Positions 1-64,000 of a DNA stretch of 64,000 nucleotides are shown here, piece after piece. The stretch is from IMG/VR virus record IMGVR_UViG_3300008952_002242, positions 1-64,000 of that record; one strand, given 5' to 3'. Origin of the DNA: an uncultured virus (IMG/VR IMGVR_UViG_3300008952_002242) (Duplodnaviria > Heunggongvirae > Uroviricota > Caudoviricetes). The translations under genes were made by a program, and so were the position numbers. The notes below the pieces were generated by a model, which saw only the letters and a list, made by a program, of their open reading frames with translations, was not told the origin of the DNA and did not search any database. Every line of letters begins with the position of its first letter. Positions within the stretch are counted from its first letter, which is position 1.

Positions 1-281
1 TCCATATTAGCTATTTCTTCATCTCTTATTCGTTTCTCTTCTGCTTCCTTGATCTTTCTTTTCAAAGATAATTCTGCAAATATAGAATCCTCATACGCAT
101 CCGATAACGAATCGCATTCAGACAACCACTCACCGTAATTCTTCCAATTAGGTAATCCAGCATAATTTCTAAACTCTGTATCATCACAAGGTGTTCCTCT
201 AAATGATGATTGACTATAACTTAACTGGAAGTTCAGACAAATGAAAAGTATTACGGTCATATGTAAAATACCAAACTTCAT
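1..281 (-). CDS. exported protein, truncated at window edge
   Basis: Manually translated open frame MKFGILHMTVILFICLNFQLSYSQSSFRGTPCDD... runs off the window; signal-peptide-like N-terminus; overlaps the 3' end of the upstream pilin. Confidence 0.6.
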   Translation of the reverse strand, partial: MKFGILHMTVILFICLNFQLSYSQSSFRGTPCDDTEFRNYAGLPNWKNYGEWLSECDSLSDAYEDSIFAELSLKRKIKEAEEKRIRDEEIANM

Positions 282-609
282 TGTTCATTCTCCTATGATA
301 TAATTTAGTTCCATCAAATTGCCATTCATTATCTTCATCAGGTATTCCCAAATCAAATGTAACAATGACATTCCTAGTACGACCTAAAACAGAAAGTGGA
401 TGTGTGGGCCAACTTTCTGTTCCTGTTGATTCAAATTGTTTTTCTGCGTACAATTCTAATTCTTTCCAAATCTGATTAGTAAAATCCTTCTCAGTTCTAA
501 GTTCTGCTAATTCAATTCTTCTCTCATATCTTGGTATAGCCACAGCACTCATAATACCAATAATCAGAATCACTATCATCATCTCGAATAAAGTGAATCC
601 TTTGCTCAT
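214..609 (-). CDS. type IV prepilin-like protein
   Basis: MSKG|FTLFEMMIVILIIGIMSAVAIP: class III signal peptide with G-1, F+1, E+5 and a hydrophobic helix. Confidence 0.9.
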   Translation of the reverse strand: MSKGFTLFEMMIVILIIGIMSAVAIPRYERRIELAELRTEKDFTNQIWKELELYAEKQFESTGTESWPTHPLSVLGRTRNVIVTFDLGIPDEDNEWQFDGTKLYHRRMNNEVWYFTYDRNTFHLSELPVKL

Positions 610-1052
610 TAAATCTCTCCGACTACATATTCATTTAATGATGGGCTATCAAGATCTATATCTTTAATAACAATTCTTTTAGTTATATATCCCGTAGCAC
701 TTGTATCATCATCCCAATAATAATTATATGGATTCTCATTTGAATTATAAGGTAAATCACCAGAGAATAAATCATCTGGTGTTCTGCCATCTTCTAAAGT
801 TACTTCTCGATATGTGGAATCAAGTAAAGTGTTTTCCGGCTCAGGTGGGAAATGTGGATTACCTTGCATATGAGTTACATAATGATACTGCATAAAAGTA
901 TTCTTTATGGTTTCCATATCTGATAAATTTGCTTGCTTCTGTGCTTTGTTTATCACTTTATTGTAAGTGGGGACAGCCACCGAAGTAAGTGTCCCCAACA
1001 GTACAATTGTTACGACCAACTCTGCCAAAGTATATCCGGCTGAGTTATTCAT
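609..1052 (-). CDS. type IV prepilin-like protein
   Basis: MNNSAG|YTLAELVVTIVLLGTLTSVAVP; start moved to the ATG at 1052, downstream of AGGAG. Confidence 0.85.
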   Translation of the reverse strand: MNNSAGYTLAELVVTIVLLGTLTSVAVPTYNKVINKAQKQANLSDMETIKNTFMQYHYVTHMQGNPHFPPEPENTLLDSTYREVTLEDGRTPDDLFSGDLPYNSNENPYNYYWDDDTSATGYITKRIVIKDIDLDSPSLNEYVVGEI

Positions 1053-1062
1053 TGTTAGACTC

Positions 1063-1494
1063 CTATAAGTCTTCCCTAGTGCCAACTGATCCTACAGCGG
1101 CATCATCACCGGTTTGTGTGCCGGCATCATACGCCCAACCATGACGTGTATTATCATTACGTTGGTGTGTTATCGTTGAATCACTAGAATTGTAAGTCCA
1201 TTCCCCATCTTCATCAGCATCTTCGTTTGCTGTTGAATACTTTTCTGGTTTCTTCGACAGTGCATCCCACGGATTCGTTGGCCAAGACCTACGACCATTT
1301 GCGATTAACTGTTCTACAGCATAAGTCTCCAGTCCAGCTTTGATAGAAGATATCACTGCTTCTTCTGCAGCCTCTTCAGCAGCCTCAACAGTTGAAGCAT
1401 ATCTAGGAATAGCAACGGCAGCAAGAATACCTAAAATGATTGTAACCATTATCAATTCGATAAGGGTGAATCCTTTGTTATTCTTCATTGTCAT
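1063..1494 (-). CDS. type IV prepilin (MshA/PilA-like)
   Basis: MKNNKG|FTLIELIMVTIILGILAAVAIPRY, canonical N-methylation motif; AGGAG RBS. Confidence 0.92.
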   Translation of the reverse strand: MTMKNNKGFTLIELIMVTIILGILAAVAIPRYASTVEAAEEAAEEAVISSIKAGLETYAVEQLIANGRRSWPTNPWDALSKKPEKYSTANEDADEDGEWTYNSSDSTITHQRNDNTRHGWAYDAGTQTGDDAAVGSVGTREDL

Positions 1495-1509
1495 TCTCCT
1501 TATTGTGAA

Positions 1510-2169
1510 TTACGGGGTTAAAACTTTATGTAGTTCTGATGGATTTTCAGCATCAGCTATAATCATACAAGGTGCTTGAGCAGATGAACCACTACCACTT
1601 CCTGGAATCACAAGATAGATGTAAGCACCATCCTGAAACGGACTTGAGATACCTTGATTACCAAAATTTGATTTCATATCATTTGCACCATCTACATCGA
1701 ATCCAACATCTACCTGATGACTATTATCAGTTGGATTAATACTCATCCAATCACCAGCAAGTGCATCTTCATCTGTTAGTGATGTTGAAAACACATATAC
1801 ATAATCATCTAATGTAGCTTCGTAATGAGTTTGATCCTTCAAAATAGTTTCCAAATATGTTTCCAATGCAGCATCTGTAAGAGTGCTATCTGGAAGATCA
1901 AATCCACCCACTTTAGAGTCATACTTAGATTGTCCTGGAAATCTTCCACGACCTTCTTCAGACACTTTAGCGTTGTAGAAGTTGTTAGCCGCTGTCTTGA
2001 TTTTGTCAAGTGTAGCGATTGTTTGTTTAGCTTTAGCACCATCACCAACTCCACCAAATTTTGGTGCAGCAGTTGAAGCTAAAGTACCCATCATCGCAGT
2101 AACAACAGCGAATTCAGCAAGTGAATTACCTTTGTTACTCTTTATTTTTTTCATTAGGTTTATGAACAT
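1510..2169 (-). CDS. atypical type IV prepilin-like protein
   Basis: KKIKSNKG|NSLAEFAVVTAMMGTLASTAAPKF: G-1 and E+5 kept, N at +1; AAGGAG RBS; first gene after the sigma54-like promoter. Confidence 0.75.
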   Translation of the reverse strand: MFINLMKKIKSNKGNSLAEFAVVTAMMGTLASTAAPKFGGVGDGAKAKQTIATLDKIKTAANNFYNAKVSEEGRGRFPGQSKYDSKVGGFDLPDSTLTDAALETYLETILKDQTHYEATLDDYVYVFSTSLTDEDALAGDWMSINPTDNSHQVDVGFDVDGANDMKSNFGNQGISSPFQDGAYIYLVIPGSGSGSSAQAPCMIIADAENPSELHKVLTP

Positions 2170-2206
2170 TTCAGTTCTCCTTAGTTGGTTATTAATTACC
2201 TATATA

Positions 2207-2224
2207 ATACAATAACTGTACCAA
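2207..2224 (-). promoter_or_regulatory. sigma54-like -24/-12 promoter of the pilin operon
   Basis: TTGGTACAGTTATTGTAT (GG-N10-GT); 15/17 identical to the element upstream of hsp20. Confidence 0.55.
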
Positions 2225-2296
2225 AGTATTCAAATTGGTAAAATTAGTTGAAAATTAATTATTTTGTAACTATTTGTTATGTATGATGTATATATT

Positions 2297-2312
2297 TGTT
2301 ACTATTGTAACA
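2297..2312. promoter_or_regulatory. palindromic candidate enhancer (bEBP UAS)
   Basis: TGTTAC-TATT-GTAACA = TGT-N10-ACA, about 75 bp upstream of the sigma54-like site. Confidence 0.4.
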
Positions 2313-2687
2313 TTAAAATACATCACTAGATTTTACTTTTTCGATAGCATCCTTAATATCATCTGCAGAAACATCTACTTCACCATTCATATCGGCTTTC
2401 CAAGTCTCTTTCTTTGAACCACCAAAAAATAACACTACAGATGGATAATTTCTTAATCGTAATTTCTTACAAACCTTTTTAGTATCTTCAGACTTAACAG
2501 TAATTATTTTCGCATCCTCATGCCCCTTGACATTCTTTAATATACTAGCATCTATTTCATTTCCTTGCCACTCGGAAGTAAACTTTACTACTACAAATCC
2601 GGTTCCAATTTTGTCTTTAAAATTCTTATCCGTAACTTGTGCAGTTAATGTAGATAAGAAAAATATTAATCCAATTAAATATTTCAT
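2313..2687 (-). CDS. exported thioredoxin-fold protein lacking CxxC
   Basis: Signal peptide; VTDKNF...VVVKFTSEWQGNE where WCGPC is expected; cis-Pro-like NYPSVVLF. Confidence 0.7.
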   Translation of the reverse strand: MKYLIGLIFFLSTLTAQVTDKNFKDKIGTGFVVVKFTSEWQGNEIDASILKNVKGHEDAKIITVKSEDTKKVCKKLRLRNYPSVVLFFGGSKKETWKADMNGEVDVSADDIKDAIEKVKSSDVF

Positions 2688-2696
2688 AACTATTCC

Positions 2697-3275
2697 CTAT
2701 TTATTTCTCTTCTTAGCTACTTGAACTCGAAGATCTTGTATCGTTTTTTCTGCATCGTCCAATCGTTTCAATACTTCATCCATATCATCTTGAAGTGTTC
2801 CGACTTGACTCGTATATTGTTCATATGAAGTTGGCCAGTTATAGCCTGGAGCCTTTGATGGATACTCTCCTTCATATAAAGATTGCAACGATGGTAGTTC
2901 TTTTGCTTCTTGTATATCTGCCTGTAACATATACCACATTCCAACCAAAGATGCTATACCTGTTGCAGCTGCAATTATTGTTTGTACTGATAATGTGAAC
3001 TTAGTACGTTCACTTATTTCTACTGACTCTTTCGCCAACGGGCCTTCTATCTTTTCAGATATCTCTTCTTGACGATCTTCATGACCATTTTCATCTGTAC
3101 TTCTCATTATAACTTCTGTTATATCATTGAGTGTACAAAACTCTTTAGCTACAAGTATCTCTCCAAGTGTTCTTTTATCGCCCTTTACTTGAGCTTGTAA
3201 TGCTAGATTTAATTGTCGTTTAGTAATGATATCTTCATCACAAAGCAATCTTCCTATTTTAAGACCCCCATTCAT
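2697..3275 (-). CDS. MshEN-domain single-pass membrane protein with C-terminal coiled coil
   Basis: KIGRLLCDEDIITKRQLNLALQAQ...TLGEILV matches the tandem RLGxxLLxxGLIxxxxLxxALxxQ MshEN pattern; TM segment IIAAATGIASLVGMWY. Confidence 0.7.
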   Translation of the reverse strand: MNGGLKIGRLLCDEDIITKRQLNLALQAQVKGDKRTLGEILVAKEFCTLNDITEVIMRSTDENGHEDRQEEISEKIEGPLAKESVEISERTKFTLSVQTIIAAATGIASLVGMWYMLQADIQEAKELPSLQSLYEGEYPSKAPGYNWPTSYEQYTSQVGTLQDDMDEVLKRLDDAEKTIQDLRVQVAKKRNK

Positions 3276-3415
3276 TATAATCCTCGTTTATTCAATAAAT
3301 TTTTTTGTTTTTGTTTCTTTTTTTTAATTTGATTTGCAGTTCGACCATTTTCTGCTAACCACTTATTAGCTTTTTGACGTTTCCATTTTCTTTGTTTAGC
3401 ATTTTTATTTGGCAT
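3275..3415 (-). CDS. small basic protein (46 aa)
   Basis: Manual translation MPNKNAKQRKWKRQKANKWLAENGRTANQIKKKKQKQKNLLNKRGL; fills the gap; its stop overlaps the next ATG. Confidence 0.7.
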   Translation of the reverse strand: MPNKNAKQRKWKRQKANKWLAENGRTANQIKKKKQKQKNLLNKRGL

Positions 3416-3416
3416 A

Positions 3417-4706
3417 TTAAAATTCAAACCCCACAAATTGATAATTCAAACCCACTTTAAAATTATAAGCAGGCTTATCCCAATAATAAAGATAACTGCC
3501 TTCAGCAAAAACTCCAAGATTCTCCTGCACCTTCATACCGATAATTGCACCAAAATCATAATCATTCCACTCCATCCACATCGGTTCCATATACATCATC
3601 GTGTGTGGTTCCATACCTTTCTCTAAATGCTCTTTATAATGTGCAGCATTGTGATAAGAATATTTGTCATGTCCGTAATGATATGGCATCCAATTTCCCC
3701 AACCATGAAACCACCATCTATCCCCATAATGATAATAATCAACACCAATTATAAGTGATGTTTCCCTCTGATATCCTAAATCTTTTACAAGTCTATCCAT
3801 ATATTCTTCTAACATACCTGGAAAATAATATAAGAAAAATTCTCTATCTGTCCAAGCTACTATCTCACCATCTGGATTCAACCACATATAATCATATCCA
3901 AGGAATTCCCCATTACCACTAAAGAAAGGACCATCACCCGGAACAGAAATCCAAGAATCTGACGCTGGATCAAAATATACTAATTCTCCTGGATGGTAAT
4001 GAAATGCTGAATCAACCGCATACCACCTTTTATCATCCCAACCAAAAGCATTTTCTACAAAATCCCACCAAGAACCTCTATACCAAGTAGTATCTAAAAC
4101 CATAGCATCAAAACCATAAACTGGATGTTGTCTATGTTTAGCACCCACACTAATGGATAATTTATTATCTAAAAAATTAGGTGACCACTTTATCCTTAAA
4201 TCACCATGCCTATATTCTACTTCTTCTAACCCTAGCTCTGTATATCCTACTTTACCTACAATCCAATCACCTATATATCTTAACCAATATTCTTGATTAA
4301 TATAGTCATCACCCCATATTCGTCCTTGAGTCCATTTAATTGAATACTCCCAACCCCTTACAGGCCCTATTGTAGCATTCTTATTAGAATTTTGTTCCGA
4401 ACCATCATACCAAGTTCCACCAACACCAGCATTCTTAACACCCCTCTTTGGTTCATAATTAAATCTACCGATTTTTCTCAATCCAAACGATCTTTCAAAA
4501 TTTGGTTCTAATTCTCTTTCTTCTCTTTCAACTTCTAAATCACCAGTAACAAATCCTCCGATAATAGCAAACCTATCATCTTGATGTCTTGGGGAGTTTA
4601 AACTGAAGCTAGCATAAGCAGTTGAATACTTAAAAAAGTCTGATACAAAATTTTGACTGAATAGTGGTGTATATAATAATAAACTAACTATGATTTTCTT
4701 TAACAT
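3417..4706 (-). CDS. putative outer-membrane beta-barrel protein
   Basis: Signal peptide MLKKIIVSLLLYTPLFS; aromatic-rich alternating strands; C-terminal YNFKVGLNYQFVGFEF (beta-signal-like); GGAGAG RBS. Confidence 0.65.
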   Translation of the reverse strand: MLKKIIVSLLLYTPLFSQNFVSDFFKYSTAYASFSLNSPRHQDDRFAIIGGFVTGDLEVEREERELEPNFERSFGLRKIGRFNYEPKRGVKNAGVGGTWYDGSEQNSNKNATIGPVRGWEYSIKWTQGRIWGDDYINQEYWLRYIGDWIVGKVGYTELGLEEVEYRHGDLRIKWSPNFLDNKLSISVGAKHRQHPVYGFDAMVLDTTWYRGSWWDFVENAFGWDDKRWYAVDSAFHYHPGELVYFDPASDSWISVPGDGPFFSGNGEFLGYDYMWLNPDGEIVAWTDREFFLYYFPGMLEEYMDRLVKDLGYQRETSLIIGVDYYHYGDRWWFHGWGNWMPYHYGHDKYSYHNAAHYKEHLEKGMEPHTMMYMEPMWMEWNDYDFGAIIGMKVQENLGVFAEGSYLYYWDKPAYNFKVGLNYQFVGFEF

Positions 4707-4754
4707 TTGACTCTCCAAAATTACATTATAACTATAAATATTTATTTATTTAAG

Positions 4755-5714
4755 TTAATAATCCATTCTAACAAAAAATCGCATAGGTATTTGTGTTGAT
4801 TTTGGTATGGGTTGGGATAATCTTGCATGTGCCATTAACTCATTATTATCATCATATAACCCCACTTCGGTAATATAATTAGGCCAATAACTTGAAGTTA
4901 AATTATCTTTTAAAGACCCCTGCCCGTGAATGGGAAGATAAACAGATTCACTAGTAACAGGATGGATAAAGGGGCCTCTACCCCCATTTTCTTTAAAGAT
5001 AGTCATATTTTGAGTATTATTAAAATCATTTGGTTCAATTCTACATACATATTCATAAGTCTTTATATCTAAACTTCCTTGAAATTGAACATCATAATTA
5101 CCAGTAGTAACCTCACTATAATTTATAACACCGCCTGGATTGGTATCATCACTTGAACCACTCCATGATCCTGTTTCAGTTATTGTGAATACTCCAGTAT
5201 CATAAAATATATTTCCAACATAATTTTTTGATGATGATGGATTATTACCAGCCCAAGTTTCGTTGTCCGCAGAGTCAACGACACTTCTAGAATCTACAGC
5301 ATTTGTTGAATATAAATTACCATTTGAATCATCAACAATCTTAATTTCTTTTGCAGTAGAATTATCAGTAAGAATAAAACTTCCTTTTTTTATTTCATCT
5401 CCAAATAAAGATTGTGATATAAATCCGACAGAACCAGTTTCGTAAAATTTATTTAAATATATATTCTGACCATCTAATCTATTACCAACAGTAGGATATG
5501 AATTAAATAAAGGATTTGTTTGTGCTATATCAGAACCACTTAAATAAAAATTTATACGAGAAAAATTATAATAACTAGAAGAAATTGGTTCATTTGAAGC
5601 CGACAGAAATTGATATCTGGTTATATTGGCTTGACTTAGGGATTGTGTTTTGTGAGCTCTAAATAAATAGGTGTTTACTTGACCTTCAGTAAAAAGCCTT
5701 CTTCCTTCCGGCAT
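4755..5714 (-). CDS. virion baseplate/tail-collar-like structural protein
   Basis: C-terminal YITEVGLYDDNNELMAHARLSQPIPK...VRMDY, typical of myophage tail-collar/baseplate domains. Confidence 0.65.
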   Translation of the reverse strand: MPEGRRLFTEGQVNTYLFRAHKTQSLSQANITRYQFLSASNEPISSSYYNFSRINFYLSGSDIAQTNPLFNSYPTVGNRLDGQNIYLNKFYETGSVGFISQSLFGDEIKKGSFILTDNSTAKEIKIVDDSNGNLYSTNAVDSRSVVDSADNETWAGNNPSSSKNYVGNIFYDTGVFTITETGSWSGSSDDTNPGGVINYSEVTTGNYDVQFQGSLDIKTYEYVCRIEPNDFNNTQNMTIFKENGGRGPFIHPVTSESVYLPIHGQGSLKDNLTSSYWPNYITEVGLYDDNNELMAHARLSQPIPKSTQIPMRFFVRMDY

Positions 5715-5722
5715 AAGATCAC

Positions 5723-6793
5723 TTAATAAGTCAATCGTACTTTAACGATTGCCTCTGAACTAAAGTTTTTATTCAATGGAGAACTTATTCTTCCAATTGC
5801 CATTAATTCTCCTGTATTATCATATAATCCAACTTCACTTAAATATGTTTGTGGATTTGCTACCATATCATTATGTCTTATTTTATATTGAGAACCACTC
5901 CAAAATGTTACATTATTAGTAAGATTAAATTCATTAGCTCTAGCTCTACAAAAATAATCATAAATATATTGCTGTTCTTCTGAACGCATTGTCTGTGAAG
6001 AAGATATCATACATGCTGCCAACTTTCCAGCATTATCGGCTGCATTATCATCACTTCCAGTATCTGGATTTACCCCAACCCCAACAAAAGTAGCAAATGG
6101 ATCAGCTGCTTGTTGATAAGCGGGTTTACCTGGCAACGAAGAAGAAAGAGCATTTGCACTCAATACAACCAATCCAGCATCAGGATAAAACTTACCATAT
6201 TCACGAGTATCTGAAGCATATAATGTACCAGCAGAACCAGACTTTACAGAATATCTTGGACCAAATGGAGAGCCTGGAGCTTCTGGATCATTATTAACAC
6301 TATTATCTGTTAAATTTAAAGTTTTACCAGTACCATTTGCTATCGAACCACTCAATGATATTGTCCAAGTTCCAGGATTCAACCTATCTTTCATCTGAAG
6401 TCTTTCAGCAACAATAAAATAACAATCAGATTGTGTTACTGGATTTGTACTATCTGTACCATCAGCTATCAACCAACCAGCACCATCTCTTAATTTATCT
6501 GATGATGGTTCTACTAAATTATAAAATCCTTTATATATAGCCTCTGTTGAACCTACTTCATTTGCAGCATCAGCATTACTACCACTACCACGCATATGTC
6601 CATAAGCTACAGTAAAATGATCTGTGGAACCATATTGTAAATTATAATAATATTCTTTTTGTGTAGCAGATAAAGAAGCAGTTTTTATAGTATTTGCAGC
6701 TACAGTACCAGTACCAGCACTTCCAAAAAAACCATTCGTAACAGTAATTTCAGTTATCACTACATCATTTTGTGGATTTATACTTTTTAACAT
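5723..6793 (-). CDS. virion baseplate/tail-collar-like structural protein (paralog of 4755..5714)
   Basis: YFCRARANEFNLTNN...YLSEVGLYDNTGELMAIGRISSPLNK...VRLTY. Confidence 0.65.
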   Translation of the reverse strand: MLKSINPQNDVVITEITVTNGFFGSAGTGTVAANTIKTASLSATQKEYYYNLQYGSTDHFTVAYGHMRGSGSNADAANEVGSTEAIYKGFYNLVEPSSDKLRDGAGWLIADGTDSTNPVTQSDCYFIVAERLQMKDRLNPGTWTISLSGSIANGTGKTLNLTDNSVNNDPEAPGSPFGPRYSVKSGSAGTLYASDTREYGKFYPDAGLVVLSANALSSSLPGKPAYQQAADPFATFVGVGVNPDTGSDDNAADNAGKLAACMISSSQTMRSEEQQYIYDYFCRARANEFNLTNNVTFWSGSQYKIRHNDMVANPQTYLSEVGLYDNTGELMAIGRISSPLNKNFSSEAIVKVRLTY

Positions 6794-6808
6794 ATCAATT
6801 CCTATTCA

Positions 6809-7447
6809 TTAAGTATTAGAAGTATTTGATTCTATAGTTACAGTACAAAAGGCCGGAGCGGAACCATCTCTACGAACTTCAACACCAATTACTTTCTGTG
6901 CAGTTATTTCTCCAGCCCTAGCATTCAAAGTCAAATCCGGACCACTTACTTGATAAGGAAAAACATCTGGACTATCAAAAGGAGAAGTTATTGTAGAATC
7001 ATCATTTATTATCAAACCCCTAGCATCTAAAATTCTAAATGTATAGCTGGGATTTTGTACTATAGGCACAACAGATGCAACAATAGTAATTGGTTGACTT
7101 GTAAACCCTTCTCCACCTGATGCATTTGTTTTTGAAATTGTTTCTGTAGTATTTTGTAAATTTATATATGAATAAGTTTGTACATTTCGTTGTCCAGTTC
7201 CCCAAAGTTTTGATCTCATAAAAACCAACTCATGCGGTACAGCTTCCATTTGTGGTAATGAAGTTATTGCTGAACCATAAGCAGAAGAACCATCGGGGTG
7301 ATTTGGATTATATAAAGTATAATCCACTCCAGTATCACCGAATGCGAATTGTGTAATTCCAATTGGCTGACCTTCTGCTAATTTCCGTCTGCCAGCCTTT
7401 GTTAAAATAGCGTCAACTATTACTGTATCATTATCAAGTAAACCCAT
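6809..7447 (-). CDS. virion structural protein
   Basis: DAILTKAGRRKLAEG...ITQFAFGDTGVDY, N-terminal tail-collar-type motif. Confidence 0.55.
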   Translation of the reverse strand: MGLLDNDTVIVDAILTKAGRRKLAEGQPIGITQFAFGDTGVDYTLYNPNHPDGSSAYGSAITSLPQMEAVPHELVFMRSKLWGTGQRNVQTYSYINLQNTTETISKTNASGGEGFTSQPITIVASVVPIVQNPSYTFRILDARGLIINDDSTITSPFDSPDVFPYQVSGPDLTLNARAGEITAQKVIGVEVRRDGSAPAFCTVTIESNTSNT

Positions 7448-7501
7448 AATATCTTTCCCTGTTTGTTAATAAATATATCCAAAAAAAGTTTTATATATCT
7501 A

Positions 7502-10500
7502 TTATGTTATTTTCAAAGCTCTACCTTCACCAGATACCGTTGTTGTATAAGCTGATGAAGTAAATTGTGTATCTAAACCCATTGGATCTTTTGTTGGATT
7601 AGTTCCATTGTGTTGAGTTCCTTTGTAAATTAAATTAACCAAAACATCTTTATTAGTTCTTGCGTTCATAAAATGATTTGATGGATAATAAATATTACCC
7701 TCAGAAGAACTAAAGTAACTTGTTCTACCAACCATTCTCCCATCTATTGAAGAATTTTCTTGATATAAAGTTAAATAACTATATCCCTGACCAGAATCAA
7801 TAAAATTGCGATTATAAAAATCTTTAAATTCATCATGTTTATTATTCTTTTGTCTAACTCCTGTTGTTCTACTAGCAGTTATTGGTATATAAAGTTCAGT
7901 ATCACCTATAGTTGGAAATGTAAATCTATCCTCATAACGATAAGTATTATAAGTACTACCAGTTCCAGGATTTGCAGATTTAAACCAAGTTTGATTTGGA
8001 CCCTTTCCATGATTTTTATAAAACTCATTCTTTGAACCTAATAAAAGATTGGTGAAATTGCTTGGTATTAAATCATAAACATTCTCTCTATATGAATTTG
8101 TTAAATCTACAGTATTTAATGAAACTGCATTCGATTTAATGGAAACTGTTTCTGAAGAAAGAGAATATATAGTATTACTTTTTATTTCTGCAGATTTAAT
8201 TTTATCATTTAATGTGGAACTGATAGTTAATTCTTCTGTTCCCGCCAAAACAGTTCCTTCTTTATAATTATTATTTAATGTAGATGATAGTGTTAACTCT
8301 TCATCGGTTACATCAACAATAGCATTTTTTACATTATTATTGAGAAATGTTTCTATATTTAATTTAGCAAAACTTGCACTACCAACAACTTGATTCGGAT
8401 TTAATTCAGTTTGTAATTTTGGATTTTTAAATTTATTTCTATACAATACATCATTCATTATATCATATGAAAAATTTAATTGTGTATTAGCCGGCATAAG
8501 TTCTTCAAGAACATCAACATCTATTAAACTAACAAAATTTTCTACGCTACTTAAATTACTTTGTACATCTACAGTAATCTGTGAATTTCCTATTAATGAT
8601 TTTCTTAATAATAATAAATCTCTATAAATATCAGATAATGTTGTATCATAATCTCCTATATGATTTTCCAAACTAAAATCAGGAATCATATTAAAAATTA
8701 ATGAATCTATTGCATTAACATATGATAAATTTGTACCAAAATTATTTGAAAAAATTCTACCAGGAGTTCCATCATAAGGTTGTGTCAAAGAATCAAAAAA
8801 TGGATTTAAACTTCCTTGAGAATATAATTCAGGATAAAGATTCATCATATTATTATTTAAAACATCACCAACACCACGAACAACAAATACATAAAAAGTC
8901 TGTTCTGTAGTTACAGTTCTAAAATTTAAATTATCTTGAGTTGTAAGTAAATGAGTATAATCCTGTACATTTAAAGGATTTGCATCATTAATAGTTAAAG
9001 ATGCTAAATCAGAATTTGTATCTGAATTTATATATCCTTCATTTAATTTATAACGATATATTATATCAGAAAAAGAAGCTGTTATATGACTACTAACCGT
9101 ACTTTCATAATTCAAAATATGTTGTTTAAATTTTGAAGAACTTAAATAACCACTCCAACCCCTAACCTCTGCAATTGAACCAGTTAAAGTTTCACCAATT
9201 AATAAATTTTGAGATCTTGTACCATCAGCTGCAATACTACCTGAATTTCTAAAATTCCTATTAGCCCTTTTCGCCATAACTTTACTTATACCATTACCGA
9301 TGGATGAAGATACCGACATACTAACTATGTGATAATTGGTTATCGCGTCATCATCTTTTCTACCAACAAACATCTGATAAGATTGACTTAATGGGAATCC
9401 ATCTTCAAAATCACTTCCAGAATTTCTTTGTAAAATTAAATTATAGATATTATCCCCAAATAAATTATCTATTAATGGTGTCTCCATACTAAAATGTGTA
9501 GTACCACTTCCATTCGCTGTCCTATTCAATCGAAATTGAATCTTACCTTTTGTTGTAGAAGTATTATGTTCTGGTATTAAATTTATATTCCACAAATCAT
9601 TATTAGAACCACTTAATCTCATCAAAGATTGTGTTACATTACTCGTCGGTTCTTCCGCATTAAAAACTAACTCCAAACCATTTGGTTCAGAACCACTGCA
9701 AAACCAATCAACACCAAATCTATTATTTCCAAAGTTCGCAGAACCAGAACTAACATTTAGCATCGAAAATGGTTTTATACTTTCAACAAATGTAATACTT
9801 CCAGTAGTTCCCCCTAATCCATCAAGTAAATCTTGTGCATCATTTGTAATTACAGTTGGATTATGTTCTTGTACAGAACCACCATATTCTCTTAATCCAA
9901 AAGAATCAGCATTAAAACCATATATATTTAATAATGATTTTATTGATTCTATAGAACCTTTTGTTTTGTAAATATAAATTAAATTATTTAATATTTTTTT
10001 CCAAGTTGCATCTATTGCATTTTTTGACCCTATTTCTTCTGTTTTATTTGTCTCAATATAATCAGACAAACTACTTGACATAGAAGAAATTAATTTCCAA
10101 CCAGAACTATCAGCTATAACTGGCAATAAATTATTTGGAACAGTATTTGGATTTTTATATCCCAATTTATAAAAATTTAAATAATTGTCTATATAATTTC
10201 TCAACAAATCAAATTCTTCCCCTAACATATTTACAAAATCACGAAGAGTTTTATGTTGATTATCTTCTCTTAAAAAGGAAGGTAAATTATTAACTAATGA
10301 ATGTATATTATCATTATCATAAAGTGAAGCCGAACTTAATGTTCCTGTATACCAACTATTCCATTCAGTTGAACCAGCATAACTACCAGATGGTGGTCTA
10401 TAAATTGGCGAAAATGGATGAGTGTTTGTTGGATCTTTATAAGTCACTCTTACATCACTCACATATGTTTCATAATTACCATTTTCTTTAATTCTTATTG

Positions 10501-12259
10501 GAAACAAATCTCCTTGTGGTAATACAGAACCAGTAACTTTTGTGAATGGATTCATCAATCCTTTTTCATCTACACGATTTGGAAAAAAATATGGAGTATG
10601 TTGACCAGAAGTATCCAATATACCATAAGCAAACCCATCACCCACACTTCCACTTATTGATGCAGATATCACATTTGAGCCCGATAAAATTTCGTAATCT
10701 TCATTAAGTTCAGCAACAGGCCAGGATATATTAATTATATTTTTATTTTCTACTGGTCTCCAATAATTTTGTTGAGCTTTAATAATATATCTTTTATATT
10801 CAGAACCAGTTGCTGTTGGATTTAAGAGTGTAGAACCACTAGCAGCTTCTTCTGGTAGAGTAACATTCTTATTATAAGTAAATTCAGATAAGGATCCATT
10901 ACCATATATTACATTTGAAGATGAGTTTTCAGTAATCAAATCATAAGTTGCATCCGAAGCTCTATCACCACTTAATATAAAAGATAAATAAACCCAATTA
11001 TTAGTATTATAAAATGGTGGTTCTGCTACATCATAAATATTTGTAAACATATGTAATGGAGCATTTGAACTTGTAAAATGATGTATCTTATCAAAACCAT
11101 CAAAATCTACACTACTTGTAACAAATCCAAACTTATTATCAAAATTACTTCCAGCTAAATTAACACCAAGTCCTGGAGCTGAAGCAGTTGAATAATTTTG
11201 ACCATCAGTATAGAGAAACCTTTCATAAGAAGTAAAATTACTTTCAATCTCCTTTATATCTTTAAATAATTTTTTTCTTTTATTTTTTATATCAACACTA
11301 CTACTCAGGTGTAATGTAAATGTTAAACTCCTATATAAACCTTCTAATTCTACAGCCTTATCTTTAAAGTTTTCTATCTTCGATACTGCTGATCCGAAAT
11401 ATATATGATTTTTAAATTCAGAATAATCTATATTTAAATTTAAATCTTTTTTATCTCTTTTAAAATCATCAATTATTCCTCCACCAAATGAGCCAGTAAT
11501 TGTACCGTAAGATTCATAACCTACATCATTCAAAGTTTCTTCTGGATCACCGCTAACATCTACTTCTAATGCTTTAGCTCTTATTGCTAAACTTTCAACA
11601 TCAGCTAAAAATATTTCTTGAGTTTGTGTCGGTAGAAATTTTCTTACAATTTTAAAATCTTGATATAATCTTCCTATTTGATTTGATAACGGATTATTTA
11701 ATTTAAAAATTAAAGTTGGATTGGGTTGTCCCTGTAAGTTTTCGGTTTCATAATCTTCCGGAAATATATGTGTAAACCTATCTTCAGCAAATGAATTTAT
11801 AGGTATATATTCATTATCTGGTAATTCAATAAACCCATCGAATCTATACTGTCCATCATTATCATGTAATACAGCATAAGTAGTTGAAATAAATGATTCA
11901 TTTGATACAACGCCCTCGTCTTTACTTCTTACTCTTATCTCTTTTCTAGTTGAAGAAACCTCATCAATATATGTAGCAACCTCTATTCTTTGTATAAAAT
12001 CATATTGTAATTCATAATCACCTTGAAAAAATCCACCCTCATCAAGCTTATCATTTGGTTTTAATATTATGACATCTTCTCCCCCTCTTTTAATATAATA
12101 ATCTTTATCTTCTTCTAATACAAAACTATCCCGATAAATTCCATTACTATATACTGATAACTTTATTTTAAAATCCGGTTCAAATACTGGTAAAGTGCGT
12201 GCCTCACTTCCAGAAATTACTGACATAACATCAGAATTATATGTGTATTTAATATCCAT
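7502..12259 (-). CDS. large baseplate wedge protein (P2 gpI/T4 gp7-like motif) with a LamG-like region
   Basis: LPSFLRED...FVNMLGEEFD...LLPVIADSSGW...IYKTKGSIESIKSLLNIYG; GSIAEVRGW LamG-type end. Confidence 0.65.
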   Translation of the reverse strand: MDIKYTYNSDVMSVISGSEARTLPVFEPDFKIKLSVYSNGIYRDSFVLEEDKDYYIKRGGEDVIILKPNDKLDEGGFFQGDYELQYDFIQRIEVATYIDEVSSTRKEIRVRSKDEGVVSNESFISTTYAVLHDNDGQYRFDGFIELPDNEYIPINSFAEDRFTHIFPEDYETENLQGQPNPTLIFKLNNPLSNQIGRLYQDFKIVRKFLPTQTQEIFLADVESLAIRAKALEVDVSGDPEETLNDVGYESYGTITGSFGGGIIDDFKRDKKDLNLNIDYSEFKNHIYFGSAVSKIENFKDKAVELEGLYRSLTFTLHLSSSVDIKNKRKKLFKDIKEIESNFTSYERFLYTDGQNYSTASAPGLGVNLAGSNFDNKFGFVTSSVDFDGFDKIHHFTSSNAPLHMFTNIYDVAEPPFYNTNNWVYLSFILSGDRASDATYDLITENSSSNVIYGNGSLSEFTYNKNVTLPEEAASGSTLLNPTATGSEYKRYIIKAQQNYWRPVENKNIINISWPVAELNEDYEILSGSNVISASISGSVGDGFAYGILDTSGQHTPYFFPNRVDEKGLMNPFTKVTGSVLPQGDLFPIRIKENGNYETYVSDVRVTYKDPTNTHPFSPIYRPPSGSYAGSTEWNSWYTGTLSSASLYDNDNIHSLVNNLPSFLREDNQHKTLRDFVNMLGEEFDLLRNYIDNYLNFYKLGYKNPNTVPNNLLPVIADSSGWKLISSMSSSLSDYIETNKTEEIGSKNAIDATWKKILNNLIYIYKTKGSIESIKSLLNIYGFNADSFGLREYGGSVQEHNPTVITNDAQDLLDGLGGTTGSITFVESIKPFSMLNVSSGSANFGNNRFGVDWFCSGSEPNGLELVFNAEEPTSNVTQSLMRLSGSNNDLWNINLIPEHNTSTTKGKIQFRLNRTANGSGTTHFSMETPLIDNLFGDNIYNLILQRNSGSDFEDGFPLSQSYQMFVGRKDDDAITNYHIVSMSVSSSIGNGISKVMAKRANRNFRNSGSIAADGTRSQNLLIGETLTGSIAEVRGWSGYLSSSKFKQHILNYESTVSSHITASFSDIIYRYKLNEGYINSDTNSDLASLTINDANPLNVQDYTHLLTTQDNLNFRTVTTEQTFYVFVVRGVGDVLNNNMMNLYPELYSQGSLNPFFDSLTQPYDGTPGRIFSNNFGTNLSYVNAIDSLIFNMIPDFSLENHIGDYDTTLSDIYRDLLLLRKSLIGNSQITVDVQSNLSSVENFVSLIDVDVLEELMPANTQLNFSYDIMNDVLYRNKFKNPKLQTELNPNQVVGSASFAKLNIETFLNNNVKNAIVDVTDEELTLSSTLNNNYKEGTVLAGTEELTISSTLNDKIKSAEIKSNTIYSLSSETVSIKSNAVSLNTVDLTNSYRENVYDLIPSNFTNLLLGSKNEFYKNHGKGPNQTWFKSANPGTGSTYNTYRYEDRFTFPTIGDTELYIPITASRTTGVRQKNNKHDEFKDFYNRNFIDSGQGYSYLTLYQENSSIDGRMVGRTSYFSSSEGNIYYPSNHFMNARTNKDVLVNLIYKGTQHNGTNPTKDPMGLDTQFTSSAYTTTVSGEGRALKIT

Positions 12260-15200
12260 TAAAATGCTTGATTATCTATATTTGTTTCTACTTGTGGTGT
12301 ATTCATAATTCCTTTTTTTCTAATCGGTTTTTCTTTTTCTTTCTTTTCCAATTCATAATCGCCAATCAGAACTGCAGTTTTATTAGTTCCTGTTGTATTA
12401 CTCAAGGTTATAAAATCTCTTTTTTGTGAATTTAATTCCAATGAAGTCTCTCGTTTAAAATAGTTATCAGTCTTATCTATAAATATATTGGTTATCAAAC
12501 TATTATCTTCTCCACTACCTGTGGCATGAAAACTTCCAGTCATATCACCCAATCTTTTTACCCCCCTAAAATTTCTCACAGTACCCAAATCAATTTTGCC
12601 AGGATTCTTTCCAAACATACCATCATTATATTTTTTTAGAAAATCATCAGTAGAATTTTTTGATAGATAATCATCTCTACTGTATAAATCATACTCATTT
12701 ATTTTTTTTGAACTTATTATATATTTAGAATCTTCACTCAATCCACCAATTATTGCTTGATTCTCTTTAACTGGCAAAAAATTAAACTCTGTACCACCGA
12801 ATATTTCAAAATCTTGTATTGTTATATTTCCATCATTTATTATAATATTTTTTGTTAATAATGACATTTCAACTAAAAATTCCTGATCGGCTGTATATCT
12901 ATATACTATTAGTTTAATTCTTTTTATACCAGAAGTTGTATAAGTATGTTTAGATATATCTTGTATTGGTTTACTATTAAGTTGATTTAAAACAAAAATT
13001 TTAGTATCATACTCACTAATCCCCTCTGAACCACTTATAAAAAATTCTGAATAATGATCTTCTAATTGTATATCTTTAGATACTTCTTCTTCATCACCCC
13101 ATTCTTGCACATAATATCTATAAACACATTCTTGTGCGCTCATTGAAGTACACTCGAGTGTAGAATCACTTTCGTTTAAATATGTATGTATATATTCACC
13201 AATACCTGGAAAATGTTCTGTATAAGTTTTTTCTGTTGCTAAAGTATTAGGATATGATGCTACTGTACCATCTATATATAAATCTACATTTAAATTTACT
13301 TCTACTGGATATGATGTTTTCATATATAATGATGATGTTACATTGTAATTTAAAAATGGCTCTTCCTCCACATTTACTACATTAACCACATAAGTTGCAG
13401 GTGAATGATTTACTGCATATGTATTTTTTCTATTATAAAAAGGGAAGTTTAAATTCCCCCCCAATTTACTAGCTTCAATTATATTTTGATCCATATAAGT
13501 TTTAATTAAATTTGAATTAGGATGAACATCAAATAATTGTAATTTGTCATCATAAAAATCAAATAATAAATCACTTTCCTGTATATTAATATCACTGGAG
13601 ATCACTGGAGGGAATACACCACCATAAGATATATTTCCAGCATAATCATATTTTAATATAGGAGAATTTGTTGTTGAATAACCAGATCCTCCTATTGTTT
13701 CTTCTTGCATAGCTATATCTAAATAAGGTCTATCCCAATCTAAAATTTCTTGATAAATTTCTTGTCTTTTTGTGAATACCCAATTTTTATCCGTCCACCA
13801 CTGCCAACCCCCATACATACTATCAGTACTATTTACTCCGAAATTATGATTGTAATTAACAACCCAAGGAGTTTTTAATTTAAATGAACATAAACCAAAT
13901 TCATCAACTAATCCGTTGTCAGACTCAGCTGTTGAATATTTTGAAGCAAAAAGAACATTAATAGTTAATCCATCATCATTAAAATTAAAATCTACTGGAG
14001 TTCTTCCAATAAATTTAGCATTTACAAAATCACCTTGAGTATAACTCTCATATGTAAAATGATAGTTATCAACTGAAGCATCTTCCGGAACAGAACCTTT
14101 GATAGTCTGAAAATTTTCTGATGTTGAATACCAAAGTGGATTATCAAACATTTCATTATCTTGTTCAAAAATCATCAATGGAAAATGTCTATTTAAAACA
14201 TTATGCCAATCAGGAAATGCATAAAAATCATGCTGAATTCTATCATCAAATTGTTGATTAACAACTGATGGGGCTACTTTTTCTAGTAGAAAAGGCACCA
14301 TTCTATCCGCGTATCCAATCTGCCCTAATCCATGCTCACCTATATTGTTCGGGTCGGCTAAATTTCCCCCCTCATTCTCAGGAGTACCAGCAGCACCTTT
14401 GCGATAATCTAAAAAATCTGGAGATGGGCCGTTACCAACAAAATCAGTTCTATTTAAATCAAATGGATTATGTAAATCAATTTGTATTATAGTAGCATCA
14501 GCATTACAAGCATATTTCCTATCACCATCATACGCCCCGCCTGCTGCGTCGGTGACTTCCCAACCGGTTGTTCCACCACATAATATATAAAGTTTATTTC
14601 CATTATCCCCAAATTTAATTTTATGTGGTTTGCTTGGTAAAGCTGAAGAGTAAAATGCTCCAGGGCTTGGATAGTCAATATCACCCCCACCATTAACTTC
14701 CATCCATGGAAACAAATCCCCCTCAGTCTGAGTATTTAATCCCCATGGGCCAAAATAAAAAGTACCAGCACCCCAACCAGTTGTAATCACACCTGCCCCC
14801 TCAGCCGGTGGATTAAAATTATTAAATGGAATTTCCAATAATATCCATTGTCTAGGCCAATATCCCGCATCCCCCATAATATTATTATTCAGAAAGTGTT
14901 CCATCGTTTCTATCAATAAAAATAATTTATTCCCATCATCAGAAAAAGCAAAAGCAGTACACACCGTATTAAGTTTTAATAGATTAGTGCTATACAGACT
15001 TGTGTGGTGAAAATTGGTAAGTTCAGTTTGAACAAATTCTTCAACCAGATCAAAAGCATATTCTTCAGTTAAATTAGAAGAGTCCCAACCAGAACCAGCC
15101 AGCTTTGTATAATGATGAATTTTATTTTTACTTATAGCAAACATTTCAGTATCAGATTTAATCCATGTATCTCTAAACCAATCAGCACCCATATTATAAT

Positions 15201-15483
15201 CAAACCCAAATCCTTCGTGTACTTCTGGTAAAGATGGCAAATTTTGATGATATGGATATGGATTTTGTAAACCTAATATATCATTTTGTCTTGTTTCAGA
15301 TCCAAATGGGATAGATCCTAAAGATATCCAATATTGTGCATTTTTACTTTTGTAATCTTCCCAATTACCCAAACTAAATTCTTCCAAATTATCAAAACCT
15401 ATCCCATTTAATTTATCATCTACATCATGATAAATTCCTGGTTTATCAGGATTTGGGAAATTATCGTATTTTATAAATCCCAT
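12259..15483 (-). CDS. large virion structural/receptor-binding protein
   Basis: Propeller-like FSDDGNKLF/FGDNGNKLY/FNDDGLTI repeats; PKD-like WGD...HTYTTSG; ends QAF. Confidence 0.5.
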   Translation of the reverse strand: MGFIKYDNFPNPDKPGIYHDVDDKLNGIGFDNLEEFSLGNWEDYKSKNAQYWISLGSIPFGSETRQNDILGLQNPYPYHQNLPSLPEVHEGFGFDYNMGADWFRDTWIKSDTEMFAISKNKIHHYTKLAGSGWDSSNLTEEYAFDLVEEFVQTELTNFHHTSLYSTNLLKLNTVCTAFAFSDDGNKLFLLIETMEHFLNNNIMGDAGYWPRQWILLEIPFNNFNPPAEGAGVITTGWGAGTFYFGPWGLNTQTEGDLFPWMEVNGGGDIDYPSPGAFYSSALPSKPHKIKFGDNGNKLYILCGGTTGWEVTDAAGGAYDGDRKYACNADATIIQIDLHNPFDLNRTDFVGNGPSPDFLDYRKGAAGTPENEGGNLADPNNIGEHGLGQIGYADRMVPFLLEKVAPSVVNQQFDDRIQHDFYAFPDWHNVLNRHFPLMIFEQDNEMFDNPLWYSTSENFQTIKGSVPEDASVDNYHFTYESYTQGDFVNAKFIGRTPVDFNFNDDGLTINVLFASKYSTAESDNGLVDEFGLCSFKLKTPWVVNYNHNFGVNSTDSMYGGWQWWTDKNWVFTKRQEIYQEILDWDRPYLDIAMQEETIGGSGYSTTNSPILKYDYAGNISYGGVFPPVISSDINIQESDLLFDFYDDKLQLFDVHPNSNLIKTYMDQNIIEASKLGGNLNFPFYNRKNTYAVNHSPATYVVNVVNVEEEPFLNYNVTSSLYMKTSYPVEVNLNVDLYIDGTVASYPNTLATEKTYTEHFPGIGEYIHTYLNESDSTLECTSMSAQECVYRYYVQEWGDEEEVSKDIQLEDHYSEFFISGSEGISEYDTKIFVLNQLNSKPIQDISKHTYTTSGIKRIKLIVYRYTADQEFLVEMSLLTKNIIINDGNITIQDFEIFGGTEFNFLPVKENQAIIGGLSEDSKYIISSKKINEYDLYSRDDYLSKNSTDDFLKKYNDGMFGKNPGKIDLGTVRNFRGVKRLGDMTGSFHATGSGEDNSLITNIFIDKTDNYFKRETSLELNSQKRDFITLSNTTGTNKTAVLIGDYELEKKEKEKPIRKKGIMNTPQVETNIDNQAF

Positions 15484-16643
15484 TAAAATGCCTGTTCAGT
15501 ATTTTTCTTCATTAACAGCTCAATATTATCTTTTTGTTTCTTCTCAACTCTTATAGTATCATCAAGCCCAACAATAAAATCAAAAGTACCAATAATTTCA
15601 AATTGTGATGTCCTATCAATCAAATCATCAACTGTATCTTGATTAAAATCAATATCTAAAATTAAATCATCATCTACTTCATTTAGATTTGTAATTGGTG
15701 CTACTATATCATCACCATCCCAAGAAAATTTACTCCCATAAAATCTTTTATCTGGCTGATTTACAAAATGACCATCACTCCCAGTATCATTCATAAAAAT
15801 ACCAACTTTATTTATTTTAGGTAATGCTGGCCATTTATTATTAACCCAATCTTGTGTAGCAGATTCATCTATGGTATATTCTTTAAACTCATCAACCAAA
15901 GCCTTAGAGCCTGATATTGGTTCTCTAAAGACATCATATTCAATTCCTTCTTTCTCAGTCCAACTCCACTCCTTTGGAATTATATTATTCCAATCGAAGC
16001 CACTATCATCATTTTGAAAACCCAACTGCTTCCACATTGGTTGTACACCATTATATACTTTACAACTACCAACATCTACATTATTCAAACCTGTAGTTTT
16101 TAATATATCACCATATTTTTTTGATATATAATTATTATGTATTAAAGTTTCTCCATCATAAATAGGATCAGTATAATCATCTAAATGTATATTATATAGA
16201 TTACTATCAAATTTCATAATAGTATTCAATATATTTATTTTATCAAATTCATTGTATTCCTTTAACTCAACCATCGGTATTTTCAATTCTTTATTCATAT
16301 TATATCCAGCAAGCATTAACATTGTTTTAAAATATGCTGAGTTTTCTTTATATCCACCAACCATAGCAAAGTTTTTATTTTGAAAAAATGGAGAATCATA
16401 TGCATCTGATTGATTAACTATTATGTTTGATTTAAATTTTTCCCACGACTTTATTTTTTCACCACCCCAAGATGTACCTGTTTCTTTTAGAAAAATTATA
16501 GCATTAATAATATAAAATCCAGGTTTTTCATATACATGATTAAATACATCTATCCCATCATATAATAGTTTTGGTTTACTTACAAAATCTTTTGGTGTAT
16601 TATCACCCCAATCCAAATTTGTTATATAGAATTCTGATGCCAT
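15483..16643 (-). CDS. virion structural protein, paralog of the C-terminal module of 12259..15483
   Basis: DWGD...HVYEKPG, AMVGG, DVGSCKVYNG, ends EQAF. Confidence 0.5.
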   Translation of the reverse strand: MASEFYITNLDWGDNTPKDFVSKPKLLYDGIDVFNHVYEKPGFYIINAIIFLKETGTSWGGEKIKSWEKFKSNIIVNQSDAYDSPFFQNKNFAMVGGYKENSAYFKTMLMLAGYNMNKELKIPMVELKEYNEFDKINILNTIMKFDSNLYNIHLDDYTDPIYDGETLIHNNYISKKYGDILKTTGLNNVDVGSCKVYNGVQPMWKQLGFQNDDSGFDWNNIIPKEWSWTEKEGIEYDVFREPISGSKALVDEFKEYTIDESATQDWVNNKWPALPKINKVGIFMNDTGSDGHFVNQPDKRFYGSKFSWDGDDIVAPITNLNEVDDDLILDIDFNQDTVDDLIDRTSQFEIIGTFDFIVGLDDTIRVEKKQKDNIELLMKKNTEQAF

Positions 16644-16644
16644 C

Positions 16645-19600
16645 TTACTGCAACCCGTACATAGCCTTAAACGTTACATCCCCAGTTACATTTTGTATTA
16701 TTGTTGTTTGCATATTTGATTCAAATAGCGAATCATCAAAATTACCAGCTCCAGATACAACATTCCAACCCATAAAGTTATACCATTCTATTGGATCACT
16801 TCCTAAAACTCTTCTTGGAGTAGTTGATAAAGTTAAACTATTACCCTCAGCAACACCATCAAAGTTAATATGGTATTGGGATGGTGGGAATGTTATCAAT
16901 CCAGGATGATAAGTACTTCCCTCATAAATCACACTATAATATCCATAATCCCACCACTCATCAGGATCCGGATCAGTAATCCACTGCCCATCACAGGTAA
17001 CATTAATATTAAAGTACACCGTTGGTTCAACCTCAACATAATTAGCTACTAAATTTATATGCCCCGTTGAATTTGCCTCAACTACTACATCGGTGGATGT
17101 ATTACCATTGGGAAAATTTACATTCTGCGCCGTAGTGCCGCTGCCCACCACCCACTGGTTTAATTGAAAATCTCCACCCGGTTGTGGACTACCGAAAACA
17201 TTAAAAGTCCAACTAGTAACTGGTTCACCTAACTCATCCGTATCATCTACAGAACCCACATAATCCGGTCCAGATGGGAATCCCCAACCTGGTGGATTAG
17301 CTGTATAATCAACAGTTAATGCAGCACCCTCTTCTTCTTGATCGTAATCATCCCCTCCCATGTAAAGCCAATGACCAATAAAGGTGGTGTCGCCAGTTAT
17401 ATTAAATATTTTAAATCTAGAATATGCTGCAGTCTCTACCCAATTATTTTGTGTAATTGGAATTTCTATTGTTGGATCAGTTGAATCGTGGACATGATCT
17501 TGCCAATCAATACTAAGCATAACTTGAGGGTGAACATTCCATTTATGTTCATCAACCCACTCATCACTAAACATAGATGAAACACTTATATTTATATTGT
17601 TATACGATCCCCCATTAACATATAATCGATCAAATACTTCATATTGTTGCCTTCCAGAAAAAGAAACAGTAACCTTTGCAGTACTATTATGTGGAAAAAT
17701 TGCCCCATGACCAGTTAAAGGTATTGAATCTGCATTCTCAACACCTACATTTCCAGAAACATTCTGAGTAGGATCAGACATTACTTCATATGCTGTTGGA
17801 ACCAACCAACCTTCTCCAATAAATTTCCAATGATACAAAAGTTCTTCATCATTAGTATACTCTTCAGGATCAGTTGCTAACCAAGCATAATACAGTCTAC
17901 CTTCAGCCCCAGACCAAAGATCAGTCCGATAAATATAAGGAAGAGCATCGGTTGGTGATAAACTTGACGCGGCCCACACCGGCTGTCCTATAATTCGTGG
18001 ATCTGAAGTTGTATCTTTCGCACCAACATTAAATAATTCTGTAGGGGGATAATATGGGTTTTCACCATCACTTTGCGGATCGCTGTCAAAAACTGGTCTA
18101 TCTATATGTGGATTAAAATATGTATTTGTTGGTCTTCCAGGCTCTCTCTTAACGAGCTTTAAACTTACTTTACCTTCAGTTGTTGCTTCATATTCCTCTC
18201 TTTGTAAATCTTTATCATAATAAAAACACAATGGATAGGATTTATCATCTTTAACTTTAAATGCTAATGCGTCAACCGAAAAAGATTGTACTGATGGAAT
18301 TATAAAGTCCACATCATCACCATATACTGATGGGTAAGCTTCGGATGAAGTTATCAATGAATCAGCTAATTGTAAATTTTCATCACTCATTTGTGATGTG
18401 TATGTTATTTCATCAAAAGTTTGTTTTTCCCAAAAATCTCTATTGTTTTCAATATAAGTTCCTAAAGGAAATCTGTTATCATAAATAACTGGAGTTGTTA
18501 TATTAGGATTGGTTGTTGAGAATAAATAATCTCTACCCTGCCATGGCTGTCTAACTATATCATAATAATCCAACACTTGCTGAACTTCTGGTTTAGTGGT
18601 TGTAAAATTAAATTGAATATCCTCATCAAAAACTTCATGAAAAGATGTAGAAACTATGTTTTCCGAATAGTATGTGAGGTCTAGTCTTTCAACACTTTCA
18701 ACTGTTTCTGTTATTATGTCTTGAGTATAACCTATAGAATAGGTTGCCGGCGAATAATCTGATATTCTATATCCAACTTGTGTAATATTCTCTGAATCCC
18801 CGAATCCATTAAAAGGACTTTCCCAAGTGCTTAATTGTTCAGTAGTTAATTCTAATTCAAACCAATAAGGATTTGTAGTATCTGGTGGTTGTACTGGCCA
18901 TTCATTAACTACTCCATCAAAAATTTGTGGGCTTTCCAATTGGAAAGCATTTTGTATAGATGTTGGTATAGGTATTTCTATATGATAAGTGCTTCCAAGA
19001 ACATAATCCCACCACGAGTTATTTTCAGAATTATTGTCCGAATCTGCGAATGGACTAAACCAAGCCCTTCGTACAATTTCTGCTCCTGGTCCAGAAATCC
19101 ACACCCAGCCATACATCGGTGGCGTTGTCATGTTATTTGGATTAACACCACCCCCATAATATTGCCCATTAGTTAGCCATTGATAACCCCAAAGATTTCC
19201 ACCAGAATCAGTAAAATATTCCGGATCCCATGGACCTGCGGATGGGTATGTTCCAGGAGGTGTAGTGCCCGTCACCCACATCCACCCGAATACCGGAGGA
19301 GTGGTCAGATTCCACTCCTCCCCCTCTGGTACATCATAACCAGCCGCCCCATTAGTTAACCACGCATATTGCCATGTATTACCATTATTATCTACAAATT
19401 GTGTTGGTTCTTCCCAACTTGGATTTTCAGGTAAATCACCAACTGGAGCATTATTACCATATTCCCCAGTTACAGATGGATTATCTGGCATATTGAGATG
19501 TTCGGTAGTGACTTTAAAAACTCCTCCTGCCCCATCATAAGGTATAACAAGAGGAAAAAGTTCTGTAAAAGGTTCTCCTGATGAAGAATCTCCTACTACA

Positions 19601-20664
19601 CTAAATGTCTCAAACCCCTGCGCACCATCATCACCATATGTTATTGGCCCACCTCCAGTCGAATCATATATTGTCCTTTGGATTTCACCATCGAACCTTG
19701 TCATCTGAAAATTTTGCGTTGTCCAATCTCCCCAGTCCTGTGGTGGTGTCGGATTTACTGGCAAATCATATATCGACATAGGTGTATCCCCAGAAGTAAT
19801 TGTAAATCCAATTCCATAATCATCGTTCCATATTACTTCTGCTTGACCAGAAAGAGTTACAGTATTATAAGTTGCGGGTAAAACACCAAGACCATGTATA
19901 CCTGTAAATTGTGCAAAATCTTCCCACGATTTATTATGCAAAAATTGTTTTTGCGTTTGCATATAAGAATAACCAACGATATTATTACTAGGTGGATCCT
20001 TTAATGGTATAGTTAAATCTGATGGACCATGTACCTGTACATAAAATCTTGAAAATTCATTTCCTTCAATTAATCCTTCAAGTAAATAATTTTCAACATC
20101 GGTTGTCAACTGTAATATTGTATCAGCATTCGTTGAATTCAGCTCATCAATCATAAGCCTATTACTTGTACCATAAGTAAACTCATTAACATCTATTGTT
20201 CCTGTCCCATATATTGTAAGTGGTGTTTGGTCAAACACATTGTCCAGTTGCATAGAAGTAATATTTCGATTGATGGTAAGTTCATTACCACCATCATAAA
20301 GACTATTGGCGGCGATATCAACAACCGATCCTGATATATTTGTATCTGATCCACTTAATATGGTATCTGATGTTAGTGTTAATGTTATCCCAGAATACAT
20401 ATCGTTGTACCATTGTGTGCCTGGTCTCACCTGTGGAGTTCCGTTTGTAAAAATATCTAAATTAGTACTGTTGTCTGTATCCACAATTAAAATATTAGGA
20501 GCGCTATTTTCACCCCCCACTATAACATTACCATTGATTTCTATATCTATTGGTTCTTCATATGGAATTACAATAGATGTAGATACCTCAGCCACACCAA
20601 CAGTTTGAAAATTCCATTCTGTTATGTTGTGTAAATTTTTGTTATCTATCGTTATATTTGACAT
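16645..20664 (-). CDS. large acidic virion surface/adhesin-like protein
   Basis: 1339 aa, D/E/N/T/W/G-rich; internal Trp-rich duplication; C-terminal YNFMGW...VTFKAMY bacterial-repeat-like domain. Confidence 0.5.
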   Translation of the reverse strand: MSNITIDNKNLHNITEWNFQTVGVAEVSTSIVIPYEEPIDIEINGNVIVGGENSAPNILIVDTDNSTNLDIFTNGTPQVRPGTQWYNDMYSGITLTLTSDTILSGSDTNISGSVVDIAANSLYDGGNELTINRNITSMQLDNVFDQTPLTIYGTGTIDVNEFTYGTSNRLMIDELNSTNADTILQLTTDVENYLLEGLIEGNEFSRFYVQVHGPSDLTIPLKDPPSNNIVGYSYMQTQKQFLHNKSWEDFAQFTGIHGLGVLPATYNTVTLSGQAEVIWNDDYGIGFTITSGDTPMSIYDLPVNPTPPQDWGDWTTQNFQMTRFDGEIQRTIYDSTGGGPITYGDDGAQGFETFSVVGDSSSGEPFTELFPLVIPYDGAGGVFKVTTEHLNMPDNPSVTGEYGNNAPVGDLPENPSWEEPTQFVDNNGNTWQYAWLTNGAAGYDVPEGEEWNLTTPPVFGWMWVTGTTPPGTYPSAGPWDPEYFTDSGGNLWGYQWLTNGQYYGGGVNPNNMTTPPMYGWVWISGPGAEIVRRAWFSPFADSDNNSENNSWWDYVLGSTYHIEIPIPTSIQNAFQLESPQIFDGVVNEWPVQPPDTTNPYWFELELTTEQLSTWESPFNGFGDSENITQVGYRISDYSPATYSIGYTQDIITETVESVERLDLTYYSENIVSTSFHEVFDEDIQFNFTTTKPEVQQVLDYYDIVRQPWQGRDYLFSTTNPNITTPVIYDNRFPLGTYIENNRDFWEKQTFDEITYTSQMSDENLQLADSLITSSEAYPSVYGDDVDFIIPSVQSFSVDALAFKVKDDKSYPLCFYYDKDLQREEYEATTEGKVSLKLVKREPGRPTNTYFNPHIDRPVFDSDPQSDGENPYYPPTELFNVGAKDTTSDPRIIGQPVWAASSLSPTDALPYIYRTDLWSGAEGRLYYAWLATDPEEYTNDEELLYHWKFIGEGWLVPTAYEVMSDPTQNVSGNVGVENADSIPLTGHGAIFPHNSTAKVTVSFSGRQQYEVFDRLYVNGGSYNNINISVSSMFSDEWVDEHKWNVHPQVMLSIDWQDHVHDSTDPTIEIPITQNNWVETAAYSRFKIFNITGDTTFIGHWLYMGGDDYDQEEEGAALTVDYTANPPGWGFPSGPDYVGSVDDTDELGEPVTSWTFNVFGSPQPGGDFQLNQWVVGSGTTAQNVNFPNGNTSTDVVVEANSTGHINLVANYVEVEPTVYFNINVTCDGQWITDPDPDEWWDYGYYSVIYEGSTYHPGLITFPPSQYHINFDGVAEGNSLTLSTTPRRVLGSDPIEWYNFMGWNVVSGAGNFDDSLFESNMQTTIIQNVTGDVTFKAMYGLQ

Positions 20665-20672
20665 CTTTATTC

Positions 20673-21044
20673 TTATCTGTTATCAGCAGTTTCTGTAGTT
20701 TCTCCTTTAAAGGATATTTTCTTTTTTTTATTTTTACCATCACCTGTTTCTTCTTCGGTTTCTTCTTCGGTCTCTTCTTCGGTTTCCGTTTCACTTTGTT
20801 CTATTATTACAGTTTGAGTTATTGTATCAGACCCCCATTCATTCGAAACTGTTAATGTGACTTGATATTCACCAGCAACATTATAGGTATGTGATGGATT
20901 TTGTTCTACTGATGTTGTTCCATCTCCAAAATCCCATAACCATTCTGTAGCTCCAGTCGATGTATCAGTAAAATCAATTGTTTCTGATACTTCTGGTTCA
21001 GCAAAGTCTGGTGGTGTATATTCTGTATTTCCTGTAGTACCCAT
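20673..21044 (-). CDS. PKD-domain protein
   Basis: FTDTSTGATEWLWDFGDGTTSVEQNPSHTYNVAGEYQVTLTVSN is a canonical PKD domain; acidic EETE tail. Confidence 0.9.
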   Translation of the reverse strand: MGTTGNTEYTPPDFAEPEVSETIDFTDTSTGATEWLWDFGDGTTSVEQNPSHTYNVAGEYQVTLTVSNEWGSDTITQTVIIEQSETETEEETEEETEEETGDGKNKKKKISFKGETTETADNR

Positions 21045-21053
21045 AATAATTCC

Positions 21054-24000
21054 TTATTCAAAAAAGTCAGTATCGTCTATTGCTTGCATTGTATAATTAA
21101 AAGAAGCGACTGGTGGACCATCACCAGCATAATCGTAATAGTCGGTAGTGTCCGCTTGATCTTGATCCATAGGGGCTTGGATTTCTTCAACTTTAAAACC
21201 CCTAGCTGTTAATAAATCTCTTCTGCTTATTACTTCTACTTTACAACGATAAGATCCATCAGATGAATAATTTTGCCAATCGGATTTTTCATCAACAGTT
21301 GGATCATAAGTTGCACATATAAAGAACCACTCATCTAAATTATCAGTTGGTATTCTTGTATAGTTAAAAGCAAATTCAGCCATTGCCCCACCTTGTCCTT
21401 GATCTCCATATTCGTCTATTGGGAAATAAACAGGTAATGAAGTTTTTCTTATATTACCATCAGCCAAATCTCCTATACCACTACCAACATGCCCTTGCAC
21501 TCCTTCATTTGGTTCATACCATCCTGGATCCCATAATCTTTGTCTACCTTTTCTCAATGTACCGAAGTGGCTATCATAAAGTTTTCCAAAAGAACCATCA
21601 TCGTTTGCTAAAGCTGGGCTTCCGTTTAAATTTGACACCGTATTATAAGGGGTTGTATCTGTATGATCCCACACCACAAGCCTCACAAACCTTTCATAAT
21701 CGCTATAATAAAATGGAGTCTCAATCATATCCCCATTTTCATTTACATGACCGACTGGCCACTGCCATGACCAGTTATCTACAGAATTGGGTGTTATCCA
21801 TTGTGATGTACCCACATTATTTGGATAATCAGGATACCTATCCTTTTGACTTACAGTAAATGTTTCTAATCTAAATCCGTATCTATTCTCTACATCTGCT
21901 TTATATGGATTCCCAAAACTAAATAGTGTACCAAGTCCAGTTCTCCCAACAAACCTAACCCACATCGTTATAGTGAACCCATCTGTTAAATATGAATCGT
22001 CTTTTTGAAAATCTAACTCCCCACCATCAGGATTTCTTATAATGATTGCTTGATTTGGTTTTCTTAATTTTAAAAATCCCTCAGCTCTATTTTGATATTC
22101 AGGTCTATCATCTTCTACTTCTTCAACAACATTATCAACATCCTTTAGATATGTATTTAAAGTATTGCGTAATCCTTGTATTGTTTTATTTGTATTTGCT
22201 AGATTCGTTTGAGTATCAAGTCTTGTTATTGGAGCAGATGAACTTTCATTTTCACTTATTCTCGAACCAGAATCTTCAGCTAATTGTTCTTCTGTGATAT
22301 TACCATCTCCATCAAATCCAGGAACATTCCCAAGCATATCACTTGAATTCAATTGAGAAAAAAGTTCATCAACCTCAGTTTGTCTTGTTCTTTGATAAGG
22401 TAAAAGTTCATAAATAGTAGTATCTAATGTTTCGTATGCTTTAGTTTTATCTATAGTTTTTCCAAAATCTTCTATCCAATCTATGTTTGGTATATTTGGT
22501 ACATTTATCCAATTCCACATATTCGTTACTTCTTGTGCTTTTGCATACACTTTTGGATCACCGTCACCATATTGAACTTTATATATTTTATGCGCATATT
22601 CTGATTCATCAGTAAAATAAGTTATATCGAAATTTTCTATTTGGTTTTGAATATAACTCATATTTGTGCTATTAGCCCATATATCTTCACCATCGGCATA
22701 TATCTGAGTTACTATATCTTCAATTTCATCATCAGTTTGACCTAAAACATTTCCATCTTTTTTAGTATAAATCAAAATATCATCGGCATTTCTTCCAACA
22801 GTCATTGCACCATCTCTTATTGTTTGTTGGAAACTCATTATATTGTGTGGTCCTAAATCAGAAGTAATTACAGCCGAATACATCCCCTCATAAACTTTTT
22901 CTCTAATCATTCTTTTAATAGTTTTTTCATCAGGTATTATTGCCGCACCATCACTTCCAGTTGGGAAATATTCTACTTCTTCATCATCAATAAATTCTGG
23001 TTCTATTGAAATTATTGGTGTTTCAAATGTTGCTGTTTGATTTACTAATATATCTAGATAATTGGTTGAAGAGTCATTATAAATTTTATTAAAATTAACT
23101 ATAATTTCAAATTGCGCATCTCCACCAATAAAACCATCCGAATCTCTATCAATTTTAATTACACTATTACCTTCGAAAGTCGATACTATCCGATATGGTA
23201 CAGCCAATTCTCCTTTTATTTGATTTATTTGTATATCAAAACTATCATGGTTATCACTATAGGTTATTGTCTCATTAATTTGCCAGTCTCCAGATGGATT
23301 TAAACCAATTATATGTACTTGAATACCAAACTCATAATGAGTCAGAGAAGGGGTGGGATACCACCAAACTGGTAATTGTACAGTACCGTCTGTAGCCAAT
23401 GGATCATAAAGAGTTATATCTACTTCAAAACCTTCTACCATATTTGGCGGATCGATGTCGTCTGTTTCCGAATCCCTAGAACCAGTTGGTTGTGTATCTA
23501 TAGAACCAGTATCTTCAGTAAATTTATTTTTATATTTTTTCCATTTTTCCTCATCTTCTTTTCTTACTTTTAAATCTCTATACTTTGGATCAGAATAAGT
23601 TGTCTTTGAATCTCCTGTTAGGAAATCCTCAACAGTATCCGTTCTTTTTGGATCTCCCCATGAAGAACACCAATATTGATGTCTTGCATCAACTCTATAT
23701 TTACTACAATATCCAGCAACTTCATTAAAAAATTGACAACCATGACATTGTTGTTTCTGAGTATGTTCGCCACCTCTCTGATATGTGTCGGTTAATGGTG
23801 GGATAGGTATTGTTGACCCATCCTTATAATATAATAAATTATCATTTTGATGTTGAAAAACTCCAGGCCTTATTTCTATCGGCCTACCATCATCAGTATA
23901 ATCAAGGGTTTGTGTATCGGTTTGTGTATCCGCAACATTAGCAACTCTTGTTGGATCAAATTGAGTAGCTGTATATTTATTTATTGTTTCTTGTGATTTT

Positions 24001-24326
24001 GAACCATAAGAAAATACTTCCTTTTCACCATGATTAACTATATCGGTTATATATGTATTTAAAACAAGTTGTCCAGTATCACTATTCTGTATTTGTATTT
24101 CTGATCTATCTGAATATGGTGGTGGATTATCTGGAAGGGTGAATGAATTATCAACTAAAACTAGTTTAGTTCCATCATTTCTAACAGTAGCATATCCTTT
24201 AAATGGGCCCCCATTTTGTTTTTGTGCTATATAATCATAAGAAACATCTTCTTGTAAATCACTAGTATTTTGTAACTCAATGTTTATAGTACCATATGTA
24301 TTTTTGGAACCAGAATTATAAGACAT
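21054..24326 (-). CDS. virion protein with HiPIP-like Cys motif and C-terminal LamG-like domain
   Basis: CHGC-x9-C-x11-WCSSW; GFTITMWVRF...EWFFICATYD. Confidence 0.55.
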   Translation of the reverse strand: MSYNSGSKNTYGTINIELQNTSDLQEDVSYDYIAQKQNGGPFKGYATVRNDGTKLVLVDNSFTLPDNPPPYSDRSEIQIQNSDTGQLVLNTYITDIVNHGEKEVFSYGSKSQETINKYTATQFDPTRVANVADTQTDTQTLDYTDDGRPIEIRPGVFQHQNDNLLYYKDGSTIPIPPLTDTYQRGGEHTQKQQCHGCQFFNEVAGYCSKYRVDARHQYWCSSWGDPKRTDTVEDFLTGDSKTTYSDPKYRDLKVRKEDEEKWKKYKNKFTEDTGSIDTQPTGSRDSETDDIDPPNMVEGFEVDITLYDPLATDGTVQLPVWWYPTPSLTHYEFGIQVHIIGLNPSGDWQINETITYSDNHDSFDIQINQIKGELAVPYRIVSTFEGNSVIKIDRDSDGFIGGDAQFEIIVNFNKIYNDSSTNYLDILVNQTATFETPIISIEPEFIDDEEVEYFPTGSDGAAIIPDEKTIKRMIREKVYEGMYSAVITSDLGPHNIMSFQQTIRDGAMTVGRNADDILIYTKKDGNVLGQTDDEIEDIVTQIYADGEDIWANSTNMSYIQNQIENFDITYFTDESEYAHKIYKVQYGDGDPKVYAKAQEVTNMWNWINVPNIPNIDWIEDFGKTIDKTKAYETLDTTIYELLPYQRTRQTEVDELFSQLNSSDMLGNVPGFDGDGNITEEQLAEDSGSRISENESSSAPITRLDTQTNLANTNKTIQGLRNTLNTYLKDVDNVVEEVEDDRPEYQNRAEGFLKLRKPNQAIIIRNPDGGELDFQKDDSYLTDGFTITMWVRFVGRTGLGTLFSFGNPYKADVENRYGFRLETFTVSQKDRYPDYPNNVGTSQWITPNSVDNWSWQWPVGHVNENGDMIETPFYYSDYERFVRLVVWDHTDTTPYNTVSNLNGSPALANDDGSFGKLYDSHFGTLRKGRQRLWDPGWYEPNEGVQGHVGSGIGDLADGNIRKTSLPVYFPIDEYGDQGQGGAMAEFAFNYTRIPTDNLDEWFFICATYDPTVDEKSDWQNYSSDGSYRCKVEVISRRDLLTARGFKVEEIQAPMDQDQADTTDYYDYAGDGPPVASFNYTMQAIDDTDFFE

Positions 24327-24327
24327 A

Positions 24328-25446
24328 TTAACTCCTTATAATAAATTCAAAGCCATCATCAAATATAATTTCTTGATTATCATCATGTGATAGTTTAATT
24401 AATATTTTATAAGACCTATTTGGTTCATATGAATTTAAATCTTGTTTAAAATAACTTGATACAGTATCACAACTCATTGATGTAAATGGACTAAATGGAA
24501 CAACCGATTCATTTGTTGCCATATCAATAATAGAATATGAACCTGAACCTTCTGGAATAAAACTACCACTTATGGATTGTATAGATGTACTAAATGTTTT
24601 ATCTATATATCGTTTGCGAGCACCAAACCTAAACTTAACTGTTTCTGTTTCTTTATAAGCTTCTCTAGAATGTAATGGATACAAATAATTCTCCACATTA
24701 CCACTAATATCTAAAGCAATCAAACTACCTGTATTATCCCCCGTTGCTGGTAAATGATCATCCCATTTGATTTCTAACTTTGGTGAATAAATTGTATTAG
24801 TTTGTCTTGAAAAGAATTTTAAATCTTCGAAACTACCAGTTGCATTTTCATAAGTCTTATTTGGTTCTAAAGTACTTCCTGAAAGCATAAGCAATAATCC
24901 GTAATTTGGATTTGTACTATCTAACCAATCCTTTACAATCGATGTGACATTCATATTAATATCAGGAGACTCAGATGAAAAAGATTGGGATACTACATCA
25001 CCAACAATATGTGTTCCACCAGCATTTGTCCAAGCTATCTCGTTAGCCCCAGGTTTGTTTTGTCTATACTCCCAACTAACACCTTCAGTAGTTTTTGGGG
25101 TATCTACTTCCTTACCAACACCCTCATCCCACTCTTGACTTAATGGATAAGCAGCAACATTATATGTTTCCGACAAACCACTCGTGCCAGTGGTTTCATA
25201 AAGTCTAATAGATGCACTATATTGATTTGATGCAATATTATTTTCTGTTAAAAAAGATTGAACTTCATTTGTATCAAATTGTATTAATGCTCTTGTTGGA
25301 TATTTGAATGTTCTATTGGAAAAAACTTTTTTAATTTCTAATACTTCATCCTGTCCTGTATTCTTATCTTTAAAGGTTTCGCCAGTGATTAAATGTGAAC
25401 CACTATTAATAGTTGCGTCTTTTGTAGCAAAGAAAAATTTATGCAT
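24328..25446 (-). CDS. structural protein with DNRLRE/CBM96-like domain
   Basis: ATKDATI...RALIQFD...NVTSIVKDWL...NYGLLL...FFSRQ...PKLEIKW. Confidence 0.6.
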   Translation of the reverse strand: MHKFFFATKDATINSGSHLITGETFKDKNTGQDEVLEIKKVFSNRTFKYPTRALIQFDTNEVQSFLTENNIASNQYSASIRLYETTGTSGLSETYNVAAYPLSQEWDEGVGKEVDTPKTTEGVSWEYRQNKPGANEIAWTNAGGTHIVGDVVSQSFSSESPDINMNVTSIVKDWLDSTNPNYGLLLMLSGSTLEPNKTYENATGSFEDLKFFSRQTNTIYSPKLEIKWDDHLPATGDNTGSLIALDISGNVENYLYPLHSREAYKETETVKFRFGARKRYIDKTFSTSIQSISGSFIPEGSGSYSIIDMATNESVVPFSPFTSMSCDTVSSYFKQDLNSYEPNRSYKILIKLSHDDNQEIIFDDGFEFIIRS

Positions 25447-25447
25447 G

Positions 25448-27373
25448 TTATCTCACCCTACCCTTAATATCCGTATTTGGGTTTCTTATTTCAAATACAG
25501 CTGGTGTTACAGATGGTCTTAATATATTATTGGCTGAAACAGCCTCATCAGTTGTATCATTTTGATCATCCGCAAATGGATATAAAAAACCATATCCATC
25601 AACAGCGTCCGGTGTTGGTTCACCATTTTGATCCAAACCATATAATTTCGTTCCATCATCAAATGTTTGCACTAATTTTAATTCAGCTATTCCAATAACA
25701 CCATCTAATCCAATTATATTATATTCCAAATCATTTAAATTAATCGATTGTTTAAATTGCATTTTATCAATTCTAAAATAGTTTTTTATTACATCTATTA
25801 CTTCTAATTTAACTTCTCTTGGATCAAATCGTCTATCATAATTAACATCAAATTGTACTCCAAAATTTATCCAATGACCAGAATAATTTCCTCCAGCCAA
25901 TCCAATCCCAAAATCTAAATTATCATTTATCATTCTGAATTGTTCAAGATAATTTTGTAGATTTTGAAAAACTACCAATGGTGTTTTTACTAATTGTTTA
26001 TTTTTATTATATGATAAAGTTCTTACCACCAATGATTGTCCACCATCCCCACGCTCAACATAACATTTAGCAATATTTCCAAATTTCGCAGGTAATGTCA
26101 TAATTCTTGCCTGATAATCTTCTTTGGTAACACATCGTAATTGAGATGCAAATAAAGCTTTAGCATTTTCTTTTATCTCATCTACTGTTAATCCATCTGT
26201 CCCACCCACCGCAGGAAAATCATTTGTTACTATAACACCAGCACTATCATCAACAACTTCGGTTATTTCACCAAACTGTACATTAGCACTTGGTCCACCC
26301 CCAACTCTATATGTTACAGTCAACATAGTATTAGCTGGACTTTCACCAAGATTAATTGTATTATTCTTTATTAAATTACTAATACCAGCATTAATAGTCG
26401 TCATAGGAACACCAGCCACATTTATTCCTTGTTGTTGAATTATAGAATCAAATGATGCGCCTGAACCAGAAACATTATATTTATACAACCCATTTCCAAA
26501 TTGTAATTTAGTAGTGTTAGTATCTACATCAATTTTTTTAACAAATTTTTTATTTGTTTTTATATACTCTAATGTAAATGGTACTGCAACATCAACTTCT
26601 AAGTTAGGTGTTGGTAGATCTTGATTTGCATTTTTACTATAATGTGTTTCTTTTAATATTTTATCTTGTGCTAAATAATCCACCTCATACCATTTTTGTC
26701 CTGAACTATCCGTCATGTCTAAAATTTCAATTACATTAGTTTCACTCAACTCTAATTCTAAAAATTTAGTAGGATTAGTTATACTAAAAGTTTTTGTTTT
26801 TGTTTTTCCAGAAACAGCATTAACAGTATGCGTTATTTTATATTTTGTTGCTATACCATTCCCATCTTCTGCTGATTGTTCAATTATTGGTTGTGGGTAA
26901 GATCCTGTATTTTGAAAATCTACATAATCTAATGTTTCAAATACTAATTCACTATCTACATTTGATTTTATTTGAAATCCTGGTTCTAATAATGTAGTAG
27001 TTTTTATTGGTTTAGTTGTATCACCCGCATCCGCATTAACTTCTTTTGTTATTTTTAATTCAACAGTAGATGGTGTTACTGTATTATGTTTGTATCCTAA
27101 AAATTCTGCTAAATTTAAAACATTTCGTTTTTCTGTAGCAGTTGCTAATAAATTTTCTTTATAATTGTAATCAATATAATAACTCAATACATCACCAACA
27201 TAACTTGTCAATTCAATCAACATCATACCAGGAGATGTTTCATTAAAATCTCTATAAGTATTTGGAAAATAAGCTTTAGTATAATTTATCAGATCATCCT
27301 TAATAGATGTAAAATCTTTAGAAGTATATTTGATATTAGATGGTTGAAAGTTGTTATCTTGTGTGTACGGCAT
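25448..27373 (-). CDS. baseplate wedge subunit (T4 gp6/BaseplateJ-like)
   Basis: YTSKDFTSIKDDLINY...DFNETSPGMMLIELTSYVGDVLSYYID; YRVGGG; AVGGTD...RCVTKEDY. Confidence 0.88.
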   Translation of the reverse strand: MPYTQDNNFQPSNIKYTSKDFTSIKDDLINYTKAYFPNTYRDFNETSPGMMLIELTSYVGDVLSYYIDYNYKENLLATATEKRNVLNLAEFLGYKHNTVTPSTVELKITKEVNADAGDTTKPIKTTTLLEPGFQIKSNVDSELVFETLDYVDFQNTGSYPQPIIEQSAEDGNGIATKYKITHTVNAVSGKTKTKTFSITNPTKFLELELSETNVIEILDMTDSSGQKWYEVDYLAQDKILKETHYSKNANQDLPTPNLEVDVAVPFTLEYIKTNKKFVKKIDVDTNTTKLQFGNGLYKYNVSGSGASFDSIIQQQGINVAGVPMTTINAGISNLIKNNTINLGESPANTMLTVTYRVGGGPSANVQFGEITEVVDDSAGVIVTNDFPAVGGTDGLTVDEIKENAKALFASQLRCVTKEDYQARIMTLPAKFGNIAKCYVERGDGGQSLVVRTLSYNKNKQLVKTPLVVFQNLQNYLEQFRMINDNLDFGIGLAGGNYSGHWINFGVQFDVNYDRRFDPREVKLEVIDVIKNYFRIDKMQFKQSINLNDLEYNIIGLDGVIGIAELKLVQTFDDGTKLYGLDQNGEPTPDAVDGYGFLYPFADDQNDTTDEAVSANNILRPSVTPAVFEIRNPNTDIKGRVR

Positions 27374-27387
27374 AATTATTTCTCATT

Positions 27388-27924
27388 TTAATATTCAAAG
27401 TTGGAAGATGCTTCTGAGATAGAAAAGTCTCCTATCGGTCCTGTACTTCCTCCACTAAAAGAAACACCTCTTTCAGAATCAGCAATTCTGTTAAAAAACA
27501 AATCAACAGTTTCAAATTCAACACCAGCTGTTAAAGATGACGCTCTACTGATATCAAATACTAACTTTATATTTACTTGATTAACACTCGTAAATACCTG
27601 TATATCTTTTATATCAACAAAGGGCATCCACACTTCCATCATATCAACAATATTATTTTCAATTTGAATTTGTATATCTTCCGACATTGGTTCAAATAAA
27701 ATACTTTTAATATCCATCCCAAGATTTGGTTGAAAAACTCTTTCATATCGTTCTGTTTGTAATAATAATTTTATATTATTTTTAATTGAATCAATTGTAG
27801 TTTTAGTTGTTTTAAAATATCCATCTTGATTAGGAACATTAGCAAATGGAAAATCAATACCAACACTTAATCGCGTATCTTTATCTTCAATTAATTGATT
27901 TGTTCTTCTGTCAACTATCGCCAT
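27388..27924 (-). CDS. baseplate wedge subunit gp25/GPW-like
   Basis: GIDFPF...IKNNIKLLLQTERYERVFQPNLGMDIKSILFEP...WMPFV; adjacent to the gp6-like gene. Confidence 0.88.
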   Translation of the reverse strand: MAIVDRRTNQLIEDKDTRLSVGIDFPFANVPNQDGYFKTTKTTIDSIKNNIKLLLQTERYERVFQPNLGMDIKSILFEPMSEDIQIQIENNIVDMMEVWMPFVDIKDIQVFTSVNQVNIKLVFDISRASSLTAGVEFETVDLFFNRIADSERGVSFSGGSTGPIGDFSISEASSNFEY

Positions 27925-28301
27925 TATATTTGTCTCCCACGGCCTAATTTTTTACTTGGTTGAATTTCATCTGGTTGAACAAATTCTGCTTTAACTTTCG
28001 TTACATATGTATTTAATGGTTCTAATGGAGAAGCTGTCATACCTTTACCTTCTCTACTTAAACTAGCCATACCGGGACCAACAGCCGTCATTACTGGAGC
28101 ATTCATTTCTGTAATCACAAACTCTTGTCGAGCCACATACGCAGTAATTGCTTTGGATAATCCATAAGCAAGTTTATCAATTTTAGATTGAAATGGTTTC
28201 TTACCATTATCATCCTCAACATTAACATTTTCCTCACCTAAATTATCAACTAAGATGTCATACAAATCTGCCCTAAGGCTTGGTTTATTATTTATATTCA
28301 T
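27924..28301 (-). CDS. hypothetical protein (baseplate module)
   Basis: Translationally coupled ORF; LAYGLSKAITAYV...AVGPG. Confidence 0.6.
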   Translation of the reverse strand: MNINNKPSLRADLYDILVDNLGEENVNVEDDNGKKPFQSKIDKLAYGLSKAITAYVARQEFVITEMNAPVMTAVGPGMASLSREGKGMTASPLEPLNTYVTKVKAEFVQPDEIQPSKKLGRGRQI

Positions 28302-28308
28302 AAATCAC

Positions 28309-28731
28309 TTAAGATCCAGCAGGTGGTGGTATTTTATTTAATGATTTCTTATCTGCAGCTTCTAACATTTTAGAATAATCTTTATTAAATGCTTCAGATA
28401 GATGATCTGGAAGTTCTTTATTTTCTTTTACAGATGGTTCTGGTTCATCATTCATAGACTTCCATTCTTCACCTTTAGCAGTTTCTTCTAACAAACCATT
28501 GATAATTTGATTTTTAGTCAATGGACGAGTATCTTTTTTTCCAGATTGATTAGTATCCAATTTCTTTTGTAACCTCGAATATACATCGTCTTTAGGCGCC
28601 TCTTCATATATCTTGGTTACCTTGTTCTTAACTATAGTTTCTTGTATGTTTTTTTCAAGTCGACCCATAGCATAATCTAACTCTTCTCTTACTACTTCTC
28701 TGATCAATTTCTTGAATATATTAACCTTCAT
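28309..28731 (-). CDS. hypothetical protein
   Basis: ORF within the operon; FKKLIREVVREE N-terminus. Confidence 0.65.
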   Translation of the reverse strand: MKVNIFKKLIREVVREELDYAMGRLEKNIQETIVKNKVTKIYEEAPKDDVYSRLQKKLDTNQSGKKDTRPLTKNQIINGLLEETAKGEEWKSMNDEPEPSVKENKELPDHLSEAFNKDYSKMLEAADKKSLNKIPPPAGS

Positions 28732-28740
28732 TTTTAACTC

Positions 28741-30129
28741 CTACGTTGTTCTATTTTGTTCTATAAAGTGGTGATGACTTAAATAAGCAGGACCACTAAT
28801 TCTATCTGTTGTTGGTATTTTATTTTCAGCATCATAATTCCTTTCAATTTTTATATTTAATTTATCAATTACTTGTGTAATCCTATTAAATAAAAAATTA
28901 CCTTTAGAATCTACCAATCGTATTGGAACACCCTGTACTAAAGCATGTGCATCTAACATAATATCCATAATTTCTTTCAGCAAATTATTTAATTCATTAC
29001 CCAACACCATTGGCTGAGTTCTTTCTTTACTTGCCTCTCCTAAATAAATATTCTTTGATTGAATAACTGTGAATCCTTTATTTGTTAAAGTGAAATTATT
29101 ACCAGCACCTAAGTTTATATTACGATGTGATGATAATGTAAAATCCCCATCATTTCCATATGCATCAAAAACTATTCTTTCAGATGTAATAAAAATTTGA
29201 TGTTTTGATGGAAATTTTTCATTCTCTCTATCTTCTTCTGTTTTTCTACTTAAAACTGGACCATATTCATAATTAAATTTATTCTGTTCATCAATAGAAT
29301 CGTTACCCATCCCCATAACCCAATTTGCCATATAATCTTCAACTGGTGTTGATATATCATCACAAGATAAAATAAAGTTATATAGTTTATTTTCTCCATC
29401 TCTATTACTAATTTTTAAAGTATCTAAATGATCATCAATACCACCCAATGCAGACATAAAAATTAATGAACCATCCCCAGTTTGATTATTACCTACCCCA
29501 TTATTAATACTAATCAAAGGTGCTACATTCCTATTACCAATTCTGATATGATTATTATATCTACCCTCCAATACTACATCACTAACTCTAGATTCATAAT
29601 CTAATAATGAACCATCAAAATTAATTGATTTATCATTTGGGTCATCTAATATTTTATTAGTTGGTTTATTTACTTTATAAGTTTTTATTACAGGAACAAG
29701 TTTATTATAACCGTCTTTATTTTTTAATTCATCTTGTTTGGTATTAATATGCACATGATCAACTGCTTTACTTGGATTGTTCCTAGTATTTATGGGACCC
29801 AAATAACAAGTTATTCCTTCTACAACAACATAAAAAATCAAATCACCATGAGTTATAGAATCAGAAAAACCTCTAAGTAGTGGATGTGCTAATTTAGTTT
29901 GCCTAGGAAGTTGTTTATTGGATGCACCAGGTTGTCCATGTGTGTTAGAATACGGTGTAAATTCTATTATCTGAGATACTTCTGAAAAGGTTCTTTCATA
30001 TTTTTTCATAAAAAATGATAAATCACTTTCTTCATTAAAAACCCTTTCAACATGACCAAGTTTAAATTTTAAACCAGAAGAAAAAACATTATCAGGATTA
30101 GACGCTCCAAATCGGTTTAGTAAACCCAT
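28741..30129 (-). CDS. baseplate hub/central spike (gp5-like) protein
   Basis: DVVLEGRYNNHIRIG, QIFITSERIVFDA, IYLG...QPMVLGNEL; upstream of gp25/gp6. Confidence 0.6.
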   Translation of the reverse strand: MGLLNRFGASNPDNVFSSGLKFKLGHVERVFNEESDLSFFMKKYERTFSEVSQIIEFTPYSNTHGQPGASNKQLPRQTKLAHPLLRGFSDSITHGDLIFYVVVEGITCYLGPINTRNNPSKAVDHVHINTKQDELKNKDGYNKLVPVIKTYKVNKPTNKILDDPNDKSINFDGSLLDYESRVSDVVLEGRYNNHIRIGNRNVAPLISINNGVGNNQTGDGSLIFMSALGGIDDHLDTLKISNRDGENKLYNFILSCDDISTPVEDYMANWVMGMGNDSIDEQNKFNYEYGPVLSRKTEEDRENEKFPSKHQIFITSERIVFDAYGNDGDFTLSSHRNINLGAGNNFTLTNKGFTVIQSKNIYLGEASKERTQPMVLGNELNNLLKEIMDIMLDAHALVQGVPIRLVDSKGNFLFNRITQVIDKLNIKIERNYDAENKIPTTDRISGPAYLSHHHFIEQNRTT

Positions 30130-30131
30130 AA

Positions 30132-30512
30132 CTAATTAGCCGTTTTAATAGTTGATGCCTTTATATCTATTTTTTTATTTAATTCATCAGCAACTTCATC
30201 CAAACTAGACATCAATTCTTCCTTTTCTTTATCTGTCAATAATTCAATATCATCAACTTCATTAGTTTTATTCATAATACGCTGAATAATAGTTGCTAAC
30301 TTTAAAAGATTATCATCATTTTTTACTCCAACTTCAAATAACTCTTTTAATATTGGACCAACAGTTGCTATATCTTCTATTCCTTGTATATAACCATGTA
30401 CCTCTTGAATAAAAAGCTCAATTTGGTTTTTCTTTAATTTGGAATTCTCGTATATCTCCTTGGATAAATCAGAGAAATTAATATCGTCAAATATGTTGAA
30501 GTCTTTTTCCAT
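30132..30512 (-). CDS. hypothetical helical protein
   Basis: Intact ORF preceded by the ATATTTAT motif. Confidence 0.65.
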   Translation of the reverse strand: MEKDFNIFDDINFSDLSKEIYENSKLKKNQIELFIQEVHGYIQGIEDIATVGPILKELFEVGVKNDDNLLKLATIIQRIMNKTNEVDDIELLTDKEKEELMSSLDEVADELNKKIDIKASTIKTAN

Positions 30513-30548
30513 AACATTCTAATAATAAATATAGAATGTAAGAAAACT

Positions 30549-31280
30549 TTACACAATTGAGCCTGTGGCTACTAATATATCATTTATATGACCCTTAGAT
30601 AAAACTTCTTTTTGTATCTTAGGATATATAGATCTGAATACATTTGATATTTGTGTAATTTTAGATGTCTTTACATCAGTCATTTCACGAATCATTATAT
30701 ATAAAGCTTTTTTATTGTAATTATCTATACTATCTTTATTTTTACACAAATACAATATTGATTCAGCAACATTTCTATCATTTTCATTTGGGAAAAACTC
30801 TTCTAATTTATATTCAAAATATTCAACAGTTTTTTCAAAAACTTCATTTGTTGGAGAAGGATCTAATTCGGTATCCCATATAGCTTTATCAACAACAGTT
30901 TTTATATCATCATGTGTTTTTAATTTTTTATAGTTAGCATTATTATTTAAGATTAAATAATTTTTTGCTATTATAGAAAAATAACTAAAAGCTTTCGTTC
31001 CACGAGTTTCATCAAACTTATGCATGTTTATTAATAAATTAGACACAACTTCTTCTTGTAAATCTCTAAATCCATAATCAAAATAACTAAACTTAAATGT
31101 ATTAATTATATTTTCAGCCAACTTCATAAATGCTGGATGGATTATTTCAGTATATATTTTATCTTTATACGGTTTATCAGTAGAATAGTTATATACTATA
31201 ATTGCTTCTTGTACAGGTAATCCAAAATATATTCTACTTTTCTTTTTCTTTTTTAATTTTACTGGTGGGATTTTTTTCAT
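30549..31280 (-). CDS. phage late-transcription sigma factor (T4 gp55-like)
   Basis: KLAENIINTFKFSY...MHKFDETRGTKAFSYFSIIAKNYLI resembles sigma region 2 of gp55-like factors. Confidence 0.65.
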   Translation of the reverse strand: MKKIPPVKLKKKKKSRIYFGLPVQEAIIVYNYSTDKPYKDKIYTEIIHPAFMKLAENIINTFKFSYFDYGFRDLQEEVVSNLLINMHKFDETRGTKAFSYFSIIAKNYLILNNNANYKKLKTHDDIKTVVDKAIWDTELDPSPTNEVFEKTVEYFEYKLEEFFPNENDRNVAESILYLCKNKDSIDNYNKKALYIMIREMTDVKTSKITQISNVFRSIYPKIQKEVLSKGHINDILVATGSIV

Positions 31281-31548
31281 CAACAACCTCTTCCAATGGT
31301 TCAAAAAGTTCTTCTAAATCGGAACTTAATAATTTTATTTCATCAAAAAAGAAACCGATTTCATCATCGGCTTCAAAATGACCTTTATCATCTATTAGTT
31401 TTAATTGTTGTTTTATATGTTCTACTCTATTATTAAAGTTTAGTATTATTGATTCGTATTGATTTATTTTGCGCAAGGCAAAAAATAATATTGTTGTTGA
31501 TGCTATGCATAATAAAAATAAAATAATTGTAAAAATTATATGTAACAA
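31234..31548 (-). CDS. membrane-anchored hypothetical protein
   Basis: N-terminal TM; D.KGHFEADDEIGFFF motif. Confidence 0.6.
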   Translation of the reverse strand: MLHIIFTIILFLLCIASTTILFFALRKINQYESIILNFNNRVEHIKQQLKLIDDKGHFEADDEIGFFFDEIKLLSSDLEELFEPLEEVVDEKNPTSKIKKEKEK

Positions 31549-31553
31549 AATAT

Positions 31554-31871
31554 TTAAGACTCACCAACTATTGTATCTAGAAATTCTATATCAAATAATT
31601 CTTCATCTTTCTCTAATTGGTTTTCCATAGAATTTAGATGATTCAATACTGTAAGTTTTCTTTTTTCTATAGCATCTAATTTGATAGGTAAATCATTAGC
31701 AATTAATTCACCCAATATAGTATCAAGTTCTAAATTTATATCTTTTAATTCATCTTTAACAGTAACTAATGATCCAGAGATTTTTTCATTCTCTTTTTCA
31801 TTTTTTTCTAAACGCGTAATTACCGAATCTAATAAGATCTTTATATCTTTATTTGGTGGATCCATTATCAT
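31554..31871 (-). CDS. hypothetical coiled-coil protein
   Basis: Intact ORF. Confidence 0.55.
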   Translation of the reverse strand: MIMDPPNKDIKILLDSVITRLEKNEKENEKISGSLVTVKDELKDINLELDTILGELIANDLPIKLDAIEKRKLTVLNHLNSMENQLEKDEELFDIEFLDTIVGES

Positions 31872-31882
31872 AAATAAATATC

Positions 31883-32245
31883 CTAATTTAATGATTTACT
31901 ACATATTTTTTTATCTCTCTTAGCTATAGTTTCGGCTTGCACTTCATATGGATGAGTTTTATAATTATAACCCATATTATAATATCTTTCCATCCATGTT
32001 GGTGATTGTAAATAGTGTTGATATTCATGAATTATAGTTTCAATTAAATCATCATAAGTATTGATATAATCTGGATATATAATTAAAGAATTATCATCTG
32101 CTTTATATTCACCCATCATACCTAAATCATCTTCACTAAAATCTAACCAAGGAACATCATCTTGGTGTTTAGAAAAACCATATGTATCCAAACACCAATC
32201 TAATGCTTCTTCAGCATCATCTAAACCTGTTTCCCAACAAATCAA
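31883..32245 (-). CDS. zincin-like metallopeptidase domain protein
   Basis: TIIHEYQHYLQ (HExxH) and HPYEVQAE third-ligand motif. Confidence 0.75.
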   Translation of the reverse strand: MICWETGLDDAEEALDWCLDTYGFSKHQDDVPWLDFSEDDLGMMGEYKADDNSLIIYPDYINTYDDLIETIIHEYQHYLQSPTWMERYYNMGYNYKTHPYEVQAETIAKRDKKICSKSLN

Positions 32246-32481
32246 TATATGTCCATTCCCAAATCGCTAAGAGTTTGTATTTCTTCACGACCATCACAAT
32301 CTGAATAATCATCCACTCCAAGATCATCAAGTTCATCTTCAGCATAATACTCAAGATTAACTCTTTTGTTCTTTGGATAATTAGGATCATCCTTCATCGT
32401 TTTTTTATCAATAGATTCCATTTGTTTTAAATCATCATCATTGAGTTCGTATTGTGATAAGTCTAATTTTACTTTTACCAT
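32242..32481 (-). CDS. acidic hypothetical protein
   Basis: ORF with GAGG RBS. Confidence 0.6.
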   Translation of the reverse strand: MVKVKLDLSQYELNDDDLKQMESIDKKTMKDDPNYPKNKRVNLEYYAEDELDDLGVDDYSDCDGREEIQTLSDLGMDIY

Positions 32482-32508
32482 TTTATCCTCATCGTTTATG
32501 TTTTAATA

Positions 32509-32550
32509 TTTGGGCTTGAAAAGAAAGGAAGAAAAGAATTCAAACCCGAA
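32509..32550 (-). ncRNA. hairpin with an 18-nt all-pyrimidine loop
   Basis: GGGTTTGAA-TTCTTTTCTTCCTTTCTT-TTCAAGCCC; a G.U pair supports the - strand. Confidence 0.4.
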
Positions 32551-32614
32551 GTTCTTTGGAGAACGATAACCTTTATATGCACTTCCAACACATAATAATA
32601 TAATGTATATTTAA

Positions 32615-33049
32615 TTAAGATACAAGCCTTTTATCAACCCTTTTTTTAAATCTTTTATACATTTTGTTTAAAGCTTTTCTTTGCTTCAATGTTAATTGAT
32701 TTCCATTTTTTAACCACCCATCAATACTTTTTAAAAAATCATCAGCACTCATTTCATAAGATGCTGTGTAATTACATTGATATAACATATGCTGTATTTT
32801 AGAAACTTTCTGTCGATTCACGTCAATCTGTTCTTTATAATTAGAATCGTTTTTTAGAAAAAAATATTTAGCATATTTCTTCACAGCTTTAACTACAACA
32901 TCATTTTGTTTATCTGTGAGTACTCTACCTTTTTTTAAATGATTATGCATATCGACAATAACAGACTTAAATCCTTTATCATTAATCCAATATATATCAT
33001 CACTTAACATATGTGACAATTGATCTTTTCGCTTACTAGCAGAAATCAT
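32615..33049 (-). CDS. hypothetical protein with two similar helical repeats
   Basis: KKGRVLTDKQ...KKY and KNGNQLTLKQ...KRF repeats. Confidence 0.6.
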   Translation of the reverse strand: MISASKRKDQLSHMLSDDIYWINDKGFKSVIVDMHNHLKKGRVLTDKQNDVVVKAVKKYAKYFFLKNDSNYKEQIDVNRQKVSKIQHMLYQCNYTASYEMSADDFLKSIDGWLKNGNQLTLKQRKALNKMYKRFKKRVDKRLVS

Positions 33050-33378
33050 TAATAACACTCACCTATTGTGTTTTCTAAACCACCATACATAAGTAAGGCG
33101 TTTGTAATTTCATCATCGGCATCCGTCCATTCTTCATCAGATGGATCTTCCCAATACACTTCGCCAGTATCATGATCGTAAATTTGAGTGATGTATGTTT
33201 CACCAAAATGTTCATACCAAACTACAGCCAAAGTATCAACAGGACCTGGATGATCGATGAGTTTTAACTCTTTCATATAATCCATAAGAGTTATATTTTT
33301 GAGTCTATGTTTACCATCAACATACTCATCTTTTGCAAGTAAGTAAGCAGTTCCAAAAATTGTTTCATTTAAGTTCAT
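33049..33378 (-). CDS. acidic early protein
   Basis: Start moved to the ATG after the promoter cassette and AAGGA RBS. Confidence 0.65.
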   Translation of the reverse strand: MNLNETIFGTAYLLAKDEYVDGKHRLKNITLMDYMKELKLIDHPGPVDTLAVVWYEHFGETYITQIYDHDTGEVYWEDPSDEEWTDADDEITNALLMYGGLENTIGECY

Positions 33379-33394
33379 TGTTTTATTCCTTTTT

Positions 33395-33441
33395 TCCATA
33401 TGTGAATATACATAAAAAAACAATACAAGTCAAGACTTTTT
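33395..33441 (-). promoter_or_regulatory. phage early promoter cassette copy
   Basis: AAAAAAGTCTTGACT-N17-TATATT; related copies near 35005, 37820, 38595, 44610, 44780, 44980, 45097, 50770, 51040, 53270, 61938 and 63102. Confidence 0.75.
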
Positions 33442-34223
33442 TAAATAAATTTATCCACTTCTCTTGATTCTTCAACTTCTATTTTTTGAATTTCTGCGGT
33501 GTTTATAGTGTCGGCAGGATAGGGATATAGTTTATGTTTTAGTGTTGATTTATATAGTCTATTTTCTTTTTTGTTTCCGATGAAGTAAAGATACCTATGT
33601 TTCTCTGCTTCCTTCTTCAACCAAAATGTTTTACCAATTTTCTTAATTAAATTTTTGGGTGCGGCTGAACCATATAAAGAATAAACGGTTCTGCTATGTA
33701 TCCATTCCCCATCTTCTGTTAATCTCAAACTGAATGTTGGCGCCATCTGTATTTCACCACACCCTTGATATAACCAATTAGTTGCTTGATAAATTTTACC
33801 TGTATGATTTTGTTCAGGATCTGCATATGATATTAATACTTTAATGTTTGGTGCATTTAACCTCAACCAACTAAACATAGCACCCAATACAAATGATTCT
33901 ATATTTTTACCATAACCATCATCAATATAAAGTCTTGTTAACTCTAATAGATTTGTTGTCTCTAATCCTATGTCTTCACTAAAGATAGAACCTAGCACTC
34001 TTCTACCAACTGGAAAACCTAGAGTCATACAACCTATCAATGTTTCTTTAGATTCATTTTCAAAAAATGGATGTGGAGAATCATCTTTATAAAAGATTCC
34101 TAATGCATATCTACATGAAGAAGATTTATGAGAATAATGTTTTTCAATAATTATATTCTTAGCTTGCTTCTTGGGTATTTGTTGCAAATATACTTTTGAT
34201 TTATCTACATATTTTTCTTCCAT
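33441..34223 (-). CDS. mom: Mom-family DNA modification (GNAT-like) enzyme
   Basis: IIEKHYSH, LELTRLYI...KNIESFVL, ISYADPEQNHTGKIYQATNWLYQG, KHRYLY. Confidence 0.8.
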   Translation of the reverse strand: MEEKYVDKSKVYLQQIPKKQAKNIIIEKHYSHKSSSCRYALGIFYKDDSPHPFFENESKETLIGCMTLGFPVGRRVLGSIFSEDIGLETTNLLELTRLYIDDGYGKNIESFVLGAMFSWLRLNAPNIKVLISYADPEQNHTGKIYQATNWLYQGCGEIQMAPTFSLRLTEDGEWIHSRTVYSLYGSAAPKNLIKKIGKTFWLKKEAEKHRYLYFIGNKKENRLYKSTLKHKLYPYPADTINTAEIQKIEVEESREVDKFI

Positions 34224-34254
34224 ACCATACCATTTGGTTATCGTTCAAATTTTG

Positions 34255-34326
34255 AGCGGTGTTAGGGAATCGAACCCCACCTTCTTCGTTGGAAACGAAG
34301 TGTATCACCTTTGATACTTCCACCGC
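34255..34326 (-). tRNA. tRNA-Gly(TCC), atypical
   Basis: GCGGTGG...CTTCG-TTTCCAA-CGAAG...TGGGG-TTCGATT-CCCTA-ACACCGC-T; G7.A66 mismatch, A at position 8, no encoded CCA. Confidence 0.8.
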
Positions 34327-34333
34327 AAATATC

Positions 34334-34397
34334 TGGGTGATTTGGTTGTTTTTTAAGTCATAAAATAGTGGAGACTAAAAATCGGTTAAACCACCCA
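34334..34397 (-). ncRNA. 64-nt two-stem hairpin RNA
   Basis: TGGGTGGTTT/AAATCACCCA outer stem (G.U on - strand), TTTTTAGTC/GACTTAAAAA inner stem. Confidence 0.5.
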
Positions 34398-34402
34398 AAC
34401 TT

Positions 34403-34458
34403 TATGAAGATTTCAACCCTAATACGGCTGACCGAAGTTTGTTAATGAAATCTTCATA
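34403..34458 (-). ncRNA. 56-nt hairpin RNA
   Basis: Perfect 13-bp inverted repeat TATGAAGATTTCA/TGAAATCTTCATA enclosing 30 nt. Confidence 0.5.
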
Positions 34459-34459
34459 C

Positions 34460-34878
34460 TTGGAAATTAAGGAGGGATGTGAGCCTGACATCTCACAAAT
34501 GCCTTTGATCTTGAATGATTTTAATACTCATGCAATCAACCCAATCGGTTATGATTGGTTACTTCTAAAAGTGGTTAACTTCGTTGAAGTGGACACAACT
34601 CCTGTCAATTCACCTTATCCATCACTCACGGATTATTAGGTAATAAAGTAAGAATCTCAGCTTTTACACCACGCTCTTACAATGAGCCAGAAAAGTAGTT
34701 TCTTTTCTTTAAAGACAAATCTTTCGGTTCACAATTGTTATTGATTCTTTTCACTCACATTCGAGCAATAGAGTCTACCACAGACGAACTTACTAAACAA
34801 TAACTCCCTTCTCTAGAAAAGAGTTTATTCTGTCAATCCCACACGAAGGTAGCAAGCCTTCGCGCTTCCTATTTCCAA
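34460..34878 (-). ncRNA. large (about 419 nt) structured non-coding RNA, family unassigned
   Basis: Ends pair (TTGGAAAT/ATTTCCAA); about 10 local hairpins with G.U pairs favouring the - strand; no - strand ORF of 60 aa or more; lies between a promoter and a tRNA. Confidence 0.65.
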
Positions 34879-34893
34879 ATTGTCAAAAATCTA

Positions 34894-34965
34894 TGGGTTG
34901 ATGCCAGAAGTATCAGCAGTACCGATACTAGCAGTGGTATGGATAGGTATACCCTAATCAACCCA
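34894..34965 (-). ncRNA. 72-nt three-way-junction RNA
   Basis: TGGGTTGAT/ATCAACCCA closing stem; internal GGTAT/ATACC and AGTATCGG/CTGATACT hairpins. Confidence 0.5.
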
Positions 34966-34978
34966 AATCTTATATCAT

Positions 34979-35008
34979 AATATAAGTATTTTTACCTATA
35001 CAAGTCAA
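34979..35008 (-). promoter_or_regulatory. early-type promoter driving the ncRNA/tRNA array
   Basis: TTGACT-N18-TATATT preceded by an A-tract. Confidence 0.7.
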
Positions 35009-35026
35009 GACTTTTTTTATTAATTA

Positions 35027-35641
35027 TTACCATAAAATATATGCACCATCATCAAAATTTTCATATTCTTTTATATCAAAATTTTCTTCTTTTAATATTG
35101 GTCTTGTCAAACACAAAAATTCTAAATTTATAGCTACTCTTGGAACATCCGGATCATTACATGGATTTGGTTTATGTAAAAACCAACCAGGCATTAAATA
35201 TAAATGTTTTTCTAAAGGTAAAAACTTTTTCTCCATACCATCGTCATCCATAATAGATAAAGTACCACTATCATCAGGTATTTGCGTATAATAAACTCCA
35301 TTTATAGTAGTTTTTGATGTGTGTCTATGCCAAACAGAATCATATCTTTTTCCAGTACATATATAAGAACAAGCTAAGGTTTTTTGTGGCCTTGGTAAAT
35401 GTTTATCTATATTTCTAAACCATACATAACATTCATCTTTAAATATTTTATATAATTTCTTAACATTTTCAGTATCAACCATACGTGTATTATAATGAAA
35501 AGCATCTAATAATTCTCGTTCTTTTGTATCACTTTCAATAGCTTCTATTGTTAATATTTTATTAAATTCATCTGTGATTTTTTCAGATAAATTTATTTCA
35601 ATTAACCATGGATTTCCACCGAATACTAAATTATTAGTCAT
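35027..35641 (-). CDS. 2OG-Fe(II) oxygenase (TIGR02466-like)
   Basis: WHRH...NGVYY, PGWFLHKP, RVAINLE. Confidence 0.75.
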   Translation of the reverse strand: MTNNLVFGGNPWLIEINLSEKITDEFNKILTIEAIESDTKERELLDAFHYNTRMVDTENVKKLYKIFKDECYVWFRNIDKHLPRPQKTLACSYICTGKRYDSVWHRHTSKTTINGVYYTQIPDDSGTLSIMDDDGMEKKFLPLEKHLYLMPGWFLHKPNPCNDPDVPRVAINLEFLCLTRPILKEENFDIKEYENFDDGAYILW

Positions 35642-36215
35642 TAGAAAATAAACCTAAAACCTTATTAACATAAAAATTGTCAGATATATAAGCATAACTA
35701 TATGTTCTTGTAATAGTTGGACCATGACTATAGCTTGTTAAAGCATAATACCAATCATCGCCAGAGTTATGATATAAATCAGATAGATACATTATACCAA
35801 CAGTTACATTAACATATGGGTCATATAAATCATCTTTAGGTGTTTTGAATTCACCATATGCTGTTTCAGGTTTTATTTGCATTAATCCAATAGCACCACT
35901 CTTTGATATTGCTTTGTGGTTCCAACTTGATTCGGTCATTATAACTGATTTAGCCAGATCATAAGGTACAGTATATTCATCACATAAGGCGTAAATATAA
36001 ATCAATACATGCTTTAGTTTGGATTTATTTAATGATGAATTGATTATATCAGCATCTTCAAAAAAATTTGGTTTGGTTTTTTCTACTTCAATTAGATTAT
36101 CAATTTTACGAACTACAGTTCTTATTGGAACTTCATACATATTTTCCATATAGAAAACTACTGCAAGAAAGGCGGTAAGTATTCCCATTATAAAAGTTGC
36201 TCTGGGGTTATTCAT
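35634..36215 (-). CDS. membrane-anchored lytic transglycosylase (SLT domain)
   Basis: VIMTESSWNHKAISKSGAIGLMQIKPETA...LYDPYVNVTVGIMYL...ALTSYSHG; N-terminal TM. Confidence 0.9.
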   Translation of the reverse strand: MNNPRATFIMGILTAFLAVVFYMENMYEVPIRTVVRKIDNLIEVEKTKPNFFEDADIINSSLNKSKLKHVLIYIYALCDEYTVPYDLAKSVIMTESSWNHKAISKSGAIGLMQIKPETAYGEFKTPKDDLYDPYVNVTVGIMYLSDLYHNSGDDWYYALTSYSHGPTITRTYSYAYISDNFYVNKVLGLFSND

Positions 36216-36669
36216 TATTATCTCCTGTTTTATGTTTCATATCTTTTTTAGTTTTTTCTTTATGACATTTTCTACATAAAGTCTGTAGATTACCTTCTTC
36301 CCAATAACTCCAATCTATTTGATTGGTTGATAAATCTTTTTGTTCATATAATGGTTTGATGTGATCTAATTGCCATTTTGAATCATACTCACCACAATTA
36401 GCACATTCACAATAATCTCTCTTCTTTATGTATTTCTTTATATGCTTTTGATTATAGATAAAAAGATATCTTTCACTACAATCAGGATGCCAACTAGCTC
36501 TATTGTTTCTTCTACCATATTCATCATTAATAACATCACCACACCACCTACATACACCTCTTTCCTTTACATCATAATAGGAATCTGGTTTAGGTGGATA
36601 GCGATAATCATTTTCGTGATAATCAAATTTGCGTGTTTTTTTCCCAAGAGTTTTTCTTATCCTTGGCAT
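36208..36669 (-). CDS. HNH endonuclease
   Basis: RDYCECANCG...QLDHIKPL...NLQTLCRKCHKEKT. Confidence 0.88.
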   Translation of the reverse strand: MPRIRKTLGKKTRKFDYHENDYRYPPKPDSYYDVKERGVCRWCGDVINDEYGRRNNRASWHPDCSERYLFIYNQKHIKKYIKKRDYCECANCGEYDSKWQLDHIKPLYEQKDLSTNQIDWSYWEEGNLQTLCRKCHKEKTKKDMKHKTGDNNE

Positions 36670-36675
36670 ATATTT

Positions 36676-36888
36676 TTAATTTAAAGTTTCTTCGTATTGT
36701 ACTGCTAATTCAGCACCAGCAAATAAAGCCTTTTCAATATTATCTTTAAGATTGTATAATTCATCTCTAGCACCGTCTACATAAGACCTTCCATCACTAT
36801 TACAATCATATTCTGGAATAGAATAGAAAGCGTCATCTAATGAACCTTCTATATTTTCCAATAAATTTATTATTTCTTTTAAAGTCAT
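36676..36888 (-). CDS. hypothetical protein
   Basis: ORF with AAGGA RBS. Confidence 0.6.
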   Translation of the reverse strand: MTLKEIINLLENIEGSLDDAFYSIPEYDCNSDGRSYVDGARDELYNLKDNIEKALFAGAELAVQYEETLN

Positions 36889-36921
36889 TTTATTTTTCCT
36901 TCTTTATATTTTATCTAACAT

Positions 36922-37176
36922 TTATACATCATCCCAACTTTTAATTACAACTTCAACCATACCATCATCCAATATCTCAAATTCACCGCCAAACAAGTCA
37001 TCATTATCTTTCAACAACTCATTAACCTTAGATTCCACTATGGATTCAGTTATTATAAAGTTCAAAGCATCTTCTACAGAAACTCCATCATCTACCATAT
37101 CATTTAAGGCATCTTCTGGGTTCATTAAAGTAGGTTCCGCTTCAACTTTTATTTTCATTCCACTTTTGTAAGTCAT
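36922..37176 (-). CDS. acidic hypothetical protein
   Basis: ORF with AAGGAG RBS. Confidence 0.6.
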   Translation of the reverse strand: MTYKSGMKIKVEAEPTLMNPEDALNDMVDDGVSVEDALNFIITESIVESKVNELLKDNDDLFGGEFEILDDGMVEVVIKSWDDV

Positions 37177-37198
37177 TTTTGACTCCTTTTTTTTATTA

Positions 37199-37570
37199 TT
37201 ATAAATAGTTTGGACCAGTCCATTGAAACCAATCAGTATTCTTATTAAAGATACTACCTCTTACCCATTTAGCGGGAGCAGCCCAACTAGCTGCTTTAAA
37301 TACATCTCCACATACATAGGTTTCCCCTTTAAATACACCATCCTTTTTAGCAACAAATCCCCAAACAGAATTACCATGTAACACTTTATCAAATTTTCTA
37401 CCAGGTTTTACTGATAAGCCATCCTTAAACTTATTCCTTGAATTTGTAGGATCGTCACTCCAATTTGAAGTCCAATTCCTATAATCTTCATTGATACCGA
37501 CAAGTAAATTATCTATCGCATTTTTATATTTTGATGGATAACTTTCGTCCAATACACTACCCAAATTCAT
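37199..37570 (-). CDS. conserved phage protein of unknown function
   Basis: GRKFDKV...SVWGFV...GDVFKAASWAAPAKWVRGSI, a motif common in T4-like phages. Confidence 0.7.
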   Translation of the reverse strand: MNLGSVLDESYPSKYKNAIDNLLVGINEDYRNWTSNWSDDPTNSRNKFKDGLSVKPGRKFDKVLHGNSVWGFVAKKDGVFKGETYVCGDVFKAASWAAPAKWVRGSIFNKNTDWFQWTGPNYL

Positions 37571-37767
37571 TACACCCCCCTTAAATAAGTGTTAACTGTT
37601 TCTAAATCCCAGGGTGATAATTTATTAAACCACACATCACTAAAATTAGAAATGTGAATTGGATAATCTGGATTAAAAGTTCCATCATCATCAACCATCA
37701 TTAGCATTCCTGATGATGTGTTAAATACATACCCTACTGAATCAAGAGTTTTTATGTAGTCAATCAT
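37570..37767 (-). CDS. small early protein (paralog of 38203..38541)
   Basis: LDSVGYVFNTSSG...VDDDG...WFNKLSPWD. Confidence 0.65.
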   Translation of the reverse strand: MIDYIKTLDSVGYVFNTSSGMLMMVDDDGTFNPDYPIHISNFSDVWFNKLSPWDLETVNTYLRGV

Positions 37768-37877
37768 TCGTTTTTTCCTTTTTTGTCATATGTGAATATA
37801 CAAAGAATAAATGAAAAAGTCAAGACTTTTTTGAGAGTTTCTTGAGAAATTTTTGCTTTCCATTTTCTATATATATA

Positions 37878-38201
37878 TTAGCGTTGCCACTCTAATATAG
37901 TTCGTTTCAAAGCTTTAAACGTCATATTTCTATGAAGTGTAGCAACAGTATCACCTTCATCATTATCTGCTACAAGATCAATATCATCCCAATATGGATC
38001 GGGTCCAATCTTTTTCATAATTTTACTGTCTTTCTTCAATTCCTTCAGAATAAGTAGTCTATCCTCCACCCCATTTGAATTCCACAAATTAGTAGAATCA
38101 ACAAACACATCTTCACCAACATCAAATGGTCCATAACGCCAAAGTTCTTCTTCATCAGCTTTCAATTTTTCAAACACTATTGTTTCAGCTATATTTCCCA
38201 T
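37878..38201 (-). CDS. hypothetical protein
   Basis: ORF with GGAGG RBS. Confidence 0.6.
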   Translation of the reverse strand: MGNIAETIVFEKLKADEEELWRYGPFDVGEDVFVDSTNLWNSNGVEDRLLILKELKKDSKIMKKIGPDPYWDDIDLVADNDEGDTVATLHRNMTFKALKRTILEWQR

Positions 38202-38202
38202 T

Positions 38203-38541
38203 TTATAACCCCTCCATTAAATCTGTTAATCTACGATCAGTTTCTTTTTGTGCAACACCTAAAATAACCATAGTCCTTTGATAACCCAATTCATCCATCG
38301 TTTCATCAACAACCTTTTTATCAACAGGATGTAATGATTCATACCACTCTTCAGATTCATCTGAAATATCCATATCCATTAAATTGTTCATTACACCTTC
38401 GTCAAAATCAATAGAACTATCTTCATTAACAGGTAGTAAATCACCATTCTCAGTATTAAGAACAGCACCAACACTTGGTAGCCATTCCATAGAATTGGTA
38501 GACTCTACTTTATTTTTTTCCAAATATTCTTTTAAGTTCAT
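38203..38541 (-). CDS. acidic early protein
   Basis: LPSVGAVLNTENG...VNEDS...WYESLHPVD; start moved to after the promoter cassette. Confidence 0.65.
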   Translation of the reverse strand: MNLKEYLEKNKVESTNSMEWLPSVGAVLNTENGDLLPVNEDSSIDFDEGVMNNLMDMDISDESEEWYESLHPVDKKVVDETMDELGYQRTMVILGVAQKETDRRLTDLMEGL

Positions 38542-38593
38542 TGTGTTTTCCTTTTTTTTCATATATGAAGATACAAAAGAAATGCAATACGAG

Positions 38594-38725
38594 TCAAGAC
38601 TTTTTTTTATATTTTTTATAATTTTTATGATTGATATCTAATTCAATCAAACAATTAAAACAAATAGTATAACCTTTAGCTATATCTATTGGTTTTCTTT
38701 TACATCTTTCACATTTATCTCTCAT
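38594..38725 (-). CDS. small zinc-ribbon-like protein (43 aa)
   Basis: Manual translation MRDKCERCKRKPIDIAKGYTICFNCLIELD...; TGATG coupling. Confidence 0.45.
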   Translation of the reverse strand: MRDKCERCKRKPIDIAKGYTICFNCLIELDINHKNYKKYKKKS

Positions 38726-39336
38726 CAAATAAATGGTATAAATTGATTTCCAGTTTCATGCTTCCAAGTACCATTATATTCTGATGGTGTTATTATATCA
38801 AAGGCTAATGTAATTCTTGGCTCATCCGATTTATTCTCAGTAGATTTATGATAAGTTATCATATCACAAATTATATGACAATTCCCTGTTTCGGATTTTA
38901 CTTCATCATATATTTCATTTTTATCATTTCTATATAGAGTATATGAATCTTCTGGAGCATTTACACAAAATACACCATGATATGTATTAGGTGTATATCT
39001 ATCCATATGATTATGCCAATCAATGAAATCACCCTTTTCAAATATATTAACCCATCCATGAATATAATATGGTATAGTCATATCAATATCAATTTCTTTC
39101 GCATATTTAAAAAACTCTGTTCTTATCCAAAAATATAAATTTGCAAAGGGGCCTGGCCATCGAAAAGCATTGTACTGAATATTATTCATTACCCAATGTG
39201 GTCTTTTTATAATCTCTCTACCCTCATCAGATAATATAAATGATTTACAATTATTTGCCACAACATCACTATTTGGGATATTTATTTTTAGTAGTTTTCC
39301 CAGATGATCCGGGTTATATAACATTCTATAATTCAT
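38725..39336 (-). CDS. 2OG-Fe(II) oxygenase
   Basis: WVNIFEKGDFIDWHNH...HGVFCV...YHKSTEN...PRITLAFD. Confidence 0.8.
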   Translation of the reverse strand: MNYRMLYNPDHLGKLLKINIPNSDVVANNCKSFILSDEGREIIKRPHWVMNNIQYNAFRWPGPFANLYFWIRTEFFKYAKEIDIDMTIPYYIHGWVNIFEKGDFIDWHNHMDRYTPNTYHGVFCVNAPEDSYTLYRNDKNEIYDEVKSETGNCHIICDMITYHKSTENKSDEPRITLAFDIITPSEYNGTWKHETGNQFIPFI

Positions 39337-39351
39337 AATGGTATTTTAATA

Positions 39352-39603
39352 TCACTTATCAAAATAACCCAAATCTTTTAACACAACTGTTGCTAAATGA
39401 TTTGCCATAACTTTATATTTTGGATACTTACCCATAGTTTCAATCAATCCAATAAAATATTCTGTAGGAACATGTTCTAAATCATATTCCATCATACCCT
39501 CACAGGCCGTTATAAATGAATGTAATGCTATCGTTATATCGGAAGGTAATGTATCTATCACCTTTAGATCATTTAATGTTTCTATAAGTTGCTTATCTAC
39601 CAT
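39352..39603 (-). CDS. hypothetical protein
   Basis: Intact ORF. Confidence 0.6.
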   Translation of the reverse strand: MVDKQLIETLNDLKVIDTLPSDITIALHSFITACEGMMEYDLEHVPTEYFIGLIETMGKYPKYKVMANHLATVVLKDLGYFDK

Positions 39604-39682
39604 ATCATAATATACATAATAATACTTATTAATACAAGTGTTTTATATTTATAAATAGAACATTAATTAATGGAGTTCAATT

Positions 39683-39877
39683 ATGAAAAATATATTGACA
39701 GGAATCTTATCTTTATTTATCTTCTTTAGTGCTGTTCCAACTGCTAATGCTGCAGATTTTAATATGGCAGGTATGGAAGAAGTGAAGAAAAAGAAGAAGA
39801 GTAAGAAAAAGAAAAAAGTTGGAAAAGGAAAGAAAAAGAAGAAAGGCTTTTTCTCAAAGGTATTCGGTTCTAAGTAA
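39683..39877 (+). CDS. secreted lysine-rich peptide
   Basis: GGAG RBS; signal peptide ending ANA; mature part EEVKKKKKSKKKKKVGKGKKKKKGFFSKVFGSK; ATATTTAT motif upstream, terminator downstream. Confidence 0.7.
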   Translation: MKNILTGILSLFIFFSAVPTANAADFNMAGMEEVKKKKKSKKKKKVGKGKKKKKGFFSKVFGSK

Positions 39878-39888
39878 TCCAATACTAC

Positions 39889-39927
39889 TAAAAAAACCCC
39901 TATTATATTATTTAATGGGGTTTTTTT
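39889..39927. terminator. bidirectional intrinsic terminator
   Basis: AAAAAAACCCC...GGGGTTTTTTT between convergent genes. Confidence 0.7.
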
Positions 39928-40156
39928 ATTTTGCTGCCCACCCTCCTATCATCAACCTTTTTTCTATTGTCTCAAGCCGTTGATTCAAATTTGTTATTGT
40001 TTCTGTATTATCTTGGGGTGATTTAGAACTTGGTTTTAATCGTTTTATATCTTCTTTAATTTCCGAATATGAAGCTTCTACATCTTTTTCAAGTTGAATT
40101 AATTTTTCTTCAATTAATTTCATTCTTTCTTCATAGTCGTTCCCAAATAATCCCAT
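39926..40156 (-). CDS. coiled-coil hypothetical protein
   Basis: Intact ORF. Confidence 0.55.
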   Translation of the reverse strand: MGLFGNDYEERMKLIEEKLIQLEKDVEASYSEIKEDIKRLKPSSKSPQDNTETITNLNQRLETIEKRLMIGGWAAK

Positions 40157-40178
40157 GTGATATGCCCCCTTTAAATTA

Positions 40179-40451
40179 TTAATTTATATTAGATGTTTCT
40201 AAAACTTCACCCAATACTAACGCATATCTATTGGGTACAGATTGCCTATCAATAGTCAATTCTTTATATTCTACTTTCATAGTAGGTGAATTTGAATTAT
40301 ATCCATTTCTAAATACAATAACATTATAGTCTTTATTTTCTAATCGTGGTGTCCAATAGTCAGATATATCTCTATACTCTATTGTTTTAGTACCATTTAG
40401 TATTTCATCAAAAAATTGTTTTTTTAATGTTAGTGTTAAAGTATTATTCAT
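40179..40451 (-). CDS. ASCH/PUA-like domain protein
   Basis: LTLKKQFFDEILNGTKTIEYRDISDYWTPRL...FRNGY (GxKxxExR). Confidence 0.85.
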   Translation of the reverse strand: MNNTLTLTLKKQFFDEILNGTKTIEYRDISDYWTPRLENKDYNVIVFRNGYNSNSPTMKVEYKELTIDRQSVPNRYALVLGEVLETSNIN

Positions 40452-41230
40452 TTTCTACCACCCTTATCCATTGTTGTTGAGAATTTTTTCAATTTATCAT
40501 ATGCTCTAAATTTCTTTAATTTTTCTTGTTTAGTCCATTTCATCTTATCAAATACTTTCATTCTCATATGTTGTTTAACTATAAAGTAAATATCAACTGC
40601 ATTACCACCCATTGATTTTATCCACTTAGCATATTTCTTAACCAACTTAGCTGAAACATGCTCATGCCCATAGTGTGTCCAAAATCCTTTCTTTGGATGA
40701 AGTGCCGCTGTTTCATCTTTACCTATATCATGAAATAATGCGGCAAGTGCGAAATCTATATCACCTGTTTGTAATGCTCTATTAGTTACAGCTATGGTAT
40801 GTTTCAATACATTACCTTCAGGATGGGCATCCCTTCTTTGATCATATTTTTTTAAATTGTAAACTCTTTTTTTTAAATCGATCGGCAATGCGTTATAAAT
40901 ATCTTTAAATTTTGTTGGTTTGATTCTTGCTGCAATCTCACCTAATTTACCTATTTTTTCTTTTTCTGCTTTAGACATTTTAGTCCAATGTTTTTGAATA
41001 CCACCACCAAACTTTTTCAAATTCTTATCTCTTGTCTTTTTCAACATTACAAAGATTATATGATGTTTCTCTCTATCGGAAAGATTAGGTGGCATCAATT
41101 GTTTTTTTGGACCTTTACGAACTGAAGGTGCTTTTAGTTTCTTTTTAAGTGCAGTAATCTCTGCCTTGGTTAAAGGTTTACCCATCCTTTTAGTCCATTG
41201 TTCAAATAGTAAATCTATTAATTTAATCAT
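40448..41230 (-). CDS. HD-domain phosphohydrolase (CCA-enzyme HD-like) with MIKLIDLLFE leader
   Basis: HPEGNVLKHT...AALFHDIGK...HYGHEHVSA...VKQHM. Confidence 0.8.
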   Translation of the reverse strand: MIKLIDLLFEQWTKRMGKPLTKAEITALKKKLKAPSVRKGPKKQLMPPNLSDREKHHIIFVMLKKTRDKNLKKFGGGIQKHWTKMSKAEKEKIGKLGEIAARIKPTKFKDIYNALPIDLKKRVYNLKKYDQRRDAHPEGNVLKHTIAVTNRALQTGDIDFALAALFHDIGKDETAALHPKKGFWTHYGHEHVSAKLVKKYAKWIKSMGGNAVDIYFIVKQHMRMKVFDKMKWTKQEKLKKFRAYDKLKKFSTTMDKGGRK

Positions 41231-41547
41231 TTTAGTGCCTTCAACACTTTATTTACATTTTGACCATCTCTTTTAACCATATCAATATCTTCAGGATTTT
41301 TTAAAATCTTTTTAATTGCATTTTTTTGTGATGAAGATAATTTTTTTAACTTACCATACATCCCAAGTAAATGTTCAGGTGATGTTCCAATATCTCTAAT
41401 AAAATGTCGTGGTCCCAAATCAAATCCTATTGTACGCCATTTACCTTTCATAAACTTATCAAATACCAAATTTACATATTTTCCATCTGAACTAATATAT
41501 GTATCACCTATATTAACCTCTCTTAATAAATCTTTTAATTTTATCAT
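41227..41547 (-). CDS. protein with MIKLKDLLRE leader
   Basis: Start at ATG 41547 (TAATG coupling). Confidence 0.7.
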   Translation of the reverse strand: MIKLKDLLREVNIGDTYISSDGKYVNLVFDKFMKGKWRTIGFDLGPRHFIRDIGTSPEHLLGMYGKLKKLSSSQKNAIKKILKNPEDIDMVKRDGQNVNKVLKALK

Positions 41548-41918
41548 TACCAATCCCAACCCATTATAGTTTTTTTAGTTTTCCAATTATGTGCTACTTC
41601 AGCAGGTGTAAATTTTTTATCTACCTTCGGTTTCCAAAATGAATAATACTCTTTTTTAGGCCACCCCTTTTTAGCATATTTACTTCCACCCATCACCATC
41701 GTTTGCCAATCTTTTACTAAATTGCCATCTTCTACCCAAGCATGCCTATATCTTTTATTATTAGACACATGTTTATTCTGAACAGTACCATAGGTAATCT
41801 TCATCTTCTTATTTGCTTGTTTATTATCTTGATTTATAATTCCCATTTTCCAAACATAAGAAAGACACTCACCACAAGCTATTGTTGCTTCAATCAATAA
41901 CTCTTTTAATTTAATCAT
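41547..41918 (-). CDS. protein with MIKLKELLIE leader; possible Cys-His-Asp fold
   Basis: CGEC...HAWVEDGNLVKD. Confidence 0.7.
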   Translation of the reverse strand: MIKLKELLIEATIACGECLSYVWKMGIINQDNKQANKKMKITYGTVQNKHVSNNKRYRHAWVEDGNLVKDWQTMVMGGSKYAKKGWPKKEYYSFWKPKVDKKFTPAEVAHNWKTKKTIMGWDW

Positions 41919-41968
41919 TATCTCTTCACTTTATGTCTATCATCATCCGCCGGATGTTCTGAATGTCC

Positions 41969-42640
41969 TCATCTCTCTTGCACAGGTTTAAGTCTATTCT
42001 TTGCTAATATAGATACAAATTTTATTTTAGCATTGGCTAATTGTTTTAATTCATCTTTTGGTAGCTTATCTAAAAACTTAACAAATTTCTTATAAGTGGG
42101 TGAAGATGGATTCATTTTACTTAGAGTACTATATGCGTGCCGCATAATCTCTATTTGTTCTTTTGAGAACTTACCTTCATTTACGGATTCACCAATTACA
42201 AATTCAGTACCCATTCTTGTTTTTTTAAAATTTTTTATTTTTAGTTTTGAATTTAAATTTTTATTTGCATCTTTTAATACATCTCCCATACTATCTTGAT
42301 ACATATAACTTTTCATTTTTAAAAAGAAATCTTTACCTTTTGGTTTCATAGCGATTAAAGCTTTTGTACCAATACCAAGATTATCTAAAGACATATCTAA
42401 TTGATATTTTAAATCTGATTTATTTACCTTTTCATTTACGGATTCTCTTATATTCTTTTTTATCATATCTAATTGTAATTGCATGTAATCTACAACTTCT
42501 AGAAAATCCTCATCATTTTGTTGGTTATGATATTTTTTTAGATTTTTTGTTTCTCTATCAAGGATTTTAATAAACTTTTTACTTTGATTCCAACCCTTTG
42601 GTGTTATAGCTTCATTTAATAAATCTTTTAACTTAATCAT
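41969..42640 (-). CDS. multi-segment protein with MIKLKDLLNE leader
   Basis: Internal ESVNE repeated twice. Confidence 0.7.
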   Translation of the reverse strand: MIKLKDLLNEAITPKGWNQSKKFIKILDRETKNLKKYHNQQNDEDFLEVVDYMQLQLDMIKKNIRESVNEKVNKSDLKYQLDMSLDNLGIGTKALIAMKPKGKDFFLKMKSYMYQDSMGDVLKDANKNLNSKLKIKNFKKTRMGTEFVIGESVNEGKFSKEQIEIMRHAYSTLSKMNPSSPTYKKFVKFLDKLPKDELKQLANAKIKFVSILAKNRLKPVQER

Positions 42641-42643
42641 ATC

Positions 42644-42889
42644 TTAATACCTCTTCAGAGAGTCTAATTTGAATTGCCACTTCAGTTCTTCTAATTGTTG
42701 GTCTCTCTTCATTAATTCAATTTCTGCCTGTATAGTCTTTACTTTATCTTGTTGTTGTAATTCTTGTTCCAACGCAGATACTCTGTTCTCTAACTTATAC
42801 CAACCACCACCAATAGCACCCAACAGGCCTAACATATTGATAATAAACTTAATATTAGAGTTAGAATTTTTTAGAAAATACTCTTCCAT
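42644..42889 (-). CDS. single-TM coiled-coil protein
   Basis: IINMLGLLGAIGGGWY followed by heptads. Confidence 0.6.
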   Translation of the reverse strand: MEEYFLKNSNSNIKFIINMLGLLGAIGGGWYKLENRVSALEQELQQQDKVKTIQAEIELMKRDQQLEELKWQFKLDSLKRY

Positions 42890-42916
42890 ACATAGATAAA
42901 TATACAGAATAAATAG

Positions 42917-43021
42917 TTAATAAACTTCTATATAGTATGGTATATGTAGGATAAAGGATAAGGCTACAACAATTATAAAGAACAGTACAAAAAGTTTTTC
43001 TTTTGTACTGTGATTCAACAT
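42917..43021 (-). CDS. small hydrophobic peptide (34 aa)
   Basis: Manual translation MLNHSTKEKLFVLFFIIVVALSFILHIPYYIEVY. Confidence 0.4.
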   Translation of the reverse strand: MLNHSTKEKLFVLFFIIVVALSFILHIPYYIEVY

Positions 43022-43155
43022 TATAGATAAATGAATTTATTCTTCATACTATTAAGTATAATGAATATATAAAAGCTATGCTAGAAAAACCAGGAATATT
43101 ATTCACGAAGGCTTAGCGTGTTAAAGTGATACTTCAAGCTTGCAGACAACCAAAT

Positions 43156-43306
43156 GAAGATTCCCCACTACACTTCTCTATACACGACAATTACCCACAA
43201 ATATGTGGTAAATGATGTTATTGGGGTTAGGGTCGGCGTGACGATACAATACACTAACCATAAGTCAATGTATTGTGTCACTTAGGGGTTTGGTGGGGAA
43301 GTCTCC
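43156..43306 (-). ncRNA. 151-nt structured RNA (three-way junction)
   Basis: Closing stem GGAGA(C)TTCCCCAC/GTGGGGAATCTTC; 13-bp hairpin ACAATACATTGAC/GTTAGTGTATTGT with two G.U on the - strand. Confidence 0.55.
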
Positions 43307-43318
43307 TTTAAATTAAAT

Positions 43319-43353
43319 GGTGGGGAAGGAAAAAGGAGGAAACCGTCCCCACC
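43319..43353 (-). ncRNA. hairpin presenting an anti-Shine-Dalgarno loop
   Basis: GGTGGGGA-C-GG-TTTCCTCCTTTTT-CC-T-TCCCCACC. Confidence 0.5.
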
Positions 43354-43397
43354 GATGATGGGTAGTTGGTATTTTACCGTAGTAAACTAATGTCTAC

Positions 43398-44546
43398 TTA
43401 TTCTTCTACCTCATCAAAAAGTTCTTCACCACTTTCGTCATTAACAAATTTCTGAACAATTTGCTTTACGAAAGTTCTTTCACTATCTACCCCACCACTA
43501 TTATCATATTGTGGATAGATGGTGATTTCTGCGGATTCCAAAAGTGAGAAACCATCGAAAAGTAATCCTACTATTTCAACCGAAGTCCGAGTAGAGATAC
43601 CACTTCCTATTCTAGCATTTTCATTTTCTGACTCACTTCTCGTTAGATAGGCAATTTTAGATACATCAGTTATTAATCCTTCATCTACTGATGGATACAT
43701 ATAACGAAGTAATCCAAATTCTTCTTCTTCATTAAGTAAGTCCATTTCGATTACTGTGAACCTATCCATAAGAGCTTTATCCAACTGTCTTGTGGAGGTA
43801 TATTCATTACCTATGTTTGCCGTAGCTATGAAACATACACCATCTGCGACCTTAATAGTATCACTTCCATCTTTTTCATCCAACCTTAAATATCTCTGTC
43901 CACTATCCAAAACTGTCATTAAGATGTTCCACGCATCAGGGTGAGCCCGAGTCAACTCATCTAATAGTATTACAGAGTTTGGTGTTTGAATAGCTTTTAC
44001 AAATAGTGATTCAGAAAAGAAAGTTCCTTTCTCTTTATTATAATGAGTGTTCCCAATTAAAGTAGATCGGGGATCTTGTGTCCCACCCATATTGAAATAG
44101 TATGATGGACGATCGAGTGAATTAATTAATGACTTCGCCGCGAGTGTCTTACCACATCCAGCTTGCCCTGTCATCATAATATTTTTACCCCTAATGGCTG
44201 ACCTAATGAGATACTTCCATTTAAGTTCACTCATTACCAAACCTTTAGGTTTCAATCTATATGAAGTAGAAATAAAATTCATCACTTCAGCATGATCAGT
44301 AGGTACTTCAACTTCTGAAGATGGTGGTGTAACGAAAGTATTACTTATATTATCGAATTCAGACATTGGTACTTTCCACCAATAAACCCTTCCACCTTTA
44401 CCTTCCCTTTTTTCCAAAGCCATACCCTTATTGAAAGCAGACTTTCGAGTAGATGTGAGAATTTGGGAAGTGACTTTCTCCCCACTTTGAGTGTACGCGT
44501 TATAACGATTCCCACTCATCTCAATTTTTACAATAGTTTTATTCAT
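43398..44546 (-). CDS. MoxR/CbbQ/CobS-like AAA+ ATPase
   Basis: GQAGCGKT Walker A, ILLDELTR Walker B, ATANIG, LDKALMDRF. Confidence 0.9.
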   Translation of the reverse strand: MNKTIVKIEMSGNRYNAYTQSGEKVTSQILTSTRKSAFNKGMALEKREGKGGRVYWWKVPMSEFDNISNTFVTPPSSEVEVPTDHAEVMNFISTSYRLKPKGLVMSELKWKYLIRSAIRGKNIMMTGQAGCGKTLAAKSLINSLDRPSYYFNMGGTQDPRSTLIGNTHYNKEKGTFFSESLFVKAIQTPNSVILLDELTRAHPDAWNILMTVLDSGQRYLRLDEKDGSDTIKVADGVCFIATANIGNEYTSTRQLDKALMDRFTVIEMDLLNEEEEFGLLRYMYPSVDEGLITDVSKIAYLTRSESENENARIGSGISTRTSVEIVGLLFDGFSLLESAEITIYPQYDNSGGVDSERTFVKQIVQKFVNDESGEELFDEVEE

Positions 44547-44591
44547 TTAAAATTCCCTTTTTTTCCTTTTTTTGAACAACTAATAATACAA

Positions 44592-44726
44592 CTAAAATGC
44601 AATATAAGTCAAGACATTTCTGAAATATATTGGATTAAAAATTTCGTATAGGTTTACGCCCTTTCCTACTATTTCACCCATTATGGTATCTGATAAATCA
44701 GACAGGCTTTGAGACACTAAGTTCAT
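44592..44726 (-). CDS. small early protein
   Basis: AAGGAG RBS directly after a promoter cassette. Confidence 0.45.
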   Translation of the reverse strand: MNLVSQSLSDLSDTIMGEIVGKGVNLYEIFNPIYFRNVLTYIAF

Positions 44727-45297
44727 CGTTTTTTCTCCTTTTGTCATATATGAATATACTAAAGAAATACCATATAAGTCAAGACTTTTCTTCACTTTTT
44801 TTAAAATAATTACACCATAAGTTAGTCCCCCCACGGCTTATTGAGACTCAATCTCAATAGTTCTAACTATAACAATATAAAGATATACACCACGCTCGAT
44901 ATCGAGTCTCAATAGTGATGAATTAACCTTTTTTTTTATATATACCCCCCTCAATATACACATAAAAAGCTATATAAGTCAAGCTTTATTTTAATTATTT
45001 TGGAACTTTTTTGCCCTTTTATCGTAGTATTTGGGTTTTAAATCCAAATCTCTAGCTTATGGTAGGGACGAAATATACATAAAGTTATTGATAAAGTCAA
45101 GCTTTATATCTACATATATTGTTCAACTTAGGGATTTTTTCCGACCACGGCGTGTGTGGACAATATATATTTGAGATTATATTATAATATAAAAAATACC
45201 CTAATCGTAATGATTAGAGTATTATAAGGTGGGTAATTGTGGTTAAGAGTGGTGATTAATGAATATGTACCACTCTTATAAGGTATATCTTAGTCTA

Positions 45298-45465
45298 TCA
45301 TTTTGGACTCACTTCTTTCAATGTATCTGACCCCCAACCCATATGTTGAAGATATAATTTACCATCTTCTTCATTTTTTGCCCAAAATGAGTAACCTTCC
45401 GTTGAAGTGTACTTTTTATATCGATTCACTATATGGAATGGTTCTTTAGATTTATTTTTTTTCAT
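45298..45465 (-). CDS. small hypothetical protein (55 aa)
   Basis: Manual translation MKKNKSKEPFHIVNRYKKYTSTEGYSFWAKNEEDGKLYL...; GAGG RBS. Confidence 0.55.
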   Translation of the reverse strand: MKKNKSKEPFHIVNRYKKYTSTEGYSFWAKNEEDGKLYLQHMGWGSDTLKEVSPK

Positions 45466-45469
45466 AACT

Positions 45470-45676
45470 TTATACCTCAGCGTGTTTCATATAGTTTTTC
45501 AATATCCAATCACTATATATTTTATTTATCTGTTTATTTGATAATTTTCTTTTATTATATGCATCTTTTCTACTCATCATAGTCATCGGTGTATCGGATA
45601 AGTTGTGGTCTCTACCATACTCATCTACAAATATCTTCTCTTTTAACCATGTATCTTTATATTCTTTGAATGTCAT
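45470..45676 (-). CDS. hypothetical protein
   Basis: Coupled ORF. Confidence 0.6.
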   Translation of the reverse strand: MTFKEYKDTWLKEKIFVDEYGRDHNLSDTPMTMMSRKDAYNKRKLSNKQINKIYSDWILKNYMKHAEV

Positions 45677-45882
45677 ACTGTAATCTCAATTCCGTTTTTC
45701 TGTTTTTCTGTTTCTGTCAATTTGTCTATCAACGGTTTATAGTATATTTTATCCCAACAATCTAAACATAATTGTCCACATCCTTCAATATAACCCATAC
45801 GGAAGTCAATATGTTCATCTACTCTATATTGTGTATCCACTCCACATACTACACATTTATCTAATTTGCTATTCTTTTTCAT
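45673..45882 (-). CDS. zinc-finger-like small protein
   Basis: CVVCG...YIEGCGQLCLDC. Confidence 0.65.
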   Translation of the reverse strand: MKKNSKLDKCVVCGVDTQYRVDEHIDFRMGYIEGCGQLCLDCWDKIYYKPLIDKLTETEKQKNGIEITV

Positions 45883-46915
45883 TATCCTTCTCCACCATTT
45901 TTATCTAAATTCCAATTAGCTTTCTCATCTCTAATATATAATTTATGTCCTTTAGTTACCCACCACCAATGATTCCTACTATCATATCCCATCTTATTAA
46001 TCTTCATATTTTTCTTCTTTATCTTTTTAATAACCTTCATTTTTTCTCCTTGCTTCATTTAGGATACTTTTCACTTTCTATACCAATCAGATATCCAAAT
46101 AGTAAACAAAGTATAAATAGTATTGCTAACATAACCATTATGCTACTGATCCATTCCTTCGATAATCTCTATTATCTCATTATCTTTGGGAAATCTATTT
46201 AAATTCTTCTTACTAAAAATCAATTGATCGTTTAACTTCACTTCAAATACTCCGCCGACACTTTCTATCATTTCAAATCTAAATATATCGAACTTACTCT
46301 TTAACTCTTCCCTTAAACTAAGGGCTCTTGGTTTGTAATTTCATTCCCCACAATATTCAATATGAATATTCATCTATCTATACACTCCATAAATCGTTTC
46401 CAAATTCTTTTCAATATATATGGTTTACCTATATTACGACACCACATTAGTATCATCTCTTCTCTTAATTTTGCCTCTTCAACTTCACTCATTTTAAGTC
46501 ATTCAATCCATCAAACATTTTTCTCAAATTAATCTTTTGATTTCTTCTTTCTTTCTCTTTATCCAACTTACTCTTTATAATCATTTTTGGTTTTATAGGA
46601 TGAGTATGACTTTGGAGAGTTTTTTTAAATTTTAATTTGTCTTTTAAGTTCTTCATATTCTTTTTTTAACCCTGTTAACACCCAACCATCCAAATGTCCC
46701 TCGGCAGTTAATTCATTTCTTAAATATCTCATTCTTTCCTTTATTTTCTTTCCCTTTAACTCCAACGACATACCTTCAATCCAATTCATTGGTTTCTTCA
46801 TTTTAATCTATTGTTCCACCAATGATTTATCAATTCAATCAACCCCATCAGAATCAACACCCCAACTATGGTGTGCCAATGTGTATAATTTGGAATTATC
46901 AATATATTGAGTATT
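45882..46915 (-). other. run of very small (<60 aa) ORFs on the - strand
   Basis: Example MKINKMGYDSRNHWWWVTKGHKLYIRDEKANWNLDKNGGEG ending at 45882; the others were not delimited individually. Confidence 0.45.
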
Positions 46916-47125
46916 TCATTCATACTTTAATTCATATCCTGATAACTCATCATCTTCATGAGCTTGTGATATATTGGTTAGTTGTTTGATAATTTGACTT
47001 TCCGTTAAATCCGGATGAATACTTTGTGTATCCTGTGCTATGTCAATACATTTAACCAAAAAGTCAACCTGTTTATCATCCATCTTAACTATATGGGTTT
47101 GTTTATCTTTCATCATCTTGTCCAT
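46916..47125 (-). CDS. hypothetical protein
   Basis: ORF. Confidence 0.5.
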   Translation of the reverse strand: MDKMMKDKQTHIVKMDDKQVDFLVKCIDIAQDTQSIHPDLTESQIIKQLTNISQAHEDDELSGYELKYE

Positions 47126-47360
47126 TATATAGGGTTAATCCGCATCTATCTAAAATTTCATTCAAATTGCTTGATGTTTTCATCTCTTCACTTTCTACTA
47201 ATCTTTCCACCAATGGTAATAAAAACTTTTCATTTATTTCGGGCCTCTCTTCAATTAAACCCATAATAACAATTAATAGTTGATTCATTGTACTCCCATT
47301 TACCAAATAATGATTTTCATTTGGAAATGAATGTTCATCGTAAAACTCATTACTAAACAT
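47103..47360 (-). CDS. hypothetical protein
   Basis: ORF. Confidence 0.55.
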   Translation of the reverse strand: MFSNEFYDEHSFPNENHYLVNGSTMNQLLIVIMGLIEERPEINEKFLLPLVERLVESEEMKTSSNLNEILDRCGLTLYNGQDDER

Positions 47361-47373
47361 TTTATTTCATTCG

Positions 47374-47655
47374 TTAAGCTTGCCCAATCTTATCATTCAT
47401 CAAATCATCCATAATTTGTTTCATCATATGAATTTCTTTAATTTCCTCAAAACTCAATGCTTCCAATTCTTCTTCATTATGTTCAAACAACTGAGCTCTA
47501 CTGATAACATCCACTAAATCTTCCGTAATACATTCTAATGAATCTTTTGTTCTTTCATCAATAGTAGGATCCTCTACAATCAATTCTATCAATCTATCTA
47601 CCACGGTAGCTAATCTAATAGTGTTTATTTTTGGATTTGTTAGTGTATTTTCCAT
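47374..47655 (-). CDS. acidic hypothetical protein
   Basis: ATATTTAT motif immediately upstream. Confidence 0.6.
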   Translation of the reverse strand: MENTLTNPKINTIRLATVVDRLIELIVEDPTIDERTKDSLECITEDLVDVISRAQLFEHNEEELEALSFEEIKEIHMMKQIMDDLMNDKIGQA

Positions 47656-47732
47656 TTCAATAATAAATATCTTCCCATTTAAGTTAACGATTTAATATAT
47701 ATAGTGCCCCAACAAATTTTGGCTCCACTCTC

Positions 47733-48155
47733 TCATTTGAAACACGCCTCATACACCTTCGGTTTATTTTTTTTAATCCAACCTTGATGAGTCAATGTCC
47801 ATTTATTATACATCCGTGGAATGTCAGTCTTTTTATCTCCGTCACGCCACTCCCAACCTTTTTTATTCCAATGGTGTGACCATATCAATTTATTCTCCAT
47901 ATGTATAGACTTAGCATGACAATCCGGACCTTTATATGTTTTCAATATAGTCATCTTAATAGTGCCGAAGCACTTATGTTTTAACAGCTGTTGGTGTCGT
48001 TTCAATCTCTGTTGTGGTTTATAACTTTCTCCAAAATAATAATATTTACGACCTTTCCAATCATCCCAATCCAATCGATAAACATAGTTAGTTCCCACCG
48101 GTGGCCAATTTTTCGTTACCTTACCTGCTACTTTTTCCATTCGTTGTATAATCAT
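47733..48155 (-). CDS. GIY-YIG family nuclease
   Basis: YVYRL...YYFGESYKPQQRLKRH...E...YN. Confidence 0.65.
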   Translation of the reverse strand: MIIQRMEKVAGKVTKNWPPVGTNYVYRLDWDDWKGRKYYYFGESYKPQQRLKRHQQLLKHKCFGTIKMTILKTYKGPDCHAKSIHMENKLIWSHHWNKKGWEWRDGDKKTDIPRMYNKWTLTHQGWIKKNKPKVYEACFK

Positions 48156-48164
48156 TTAATTACC

Positions 48165-48347
48165 TCATTTTATCCTTTTCCACCAATGTAATTTGCCATT
48201 AGAATCTTCAAATGCTTCCCAGCTACAATCTTTCCATATACATTTCCATTGATGTCTATCAGTATATTTTTCAAATGGTTTCATAGTCCAACCACAATGA
48301 CATTCTGGACTATGTTTATACCATTTTTTAACTAACCACTTTATCAA
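48165..48347 (-). CDS. small Cys/Trp-rich protein
   Basis: CHCG...CIWKDC. Confidence 0.5.
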   Translation of the reverse strand: MIKWLVKKWYKHSPECHCGWTMKPFEKYTDRHQWKCIWKDCSWEAFEDSNGKLHWWKRIK

Positions 48348-48426
48348 TATATTCTCACTAAAATAATCACAAACAATATAAAAATTATAATTCCCAACAC
48401 CTTACAACTAATTTCTTCAAACTGAC

Positions 48427-48762
48427 TCATATAGAAGACTTTTTCCCATCATAGCTATTCCACATTTGATTTGCAATTATCCGTTCTGATAATTTAGTTC
48501 CGTTCTTACCTCTTTCATGCAAATCATCTATCAAATCTTCAACCCATTTATAATCATTTTTAAATTTATCATCTTGTGAATAATAATATCCTCGTTCATT
48601 CATATCCCAAGCCCAATTCTCCATCTGCATTTGAAGTATCTTCAATTTACCTACATGTGTATGTCTCACTTGTGGTTTTCTTCTTGCTTTAAATTCGTCC
48701 GCAGACATTGGTGTTATATTAAATGTATCCCAAATTTGTTTTAATGGAACATGCCTCTTCAT
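48427..48762 (-). CDS. hypothetical protein
   Basis: Coupled to the VWA gene. Confidence 0.6.
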   Translation of the reverse strand: MKRHVPLKQIWDTFNITPMSADEFKARRKPQVRHTHVGKLKILQMQMENWAWDMNERGYYYSQDDKFKNDYKWVEDLIDDLHERGKNGTKLSERIIANQMWNSYDGKKSSI

Positions 48763-50711
48763 TTCGCCAGAAACATATTATTCATTGTTTTGGCTACTTC
48801 CATCATATTTTTAGTATTGATGAAAGCTGCATCCTTACCATACATCTTATTAAAAGTTGTTCTATCCGAATCACTATGGTAATTACCTTCACTAATGAAA
48901 TAACTTAATACTTTGATTCCATTATTACGAATCACTTTTAGCATTTTATTACAATGTCTAATCGCATCCCCACCAGAATAATGTACATCATCATTACCAA
49001 ACCAAGGTGCCCCATCTGAATAATTGATGAAGTAATTATCATCACTATTCGAAAGACTTAAGAAATGTTTCATCATAGCTTCATAACAAAGTGACTCAGG
49101 AGTTGTTCCACAAACCCTAAGTGATGGCCACAATTTCTTTATTTTACTTATCTTATCTTTATTAGAATCATAACCAATCAACAAAACAGGATGTCTATCA
49201 TCTGTATATCTGAAACTAACAACAACTCTAATATTTCCAGCCATTTCAGCAGCCTTTACAATAGCTACCGTAGAAGTGATAGCATCAGTCCACTTCTGAC
49301 CACTCATTGAACCAGACCCATCAATACTAATATGAAGATTAGCTTTATTATATCTTTCCGTAAAAGTCTGTGAAAATACTCTTTCATTATCAAAACCCAA
49401 CTCAGAGATAAGTCTTTTATCAATCCTTCCTGTATCCTGCCGAGTGAAAATCAAATCTCTTTCTTCCCCACGAACTTTAAGTTTTTTACCCAAAACAGTT
49501 CCTAATCGAAGACCTTCATAAATAGGTTTTCCATATCTACTCTCAGAAATACTCTCTTTATTGTACATCCAAGGTTTCTGACAAAAATCAAAAGCATTTG
49601 AATCAATCATATCTTGAGTATAATTAGGAATAACAACACATTTTGTTGTACCTAATGAACCCTTATCACCAACTTCAACTAACTCAGCACCACTCTTTGC
49701 CATCGAATTAACCATCTGAGCATCTTTTTTAGTAAGTTTACTTTTTGGTGCTTTTCCATCCAATAAATCTTTCATTTTTTCAATAGCCTTATGAAGTGAT
49801 TTTTTCTGAGCTTCATTAAGTTCTTCATATTCAATGGTTTCATCAGAAGAGTTTCCATCATCAGGAACCATTTCAGCATCACCAGTATCAACCTCAGTAC
49901 CATCACCACTACCTTTAGGAGAACCATCACCTTCTGGACTTTCTGACTCTTCTGAACCATCTTCTGGTAAACCGTTAGAATTTCCTTCACCTTTAGGAAT
50001 CATTGGAAAAACCAAACTACATATATCAAGAGCAAGATTAACAACATCTTGTTTACCATCTAATCTCGATATATTTCTCAAATCAATCATATTGTAGATT
50101 TCACGAAGTTTTGGTAGTGCATCTAAATCTGATTCCTTTACCATAAAACCTAAGATACGAAATTCATAACTTTCGATATCCAACTCACGAAACTCACCTG
50201 ATTTCAACCCTTTTTTAATCGCATTATTTTGAAAATACTTTTTATAAAGACTATGGTAGTAACCTTTATATCCAGGAGAAGATTTAAATACCTTAGTATC
50301 AATTCTTCTATCTTCAACAAAATTAATCATATTTTTGAAAAATGATGCTTCTTCATAACTCCAACTATCAGGAACTCCTCTGATTGCATCCTTCAAAACC
50401 TCAAAATCACTAAAAGCAATATGACTACCTTCATGAAGTGCAAGACCAACAATGTGGTCGAAACTCTTCTCATTCACATTACCTGAAATAGTAACATTTT
50501 TCCCATCTGTATAAGAATCTCCACGAGTTGTATAGTTGACAGGAATATTCTTACCACTTACGATACGAACAAAATTAGCGATAGCCCTTTGATTTGAAGC
50601 CATCTGAATATAATTCTTCTTTGGTTTTTCCTTTTCAATACCTAACAATTCATCAATGTCAGTATCTTTTTTATCAAACCAAAAAGAAGAATATGGGGAG
50701 TAATTTTTCAT
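48759..50711 (-). CDS. CobT-like protein: N-terminal metallopeptidase-like domain, acidic linker, C-terminal VWA domain
   Basis: LALHEGSHIAFS, NFVEDRRID, MIDAS DGSGSMS, GTTPE, YSDGAP; start moved to the ATG after the promoter cassette. Confidence 0.85.
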   Translation of the reverse strand: MKNYSPYSSFWFDKKDTDIDELLGIEKEKPKKNYIQMASNQRAIANFVRIVSGKNIPVNYTTRGDSYTDGKNVTISGNVNEKSFDHIVGLALHEGSHIAFSDFEVLKDAIRGVPDSWSYEEASFFKNMINFVEDRRIDTKVFKSSPGYKGYYHSLYKKYFQNNAIKKGLKSGEFRELDIESYEFRILGFMVKESDLDALPKLREIYNMIDLRNISRLDGKQDVVNLALDICSLVFPMIPKGEGNSNGLPEDGSEESESPEGDGSPKGSGDGTEVDTGDAEMVPDDGNSSDETIEYEELNEAQKKSLHKAIEKMKDLLDGKAPKSKLTKKDAQMVNSMAKSGAELVEVGDKGSLGTTKCVVIPNYTQDMIDSNAFDFCQKPWMYNKESISESRYGKPIYEGLRLGTVLGKKLKVRGEERDLIFTRQDTGRIDKRLISELGFDNERVFSQTFTERYNKANLHISIDGSGSMSGQKWTDAITSTVAIVKAAEMAGNIRVVVSFRYTDDRHPVLLIGYDSNKDKISKIKKLWPSLRVCGTTPESLCYEAMMKHFLSLSNSDDNYFINYSDGAPWFGNDDVHYSGGDAIRHCNKMLKVIRNNGIKVLSYFISEGNYHSDSDRTTFNKMYGKDAAFINTKNMMEVAKTMNNMFLAK

Positions 50712-50717
50712 TTGATT

Positions 50718-50792
50718 GTTTTTCCTCTTTTTTTCATATATGAAGATACAAAAGAAATGCAATACGAGTCAAGCTTTATTTTCACTTTTTTA
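50718..50792 (-). repeat. 75-bp perfect direct repeat, copy 1 (promoter + RBS cassette)
   Basis: Identical to 50987..51061; core also present at about 38554-38597. Confidence 0.9.
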
Positions 50793-50985
50793 TGCATTTA
50801 TTATATCTTTCAACTACTTCTGATGGTATTTTACCATTTGGATATCCCTTACCACAGGTTATCATTCTTACATAAGCATCTAAAGATATGTTATTTGCAT
50901 ATTTATAAGGATAAGGAGTGGGAGTTGAGTTAAACACATCGTGCCATTCAGAGGGTAAATCAAATATATCCATTTGCCTTTCCAT
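50782..50985 (-). CDS. small early protein between the 75-bp repeats
   Basis: MERQMDIFDLPSEWHDVF... following the AGAGG RBS in the repeat. Confidence 0.6.
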   Translation of the reverse strand: MERQMDIFDLPSEWHDVFNSTPTPYPYKYANNISLDAYVRMITCGKGYPNGKIPSEVVERYNKCIKK

Positions 50986-50986
50986 C

Positions 50987-51061
50987 GTTTTTCCTCTTTT
51001 TTTCATATATGAAGATACAAAAGAAATGCAATACGAGTCAAGCTTTATTTTCACTTTTTTA
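50987..51061 (-). repeat. 75-bp perfect direct repeat, copy 2
   Basis: Identical to 50718..50792. Confidence 0.9.
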
Positions 51062-51347
51062 ACATATCTTTAATAAATGTTCGTTTTGGTATATATACTT
51101 GACTATAAAACCTATACAACTCATTACACATTTTCATTTCATCATTATTTAATCTTGATGGGTGTGGCATATCATCATTTAAATCCATCTCTAACTTATT
51201 AACATATTTAAAATCATCTTTCCATTCCATATCATCTTTACGATTTGGTATTTGGAATTTCCCTTTATTCTTACGAATCTTATTTTCCTCCGCCCAATGA
51301 ATCATAGTGTGTTGTAAATGTCTTAATTTTTTTAAATATTTATTCAT
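51051..51347 (-). CDS. hypothetical protein
   Basis: ORF; weakly similar to 48427..48762. Confidence 0.6.
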   Translation of the reverse strand: MNKYLKKLRHLQHTMIHWAEENKIRKNKGKFQIPNRKDDMEWKDDFKYVNKLEMDLNDDMPHPSRLNNDEMKMCNELYRFYSQVYIPKRTFIKDMLKK

Positions 51348-51606
51348 ATGCTCTATATTCCGATCTTAAGATACTTACATACTTCATTAACCTACCACAT
51401 TTCTTACAACACACAATTTCAATAGATTCTGTTCCTGAAGATTGTGATAGACTCTTCTCACAATACGCTTCCATCAATTCCCAATCTTCTGGATTCTTCT
51501 TATTTAAAATATCCCTATCACGAGACTGATTACAACACTTTGTCATCTGTGCCCCCGCTTTCTTCCCTGTATGCTTCTCCTTAAAGTATGCTCTATCCAT
51601 CTTCAT
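51340..51606 (-). CDS. Cys-rich hypothetical protein
   Basis: KCC...CCKKCG. Confidence 0.55.
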   Translation of the reverse strand: MKMDRAYFKEKHTGKKAGAQMTKCCNQSRDRDILNKKNPEDWELMEAYCEKSLSQSSGTESIEIVCCKKCGRLMKYVSILRSEYRAYE

Positions 51607-51609
51607 ATG

Positions 51610-51834
51610 TTACCTATCCTTTCTATATCTTTCTCTATTTTCCATTGGAATTCTATTCCAATACAATCCTTTATAATACCAATCGTTGTTACATTCTGGA
51701 TGAACCTTACCATCACACATACATATTAATGCTACAGCGTTGGTATCCGGCGCTGATACTTCCGCTGTGTTATCGCAGTTATCACAACTCCACAGTATAT
51801 TTCCATTAGGTAGTTTTGGATAGAATATTATCAT
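51610..51834 (-). CDS. zinc-binding small protein
   Basis: CDNC...CMC. Confidence 0.5.
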   Translation of the reverse strand: MIIFYPKLPNGNILWSCDNCDNTAEVSAPDTNAVALICMCDGKVHPECNNDWYYKGLYWNRIPMENRERYRKDR

Positions 51835-51988
51835 TTATTCTATTTAAATATCTAATGTCATTCTCTATTAATGGTATACCTTTTACTATCTTAACTGCTA
51901 ATCTCTCACATTCCATTCGTACACCAGCATCATATGAGTTTCTACCCAACTTATAAATCTCTTCCCATGTCCATTTAATCTTCTTCAT
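51806..51988 (-). CDS. hypothetical protein
   Basis: ORF. Confidence 0.5.
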   Translation of the reverse strand: MKKIKWTWEEIYKLGRNSYDAGVRMECERLAVKIVKGIPLIENDIRYLNRINDNILSKTT

Positions 51989-52184
51989 CTTTAATCCAAA
52001 TATTTCTCTGAAATGTTTCCGACCATTCTGAATGTCCGCAACAATCTTTTGTCTTAAATTGTTGTATCCAAAACTCCAACTCAGATTCGGTTGGAACTTT
52101 AATCAAATGAAATATAGTATTTACTTGGTCTTGTGTTTCCATCCGTTTCCGTAAATACTTGGCTAACTCTTTGTTGTGTACCAC
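51975..52184 (-). CDS. hypothetical protein
   Basis: ORF with GTG start. Confidence 0.5.
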   Translation of the reverse strand: MVHNKELAKYLRKRMETQDQVNTIFHLIKVPTESELEFWIQQFKTKDCCGHSEWSETFQRNIWIKDEED

Positions 52185-52667
52185 TTACAGCCTAGGCTCA
52201 TTAGCAATCCGCCTATTCTTCATATCATTATGAACAGCATCTACATAATCTTTTGCTTCTTTCAACCCAACCTTTTCATCAAAATGTGTTGTCATCACTT
52301 CTCTATAATATTTAATGGCATTTATTTTTTGAACATCTGGTTCAGATAAAAACTCTTCTACTGTTTCATGTACCTCTAATAAATCTAAATCTTTAATTTC
52401 ACCATTTTTAACTTTATTTCTAATCTTCCATATTTTATTTGCCCTTTTCATAATATCAATCATCAATTTTCTTTCGCTATCCACATCCAGAGCTTTCCTA
52501 CCAGTATGTATCTCTCTTACTTCATCTATCATCTCCTCAACATTTACATATTGATTACTAAATAAATGAGAATCTGTAGGATTATCCCTCTCTGTTTCTA
52601 CACACAAATCACGCAATCTACCCAATCGTAACAATATAGATTCTCTATCAGGAACTAAAACATCCAT
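52185..52667 (-). CDS. protein with C-terminal ribosomal L7/L12-CTD-like domain
   Basis: KINAIKYYRE...VGLKEAKDYVD resembles the bL12 motif KIxxIKxVRxxxGLGLKEAKxxVE. Confidence 0.6.
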   Translation of the reverse strand: MDVLVPDRESILLRLGRLRDLCVETERDNPTDSHLFSNQYVNVEEMIDEVREIHTGRKALDVDSERKLMIDIMKRANKIWKIRNKVKNGEIKDLDLLEVHETVEEFLSEPDVQKINAIKYYREVMTTHFDEKVGLKEAKDYVDAVHNDMKNRRIANEPRL

Positions 52668-52695
52668 AAAAATCCTAAATACAAATATATTTTTG

Positions 52696-52766
52696 AGCGG
52701 ATGGTCGGAATCGGACCGACATCACCAGCTTGGAAGGCTGGGGTAATACCATTATACAACACCCGC
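52696..52766 (-). tRNA. tRNA-Gly(TCC)
   Basis: GCGGGTG...CCAGC-CTTCCAA-GCTGG...GTCGG-TCCGATT-CCGAC-CATCCGC-T; T-loop TCC instead of TTC; no CCA. Confidence 0.88.
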
Positions 52767-52770
52767 ATAT

Positions 52771-53226
52771 TTAAAAGTCTCCCGGAGCTACCTGAAATAC
52801 CGTAAGTCCCAGATTTCTCCACATATCAACCACTTTCTGTCTATCATCTACCACTAAAAATACATCATCAATATCTGCATGAGTATCCAACATATCTCTT
52901 TTCAATATTTCATCAGGAATAAAGTTCATTGTTTTATGTGGTCTCATCACCAACTTATGAAATGGTACTTTATTATGAGTTAACCAAGACTTAGTAGTAA
53001 ACATAGTTTTATCTGAACGACCTGAAAATATAAAGATATTAAAACCATCTTCCGCAAACATCTGTGCCATTTTAATCACAGGCTCATTTGGTTCATCCAA
53101 ATGTATGTTAGACGGATCGTGTAATATCTTAAAATCAATCTTACCATTAAATTTACGAGACAACTCACGTCTTTTATCTATGATGGCAAGTGTACCATCC
53201 AAATCGAATATAACTGTATTTTTCAT
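52771..53226 (-). CDS. HAD-family 3'-phosphatase (T4 PseT C-terminal domain-like)
   Basis: IFDLDGTLA, FSGR, LVMRP, VDDRQKVVDMWRNLGLTVFQVAPGDF. Confidence 0.88.
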   Translation of the reverse strand: MKNTVIFDLDGTLAIIDKRRELSRKFNGKIDFKILHDPSNIHLDEPNEPVIKMAQMFAEDGFNIFIFSGRSDKTMFTTKSWLTHNKVPFHKLVMRPHKTMNFIPDEILKRDMLDTHADIDDVFLVVDDRQKVVDMWRNLGLTVFQVAPGDF

Positions 53227-53287
53227 TATTAACTCATTTTCATAAACTTAACAACAAAACACCATACAAGTCAAGATCTTTTTGAAA

Positions 53288-53659
53288 TCACTTCCAACTT
53301 TTTTTATTTTTCTTTACTATATACGAATAACCCCATTCACCGTACTTATCCTTTTTATAAACCGCTCTAATATCTTCCCACTCAAAATGAAATGCACAAT
53401 ATTGAGTAAGTTTCTTACTATCTCGTGGAAATATAAAACTATCAATGTTATCTTTGTATTTATGTAACTCACCTTTATGATCTTTTAAAGGAAAACTCGT
53501 TACCTTTGTGGGAACACGAACTACACCACTTACAGTATCACCTTTATATGTCAAATTACTAACACATCCATGAGCCAAAACCAAAAGAATTATCAGAGCT
53601 AACAATAAATAAAAAAAAGTTAAAACATCAACTATATTATTTTTGTTCATCCACATCAT
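53288..53659 (-). CDS. putative lipoprotein/membrane protein
   Basis: Hydrophobic stretch ending LAHG-C. Confidence 0.5.
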   Translation of the reverse strand: MMWMNKNNIVDVLTFFYLLLALIILLVLAHGCVSNLTYKGDTVSGVVRVPTKVTSFPLKDHKGELHKYKDNIDSFIFPRDSKKLTQYCAFHFEWEDIRAVYKKDKYGEWGYSYIVKKNKKSWK

Positions 53660-53918
53660 CCTCTTCAGTTTTTCTTTTTTTATTTGTCCAATGACCTTTA
53701 ATTAATTCTATATCACTATATGGATACCACAGCTTATCACCATCGTTGCCAGTCATAACATAATACATTTGAGCCTTATTGTTTCTTTCTTGCACAAAAC
53801 CGAATGTTTCTCTTCTCACCAACCCAAGATCAGTATATTGATTTATGTATATTTTACAAGGATTTCTTCTATCACCCCGTAAAATTGATTTTTTCTTTTT
53901 CTTATTAAAAAATGCCAC
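53637..53918 (-). CDS. hypothetical protein
   Basis: ORF. Confidence 0.55.
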   Translation of the reverse strand: MAFFNKKKKKSILRGDRRNPCKIYINQYTDLGLVRRETFGFVQERNNKAQMYYVMTGNDGDKLWYPYSDIELIKGHWTNKKRKTEEDDVDEQK

Positions 53919-53954
53919 AATATAACCCTTTACTTATTTTAAATAAAACTTTTA

Positions 53955-54206
53955 TTAAGAACCAATATAACTCCATACCCTATCAATCAATAAAGCAAAA
54001 AATCCAGCACCTAATACATTTCTCCACTTACCGGTATTCTCTCTAAATTGGGAATTCATTTTAGTCTCTGTCCATAATCCTTTGTGTGGATTGAATAAAT
54101 TCTCTTTAATGAACTTAATGTCTTGATGAATCTTATCTCTATCCTTATCGGCTTGGTCCATTCTTTCTAATATCACATTTAAATCTTTCTTATCTTGTCC
54201 GTTCAT
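53955..54206 (-). CDS. coiled-coil protein with C-terminal TM
   Basis: WRNVLGAGFFALLI; ATATTTAT motif upstream. Confidence 0.6.
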   Translation of the reverse strand: MNGQDKKDLNVILERMDQADKDRDKIHQDIKFIKENLFNPHKGLWTETKMNSQFRENTGKWRNVLGAGFFALLIDRVWSYIGS

Positions 54207-54271
54207 ATCAATAATAAATATAATATATTACATATACCATCATATTTTCCACCACGGAAAATACAAAACAA

Positions 54272-54796
54272 TTAAACTTTTTTTCCAAACTGAAACATTA
54301 TCATCTGTTCAAGTTGTGGTTTCTTTTCTTCAGAAGTATTATGCCATTGTAACACAAGAGATTTCATCATAGTATCAAGTTGTTCTTTTATCATTTGAAT
54401 CTGTACAGATAAATAAGATATTTCATCTATCTCTTCTTCAATATCAATATCATATTTCTGAGCCATATCAATTAAACCATCCAAATCATAGCTATCAACA
54501 TTATCCTTTAATTTTTGGAAATCTTTATGGTTCCCAGTCTTTTTATCAGGATGAACTTTTTGTGCTAACTTTTTATATATGACATCAACCTCTTCTTTCC
54601 TCTCCAATTTAGGTTTTTCAGATTTAGCTTTTTCTGCAGCCTGTCCTGTCATCACCGCATCTAACTTATCTCTAAAGTAATCATCAAAATTACCTCGTGC
54701 TGAATCAAAAATTGATTGTTGATATTCCAACTCTGCCTTTAAATATTTGTATTCAGCATTTAATTTTTTTTTCTCTAAATCCTTATCAATCATCAA
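54272..54796 (-). CDS. J-domain (DnaJ-like) protein
   Basis: YKKLAQKVHPDKKTG...FQKLK (HPD motif). Confidence 0.8.
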   Translation of the reverse strand: MMIDKDLEKKKLNAEYKYLKAELEYQQSIFDSARGNFDDYFRDKLDAVMTGQAAEKAKSEKPKLERKEEVDVIYKKLAQKVHPDKKTGNHKDFQKLKDNVDSYDLDGLIDMAQKYDIDIEEEIDEISYLSVQIQMIKEQLDTMMKSLVLQWHNTSEEKKPQLEQMIMFQFGKKV

Positions 54797-55529
54797 ATAA
54801 TTCTTTAAATAATTCGTTAGCCTTCTTAGACTTCTCTGTAACTTCCTCTTTTACTTTTGGTTTTTGTGGTGGTGTATTCCAATCACCCCTTTTCCACATA
54901 TCAAATTCAATATGAGTCGCCATACTATCAGCCTGATGTAATATATAAGCTATATTGGTTCTTAATGATCTCTCTGGTGTCCAACCTATATAATAACTTT
55001 TATTAGCTTCTTCATAAAGCCCATCTGTCAATCTTAACCCAATATACTCATTATCTGTCATTTTGATATTAAAGTGTTGTAATAACCAAATAGATCTATC
55101 AGTTACAGTCATATACTGTAAGTTAGGATTATGTTTATAGATTAACCCTTGGTTCTTACGATGCCAATCTGAATCATTTATAATATAATAATCTTCACCC
55201 AAATCACCAACCTTACCCAAATCATGATGTAGAGCAGCAAACACCAATTCTTCATGAGTAAAATTTATAGTAGCACCATTTGTCTTCCATACCCCAGCCA
55301 ATTGAATAGCAAATTCTGTAACATTCAAAACATGCTCAACATAACCACCAGCATAGGCACTATGATAATGTTCTCTACCACTGGCAGGTGCTAAAGCCAT
55401 TCGTTCTTCAAAATAATCATACATCTCCAACATATTTGTTAATCTCTCGCCTTCAAATGTAGTATTGATTAAATCAATAAGTTTATCCCAATTATTTTCA
55501 AGTTGTTCTGCTGTTAATTCTTTTATCAT
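54786..55529 (-). CDS. HD-domain phosphohydrolase (YhaM-like)
   Basis: APASGREHYHSAYAGGYVEHVLNV...AALHHDLGKVG...LHQADSMA. Confidence 0.85.
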   Translation of the reverse strand: MIKELTAEQLENNWDKLIDLINTTFEGERLTNMLEMYDYFEERMALAPASGREHYHSAYAGGYVEHVLNVTEFAIQLAGVWKTNGATINFTHEELVFAALHHDLGKVGDLGEDYYIINDSDWHRKNQGLIYKHNPNLQYMTVTDRSIWLLQHFNIKMTDNEYIGLRLTDGLYEEANKSYYIGWTPERSLRTNIAYILHQADSMATHIEFDMWKRGDWNTPPQKPKVKEEVTEKSKKANELFKELFDD

Positions 55530-55533
55530 TTTA

Positions 55534-56184
55534 TTACCTTATTATTTCAATGTTTGATGTTAAAACCACTCTCCTACTATCAGAAAAGTTCATTCCCGAC
55601 CTATGTAATAACCAACCAGGAAACATAAAGACATCCCCAATCTTACATGGTATTGCTTTCCATCCTACTGCAGCTAATGAATTATACTCATTAGCTCTTA
55701 TCATAAATTCAGGATCCATAAACCATATATCTCCAGAATTATTATCTTTGTTTAGGTACATGGTTAAAACTAAAGTTGTTGTCCCATGATGATGTTCAAG
55801 GGTTTCTCCACCTTTTAAATGCTCATTAGCCCAAGTTTTCTTAAAATCCCAACCAACGCCATATGATTCATTAACTTCATAAGACCACATTGATAAAACA
55901 TCTTTTATTCTTGGTAGACTCCATTTAAAATAATCTGCAAATTTTGGATTAATATGTAATTGATTATCCAAGTCTACTGTACTTTTAGCTTTGCCAGTCT
56001 CTAAACCTATATTCCCATATTCAATCTGATTAAATAATATATCAACTTCATCCATCATAGGTTTTAAATCCCCATCATAATGAGATTTAAAAACTAATGG
56101 GTTGCTTAATCTTATAGGTTCAACTAGACCCAACCCTTCATTTAAATAATCTGGATATTGCATAACATTTACGGGTTGACTCAT
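55534..56184 (-). CDS. 2OG-Fe(II) oxygenase (TIGR02466-like)
   Basis: WANEHLKGGETLEHHH...GDIWFMDP...GDVFMFPGWLLHRS...RVVLTSN. Confidence 0.85.
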   Translation of the reverse strand: MSQPVNVMQYPDYLNEGLGLVEPIRLSNPLVFKSHYDGDLKPMMDEVDILFNQIEYGNIGLETGKAKSTVDLDNQLHINPKFADYFKWSLPRIKDVLSMWSYEVNESYGVGWDFKKTWANEHLKGGETLEHHHGTTTLVLTMYLNKDNNSGDIWFMDPEFMIRANEYNSLAAVGWKAIPCKIGDVFMFPGWLLHRSGMNFSDSRRVVLTSNIEIIR

Positions 56185-56777
56185 AACGATACTTCTATCC
56201 CTATTTTAGCTTTATAATAATCTTTACCTTTAAGCTTGGCAACTTCACCACTATTGTAGAGCCTAACTTTTTCTGTAAGTTTCCAAGATATTCTGAATTT
56301 ATCTTCGTATTCAAAATTCTCAATATATGTTTCACCATTTTCATCAGGTGGTAGATACCCATCAAATGATATTTCAACTTCTATAACATCACTACTATAT
56401 TTCTTATTCTTACTTATACCAACTGAAGCAAATGTTTCATACTCATCCAATGCATCATTAGTGGAACGAGTAGTAAATCCCCATGTAGCACCAATCCAAG
56501 TTCTACGCCAGTCCATCTTCATATACTTAATTTTCTGACTTTGTTTATCCATATACTCTGGTTTAAAATAAAGATTATTAGCATCTAACTTCAACCAAAC
56601 CAAATCATCAATATAAGGTTCACCAAGTTCTCGCTCCCATTGACGATTAAAGTAATACGCAGGATGACTCACCCCAATACTAACCTCATAATCATCTGGA
56701 TTTGGTTGTACATTTGGTGTTCTCACCGCAAACGAAGTGAATAACATTACTCCTGTTAATAAACTATCTAATACCAT
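56181..56777 (-). CDS. exported, possibly beta-barrel, protein
   Basis: Signal-like N-terminus; alternating strands; ends YYKAKIGIEVSL. Confidence 0.45.
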   Translation of the reverse strand: MVLDSLLTGVMLFTSFAVRTPNVQPNPDDYEVSIGVSHPAYYFNRQWERELGEPYIDDLVWLKLDANNLYFKPEYMDKQSQKIKYMKMDWRRTWIGATWGFTTRSTNDALDEYETFASVGISKNKKYSSDVIEVEISFDGYLPPDENGETYIENFEYEDKFRISWKLTEKVRLYNSGEVAKLKGKDYYKAKIGIEVSL

Positions 56778-56929
56778 TACTTCTTTTTCCTTGTATATTT
56801 ACGTTTTTTACGAGCACCAAACTCTGATGCTGGTGCCCATTTGGGCTCCCGCACTTTTTTATTATCTAAACTCTCATAACTTCCTATCCAGCTTTTAAGA
56901 GTATCCATTGCCTTCATAAAATTGTTCAT
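56777..56929 (-). CDS. small basic protein
   Basis: Start at MNNFMK after GGAGAG; KKRKYTRKKK tail. Confidence 0.5.
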   Translation of the reverse strand: MNNFMKAMDTLKSWIGSYESLDNKKVREPKWAPASEFGARKKRKYTRKKK

Positions 56930-56930
56930 T

Positions 56931-58292
56931 TTAATCTCTCCATTCATATCCATGTTTTGTAAATTTGATTTCATCATACTTTCTGAGAGCATTCCTATAA
57001 CCATTAAAACCTATTCTAACACCCCATCCAAGGTATTCCAATATTTCTTTTTTAGTTACGAATCTCTTTCTCTCTATGAAATCCCTAATTTTCAATACGC
57101 TTTCAGTTTCACGTACCGCATCTAAGTTAAATACATTATCCCAATTATTAAACCACTTTGATATACGCTCTTCCCACATCATATTTTTAGCTAATGTAGT
57201 AGTATCGTAATCTATCTCACCATCTAACATTGTATTGAATTTATTCTTAAAATCTTTTCTATCATCATATAAGAAAGGATAAGGATCTTTTACCACACTC
57301 GTCATTTCAGGATAACATAATTTATTCGGTAACAAATAAGGAACTCCTACAGAGAATCCATCTGTGGTAGAAATACTCCAAGCAGAATAAGTCTGGAATG
57401 TTCCCACTCCAAATTTAACATTAGATAAAAAATCCATATACTCATTTCTTGTTTCACAGTTAACTTTTTTATTCCAAGGTCTATCTACTTGTGTTAATGT
57501 AGTATAGACTTTAAAATCTTGCCTTTGTTCCCAAATTTCATCAACCACTTTAACGAACCATTCCCATCCAGTATATCCAGCACCTCTATGATTGAACACT
57601 ACTGTTTTATCCTCATACTTATCTCTTACATTAATTCTATCTACACCCAAATAATGTGGTTGAATAATCTCATGTAATCTATTAATAACTTTATCATTCC
57701 AATGATGAGCTGCATTTTCAATCGTTTTCTGTTTTAACCAATTACTATTTACTCCACATTCATCCATCATAAGTAGACCAGCCACACTTTCGTACAATGC
57801 TCTAGCAGGAAAATCCTTATGAACTCCAGCCCTATCACCGTATGGTGCATTTTCAGGTACCTCAAACCAATGTGAATAACCAATAAATTTAGGTTTGAGA
57901 TTTGAATTATTGTATAAGCAATTAGCCATCTGAAGTGTATGTTCTGGCAAATGTGAATACACTATGTCAAAATCATTTCTCTTCCAATCAACATGTGACA
58001 TAAATTGTTTTGTATCAAAATGCTGTCTCATTGTATTGATATATGTCGGTAGTGTGTACATTCTCTGTTCAACATTTGGAAAATTCAAAGACTTAACAAA
58101 TTCTGGTATAAGAAGTGTGAAGTGTATATTCCATCGTTTACTCATATAAGGTAGAACATGCCGTAACACCTCCACCAAACTATCAGCCTCCAAATTATCA
58201 CGATAAGTATAGTTCCCATAAAGCAATATCTTATAATCATATTGTTCATGTTCATATCTATCATCTAAATAATCATTTATATCTCTTATCAT
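56931..58292 (-). CDS. GT-B fold glycosyltransferase
   Basis: DFDIVYSHLPEH, VVFNHR, WSISTTDGFSVGVPYLLPNKLCYPEM (GT4-like C-terminal motif). Confidence 0.75.
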   Translation of the reverse strand: MIRDINDYLDDRYEHEQYDYKILLYGNYTYRDNLEADSLVEVLRHVLPYMSKRWNIHFTLLIPEFVKSLNFPNVEQRMYTLPTYINTMRQHFDTKQFMSHVDWKRNDFDIVYSHLPEHTLQMANCLYNNSNLKPKFIGYSHWFEVPENAPYGDRAGVHKDFPARALYESVAGLLMMDECGVNSNWLKQKTIENAAHHWNDKVINRLHEIIQPHYLGVDRINVRDKYEDKTVVFNHRGAGYTGWEWFVKVVDEIWEQRQDFKVYTTLTQVDRPWNKKVNCETRNEYMDFLSNVKFGVGTFQTYSAWSISTTDGFSVGVPYLLPNKLCYPEMTSVVKDPYPFLYDDRKDFKNKFNTMLDGEIDYDTTTLAKNMMWEERISKWFNNWDNVFNLDAVRETESVLKIRDFIERKRFVTKKEILEYLGWGVRIGFNGYRNALRKYDEIKFTKHGYEWRD

Positions 58293-58300
58293 ATTATCCT

Positions 58301-59086
58301 CTAAAAAAACTCATTCATATATTTTGAAGATTTATAGGCATCTTTTAACCTATATCTAAAATTTCTAATTTTTTTATCATTTATAAAAAGTTCCTCCGCC
58401 ATATAGACAAAACCTGGAAACTTCCCCATTAATTTAATATGTTCTTCATATTGTAATGCTGCAGTTCTAAATGTGGAACACCCCCCACTCGCATAATCCT
58501 CATCTACAGTAATTACAAACTCATCACTTCGTCTAATCTTATATCCTCTCGTAAGTAATTCCAACATCAAATGGTAATCCTCACCCACCTGTACAAACTC
58601 ATGATCTATATCTTCCTTTTCCAATACAGCCCCATCCAAACAATGAACTGAATTAAATGGTGTGAACTCAGTATATTCTTTACCTGATGGTGGTAATGCA
58701 GTAACATTATTACCTATCTGTGGCACTCCATCATCCATCCAAGAATTAAACAAAGAAAACATATCATTAAAGTCTTTGGTTGTCATCAATCTATTTGACT
58801 TTTCCATATTGGATTCTTTACCATAATACTTAGCATTTCTTCTTATGAATTTAACATCATCATCACACATACAAAATCTAGAGTCTTTAGCGTGTTTATA
58901 AATATATTCTCTTGTTTTAGCAATACCTATATTATTTGGAACAACCAAATATTCACAATTATAATCATACTCATCTCTCTCTTGCTCTTGTACTACTAAA
59001 ATAACATTCTTTTGCATATCATTTGGTAAATTAACAAATGTTATTTGTTTATGTACTCTTTTGAAAGTTGGAATGTATATTTTCAT
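58301..59086 (-). CDS. GT-A glycosyltransferase of the TET-associated/glucosyl-hmC type
   Basis: IYIPTFKR, GIAKTREYI, MCDDD, GEDYHLMLELLTRGY, SGGCSTFR. Confidence 0.8.
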   Translation of the reverse strand: MKIYIPTFKRVHKQITFVNLPNDMQKNVILVVQEQERDEYDYNCEYLVVPNNIGIAKTREYIYKHAKDSRFCMCDDDVKFIRRNAKYYGKESNMEKSNRLMTTKDFNDMFSLFNSWMDDGVPQIGNNVTALPPSGKEYTEFTPFNSVHCLDGAVLEKEDIDHEFVQVGEDYHLMLELLTRGYKIRRSDEFVITVDEDYASGGCSTFRTAALQYEEHIKLMGKFPGFVYMAEELFINDKKIRNFRYRLKDAYKSSKYMNEFF

Positions 59087-60681
59087 TTATCTTTTGGGAA
59101 TACTGATTCCGAAACTAATGTTTGCCATTGTTCATATCTAATGTTCCAACCTTTAGCATTCCAAATGTCTACTTTAATTTTTTGTTCTGATGGTAGTTCT
59201 TGGTCTTGTGCAACTATAATCAACTCTTTTTTATCTAACTCCACACAATATGAAGCACCTTGCCAATGAGCTGATGGTAAGTCTTTACCACCCTCTTTTT
59301 TTAACTCAAAGACTTTTTCTACCTTTAGTCCATCAAGAGCAACTATATCAGGTATACCACTTGTACAACCTGAGTATTGATTATCAAAGGTGTATCCATC
59401 AACACCCAAATATTCTCTAAGTTTAGATGAGTCTCTTAATCTTTCCATTAGTTGTTCTTCCATCTCATCTTCATCATAACGATTTGCAGTCGCTGTGGAA
59501 CGAACTAATATTTTCTTACTACGAAGAAACTCAGTAAGTTCGTCTTCAAAGATATCAAGTTCTAATGTTCTTTCAATCGAAGTTTTATCACTTGTAGTTT
59601 CTATACCTTTTATTATGTCGATAGTTCCATAGATACCAGCTTTTCTATCCATAGAAAATTCTCCACCTGAGATTCCGACGCCTTCTTGAGTGTAAGTCAA
59701 TCCACAAAACTGACCACCATATCTGTAAATATTATCTTTGTAAGTATCAGGACAATATTTAGGGTCGTTAGTTTCTTCATAATGTTTGAGCAGATTTTTT
59801 GGGTGTGGAACAAAACCTATTTGTAAGTCCACAATATAACCAGTCTTAGGACATTTATACATTTCATCAAGTTCCCAAACATCAGGCCCTATCACTCTTG
59901 CTTTGTCGATATGCTCATAAGGTTTATTTGTCTCTGGATTAATAACTTTCTCAAAAACAACTCTCTCAGCAGATTTTAGTGGTGTATGTTTTCGACAATG
60001 TTTATGAAATACAACTTTATCGTCTTTCAACCAAATCACTTCAAGTGATATTGTTTTACCTAAATATTTTTTATAACAATCTTGAAATTTTTCAATAAGA
60101 TTTTTTGGGATACGTTTATCTTTAAAGAAGTGTTTCGACTTTAAATCAATGGTTATCATTGAACCAACACCATCAAACTTTTCCCAATCTTGAGTTTCAA
60201 CATTAAATCGTTTTAGTGGTTCATTGCTTTTTACAACTCTATGTCCAACATAGTCAGAAGTATCATCGACTATCATTGAAAAGTAATCCTTAACATCAGC
60301 ATCACGACAAGTTCTAATTTCATCAAGTTCTCCAAGATAAGGAATGAAATATTTTATTCCCATTCCATAACGAGACATAATAGCAGGTGTTGGGAGACTT
60401 ACTCCCATATCCATAGCTTCAGTCATTCTTGTTTCATCCCAACCCGTCATATCATCTATTACATATAATTTCATATTTGTAGTATCAATAACTACTTGAC
60501 CTTTTACAAGTCTGTTATATCTTTGGAAAAAAGTCAGACCAACAATAAAGTTATTGACTATCTCTTTTATAGCTGTATGAATGGTGTAATGACTTGCACC
60601 TAAACTATCTTTACCTCTCTTTGTAAACTTTACATCTCTTGTGTATAAAGTTTCACCAAATGATTTTTTTAACATTAGCAC
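59083..60681 (-). CDS. GHKL/MORC-type ATPase fused to a C-terminal PD-(D/E)xK nuclease
   Basis: AIKEIVNN, IDDMTGW, SRYGMGIK, GSMITI; C-terminal GIPDIVA...VFELKK...QGASY. Confidence 0.75.
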   Translation of the reverse strand: MLMLKKSFGETLYTRDVKFTKRGKDSLGASHYTIHTAIKEIVNNFIVGLTFFQRYNRLVKGQVVIDTTNMKLYVIDDMTGWDETRMTEAMDMGVSLPTPAIMSRYGMGIKYFIPYLGELDEIRTCRDADVKDYFSMIVDDTSDYVGHRVVKSNEPLKRFNVETQDWEKFDGVGSMITIDLKSKHFFKDKRIPKNLIEKFQDCYKKYLGKTISLEVIWLKDDKVVFHKHCRKHTPLKSAERVVFEKVINPETNKPYEHIDKARVIGPDVWELDEMYKCPKTGYIVDLQIGFVPHPKNLLKHYEETNDPKYCPDTYKDNIYRYGGQFCGLTYTQEGVGISGGEFSMDRKAGIYGTIDIIKGIETTSDKTSIERTLELDIFEDELTEFLRSKKILVRSTATANRYDEDEMEEQLMERLRDSSKLREYLGVDGYTFDNQYSGCTSGIPDIVALDGLKVEKVFELKKEGGKDLPSAHWQGASYCVELDKKELIIVAQDQELPSEQKIKVDIWNAKGWNIRYEQWQTLVSESVFPKDK

Positions 60682-61880
60682 TATCTACCCACCTCATTTA
60701 AATACTTTGCCTTTGTTTGTTCCCATGTCTTACCAACAACATCAGCATAAAATAATCTATCAGGTTTTAATCTACCCTCATCAAATAACTTAGTATACCT
60801 TCTGATAGCCTTAGGTTTCCACCAATTATTTATATAATCAACATCACCAGTAAACTTCTTCTTCATAATAAGTTCATCTTCATGTATCTCATTCTGTAAA
60901 AACTCTTTACCATTTTCATATATATCTGAATAATAAACACCTCTTTTAAAACCATGCTCATAATTTGAAGCTCTTATACCCAATTCCTTAAACATCATAT
61001 GAATAATGATACTCTTCACCCCAGTCCTTGGACCAGCAACTCCCTCTTTTTGTACAGTTTTTTCTAAATACTCATCTCTCTTATTCTCTTTCAACCAATC
61101 ATGCCACACTTCATAAGTTGAATCATCCGGCTTCAAAGAAATTCTACCTACAGATTCCCCAAGAGTTTTCCAATGTGGAATGCCATTGTACATTGAATGA
61201 ACACCATAGAGAGCAGTAGTGGTTATGCCTACTAAAGTTTCATCATAAAGTTCTTCCCATTTATTCCTTATAACCGAACTAGTTGTCATAGCAGCAACCA
61301 ACTTACCACCCAAAAAATTAAAACCTAATGGTTGAGTACAACATATAGTGGTAGCAATAGAAGTGTGCCTCAATTTACCATCAGTCAACTTATCTTCTTT
61401 TGTCCAACCAATATGTTTATCTCTAACACCAATTGACACAACATCAGACCCTAAACAAACAACACCTAAGACTTTATCTGTATTCCTATCTTTAATAAAG
61501 AATTTTAAATTCCTACCTGGATTAGCAGTAAACTCCATACTATGAATCAACTTCCTTACTGAAACCCAAGTATCTGTGGACTTAACATTTCCCTGCTCAA
61601 TATATTCCACATAAGGGTCTAACTCTTCTATCTCTTTAATAGTCTGTTGTTTATTGTTTATATCTGTAGGACTCCATAACATATAACCAACATTGAAAAA
61701 CTTATTTGCCTTCTTTACCATTTTATAGGCATCTTTGTTCAACTCTTGCCACTTTTTATATAAAGTAATCTCTTCAACCGACATAGCCTTCAACATATTC
61801 ATATTATCGATAAAGTTATCCCGCTCCCGATCGTAATTAAACTCATCGGGATCGTCAAAAAAATCGTTGAACGCCATCAA
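60681..61880 (-). CDS. DUF4338/DruA-like (GNAT-related) protein
   Basis: NPGRNLKFFIKD, LGSDVVSIGVRDKHIGW, QPLGFNFLGGKLVA, TTTALYG...SMYN...WKTLGESVG. Confidence 0.75.
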   Translation of the reverse strand: MMAFNDFFDDPDEFNYDRERDNFIDNMNMLKAMSVEEITLYKKWQELNKDAYKMVKKANKFFNVGYMLWSPTDINNKQQTIKEIEELDPYVEYIEQGNVKSTDTWVSVRKLIHSMEFTANPGRNLKFFIKDRNTDKVLGVVCLGSDVVSIGVRDKHIGWTKEDKLTDGKLRHTSIATTICCTQPLGFNFLGGKLVAAMTTSSVIRNKWEELYDETLVGITTTALYGVHSMYNGIPHWKTLGESVGRISLKPDDSTYEVWHDWLKENKRDEYLEKTVQKEGVAGPRTGVKSIIIHMMFKELGIRASNYEHGFKRGVYYSDIYENGKEFLQNEIHEDELIMKKKFTGDVDYINNWWKPKAIRRYTKLFDEGRLKPDRLFYADVVGKTWEQTKAKYLNEVGR

Positions 61881-61949
61881 AACCTTTTTATTTGAAATAT
61901 AACCATATTTTAACTTAACACTTTTTATTCAAAATGTCAAGCTTTTTTT

Positions 61950-62129
61950 TTACTTTGATTCTGCTACAGATGCTTTACGATACTCAGTAACTAACTTTTT
62001 GATTTCACCAATAGATTTTCTTGCTCTACCACCAGCGGCTTTGTTACCTTTCTCTACGAACTTATGGTGATCGACTTCAAACGCATCCCATTGTTCTTTC
62101 ATCTGAATAAATATTTCCATGCTACTCAT
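61950..62129 (-). CDS. Hc1/histone-H1-like small protein
   Basis: KFVEKGNKAAGGRARKSIGEIKKLVTEYRK. Confidence 0.75.
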   Translation of the reverse strand: MSSMEIFIQMKEQWDAFEVDHHKFVEKGNKAAGGRARKSIGEIKKLVTEYRKASVAESK

Positions 62130-62213
62130 TATAATTTCCTCAATAATTGTTATTTCTTTCTCAACTATAACCAATGGTTTACGTGGACCAATTCCTCCAC
62201 CCACAATTTATCT

Positions 62214-62600
62214 CTAACTTCCAAATACTTTTTTCTTTTCACCGTGATACTCATATGCGTGTCCGTTCTCTTTTAATAATTCATTTACCGAAGTATCATG
62301 TCCTTTAACAAACAGCTCACCAAGAACTCTACCATACTTACCAACACCATGTGATATAATTGAAAATTTACCATCATCAGAATTTTCTAAAAGGTCCTTT
62401 ACATAAGCTTTTGCTGCTAAACCCTTTTTCTTTTCGTCTAAATTACGAGTTCTACTTTCCCAAGTATCAACACCATAAAATCTTATTCTCACCTTATGCC
62501 ACACATTAAATCCTAAATCAACCATAGCGTCTGCAGTATCTCCATCGACAACTCTGACTAACTTACAACTATATCCATGCTTCTTAACTTGTTTGCCCAC
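62214..62600 (-). CDS. thermonuclease (SNase family)
   Basis: RVVDGDT, IRFYGVDTWES, GKYGRVLG, VNELLKENGHA. Confidence 0.9.
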   Translation of the reverse strand: MGKQVKKHGYSCKLVRVVDGDTADAMVDLGFNVWHKVRIRFYGVDTWESRTRNLDEKKKGLAAKAYVKDLLENSDDGKFSIISHGVGKYGRVLGELFVKGHDTSVNELLKENGHAYEYHGEKKKVFGS

Positions 62601-62612
62601 CTACTTTCTCCG

Positions 62613-63059
62613 TTACAATCGATGATTTAAATAATCATCTCTTTCTTTTATTGCTTTTTTCACTTCCATCTTTTTCTCATTGTGTCTATCTATAAGTATC
62701 TGTTCCTTAGTTCTTCTTTTCCTTTTATTTTTACTTTTAGCTTTCACTTTTGTGGGTTTCAAAGTTCCCTTCAATTTGGGTTGTTCTTTACCTTTATGAA
62801 ATACATTACCATCTTTGTCTACAAACTCTGTCATCCAATGCCAACCGGCTGGTCGTCCTGTTGGTTTGTATCCCTTTGGTTCTTCAAGAGGAAACATTCT
62901 AAACATTGACCTCGTAACATCGGTTGAACATCTTACTGAAACTGCATCTTCACCTACAGCAACATATTCCCCGCAATCGCATTTCATATAATAATGAGAT
63001 GAGCACATCATATATCTAACTCCTTTTTCTGTGTATTCTGGATAATCAATTTTTTTCAC
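62613..63059 (-). CDS. conserved phage protein
   Basis: GRPAGWHWMTEFVDKDGNVFHKGKEQPKLKGTL; N-terminal Cys residues. Confidence 0.6.
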   Translation of the reverse strand: MKKIDYPEYTEKGVRYMMCSSHYYMKCDCGEYVAVGEDAVSVRCSTDVTRSMFRMFPLEEPKGYKPTGRPAGWHWMTEFVDKDGNVFHKGKEQPKLKGTLKPTKVKAKSKNKRKRRTKEQILIDRHNEKKMEVKKAIKERDDYLNHRL

Positions 63060-63109
63060 AACCTTAACATCCTCTAATATAGTTAAATATAACTATATAA
63101 GTCAAGACA

Positions 63110-63292
63110 TTAAATCATTTCAAATTCTGCTTCTATTACTTTTGAACAAATAAAAAGTTTATTACCATTTCTTAAAATGGTGTCAGCCAATCTATATTGT
63201 GATTTCAATTCATCATTATCCAATTTAGTATCGGCTGACACCTCTCCGAGTATCATATAACAATCATCATTTATATGGATGATTTTTTTCAC
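63110..63292 (-). CDS. hypothetical protein
   Basis: Coupled to hsp20 (GTGA overlap). Confidence 0.55.
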   Translation of the reverse strand: MKKIIHINDDCYMILGEVSADTKLDNDELKSQYRLADTILRNGNKLFICSKVIEAEFEMI

Positions 63293-63765
63293 CCAATCTT
63301 AATTGAGTGTTTTTTGGGCTTTTCGGGCGCGGTCTTCGGAATATCTATTGTTAATACCCCATCTATGAACTTAGCTTTGATATTGTCACCATCAAGTAAT
63401 TCACCAAGTTCGAAAGAACGTCTGAATGAAGAAGCCTTTAACTCTCTACGAATTACTTTAGCACCTTCTTCTTCTAAAACTCCATGTTTATCACCTGAGA
63501 TGGTTAATACACCCTCTTCAACTTCTACATTGAGTTGTTTCTTATCGAGACCTGGAATCTCAGCAACTACACCAACTTTATCATCGTATTCATATACATT
63601 GACTTTTGGATATGCTGAACCTTGATATGGTTTGACACCAACCTGTTGTTCAATCTCAGGAAATTGTGCTTCCATCATTGAGTCAAACATTTTATCAAAT
63701 GGGGTTAAAAAATTATCCCTGTCGAAATGTGGGATACCGTGTGGATTAAAAACTAATTTAGTCAT
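63289..63765 (-). CDS. hsp20: small heat shock protein (Hsp20/alpha-crystallin)
   Basis: PKVNVYE...AEIPGLDK...LTISG...SFRRSFEL...IKAKFIDGVLTIDIPK. Confidence 0.95.
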   Translation of the reverse strand: MTKLVFNPHGIPHFDRDNFLTPFDKMFDSMMEAQFPEIEQQVGVKPYQGSAYPKVNVYEYDDKVGVVAEIPGLDKKQLNVEVEEGVLTISGDKHGVLEEEGAKVIRRELKASSFRRSFELGELLDGDNIKAKFIDGVLTIDIPKTAPEKPKKHSIKIG

Positions 63766-63845
63766 TTTATTTCTCCTATGTAGTTAACTTTCGTCTAACT
63801 TAATTTACCATCCCATTTATTTGGCGATGGTATTCGATATAATAT

Positions 63846-63862
63846 ATACAATATCTATACCA
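63846..63862 (-). promoter_or_regulatory. sigma54-like promoter of hsp20
   Basis: TGGTATAGATATTGTAT (GG-N10-GT); TGACA repeats just upstream. Confidence 0.55.
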
Positions 63863-63892
63863 CTTATAAGTATATGACAAAATGACAAACTA

Positions 63893-64000
63893 TTAAGATT
63901 TTTCTATGTCAATCCAATCCCCAAATTCCCCTTCTGATGATTTTCTTGTACAAGATTCCGATATTTCATAATACCTGTCTTCTGTCATTACTCTCCATAT
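63893..64000 (-). CDS. 3' part of an ORF entering from the window edge, or a small ORF
   Basis: Open frame IWRVMTEDRYYEISESCTRKSSEGEFGDWIDIEKS*. Confidence 0.4.
   Translation of the reverse strand: MWRVMTEDRYYEISESCTRKSSEGEFGDWIDIEKS

Follow-up and report, generated by a model that had tools for sequence, protein, structure and literature searches.

The window analysed here (64,000 nucleotides from the start of a virus record of 131,241 bases) carries a genuine array of non-coding RNA units, the centrepiece of which does not belong to a new RNA class. Its 419-nt main unit is in all likelihood a derivative of the manA RNA (Rfam RF01745) in which two cores are fused, and the array does not, therefore, represent the undescribed system for which it was taken in an initial annotation made from the sequence. 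We hold with high confidence that the 419-nt unit is a discrete RNA that does not act in cis. The array as a whole is interpreted, with somewhat better than even confidence, as a non-coding transcription unit of a phage that yields, as its core product, the fused manA RNA of approximately 420 nt; this interpretation starts from observed pairings and covariation, from the modularity of the neighbouring units and from the occurrence of the RNA in libraries made from seawater. The long RNA is best read as a discrete scaffold, a covalent manA dimer that probably oligomerises, and the term 'scaffold' in the initial annotation suits it.

Layout and transcription of the array

The units occupy positions 34254-35016 of the window, followed by mom, and all were found where the initial annotation had placed them:

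34979..35016, minus strand: predicted sigma-70-type promoter with an upstream A-tract; motif repeated in the genome and also at the same position in loci L145, L147, L186 and L188
35003-35008 and 34979-34984, minus strand: promoter hexamers TTGACT and TATATT (promoter scan and motif recurrence)
34893-34965, minus strand: junction (J) RNA, the '72-nt' unit, a three-way junction closed by a 9-bp stem
34880..34891, minus strand: boxA-like motif inside a 14-nt linker, conserved directly before the long RNA
34460-34878, minus strand: 419-nt two-core manA-like RNA (Rfam, homologs, covariation, RNA contigs)
34403-34458, minus strand: 56-nt hairpin (H56) with a 13-bp stem (folding, presence at homologous loci)
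34334-34397, minus strand: 64-nt hairpin (H64; covarying stem, homologous loci)
34254-34326, minus strand: predicted tRNA-Gly(UCC) (Rfam 42.1 bits, ARAGORN)
33441-34223, minus strand: mom, a Mom-family DNA-modification gene (Pfam PF25680, E 5.7e-44)

Each unit folds better than shuffled sequence; against dinucleotide shuffles the whole region has a z-score of -5.3 (20 shuffles) and the five units score -3.8, -2.9, -4.8, -3.5 and -3.6. Among the terminal stems said to close the units, that of the long RNA has a 2-nt bulge in it, and the claimed preference for the minus strand holds for four of the five units, H64 folding slightly better on the plus strand (-17.9 vs -17.2 on the minus). The linkers measure, in order, 14 nt (J to 419-nt RNA), 1 nt (419-nt RNA to H56), 5 nt (H56 to H64) and 7 nt (H64 to tRNA); the 14-nt linker, described like the others as AT-rich, is a conserved boxA-like motif and not filler. 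The region had been thought to hold no credible open reading frame, and indeed none is conserved in the long RNA among 38 homologs, where the longest stop-free run on the sense strand is 29-62 codons and lengths modulo 3 are split 9/13/16.

The array has an HNH gene, an SLT transglycosylase gene and the Mom-family gene as neighbours; in the window, the gap between the tRNA and mom is 30 nt and contains no predicted terminator. The units had been called unannotated and, at gathering level, Rfam reports nothing besides two tRNAs, but two sub-threshold matches to manA fall within the long RNA. The GOLLD, ROOL and OLE models have no match at E<=10 in 34200-35060, and at the same limit the minus strand of the J RNA matches no Rfam model. 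Y RNA, twister, pistol and HDV-like ribozymes and CRISPR repeats were considered for the small units and dropped, there being no Rfam support at E<=10. A BLAST search of 50,697 annotated phage records returned nine records, all of them short tRNA-Gly or chance matches, and self-search of the genome revealed no second copy.

The hexamers of the proposed promoter are present, but a generic promoter scan does not exceed chance (26 found vs 32.4 expected); the promoter is supported instead by the recurrence and strand bias of CTTGACT, found 14 times on the coding strand and eight times on the other, and five times with the same A-tract. The sigma-70-type family (CTTGACT followed by TATAT-like hexamers) is repeated before small hypothetical genes between 33434 and 63106 of the window, with near-identical copies at 38598, 50773 and 51042. 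We do not count TTGACA within the boxA-like motif as a promoter, since no -10 hexamer follows and many homologs have TTGAAA or TTGATA (by eye).

A query covering the array found partial matches (at most 0.39 of words) in 20 RNA runs from nine studies, all seawater or marine. Four runs from four studies were compared over 31700-37700 and, for the 16 of 21 contigs listed, all sequence falls within 34464-34878, except that one run has two short pieces elsewhere; the depth table gives the same picture. A contig of 364 nt without differences ends at 34878, the predicted 5' end, and two others end at 34870 and 34868. The query spanned all units, yet in these four runs only the long RNA is covered; RNA contigs give neither true ends nor strand, and we regard the coverage as a hint, not proof, that the long unit is a discrete, stable RNA. 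Absence of contigs over J, H56, H64, the tRNA and the flanks does not equal silence, because short RNAs drop out of assemblies. Of the discrete species proposed in the initial annotation, the long unit is the one that receives such a hint.

A probable two-core relative of manA

Pattern and neighbour-protein searches yielded 38 distinct full-length homologs of the long RNA, including that of the window, which are 50-90% identical to the window and located on viral and metagenome contigs; 15 representatives are less than 93% identical, and the RNA is 418-431 nt long (12 measured end to end). All 38 viral matches to a two-motif pattern are family members, the pattern having required both signatures, so that their presence in its loci is by construction. 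Among seven matches in genomes, six are unrelated and one is a member, located in a marine MAG where it may represent a mis-binned viral contig. Pattern matches dropped as unrelated numbered 19 of 23, 5 of 11 and 5 of 22 (two more are partial and outside the 38).

In the window, manA matches the 3' half at 34473-34659 (40.2 bits, E 9.1e-9) and the 5' half at 34679-34862 (26.4 bits, E 1.2e-4), both below the Rfam gathering cut-off of 55.2 bits. The 3' half reaches the cut-off in 12 homologs (L148 with 70.8 bits, L186, L187 and nine of 15 further loci). The 5' half never does: manA is the sole recurring family there, matching eight sequences (the window, L182, L183, L187 and four of the 15 further loci) at 18.6-26.4 bits, and the manA descent of core A is less certain for this reason. 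We consider that descent highly probable, because the signature is repeated with covarying P3 pairs, the GUGGU loop is present and the order of helices is identical. The signature (UGACUGAAUAA-type, between a 2-bp P3 and the P3 hairpin, then UAAGG) occurs twice, and the P3 pairs covary in both cores. A sequence HMM of half A scores 3.3 bits at most against single manA RNAs, and a half-A covariance model without the signature, run on 52 single-manA loci, gives no full-length manA match and two P9 fragments (E ~4); the half-A covariance model recovers the window-type 5' half (E 1e-4 and 0.006). A second core accompanies none of 91 single manA RNAs.

The predicted elements of the double RNA are as follows, with helix numbers mapped from the Rfam consensus:

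34867-34878 with 34460-34472, minus strand: P0, outer stem enclosing both cores
34836-34840 with 34473-34477, minus strand: P2, one helix for both cores, invariant in the type-2 alignment
34648..34865, minus strand: 5' half, core A (P1, signature, P3a, P4a junction, P9a)
34823-34835, minus strand: manA signature motif of core A
34777-34781, minus strand: L5a GUGGU loop of core A, in the P4a junction
34712-34718, minus strand: 5' strand of PX1, core A
34689-34708, minus strand: inner P8 hairpin, core A
34682-34687, minus strand: 5' strand of PX2, core A
34478..34643, minus strand: 3' half, core B (P4b junction with L5b, L6b and L7b; P9b)
34633-34643, minus strand: second manA signature motif, core B
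34621-34628, minus strand: L3b, pairing with J8b
34526-34531, minus strand: 3' strand of PX2, core B
34512-34519, minus strand: J8b, pairing with L3b
34499-34505, minus strand: 3' strand of PX1, core B

By comparison with single manA sequences, PX1 joins the 5' strand of P8a to the 3' strand of P8b, and PX2 the 3' strand of P8a to the 5' strand of P8b. Applied to 19 type-2 sequences, an unbiased helix finder ranked PX1, a long-range helix of 8 bp with five of eight pairs compensated, at the top, and also returned PX2 and a 6-bp pseudoknot; RNAalifold found PX1 and PX2 in six window-type sequences. For a structure of 88 pairs, 98.7% of cells in the 19 type-2 sequences are paired and two-sided changes occur in 45 of the pairs, compared with 32-42% paired cells in controls with slid partners, although the count leans towards the structure, which was drawn from the same alignment. 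P4a, P7a, P4b, P5b, P7b, P9a and P9b covary, and the order of the manA P4 multi-branch junction is preserved with P8 swapped. Core A has a tetraloop in place of L7, an invariant GACA in type 2.

A partner-swap test over eight lineages that are 51-76% identical counted the permutations, out of 40320, that pair as well as the observed one; with windows and counted structure chosen after inspection of the alignment, it gave four for P0, four for PX1 and 240 for PX2, and, for loop contacts, two for L3b-J8b and 48 for L8a-L9b. A random-window control returned p<=0.006 for four of 139 pairs, two of these lying on real helices by column position. The unswapped P8a and P8b hairpins do not pair (40320 and 29574 of 40320), and L5b-L7b and L5a-L6b are conserved in sequence with no covariation (24528 and 9360 of 40320). 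The polycistronic array of the initial annotation, which looked to covariation among homologs for support, is borne out as a series of non-coding modules that fold separately and are selected for their pairing; 38 full-length homologs show covariation in the swapped helices and two loop contacts.

Folding of the long RNA as a covalent manA dimer is well supported by these comparisons as a prediction. Equivalently, it is a complete manA (P1, P2, core A, PX1, P9b) into whose P8 loop a second core has been set in circularly permuted form. Such an RNA of ~420 nt probably arose when the manA core (P3-P4 junction-P8-P9) was duplicated within a single P2, after which the P8 helices would have exchanged partners and locked the two cores as a pseudo-two-fold covalent dimer. 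With manA (PMC2864571 and 10.64898/2026.07.01.735769) it shares the signature, the P1-P2-P3-P4 junction-P8-P9 order and the GUGGU L5 loop, as well as L3-P8 and L8-L9 complementarities, a marine phage setting and tRNA neighbours. It differs in having two cores in one P2 over ~420 nt, where manA has a single core of <200 nt, in its strand-swapped P8 helices and extra outer stem P0, and in being mostly without a downstream gene in its unit and not in a potential 5' UTR. No tandem or fused form of manA was found in the manA papers searched, in the main text of the preprint or in a term search of the supplements of the 2010 paper, where only the alignment header matched.

The leader motif and the companion units

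A boxA-like motif (consensus G-A/T-T-T/C-TTTGA-A/C/T-AA) stands before all 38 doubles, 37 with TTTGA(A/C/T)AA and one variant, compared with none of 104 single manA RNAs, and has one coding-strand copy in the whole 131-kb genome. In approximately 23 of 26 loci from L212 on (by eye), a short hairpin lies just 5' of it. Hairpin followed by boxA is the layout reported for B. subtilis rrn leaders (PMC13753749), and the sequence of short hairpin, boxA-like motif, end-closed long RNA, then small RNAs or tRNA resembles an rRNA operon leader (PMC10250234, PMC13753749 and PMC5725501). The rrn boxA consensus is given as GYTCTTTAANA or GATCTTTGAAA (PMC5725501 and PMC13753749); in 34 of 38 cases the array motif carries U where this E. 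coli/B. subtilis consensus has its conserved C, with GTTCTTTGACAA in three and one further variant. Twelve rRNA leaders from the family of one copy-bearing MAG, which need not be the host's family, have canonical GCTCTTTAAAA in four cases and TTTTTTGACAA further upstream in one, and the comparison gave no match to a host group. Identity of the motif with boxA is, in our view, an even call, and by analogy a role as a NusB/NusE antitermination or folding signal is possible. Just upstream of the double manA in L182 (1080-1330, minus strand) there is a second boxA-like motif and a segment of ~250 nt with a terminal stem and further small hairpins upstream, for which Rfam gave no match at E<=0.05.

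The units around the long RNA are modular, and the order given in the initial annotation is not that of a fixed toolkit, the conserved core consisting of the long RNA and H64 only (37 of 38 loci). The J RNA is optional (8/38), most other loci having the short hairpin before the boxA-like motif in its place, and H56 is an optional insert (3/38, two distinct sequences). L229, the one locus in which H64 does not follow the long RNA, carries a hairpin that is diverged but has the shape of H64, and H64 accompanies none of 91 single manA RNAs. The outer stem of H64 varies freely and covaries (13 of 14 predicted pairs with two-sided change, 20 sequences), whereas its inner stem and 11-14-nt loop (YCCAC/CUCAC) are conserved; since the outer stem covaries and H64 also occurs without the long RNA, before SLT genes at seven loci, it stands as an independent RNA unit. 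A U-tract ends the unit right after H64 in 25 of 38 loci. In L192 (290-425) and L196 (3410-3549) a promoter leads straight to H64 and an SLT gene, as if J, leader motif and long RNA had been deleted as a block. No manA was detected in five partial SLT-gene records (four with H64 alone), which are 7-72% complete and in which the control was silent.

Of the elements of the long RNA, L5a pairs most strongly on average with the H64 loop (-5.75 kcal/mol; permutation p 0.16), and in L013, L147, L174 and L186 a G-to-A change at the first position of L5a is uncompensated by that loop. We keep as a lead only that the L5a loop, which is unpartnered, may be the docking site of H64.

The array tRNA, predicted to be tRNA-Gly(UCC), has a cloverleaf, UCC anticodon, Gly acceptor pairs and U73, with A8 for U8 and a G7-A66 mismatch; what we take to be the Gly identity elements (G1-C72, C2-G71, G3-C70 and U73) are intact. 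Together with 52695-52766 it makes up the genome's entire set of two tRNAs, both Gly(UCC), and GGA accounts for 620 of 2053 Gly codons in long ORFs. A8 for U8 is also present in a diverged tRNA of L186 (2106-2177). tRNA-Gly and mom are optional, occurring at 4 of 38 loci each. A unit of ~45 nt starting GUGGUUAU is common to L174 (~1000-1050) and L182 (~1340-1390) on the minus strand, where an H-type pseudoknot is possible with stems that differ from one locus to the other but remain complementary (by eye). Upstream of the SLT gene of a more distant relative, L206 (130-195) has a 3' end resembling that of tmRNA.

Assembly, rival readings and timing

In the reading we prefer, a host-type promoter would fire to give a long untranslated RNA; the hairpin and boxA-like leader would recruit Nus factors as in rRNA operons and protect or chaperone the RNA, and host RNases would cut at the terminal stems to release the long RNA, small hairpins and tRNA. 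rRNA operons provide the parallel for leader and terminal-stem processing (PMC10250234). Single manA RNAs form octamers, decamers and a 60-mer built from pentamers in vitro, the only setting in which manA cages have so far been seen, through L5-L7', L8-L9', L3-L8' and L6-P6' contacts resolved by cryo-EM (10.64898/2026.07.01.735769, main text). The covarying L3b-J8b and L8a-L9b contacts appear to match inter-subunit contacts of these cages: the former (L3-L8 type) has 8 bp in the window and is fully compensated in L145, and the latter covaries, though little of it is left in the window (-0.3 kcal/mol) and it is weak in L186 and L187. Retained kissing contacts (L3b-J8b, L8a-L9b, L5b-L7b) between chains could then close an oligomer that resembles the manA decamer or 60-mer but contains half the number of chains. 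Whether the double RNA oligomerises we put at even odds; a cargo role for the particle is doubtful, and storage or shielding of RNA or protein during infection is a guess at its job.

Covariation is blind to whether contacts form within or between chains, and the same contacts could instead satisfy a monomer, formed between cores A and B of one chain to give a compact RNA that binds a protein of host or phage, and no cage. L8a-L9b and J8b-L3b do link elements of both halves, and loss of the core A L7 kissing loop to the invariant GACA tetraloop (type 2) means that a two-core ring cannot use L5-L7' throughout; against this, L5b-L7b and the loop geometry mirror the between-subunit contacts of solved single manA (10.64898/2026.07.01.735769, main text), and we consider the monomer rather unlikely. 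A tandem cis-regulatory, riboswitch-like element controlling the downstream mom or SLT gene would accord with how manA was first described (Weinberg et al. 2010, PMC2864571), namely as a motif of 5' UTRs that probably regulates in cis, and there is no predicted terminator before mom, with SLT genes next in several loci. Such a role fits the double RNA poorly and is disfavoured by context, to the point of being highly improbable, given the U-tract right after H64 in 25 of 38 loci, a downstream gene that varies among loci, one to three other RNA units between the long RNA and any start codon (two hairpins and the tRNA in the window) and RNA contigs that stop at the long unit.

The initial annotation itself favoured a toolkit, in which the small units would be guides or decoys pairing with phage or host mRNAs and the long RNA their carrier. 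The units are gained and lost independently, as a toolkit would allow, and H64, which is also found by itself, exposes a conserved loop, but the loops are either conserved or AT-rich and do not vary as spacers would, the strongest mean partner of the H64 loop in the long RNA is L5a, and no target in the phage genome exceeds chance: complements of H56 and H64 on the phage coding strand are equalled by 56 and 60 of 100 shuffles, and a 14-nt match of the J RNA (3 of 100 shuffles) sits in its own stem. A guide or decoy toolkit is accordingly very unlikely.

Beyond the preferred scaffold, we entertain as a speculative and quite unlikely extension a two-component, RNA-only cage of the covalent manA dimer with H64 as a plug on L5a, fed by boxA-dependent, rRNA-like synthesis. 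Each chain would contribute two non-equivalent cores, for example five chains in a decamer-like or 30 in a 60-mer-like particle, and H64 would plug L5a through GUGG/CCAC (AUAG/CUAU in one lineage), both details sharing the low probability of the whole. If true, the particle would consist of two components, both RNA, and would be produced in the manner of ribosomal RNA. The double RNA resembles ROOL and GOLLD in being a large, ornate phage RNA close to tRNAs; those two form RNA-only nanocages (10.1101/2024.12.08.627333). It differs in having no match to their Rfam models at E<=10, their lengths being 659 and >800 nt and their fold another. Two types of cage contact have seemingly been kept by compensatory change among lineages 51-76% identical, in an RNA outside 5' UTRs, which, with its presence in seawater RNA, argues that manA-type RNAs are structural and not riboswitches. 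The fused dimer tests the pentamer rule, since two-core chains cannot tile a five-membered ring alike, and offers, besides a ready cryo-EM target, a case from nature in which gene duplication in an RNA went together with swapped strands.

Expression of the array had been called early, which is plausible for this genome only, as a late-type motif precedes 17 of the 38 homologs. The motif, TATAAAT(A/G), which we take to be a late-type promoter motif as in T4, lies <=80 nt upstream of the long RNA. Positions 30549-31304 of the window have a weak match to the late sigma factor family phrog_234 (E 3.6e-5), which fits with the occurrence of this motif.

Follow-up and report, generated by a model that had tools for sequence, protein, structure and literature searches.

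A marine phage RNA with two manA cores whose L5 and L7 loops are complementary across domains

INTRODUCTION

The manA RNA (RF01745) was listed in 2010 as probably cis-regulatory and as a probable riboswitch (PMC2864571), and it has remained an orphan candidate ever since. Its consensus in that paper has one junction, and the L5:L7 and L8:L9 pairings are drawn as pseudoknots (PMC2864571). Cryo-EM structures report these contacts, as L5-L7′ and L8-L9′, between the subunits of a manA pentamer, with PDB entries 24QD/24QE and 23NR (bioRxiv 10.64898/2026.07.01.735769). The constructs were single-core RNAs of <200 nt; their pentamers build decamers and the 60-mer manA_A0F1, and one variant also forms an octamer. 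These cages were made in the test tube, and the main text of the preprint does not show their formation in cells (bioRxiv 10.64898/2026.07.01.735769). GOLLD and ROOL are summarized there as phage-associated RNAs, large and ornate, whose multimers consist of RNA only. Here, we describe an RNA of the manA family in a new architecture, with two cores in one chain.

RESULTS AND DISCUSSION

Identity of the RNA

The window (the whole stretch of DNA analyzed, 64,000 nt) was taken from a 131-kb virus record, G000, of which it makes up the first 64 kb; the record is estimated to be 70% complete. The sequencing runs that best match it are from seawater, and among 20 proteins compared with PHROGs the only named families were a baseplate wedge, an ATPase, and a glucosyltransferase. 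The RNA, of which G000 carries one copy, lies at 34460–34878 on the minus strand (as are the features given below at 33441–35641), in an ORF-poor gap between an ORF at 35027–35641 and a tRNA-Gly(UCC) at 34254–34326.

A preliminary description of this DNA had proposed a large, highly structured stand-alone noncoding RNA here, either a distant GOLLD/ROOL relative or a new class, and had seen no sign of a tmRNA or RNase P. In the covariance-model searches that it suggested, the models of GOLLD (RF02032), ROOL (RF03087), OLE, RNase P, and tmRNA had no match up to E 10, and ARAGORN found no tmRNA.

At the gathering score, Rfam returned tRNAs alone in the window and no other family. At a relaxed E-value the manA model matched twice in tandem (9.6e-9 and 1.2e-4), with 40.2 bits for the 3′ half and 26.4 bits for the 5′ half. 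The window copy is below the gathering threshold of 55.2 bits, and a one-core model is unable to span two cores. Over 15 loci, the 3′ half was matched in all (39–72 bits), reaching at least 55.2 bits in 7, and the 5′ half was matched in 6. Matches to snoR97, Thr_leader, and sraA were judged to be due to chance.

The 5′ hairpin, the closing helix P2, and the GAAUAA motif of manA are all present in this RNA, and the four-way junction P4-P5-P6-P7 occurs twice. It shares with manA the 5′ hairpin, P2, GAAUAA with a 3-bp P3, the four-way junction, the L5/L7 loop codes, P8, and P9, and both are of marine phage origin (PMC2864571). It differs in length, 419 nt against about 200, in the second core nested within P8, and in having helices P0, P2′, X, and Y and loop L6B. 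The span from GGGAG to CUCCC is 164–177 nt in 95 copies of canonical manA, whereas full-length double copies measure 418–437 nt and have two cores in 17/17. That 34878–34460 holds two manA cores is, in our judgment, close to certain. The RNA is thus a member of a known family in a new architecture, and with this membership the claim of a new class falls.

Homologs and fold

Homologs were found by pattern scans of viral contigs and metagenomes. The metagenome scan yielded at least 44 homologs among the 118 loci listed, and 74 of the 118 were not homologs. In the viral scans, chance loci were dropped (L096, then 4/9 and 1/10 in two further scans), and of 26 further pattern matches those on contigs also bearing the RNA were kept. 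Cellular genomes gave 33 pattern matches and no full homolog, with three HMM matches to the motif only; blastn against named phages gave two matches at E 0.7, as expected by chance. We obtained 17 distinct full-length copies, which split into two groups about 50–60% identical to each other; L125, exactly the window sequence, was not counted. The near-duplicates L127 and L186 were omitted from the 15-row alignments of phage homologs, which are 50–97% identical and in which the long-range helices covary.

The predicted folding energy of the RNA was −112.8 kcal/mol, better than 100/100 shuffles (z −2.77), and all eight homologs tested, the window included, had fold z-scores from −1.7 to −4.6. RNAalifold predicted 52 pairs from the 15 aligned sequences, with changes on both sides in 29. 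A model of 94 pairs was paired in 98.7% of cells in the eight group I sequences, against 41–47% when slid, with shuffles at 0/500; relatedness may inflate this control. In proposing a large, highly structured stand-alone RNA, the preliminary description was right.

The two domains

Domain A (34726–34834) comprises P3A, GAAUAA, hairpin P3aA, and the junction P4A/P5A/P6A/P7A; it carries the 26.4-bit manA match. Domain B (34534–34641) comprises P3B, P3aB, and the junction P4B/P5B/P6B/P7B, and it aligns colinearly to canonical manA cores, without rearrangement and with 91.6% of cells paired. Domain A is strongly diverged, as its Rfam match in 6/15 indicates. A core model (R1) was built from domain B and canonical cores, with no domain A in training. 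It found domain A in 13/15 loci, with one off-target match in 25 kb; the single matches were weak (E 0.005–0.49) and consistent in position across loci. Sequence-level likeness between A and B was not detected in the window (z 1.3), and a comparison over the 15 loci matched in one, at E 0.36. Domain B is without P8 and P9 and domain A is without L8, and there is one hairpin X and one L9 per RNA.

Secondary structure outside the cores

The topology is nested: P0 at the ends, then P1, P2, the junction of domain A, and P8; within P8 stand hairpin X and P2′, and P2′ closes hairpin Y and the junction of domain B. P9 and then the 3′ strand of P2 follow downstream. Domain B is thus nested inside a helix of domain A.

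The end-to-end helix P0 (34878–34871 with 34467–34460) has 6–11 bp in 15/15, with slight covariation (permuted partners were as good as the cognate in 308/5000). It agrees with the closure that the preliminary description had drawn, and the ends of the RNA are probably those given there (34878 and 34460). P1 (34841–34865), the manA 5′ hairpin, is supported by the comparative alignment and the group I model. The 5′ strand of P2, GGGAU (34836–34840), pairs with 34478–34474 in 15/15 and encloses both domains. P8 (34711–34717) pairs with 34506–34500, about 200 nt away, and encloses domain B; P2′ (34682–34687) pairs with 34531–34526 and closes that domain. P8 and P2′ differ in sequence between the two groups and remain paired, and for each of them 0/5000 permutations matched the cognate score, in a test that ignores relatedness. 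Hairpin Y (34648–34680) was placed as P1 in short rows of the 2010 alignment. P9 with its loop L9 (34479–34496) is supported by the alignment, the permutations, and the group I model.

L8 of manA is replaced by domain B, and the loop of hairpin X (34689–34708) is its stand-in and can pair with L9. This pairing has 5–6 bp with an A-U/G-C switch in 8/9 copies of groups Ib and II, and is thus strong in 8/15. It has 3 bp in 5/6 of group Ia, is weakest in the window, and is weak in L220 too. Again, 0/5000 permutations matched the cognate, with relatedness ignored.

Ten helices had been named in the preliminary description, and comparison backs eight of them: P0, P1, the hairpin after GAAUAA, P5A, ACC/GGU around AUCC/GGAU, ACUUC/GAAGU, CCAAUC/GAUUGG, and P9. 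The strands of GCUC/GAGC (34687–34672) pair instead within P2′ and hairpin Y, and in place of GACA/UGUC a GGA/UCC hairpin with the loop GUUGUG covaries. A pseudoknot between L9 and UUGACA, also proposed there, had no covariation over the 15 sequences (2154/5000 permutations were as good). The UUGACA strand is taken up in P3A, as GACA/UGUU in 8/8 group I sequences, and P3A is CCU/GGG or ACU/GGU in 7/7 of group II. The L9:UUGACA pairing can form in the window and its five closest relatives, and an alternative fold in this subgroup is possible. Two other loop pairings were rejected: L7A:L9, for which 4929/5000 permutations were as good, and L6A:L7A, which by eye is broken in L216, L220, and L241.

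Loop complementarity across domains

L5A is GUGGU (34777–34781), with UGGU in 15/15, and its predicted partner is L7B or L6B. The tetraloop L7A, AACA in the window (34736–34739), is GACA in 11, AACA in 3, and GAUA in 1 of 15 (RAYA overall), and its predicted partner is the hexaloop L5B, GUUGUG (34594–34599; GUURUR over the 15). The hexaloop L7B, AUAACC (34547–34552; mostly RUAACY), is the predicted partner of L5A. L6B, UAACCA (34572–34577), is invariant in 15/15 and would be an extra or alternative partner of L5A. L6B caps P6B and mimics the L7 of canonical manA, which lacks a corresponding loop; L6B may be a third docking site.

In the canonical register of three core pairs, A5:B7 and B5:A7 were each complementary in 15/15, whereas A5:A7 and B5:B7 were complementary in 0/15. 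In this register, the manA trait of an L5 complementary to the L7 of the same core is thus absent, and complementarity is found across the domains only, unlike in single-core manA. In canonical copies of the cyanophage type, L5 is UGGU and L7 is ACCA in about 83–84/95, according to a loop caller. All four B5:A7 pairs form in 4/15. In the L220 lineage, a G>A change in L5B occurs together with a C>U change in L7A and the pair is kept, as one event in one lineage. Permutation tests give the kisses no support (344/5000 were as good for B5:A7 and 5000/5000 for A5:B7), because the loops are nearly invariant. In other registers, a shifted B5:B7 has five pairs in 14/15 and A5:B6 has four pairs in 15/15.

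From these loops, we regard it as likely that the L5/L7 kisses are crossed between the domains. As far as the sequences tell, the complementarity of L5A with L7B and of L5B with L7A would be compatible with pairing in cis or in trans.

Expression

Contigs from four ocean metatranscriptomes of four studies were compared with 33400–36399. In all four runs, the listed RNA-library contigs were confined to 34464–34878. One of them, 364 nt long and the same as the window in sequence, spans the two domains and stops at 34878. This hints at a discrete RNA with the proposed ends, 34878 and 34460; we take the extent as a hint, not proof, because it comes from RNA-library contigs only. RNA contigs were not seen over the upstream module, the tRNA, or the ORFs, and their absence there is not evidence of silence.

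Genomic setting

The RNA is preceded by a promoter-like TTGACT-N18-TATATT (34979–35008), with a predicted start near 34972. This motif occurs nine times in G000, always on the minus strand, and a 20-nt copy of the stretch lies at 33423–33442; the promoter scan was not enriched over shuffles (17 vs. 17.8). Right after the promoter-like site, an optional three-way-junction module of 65–95 nt (34894–34965) is present in 8/15 homologs (the window, L207, L222, L153, L158, L221, L169, and L241). Both-side changes occur in 7 of its 21 pairs, its junction bases are invariant, and it has no match in Rfam; it is possibly a separate small RNA motif. In L256 and L211 another structured-looking stretch, 160 nt upstream of the RNA, stands in its place. 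A U-rich motif, UUUGAHAA (34881–34889), lies just 5′ of the RNA in 15/15 and is a candidate start or processing signal.

Downstream of the RNA, an extra 13-bp hairpin (34403–34458) is found also in L207. It is followed by a stem–loop (34334–34397) with an inner AGUY/RACU helix and a YYCAC loop, a motif present in 15/15 at 22–83 nt after the RNA and U-tailed in L216, L196, and L185; it is a candidate terminator, processing signal, or partner RNA. Some homologs have a promoter-like stretch on one side and a hairpin with a U tail on the other. A position in a potential 5′ UTR is a trait of manA; in the window, hairpins and a tRNA follow the RNA, and the neighbors vary among homologs: tRNA-Gly(UCC) and Mom are found in 2/15, and the remaining loci have SLT-like ORFs, ORFs of other kinds, or a new promoter. 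The Mom-family DNA modification gene (PF25680, 33441–34223) lies directly behind the tRNA-Gly, in the same order as in L132. G000 has two tRNAs only (34254–34326 and 52695–52766), both tRNA-Gly(UCC). At 40448–42640 of the window, several adjacent ORFs start with a near-identical MIKL(K/I) peptide.

A proposed assembly and its alternatives

The loop numbers and direction of the preprint were mapped onto the double RNA by position, as we infer them. The joining loops of the manA cages, L5-L7′ and L8-L9′ (bioRxiv 10.64898/2026.07.01.735769), then have counterparts in it. Were a subunit to reach the same neighbor with both its L5 and its L8, a fusion of neighbors would make L8:L9′ covalent. In the internal step from A to B, the P8-P2′ link would replace L8:L9′ and L5A would kiss L7B; in the external step from B to the next A, L5B would kiss L7A′ and hairpin X would kiss L9′. 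A fusion of ring neighbors would account for a domain B without P8 and P9, a domain A without L8, and the crossed loop code. We therefore suggest that the RNA may be a covalent copy of two neighbors in a manA ring, assembling into even-membered rings. Strict alternation of A and B would allow even rings only, of two or three RNAs with four or six domains and not five, so that the crossed tandem, unlike the manA pentamer, could not close a five-membered ring. Closed oligomers would then have a symmetry other than that of the pentamer-based decamers and 60-mer.

Taken as a whole, a phage RNA of two manA cores, with two ring neighbors fused and their loops crossed, seems to us on balance the best explanation. 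That a duplication and fusion froze two ring subunits in one chain with mutually specific loops is a tentative proposal, and we hold an oligomer of the double RNA in the cell to be about equally conjectural. The weakest step is the role: in infected cells the RNA would most likely serve as a structural scaffold or a decoy, present in abundance, and not as a gene switch. The variable downstream neighbors and the free-standing look of some copies favor such a stable RNA over a switch.

The same loops could be read in parallel, with L5B on L7B in the shifted register and L5A on L6B; the contacts of each domain would then stay separate, and a double manA could also form odd rings, five-fold ones included. 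The five B5:B7 pairs in 14/15, the four A5:B6 pairs in 15/15 with both loops invariant, and the G>A change of L220, which improves B5:B7 too, all suit such a code. It would nevertheless leave the conserved L7A unpaired and the C>U change in L7A of L220 unexplained, and the two single-domain GUUGUG rows among the 36 examined in the 2010 alignment have GACAU as L7, not RUAACY (PMC2864571); we consider it unlikely. Every partner loop is present in one chain and P0 closes its ends, so both crossed kisses might also be intramolecular, giving a closed pseudo-dimer, a compact and stable RNA with no higher assembly, much as the pseudoknots drawn in 2010 for these kisses lie within one molecule (PMC2864571). 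The cryo-EM structures report these kisses between subunits (bioRxiv 10.64898/2026.07.01.735769), and a two-membered ring would need a far sharper turn than one of four or five members, which makes a self-contained monomer quite improbable.

A cis-regulator, such as a riboswitch in tandem whose two aptamers act on a downstream gene, would agree with the listing of manA as a probable riboswitch, probably cis-regulatory (PMC2864571), and with the SLT-like ORF downstream of several homologs. Against this, the downstream neighbors vary, a separate hairpin intervenes in 15/15, the RNA contigs end at the limits of P0, and no alternative terminator or ribosome-site helix was seen; the probability is very small. 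Chance likeness to manA in a distant GOLLD/ROOL relative or a wholly new class, as the preliminary description would have it, deserves hardly any credence. The window has no Rfam match at the gathering score other than tRNAs, and the length and the neighboring tRNA resemble GOLLD. GOLLD and ROOL differ in fold from the double RNA and do not match it up to E 10. The tandem matches, the 3′ half matches, the colinear core of domain B, and the presence of five 3′ halves in the manA alignment (PMC2864571) all speak for manA, and the 7/15 homologs above the manA cut-off largely refute this alternative.

The oligomer assays suggested in the preliminary description are apt. Inter-subunit loops kept, yet crossed, over about 50% divergence are the expected trace of selection on assembly. 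The crossed tandem makes the biological reality of manA cages directly testable, and the double RNA provides the test: a predicted even-ring stoichiometry, rescue pairs, and a natural double mutant in L220. If the proposal is true, it would be evolutionary evidence for manA assemblies in infected cells, a natural case of an RNA cage that exchanged five-fold symmetry for an even one (two- or three-fold), and an RNA counterpart of duplication–fusion in protein oligomers. The loops would also offer orthogonal kissing pairs to RNA designers.

Relation to the published manA alignment

We found no description of a two-core manA in a literature search that lay outside most subscription journals, and the word “tandem” is absent from the main text of the preprint (bioRxiv 10.64898/2026.07.01.735769). 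The Rfam manA family contains truncated halves of a longer RNA: 5 of the 36 manA rows examined in the 2010 alignment cover just the 3′ half of the long form found in group II, and they are gapped at P2 for this reason (PMC2864571). The family alignment may need revision. Its single-domain rows offer precedents for both crossed pairs: in two from Photobacterium the loops GUUGUG and GACAU, the B5 and A7 types, occur together, and two marine ones combine a pentaloop on a 4-bp stem with UAACCG or GUAACU, the A5 and B7 types (PMC2864571). We also observed a recurring hairpin after many single-core manA RNAs, for example in L012, L013, L016, and L022.
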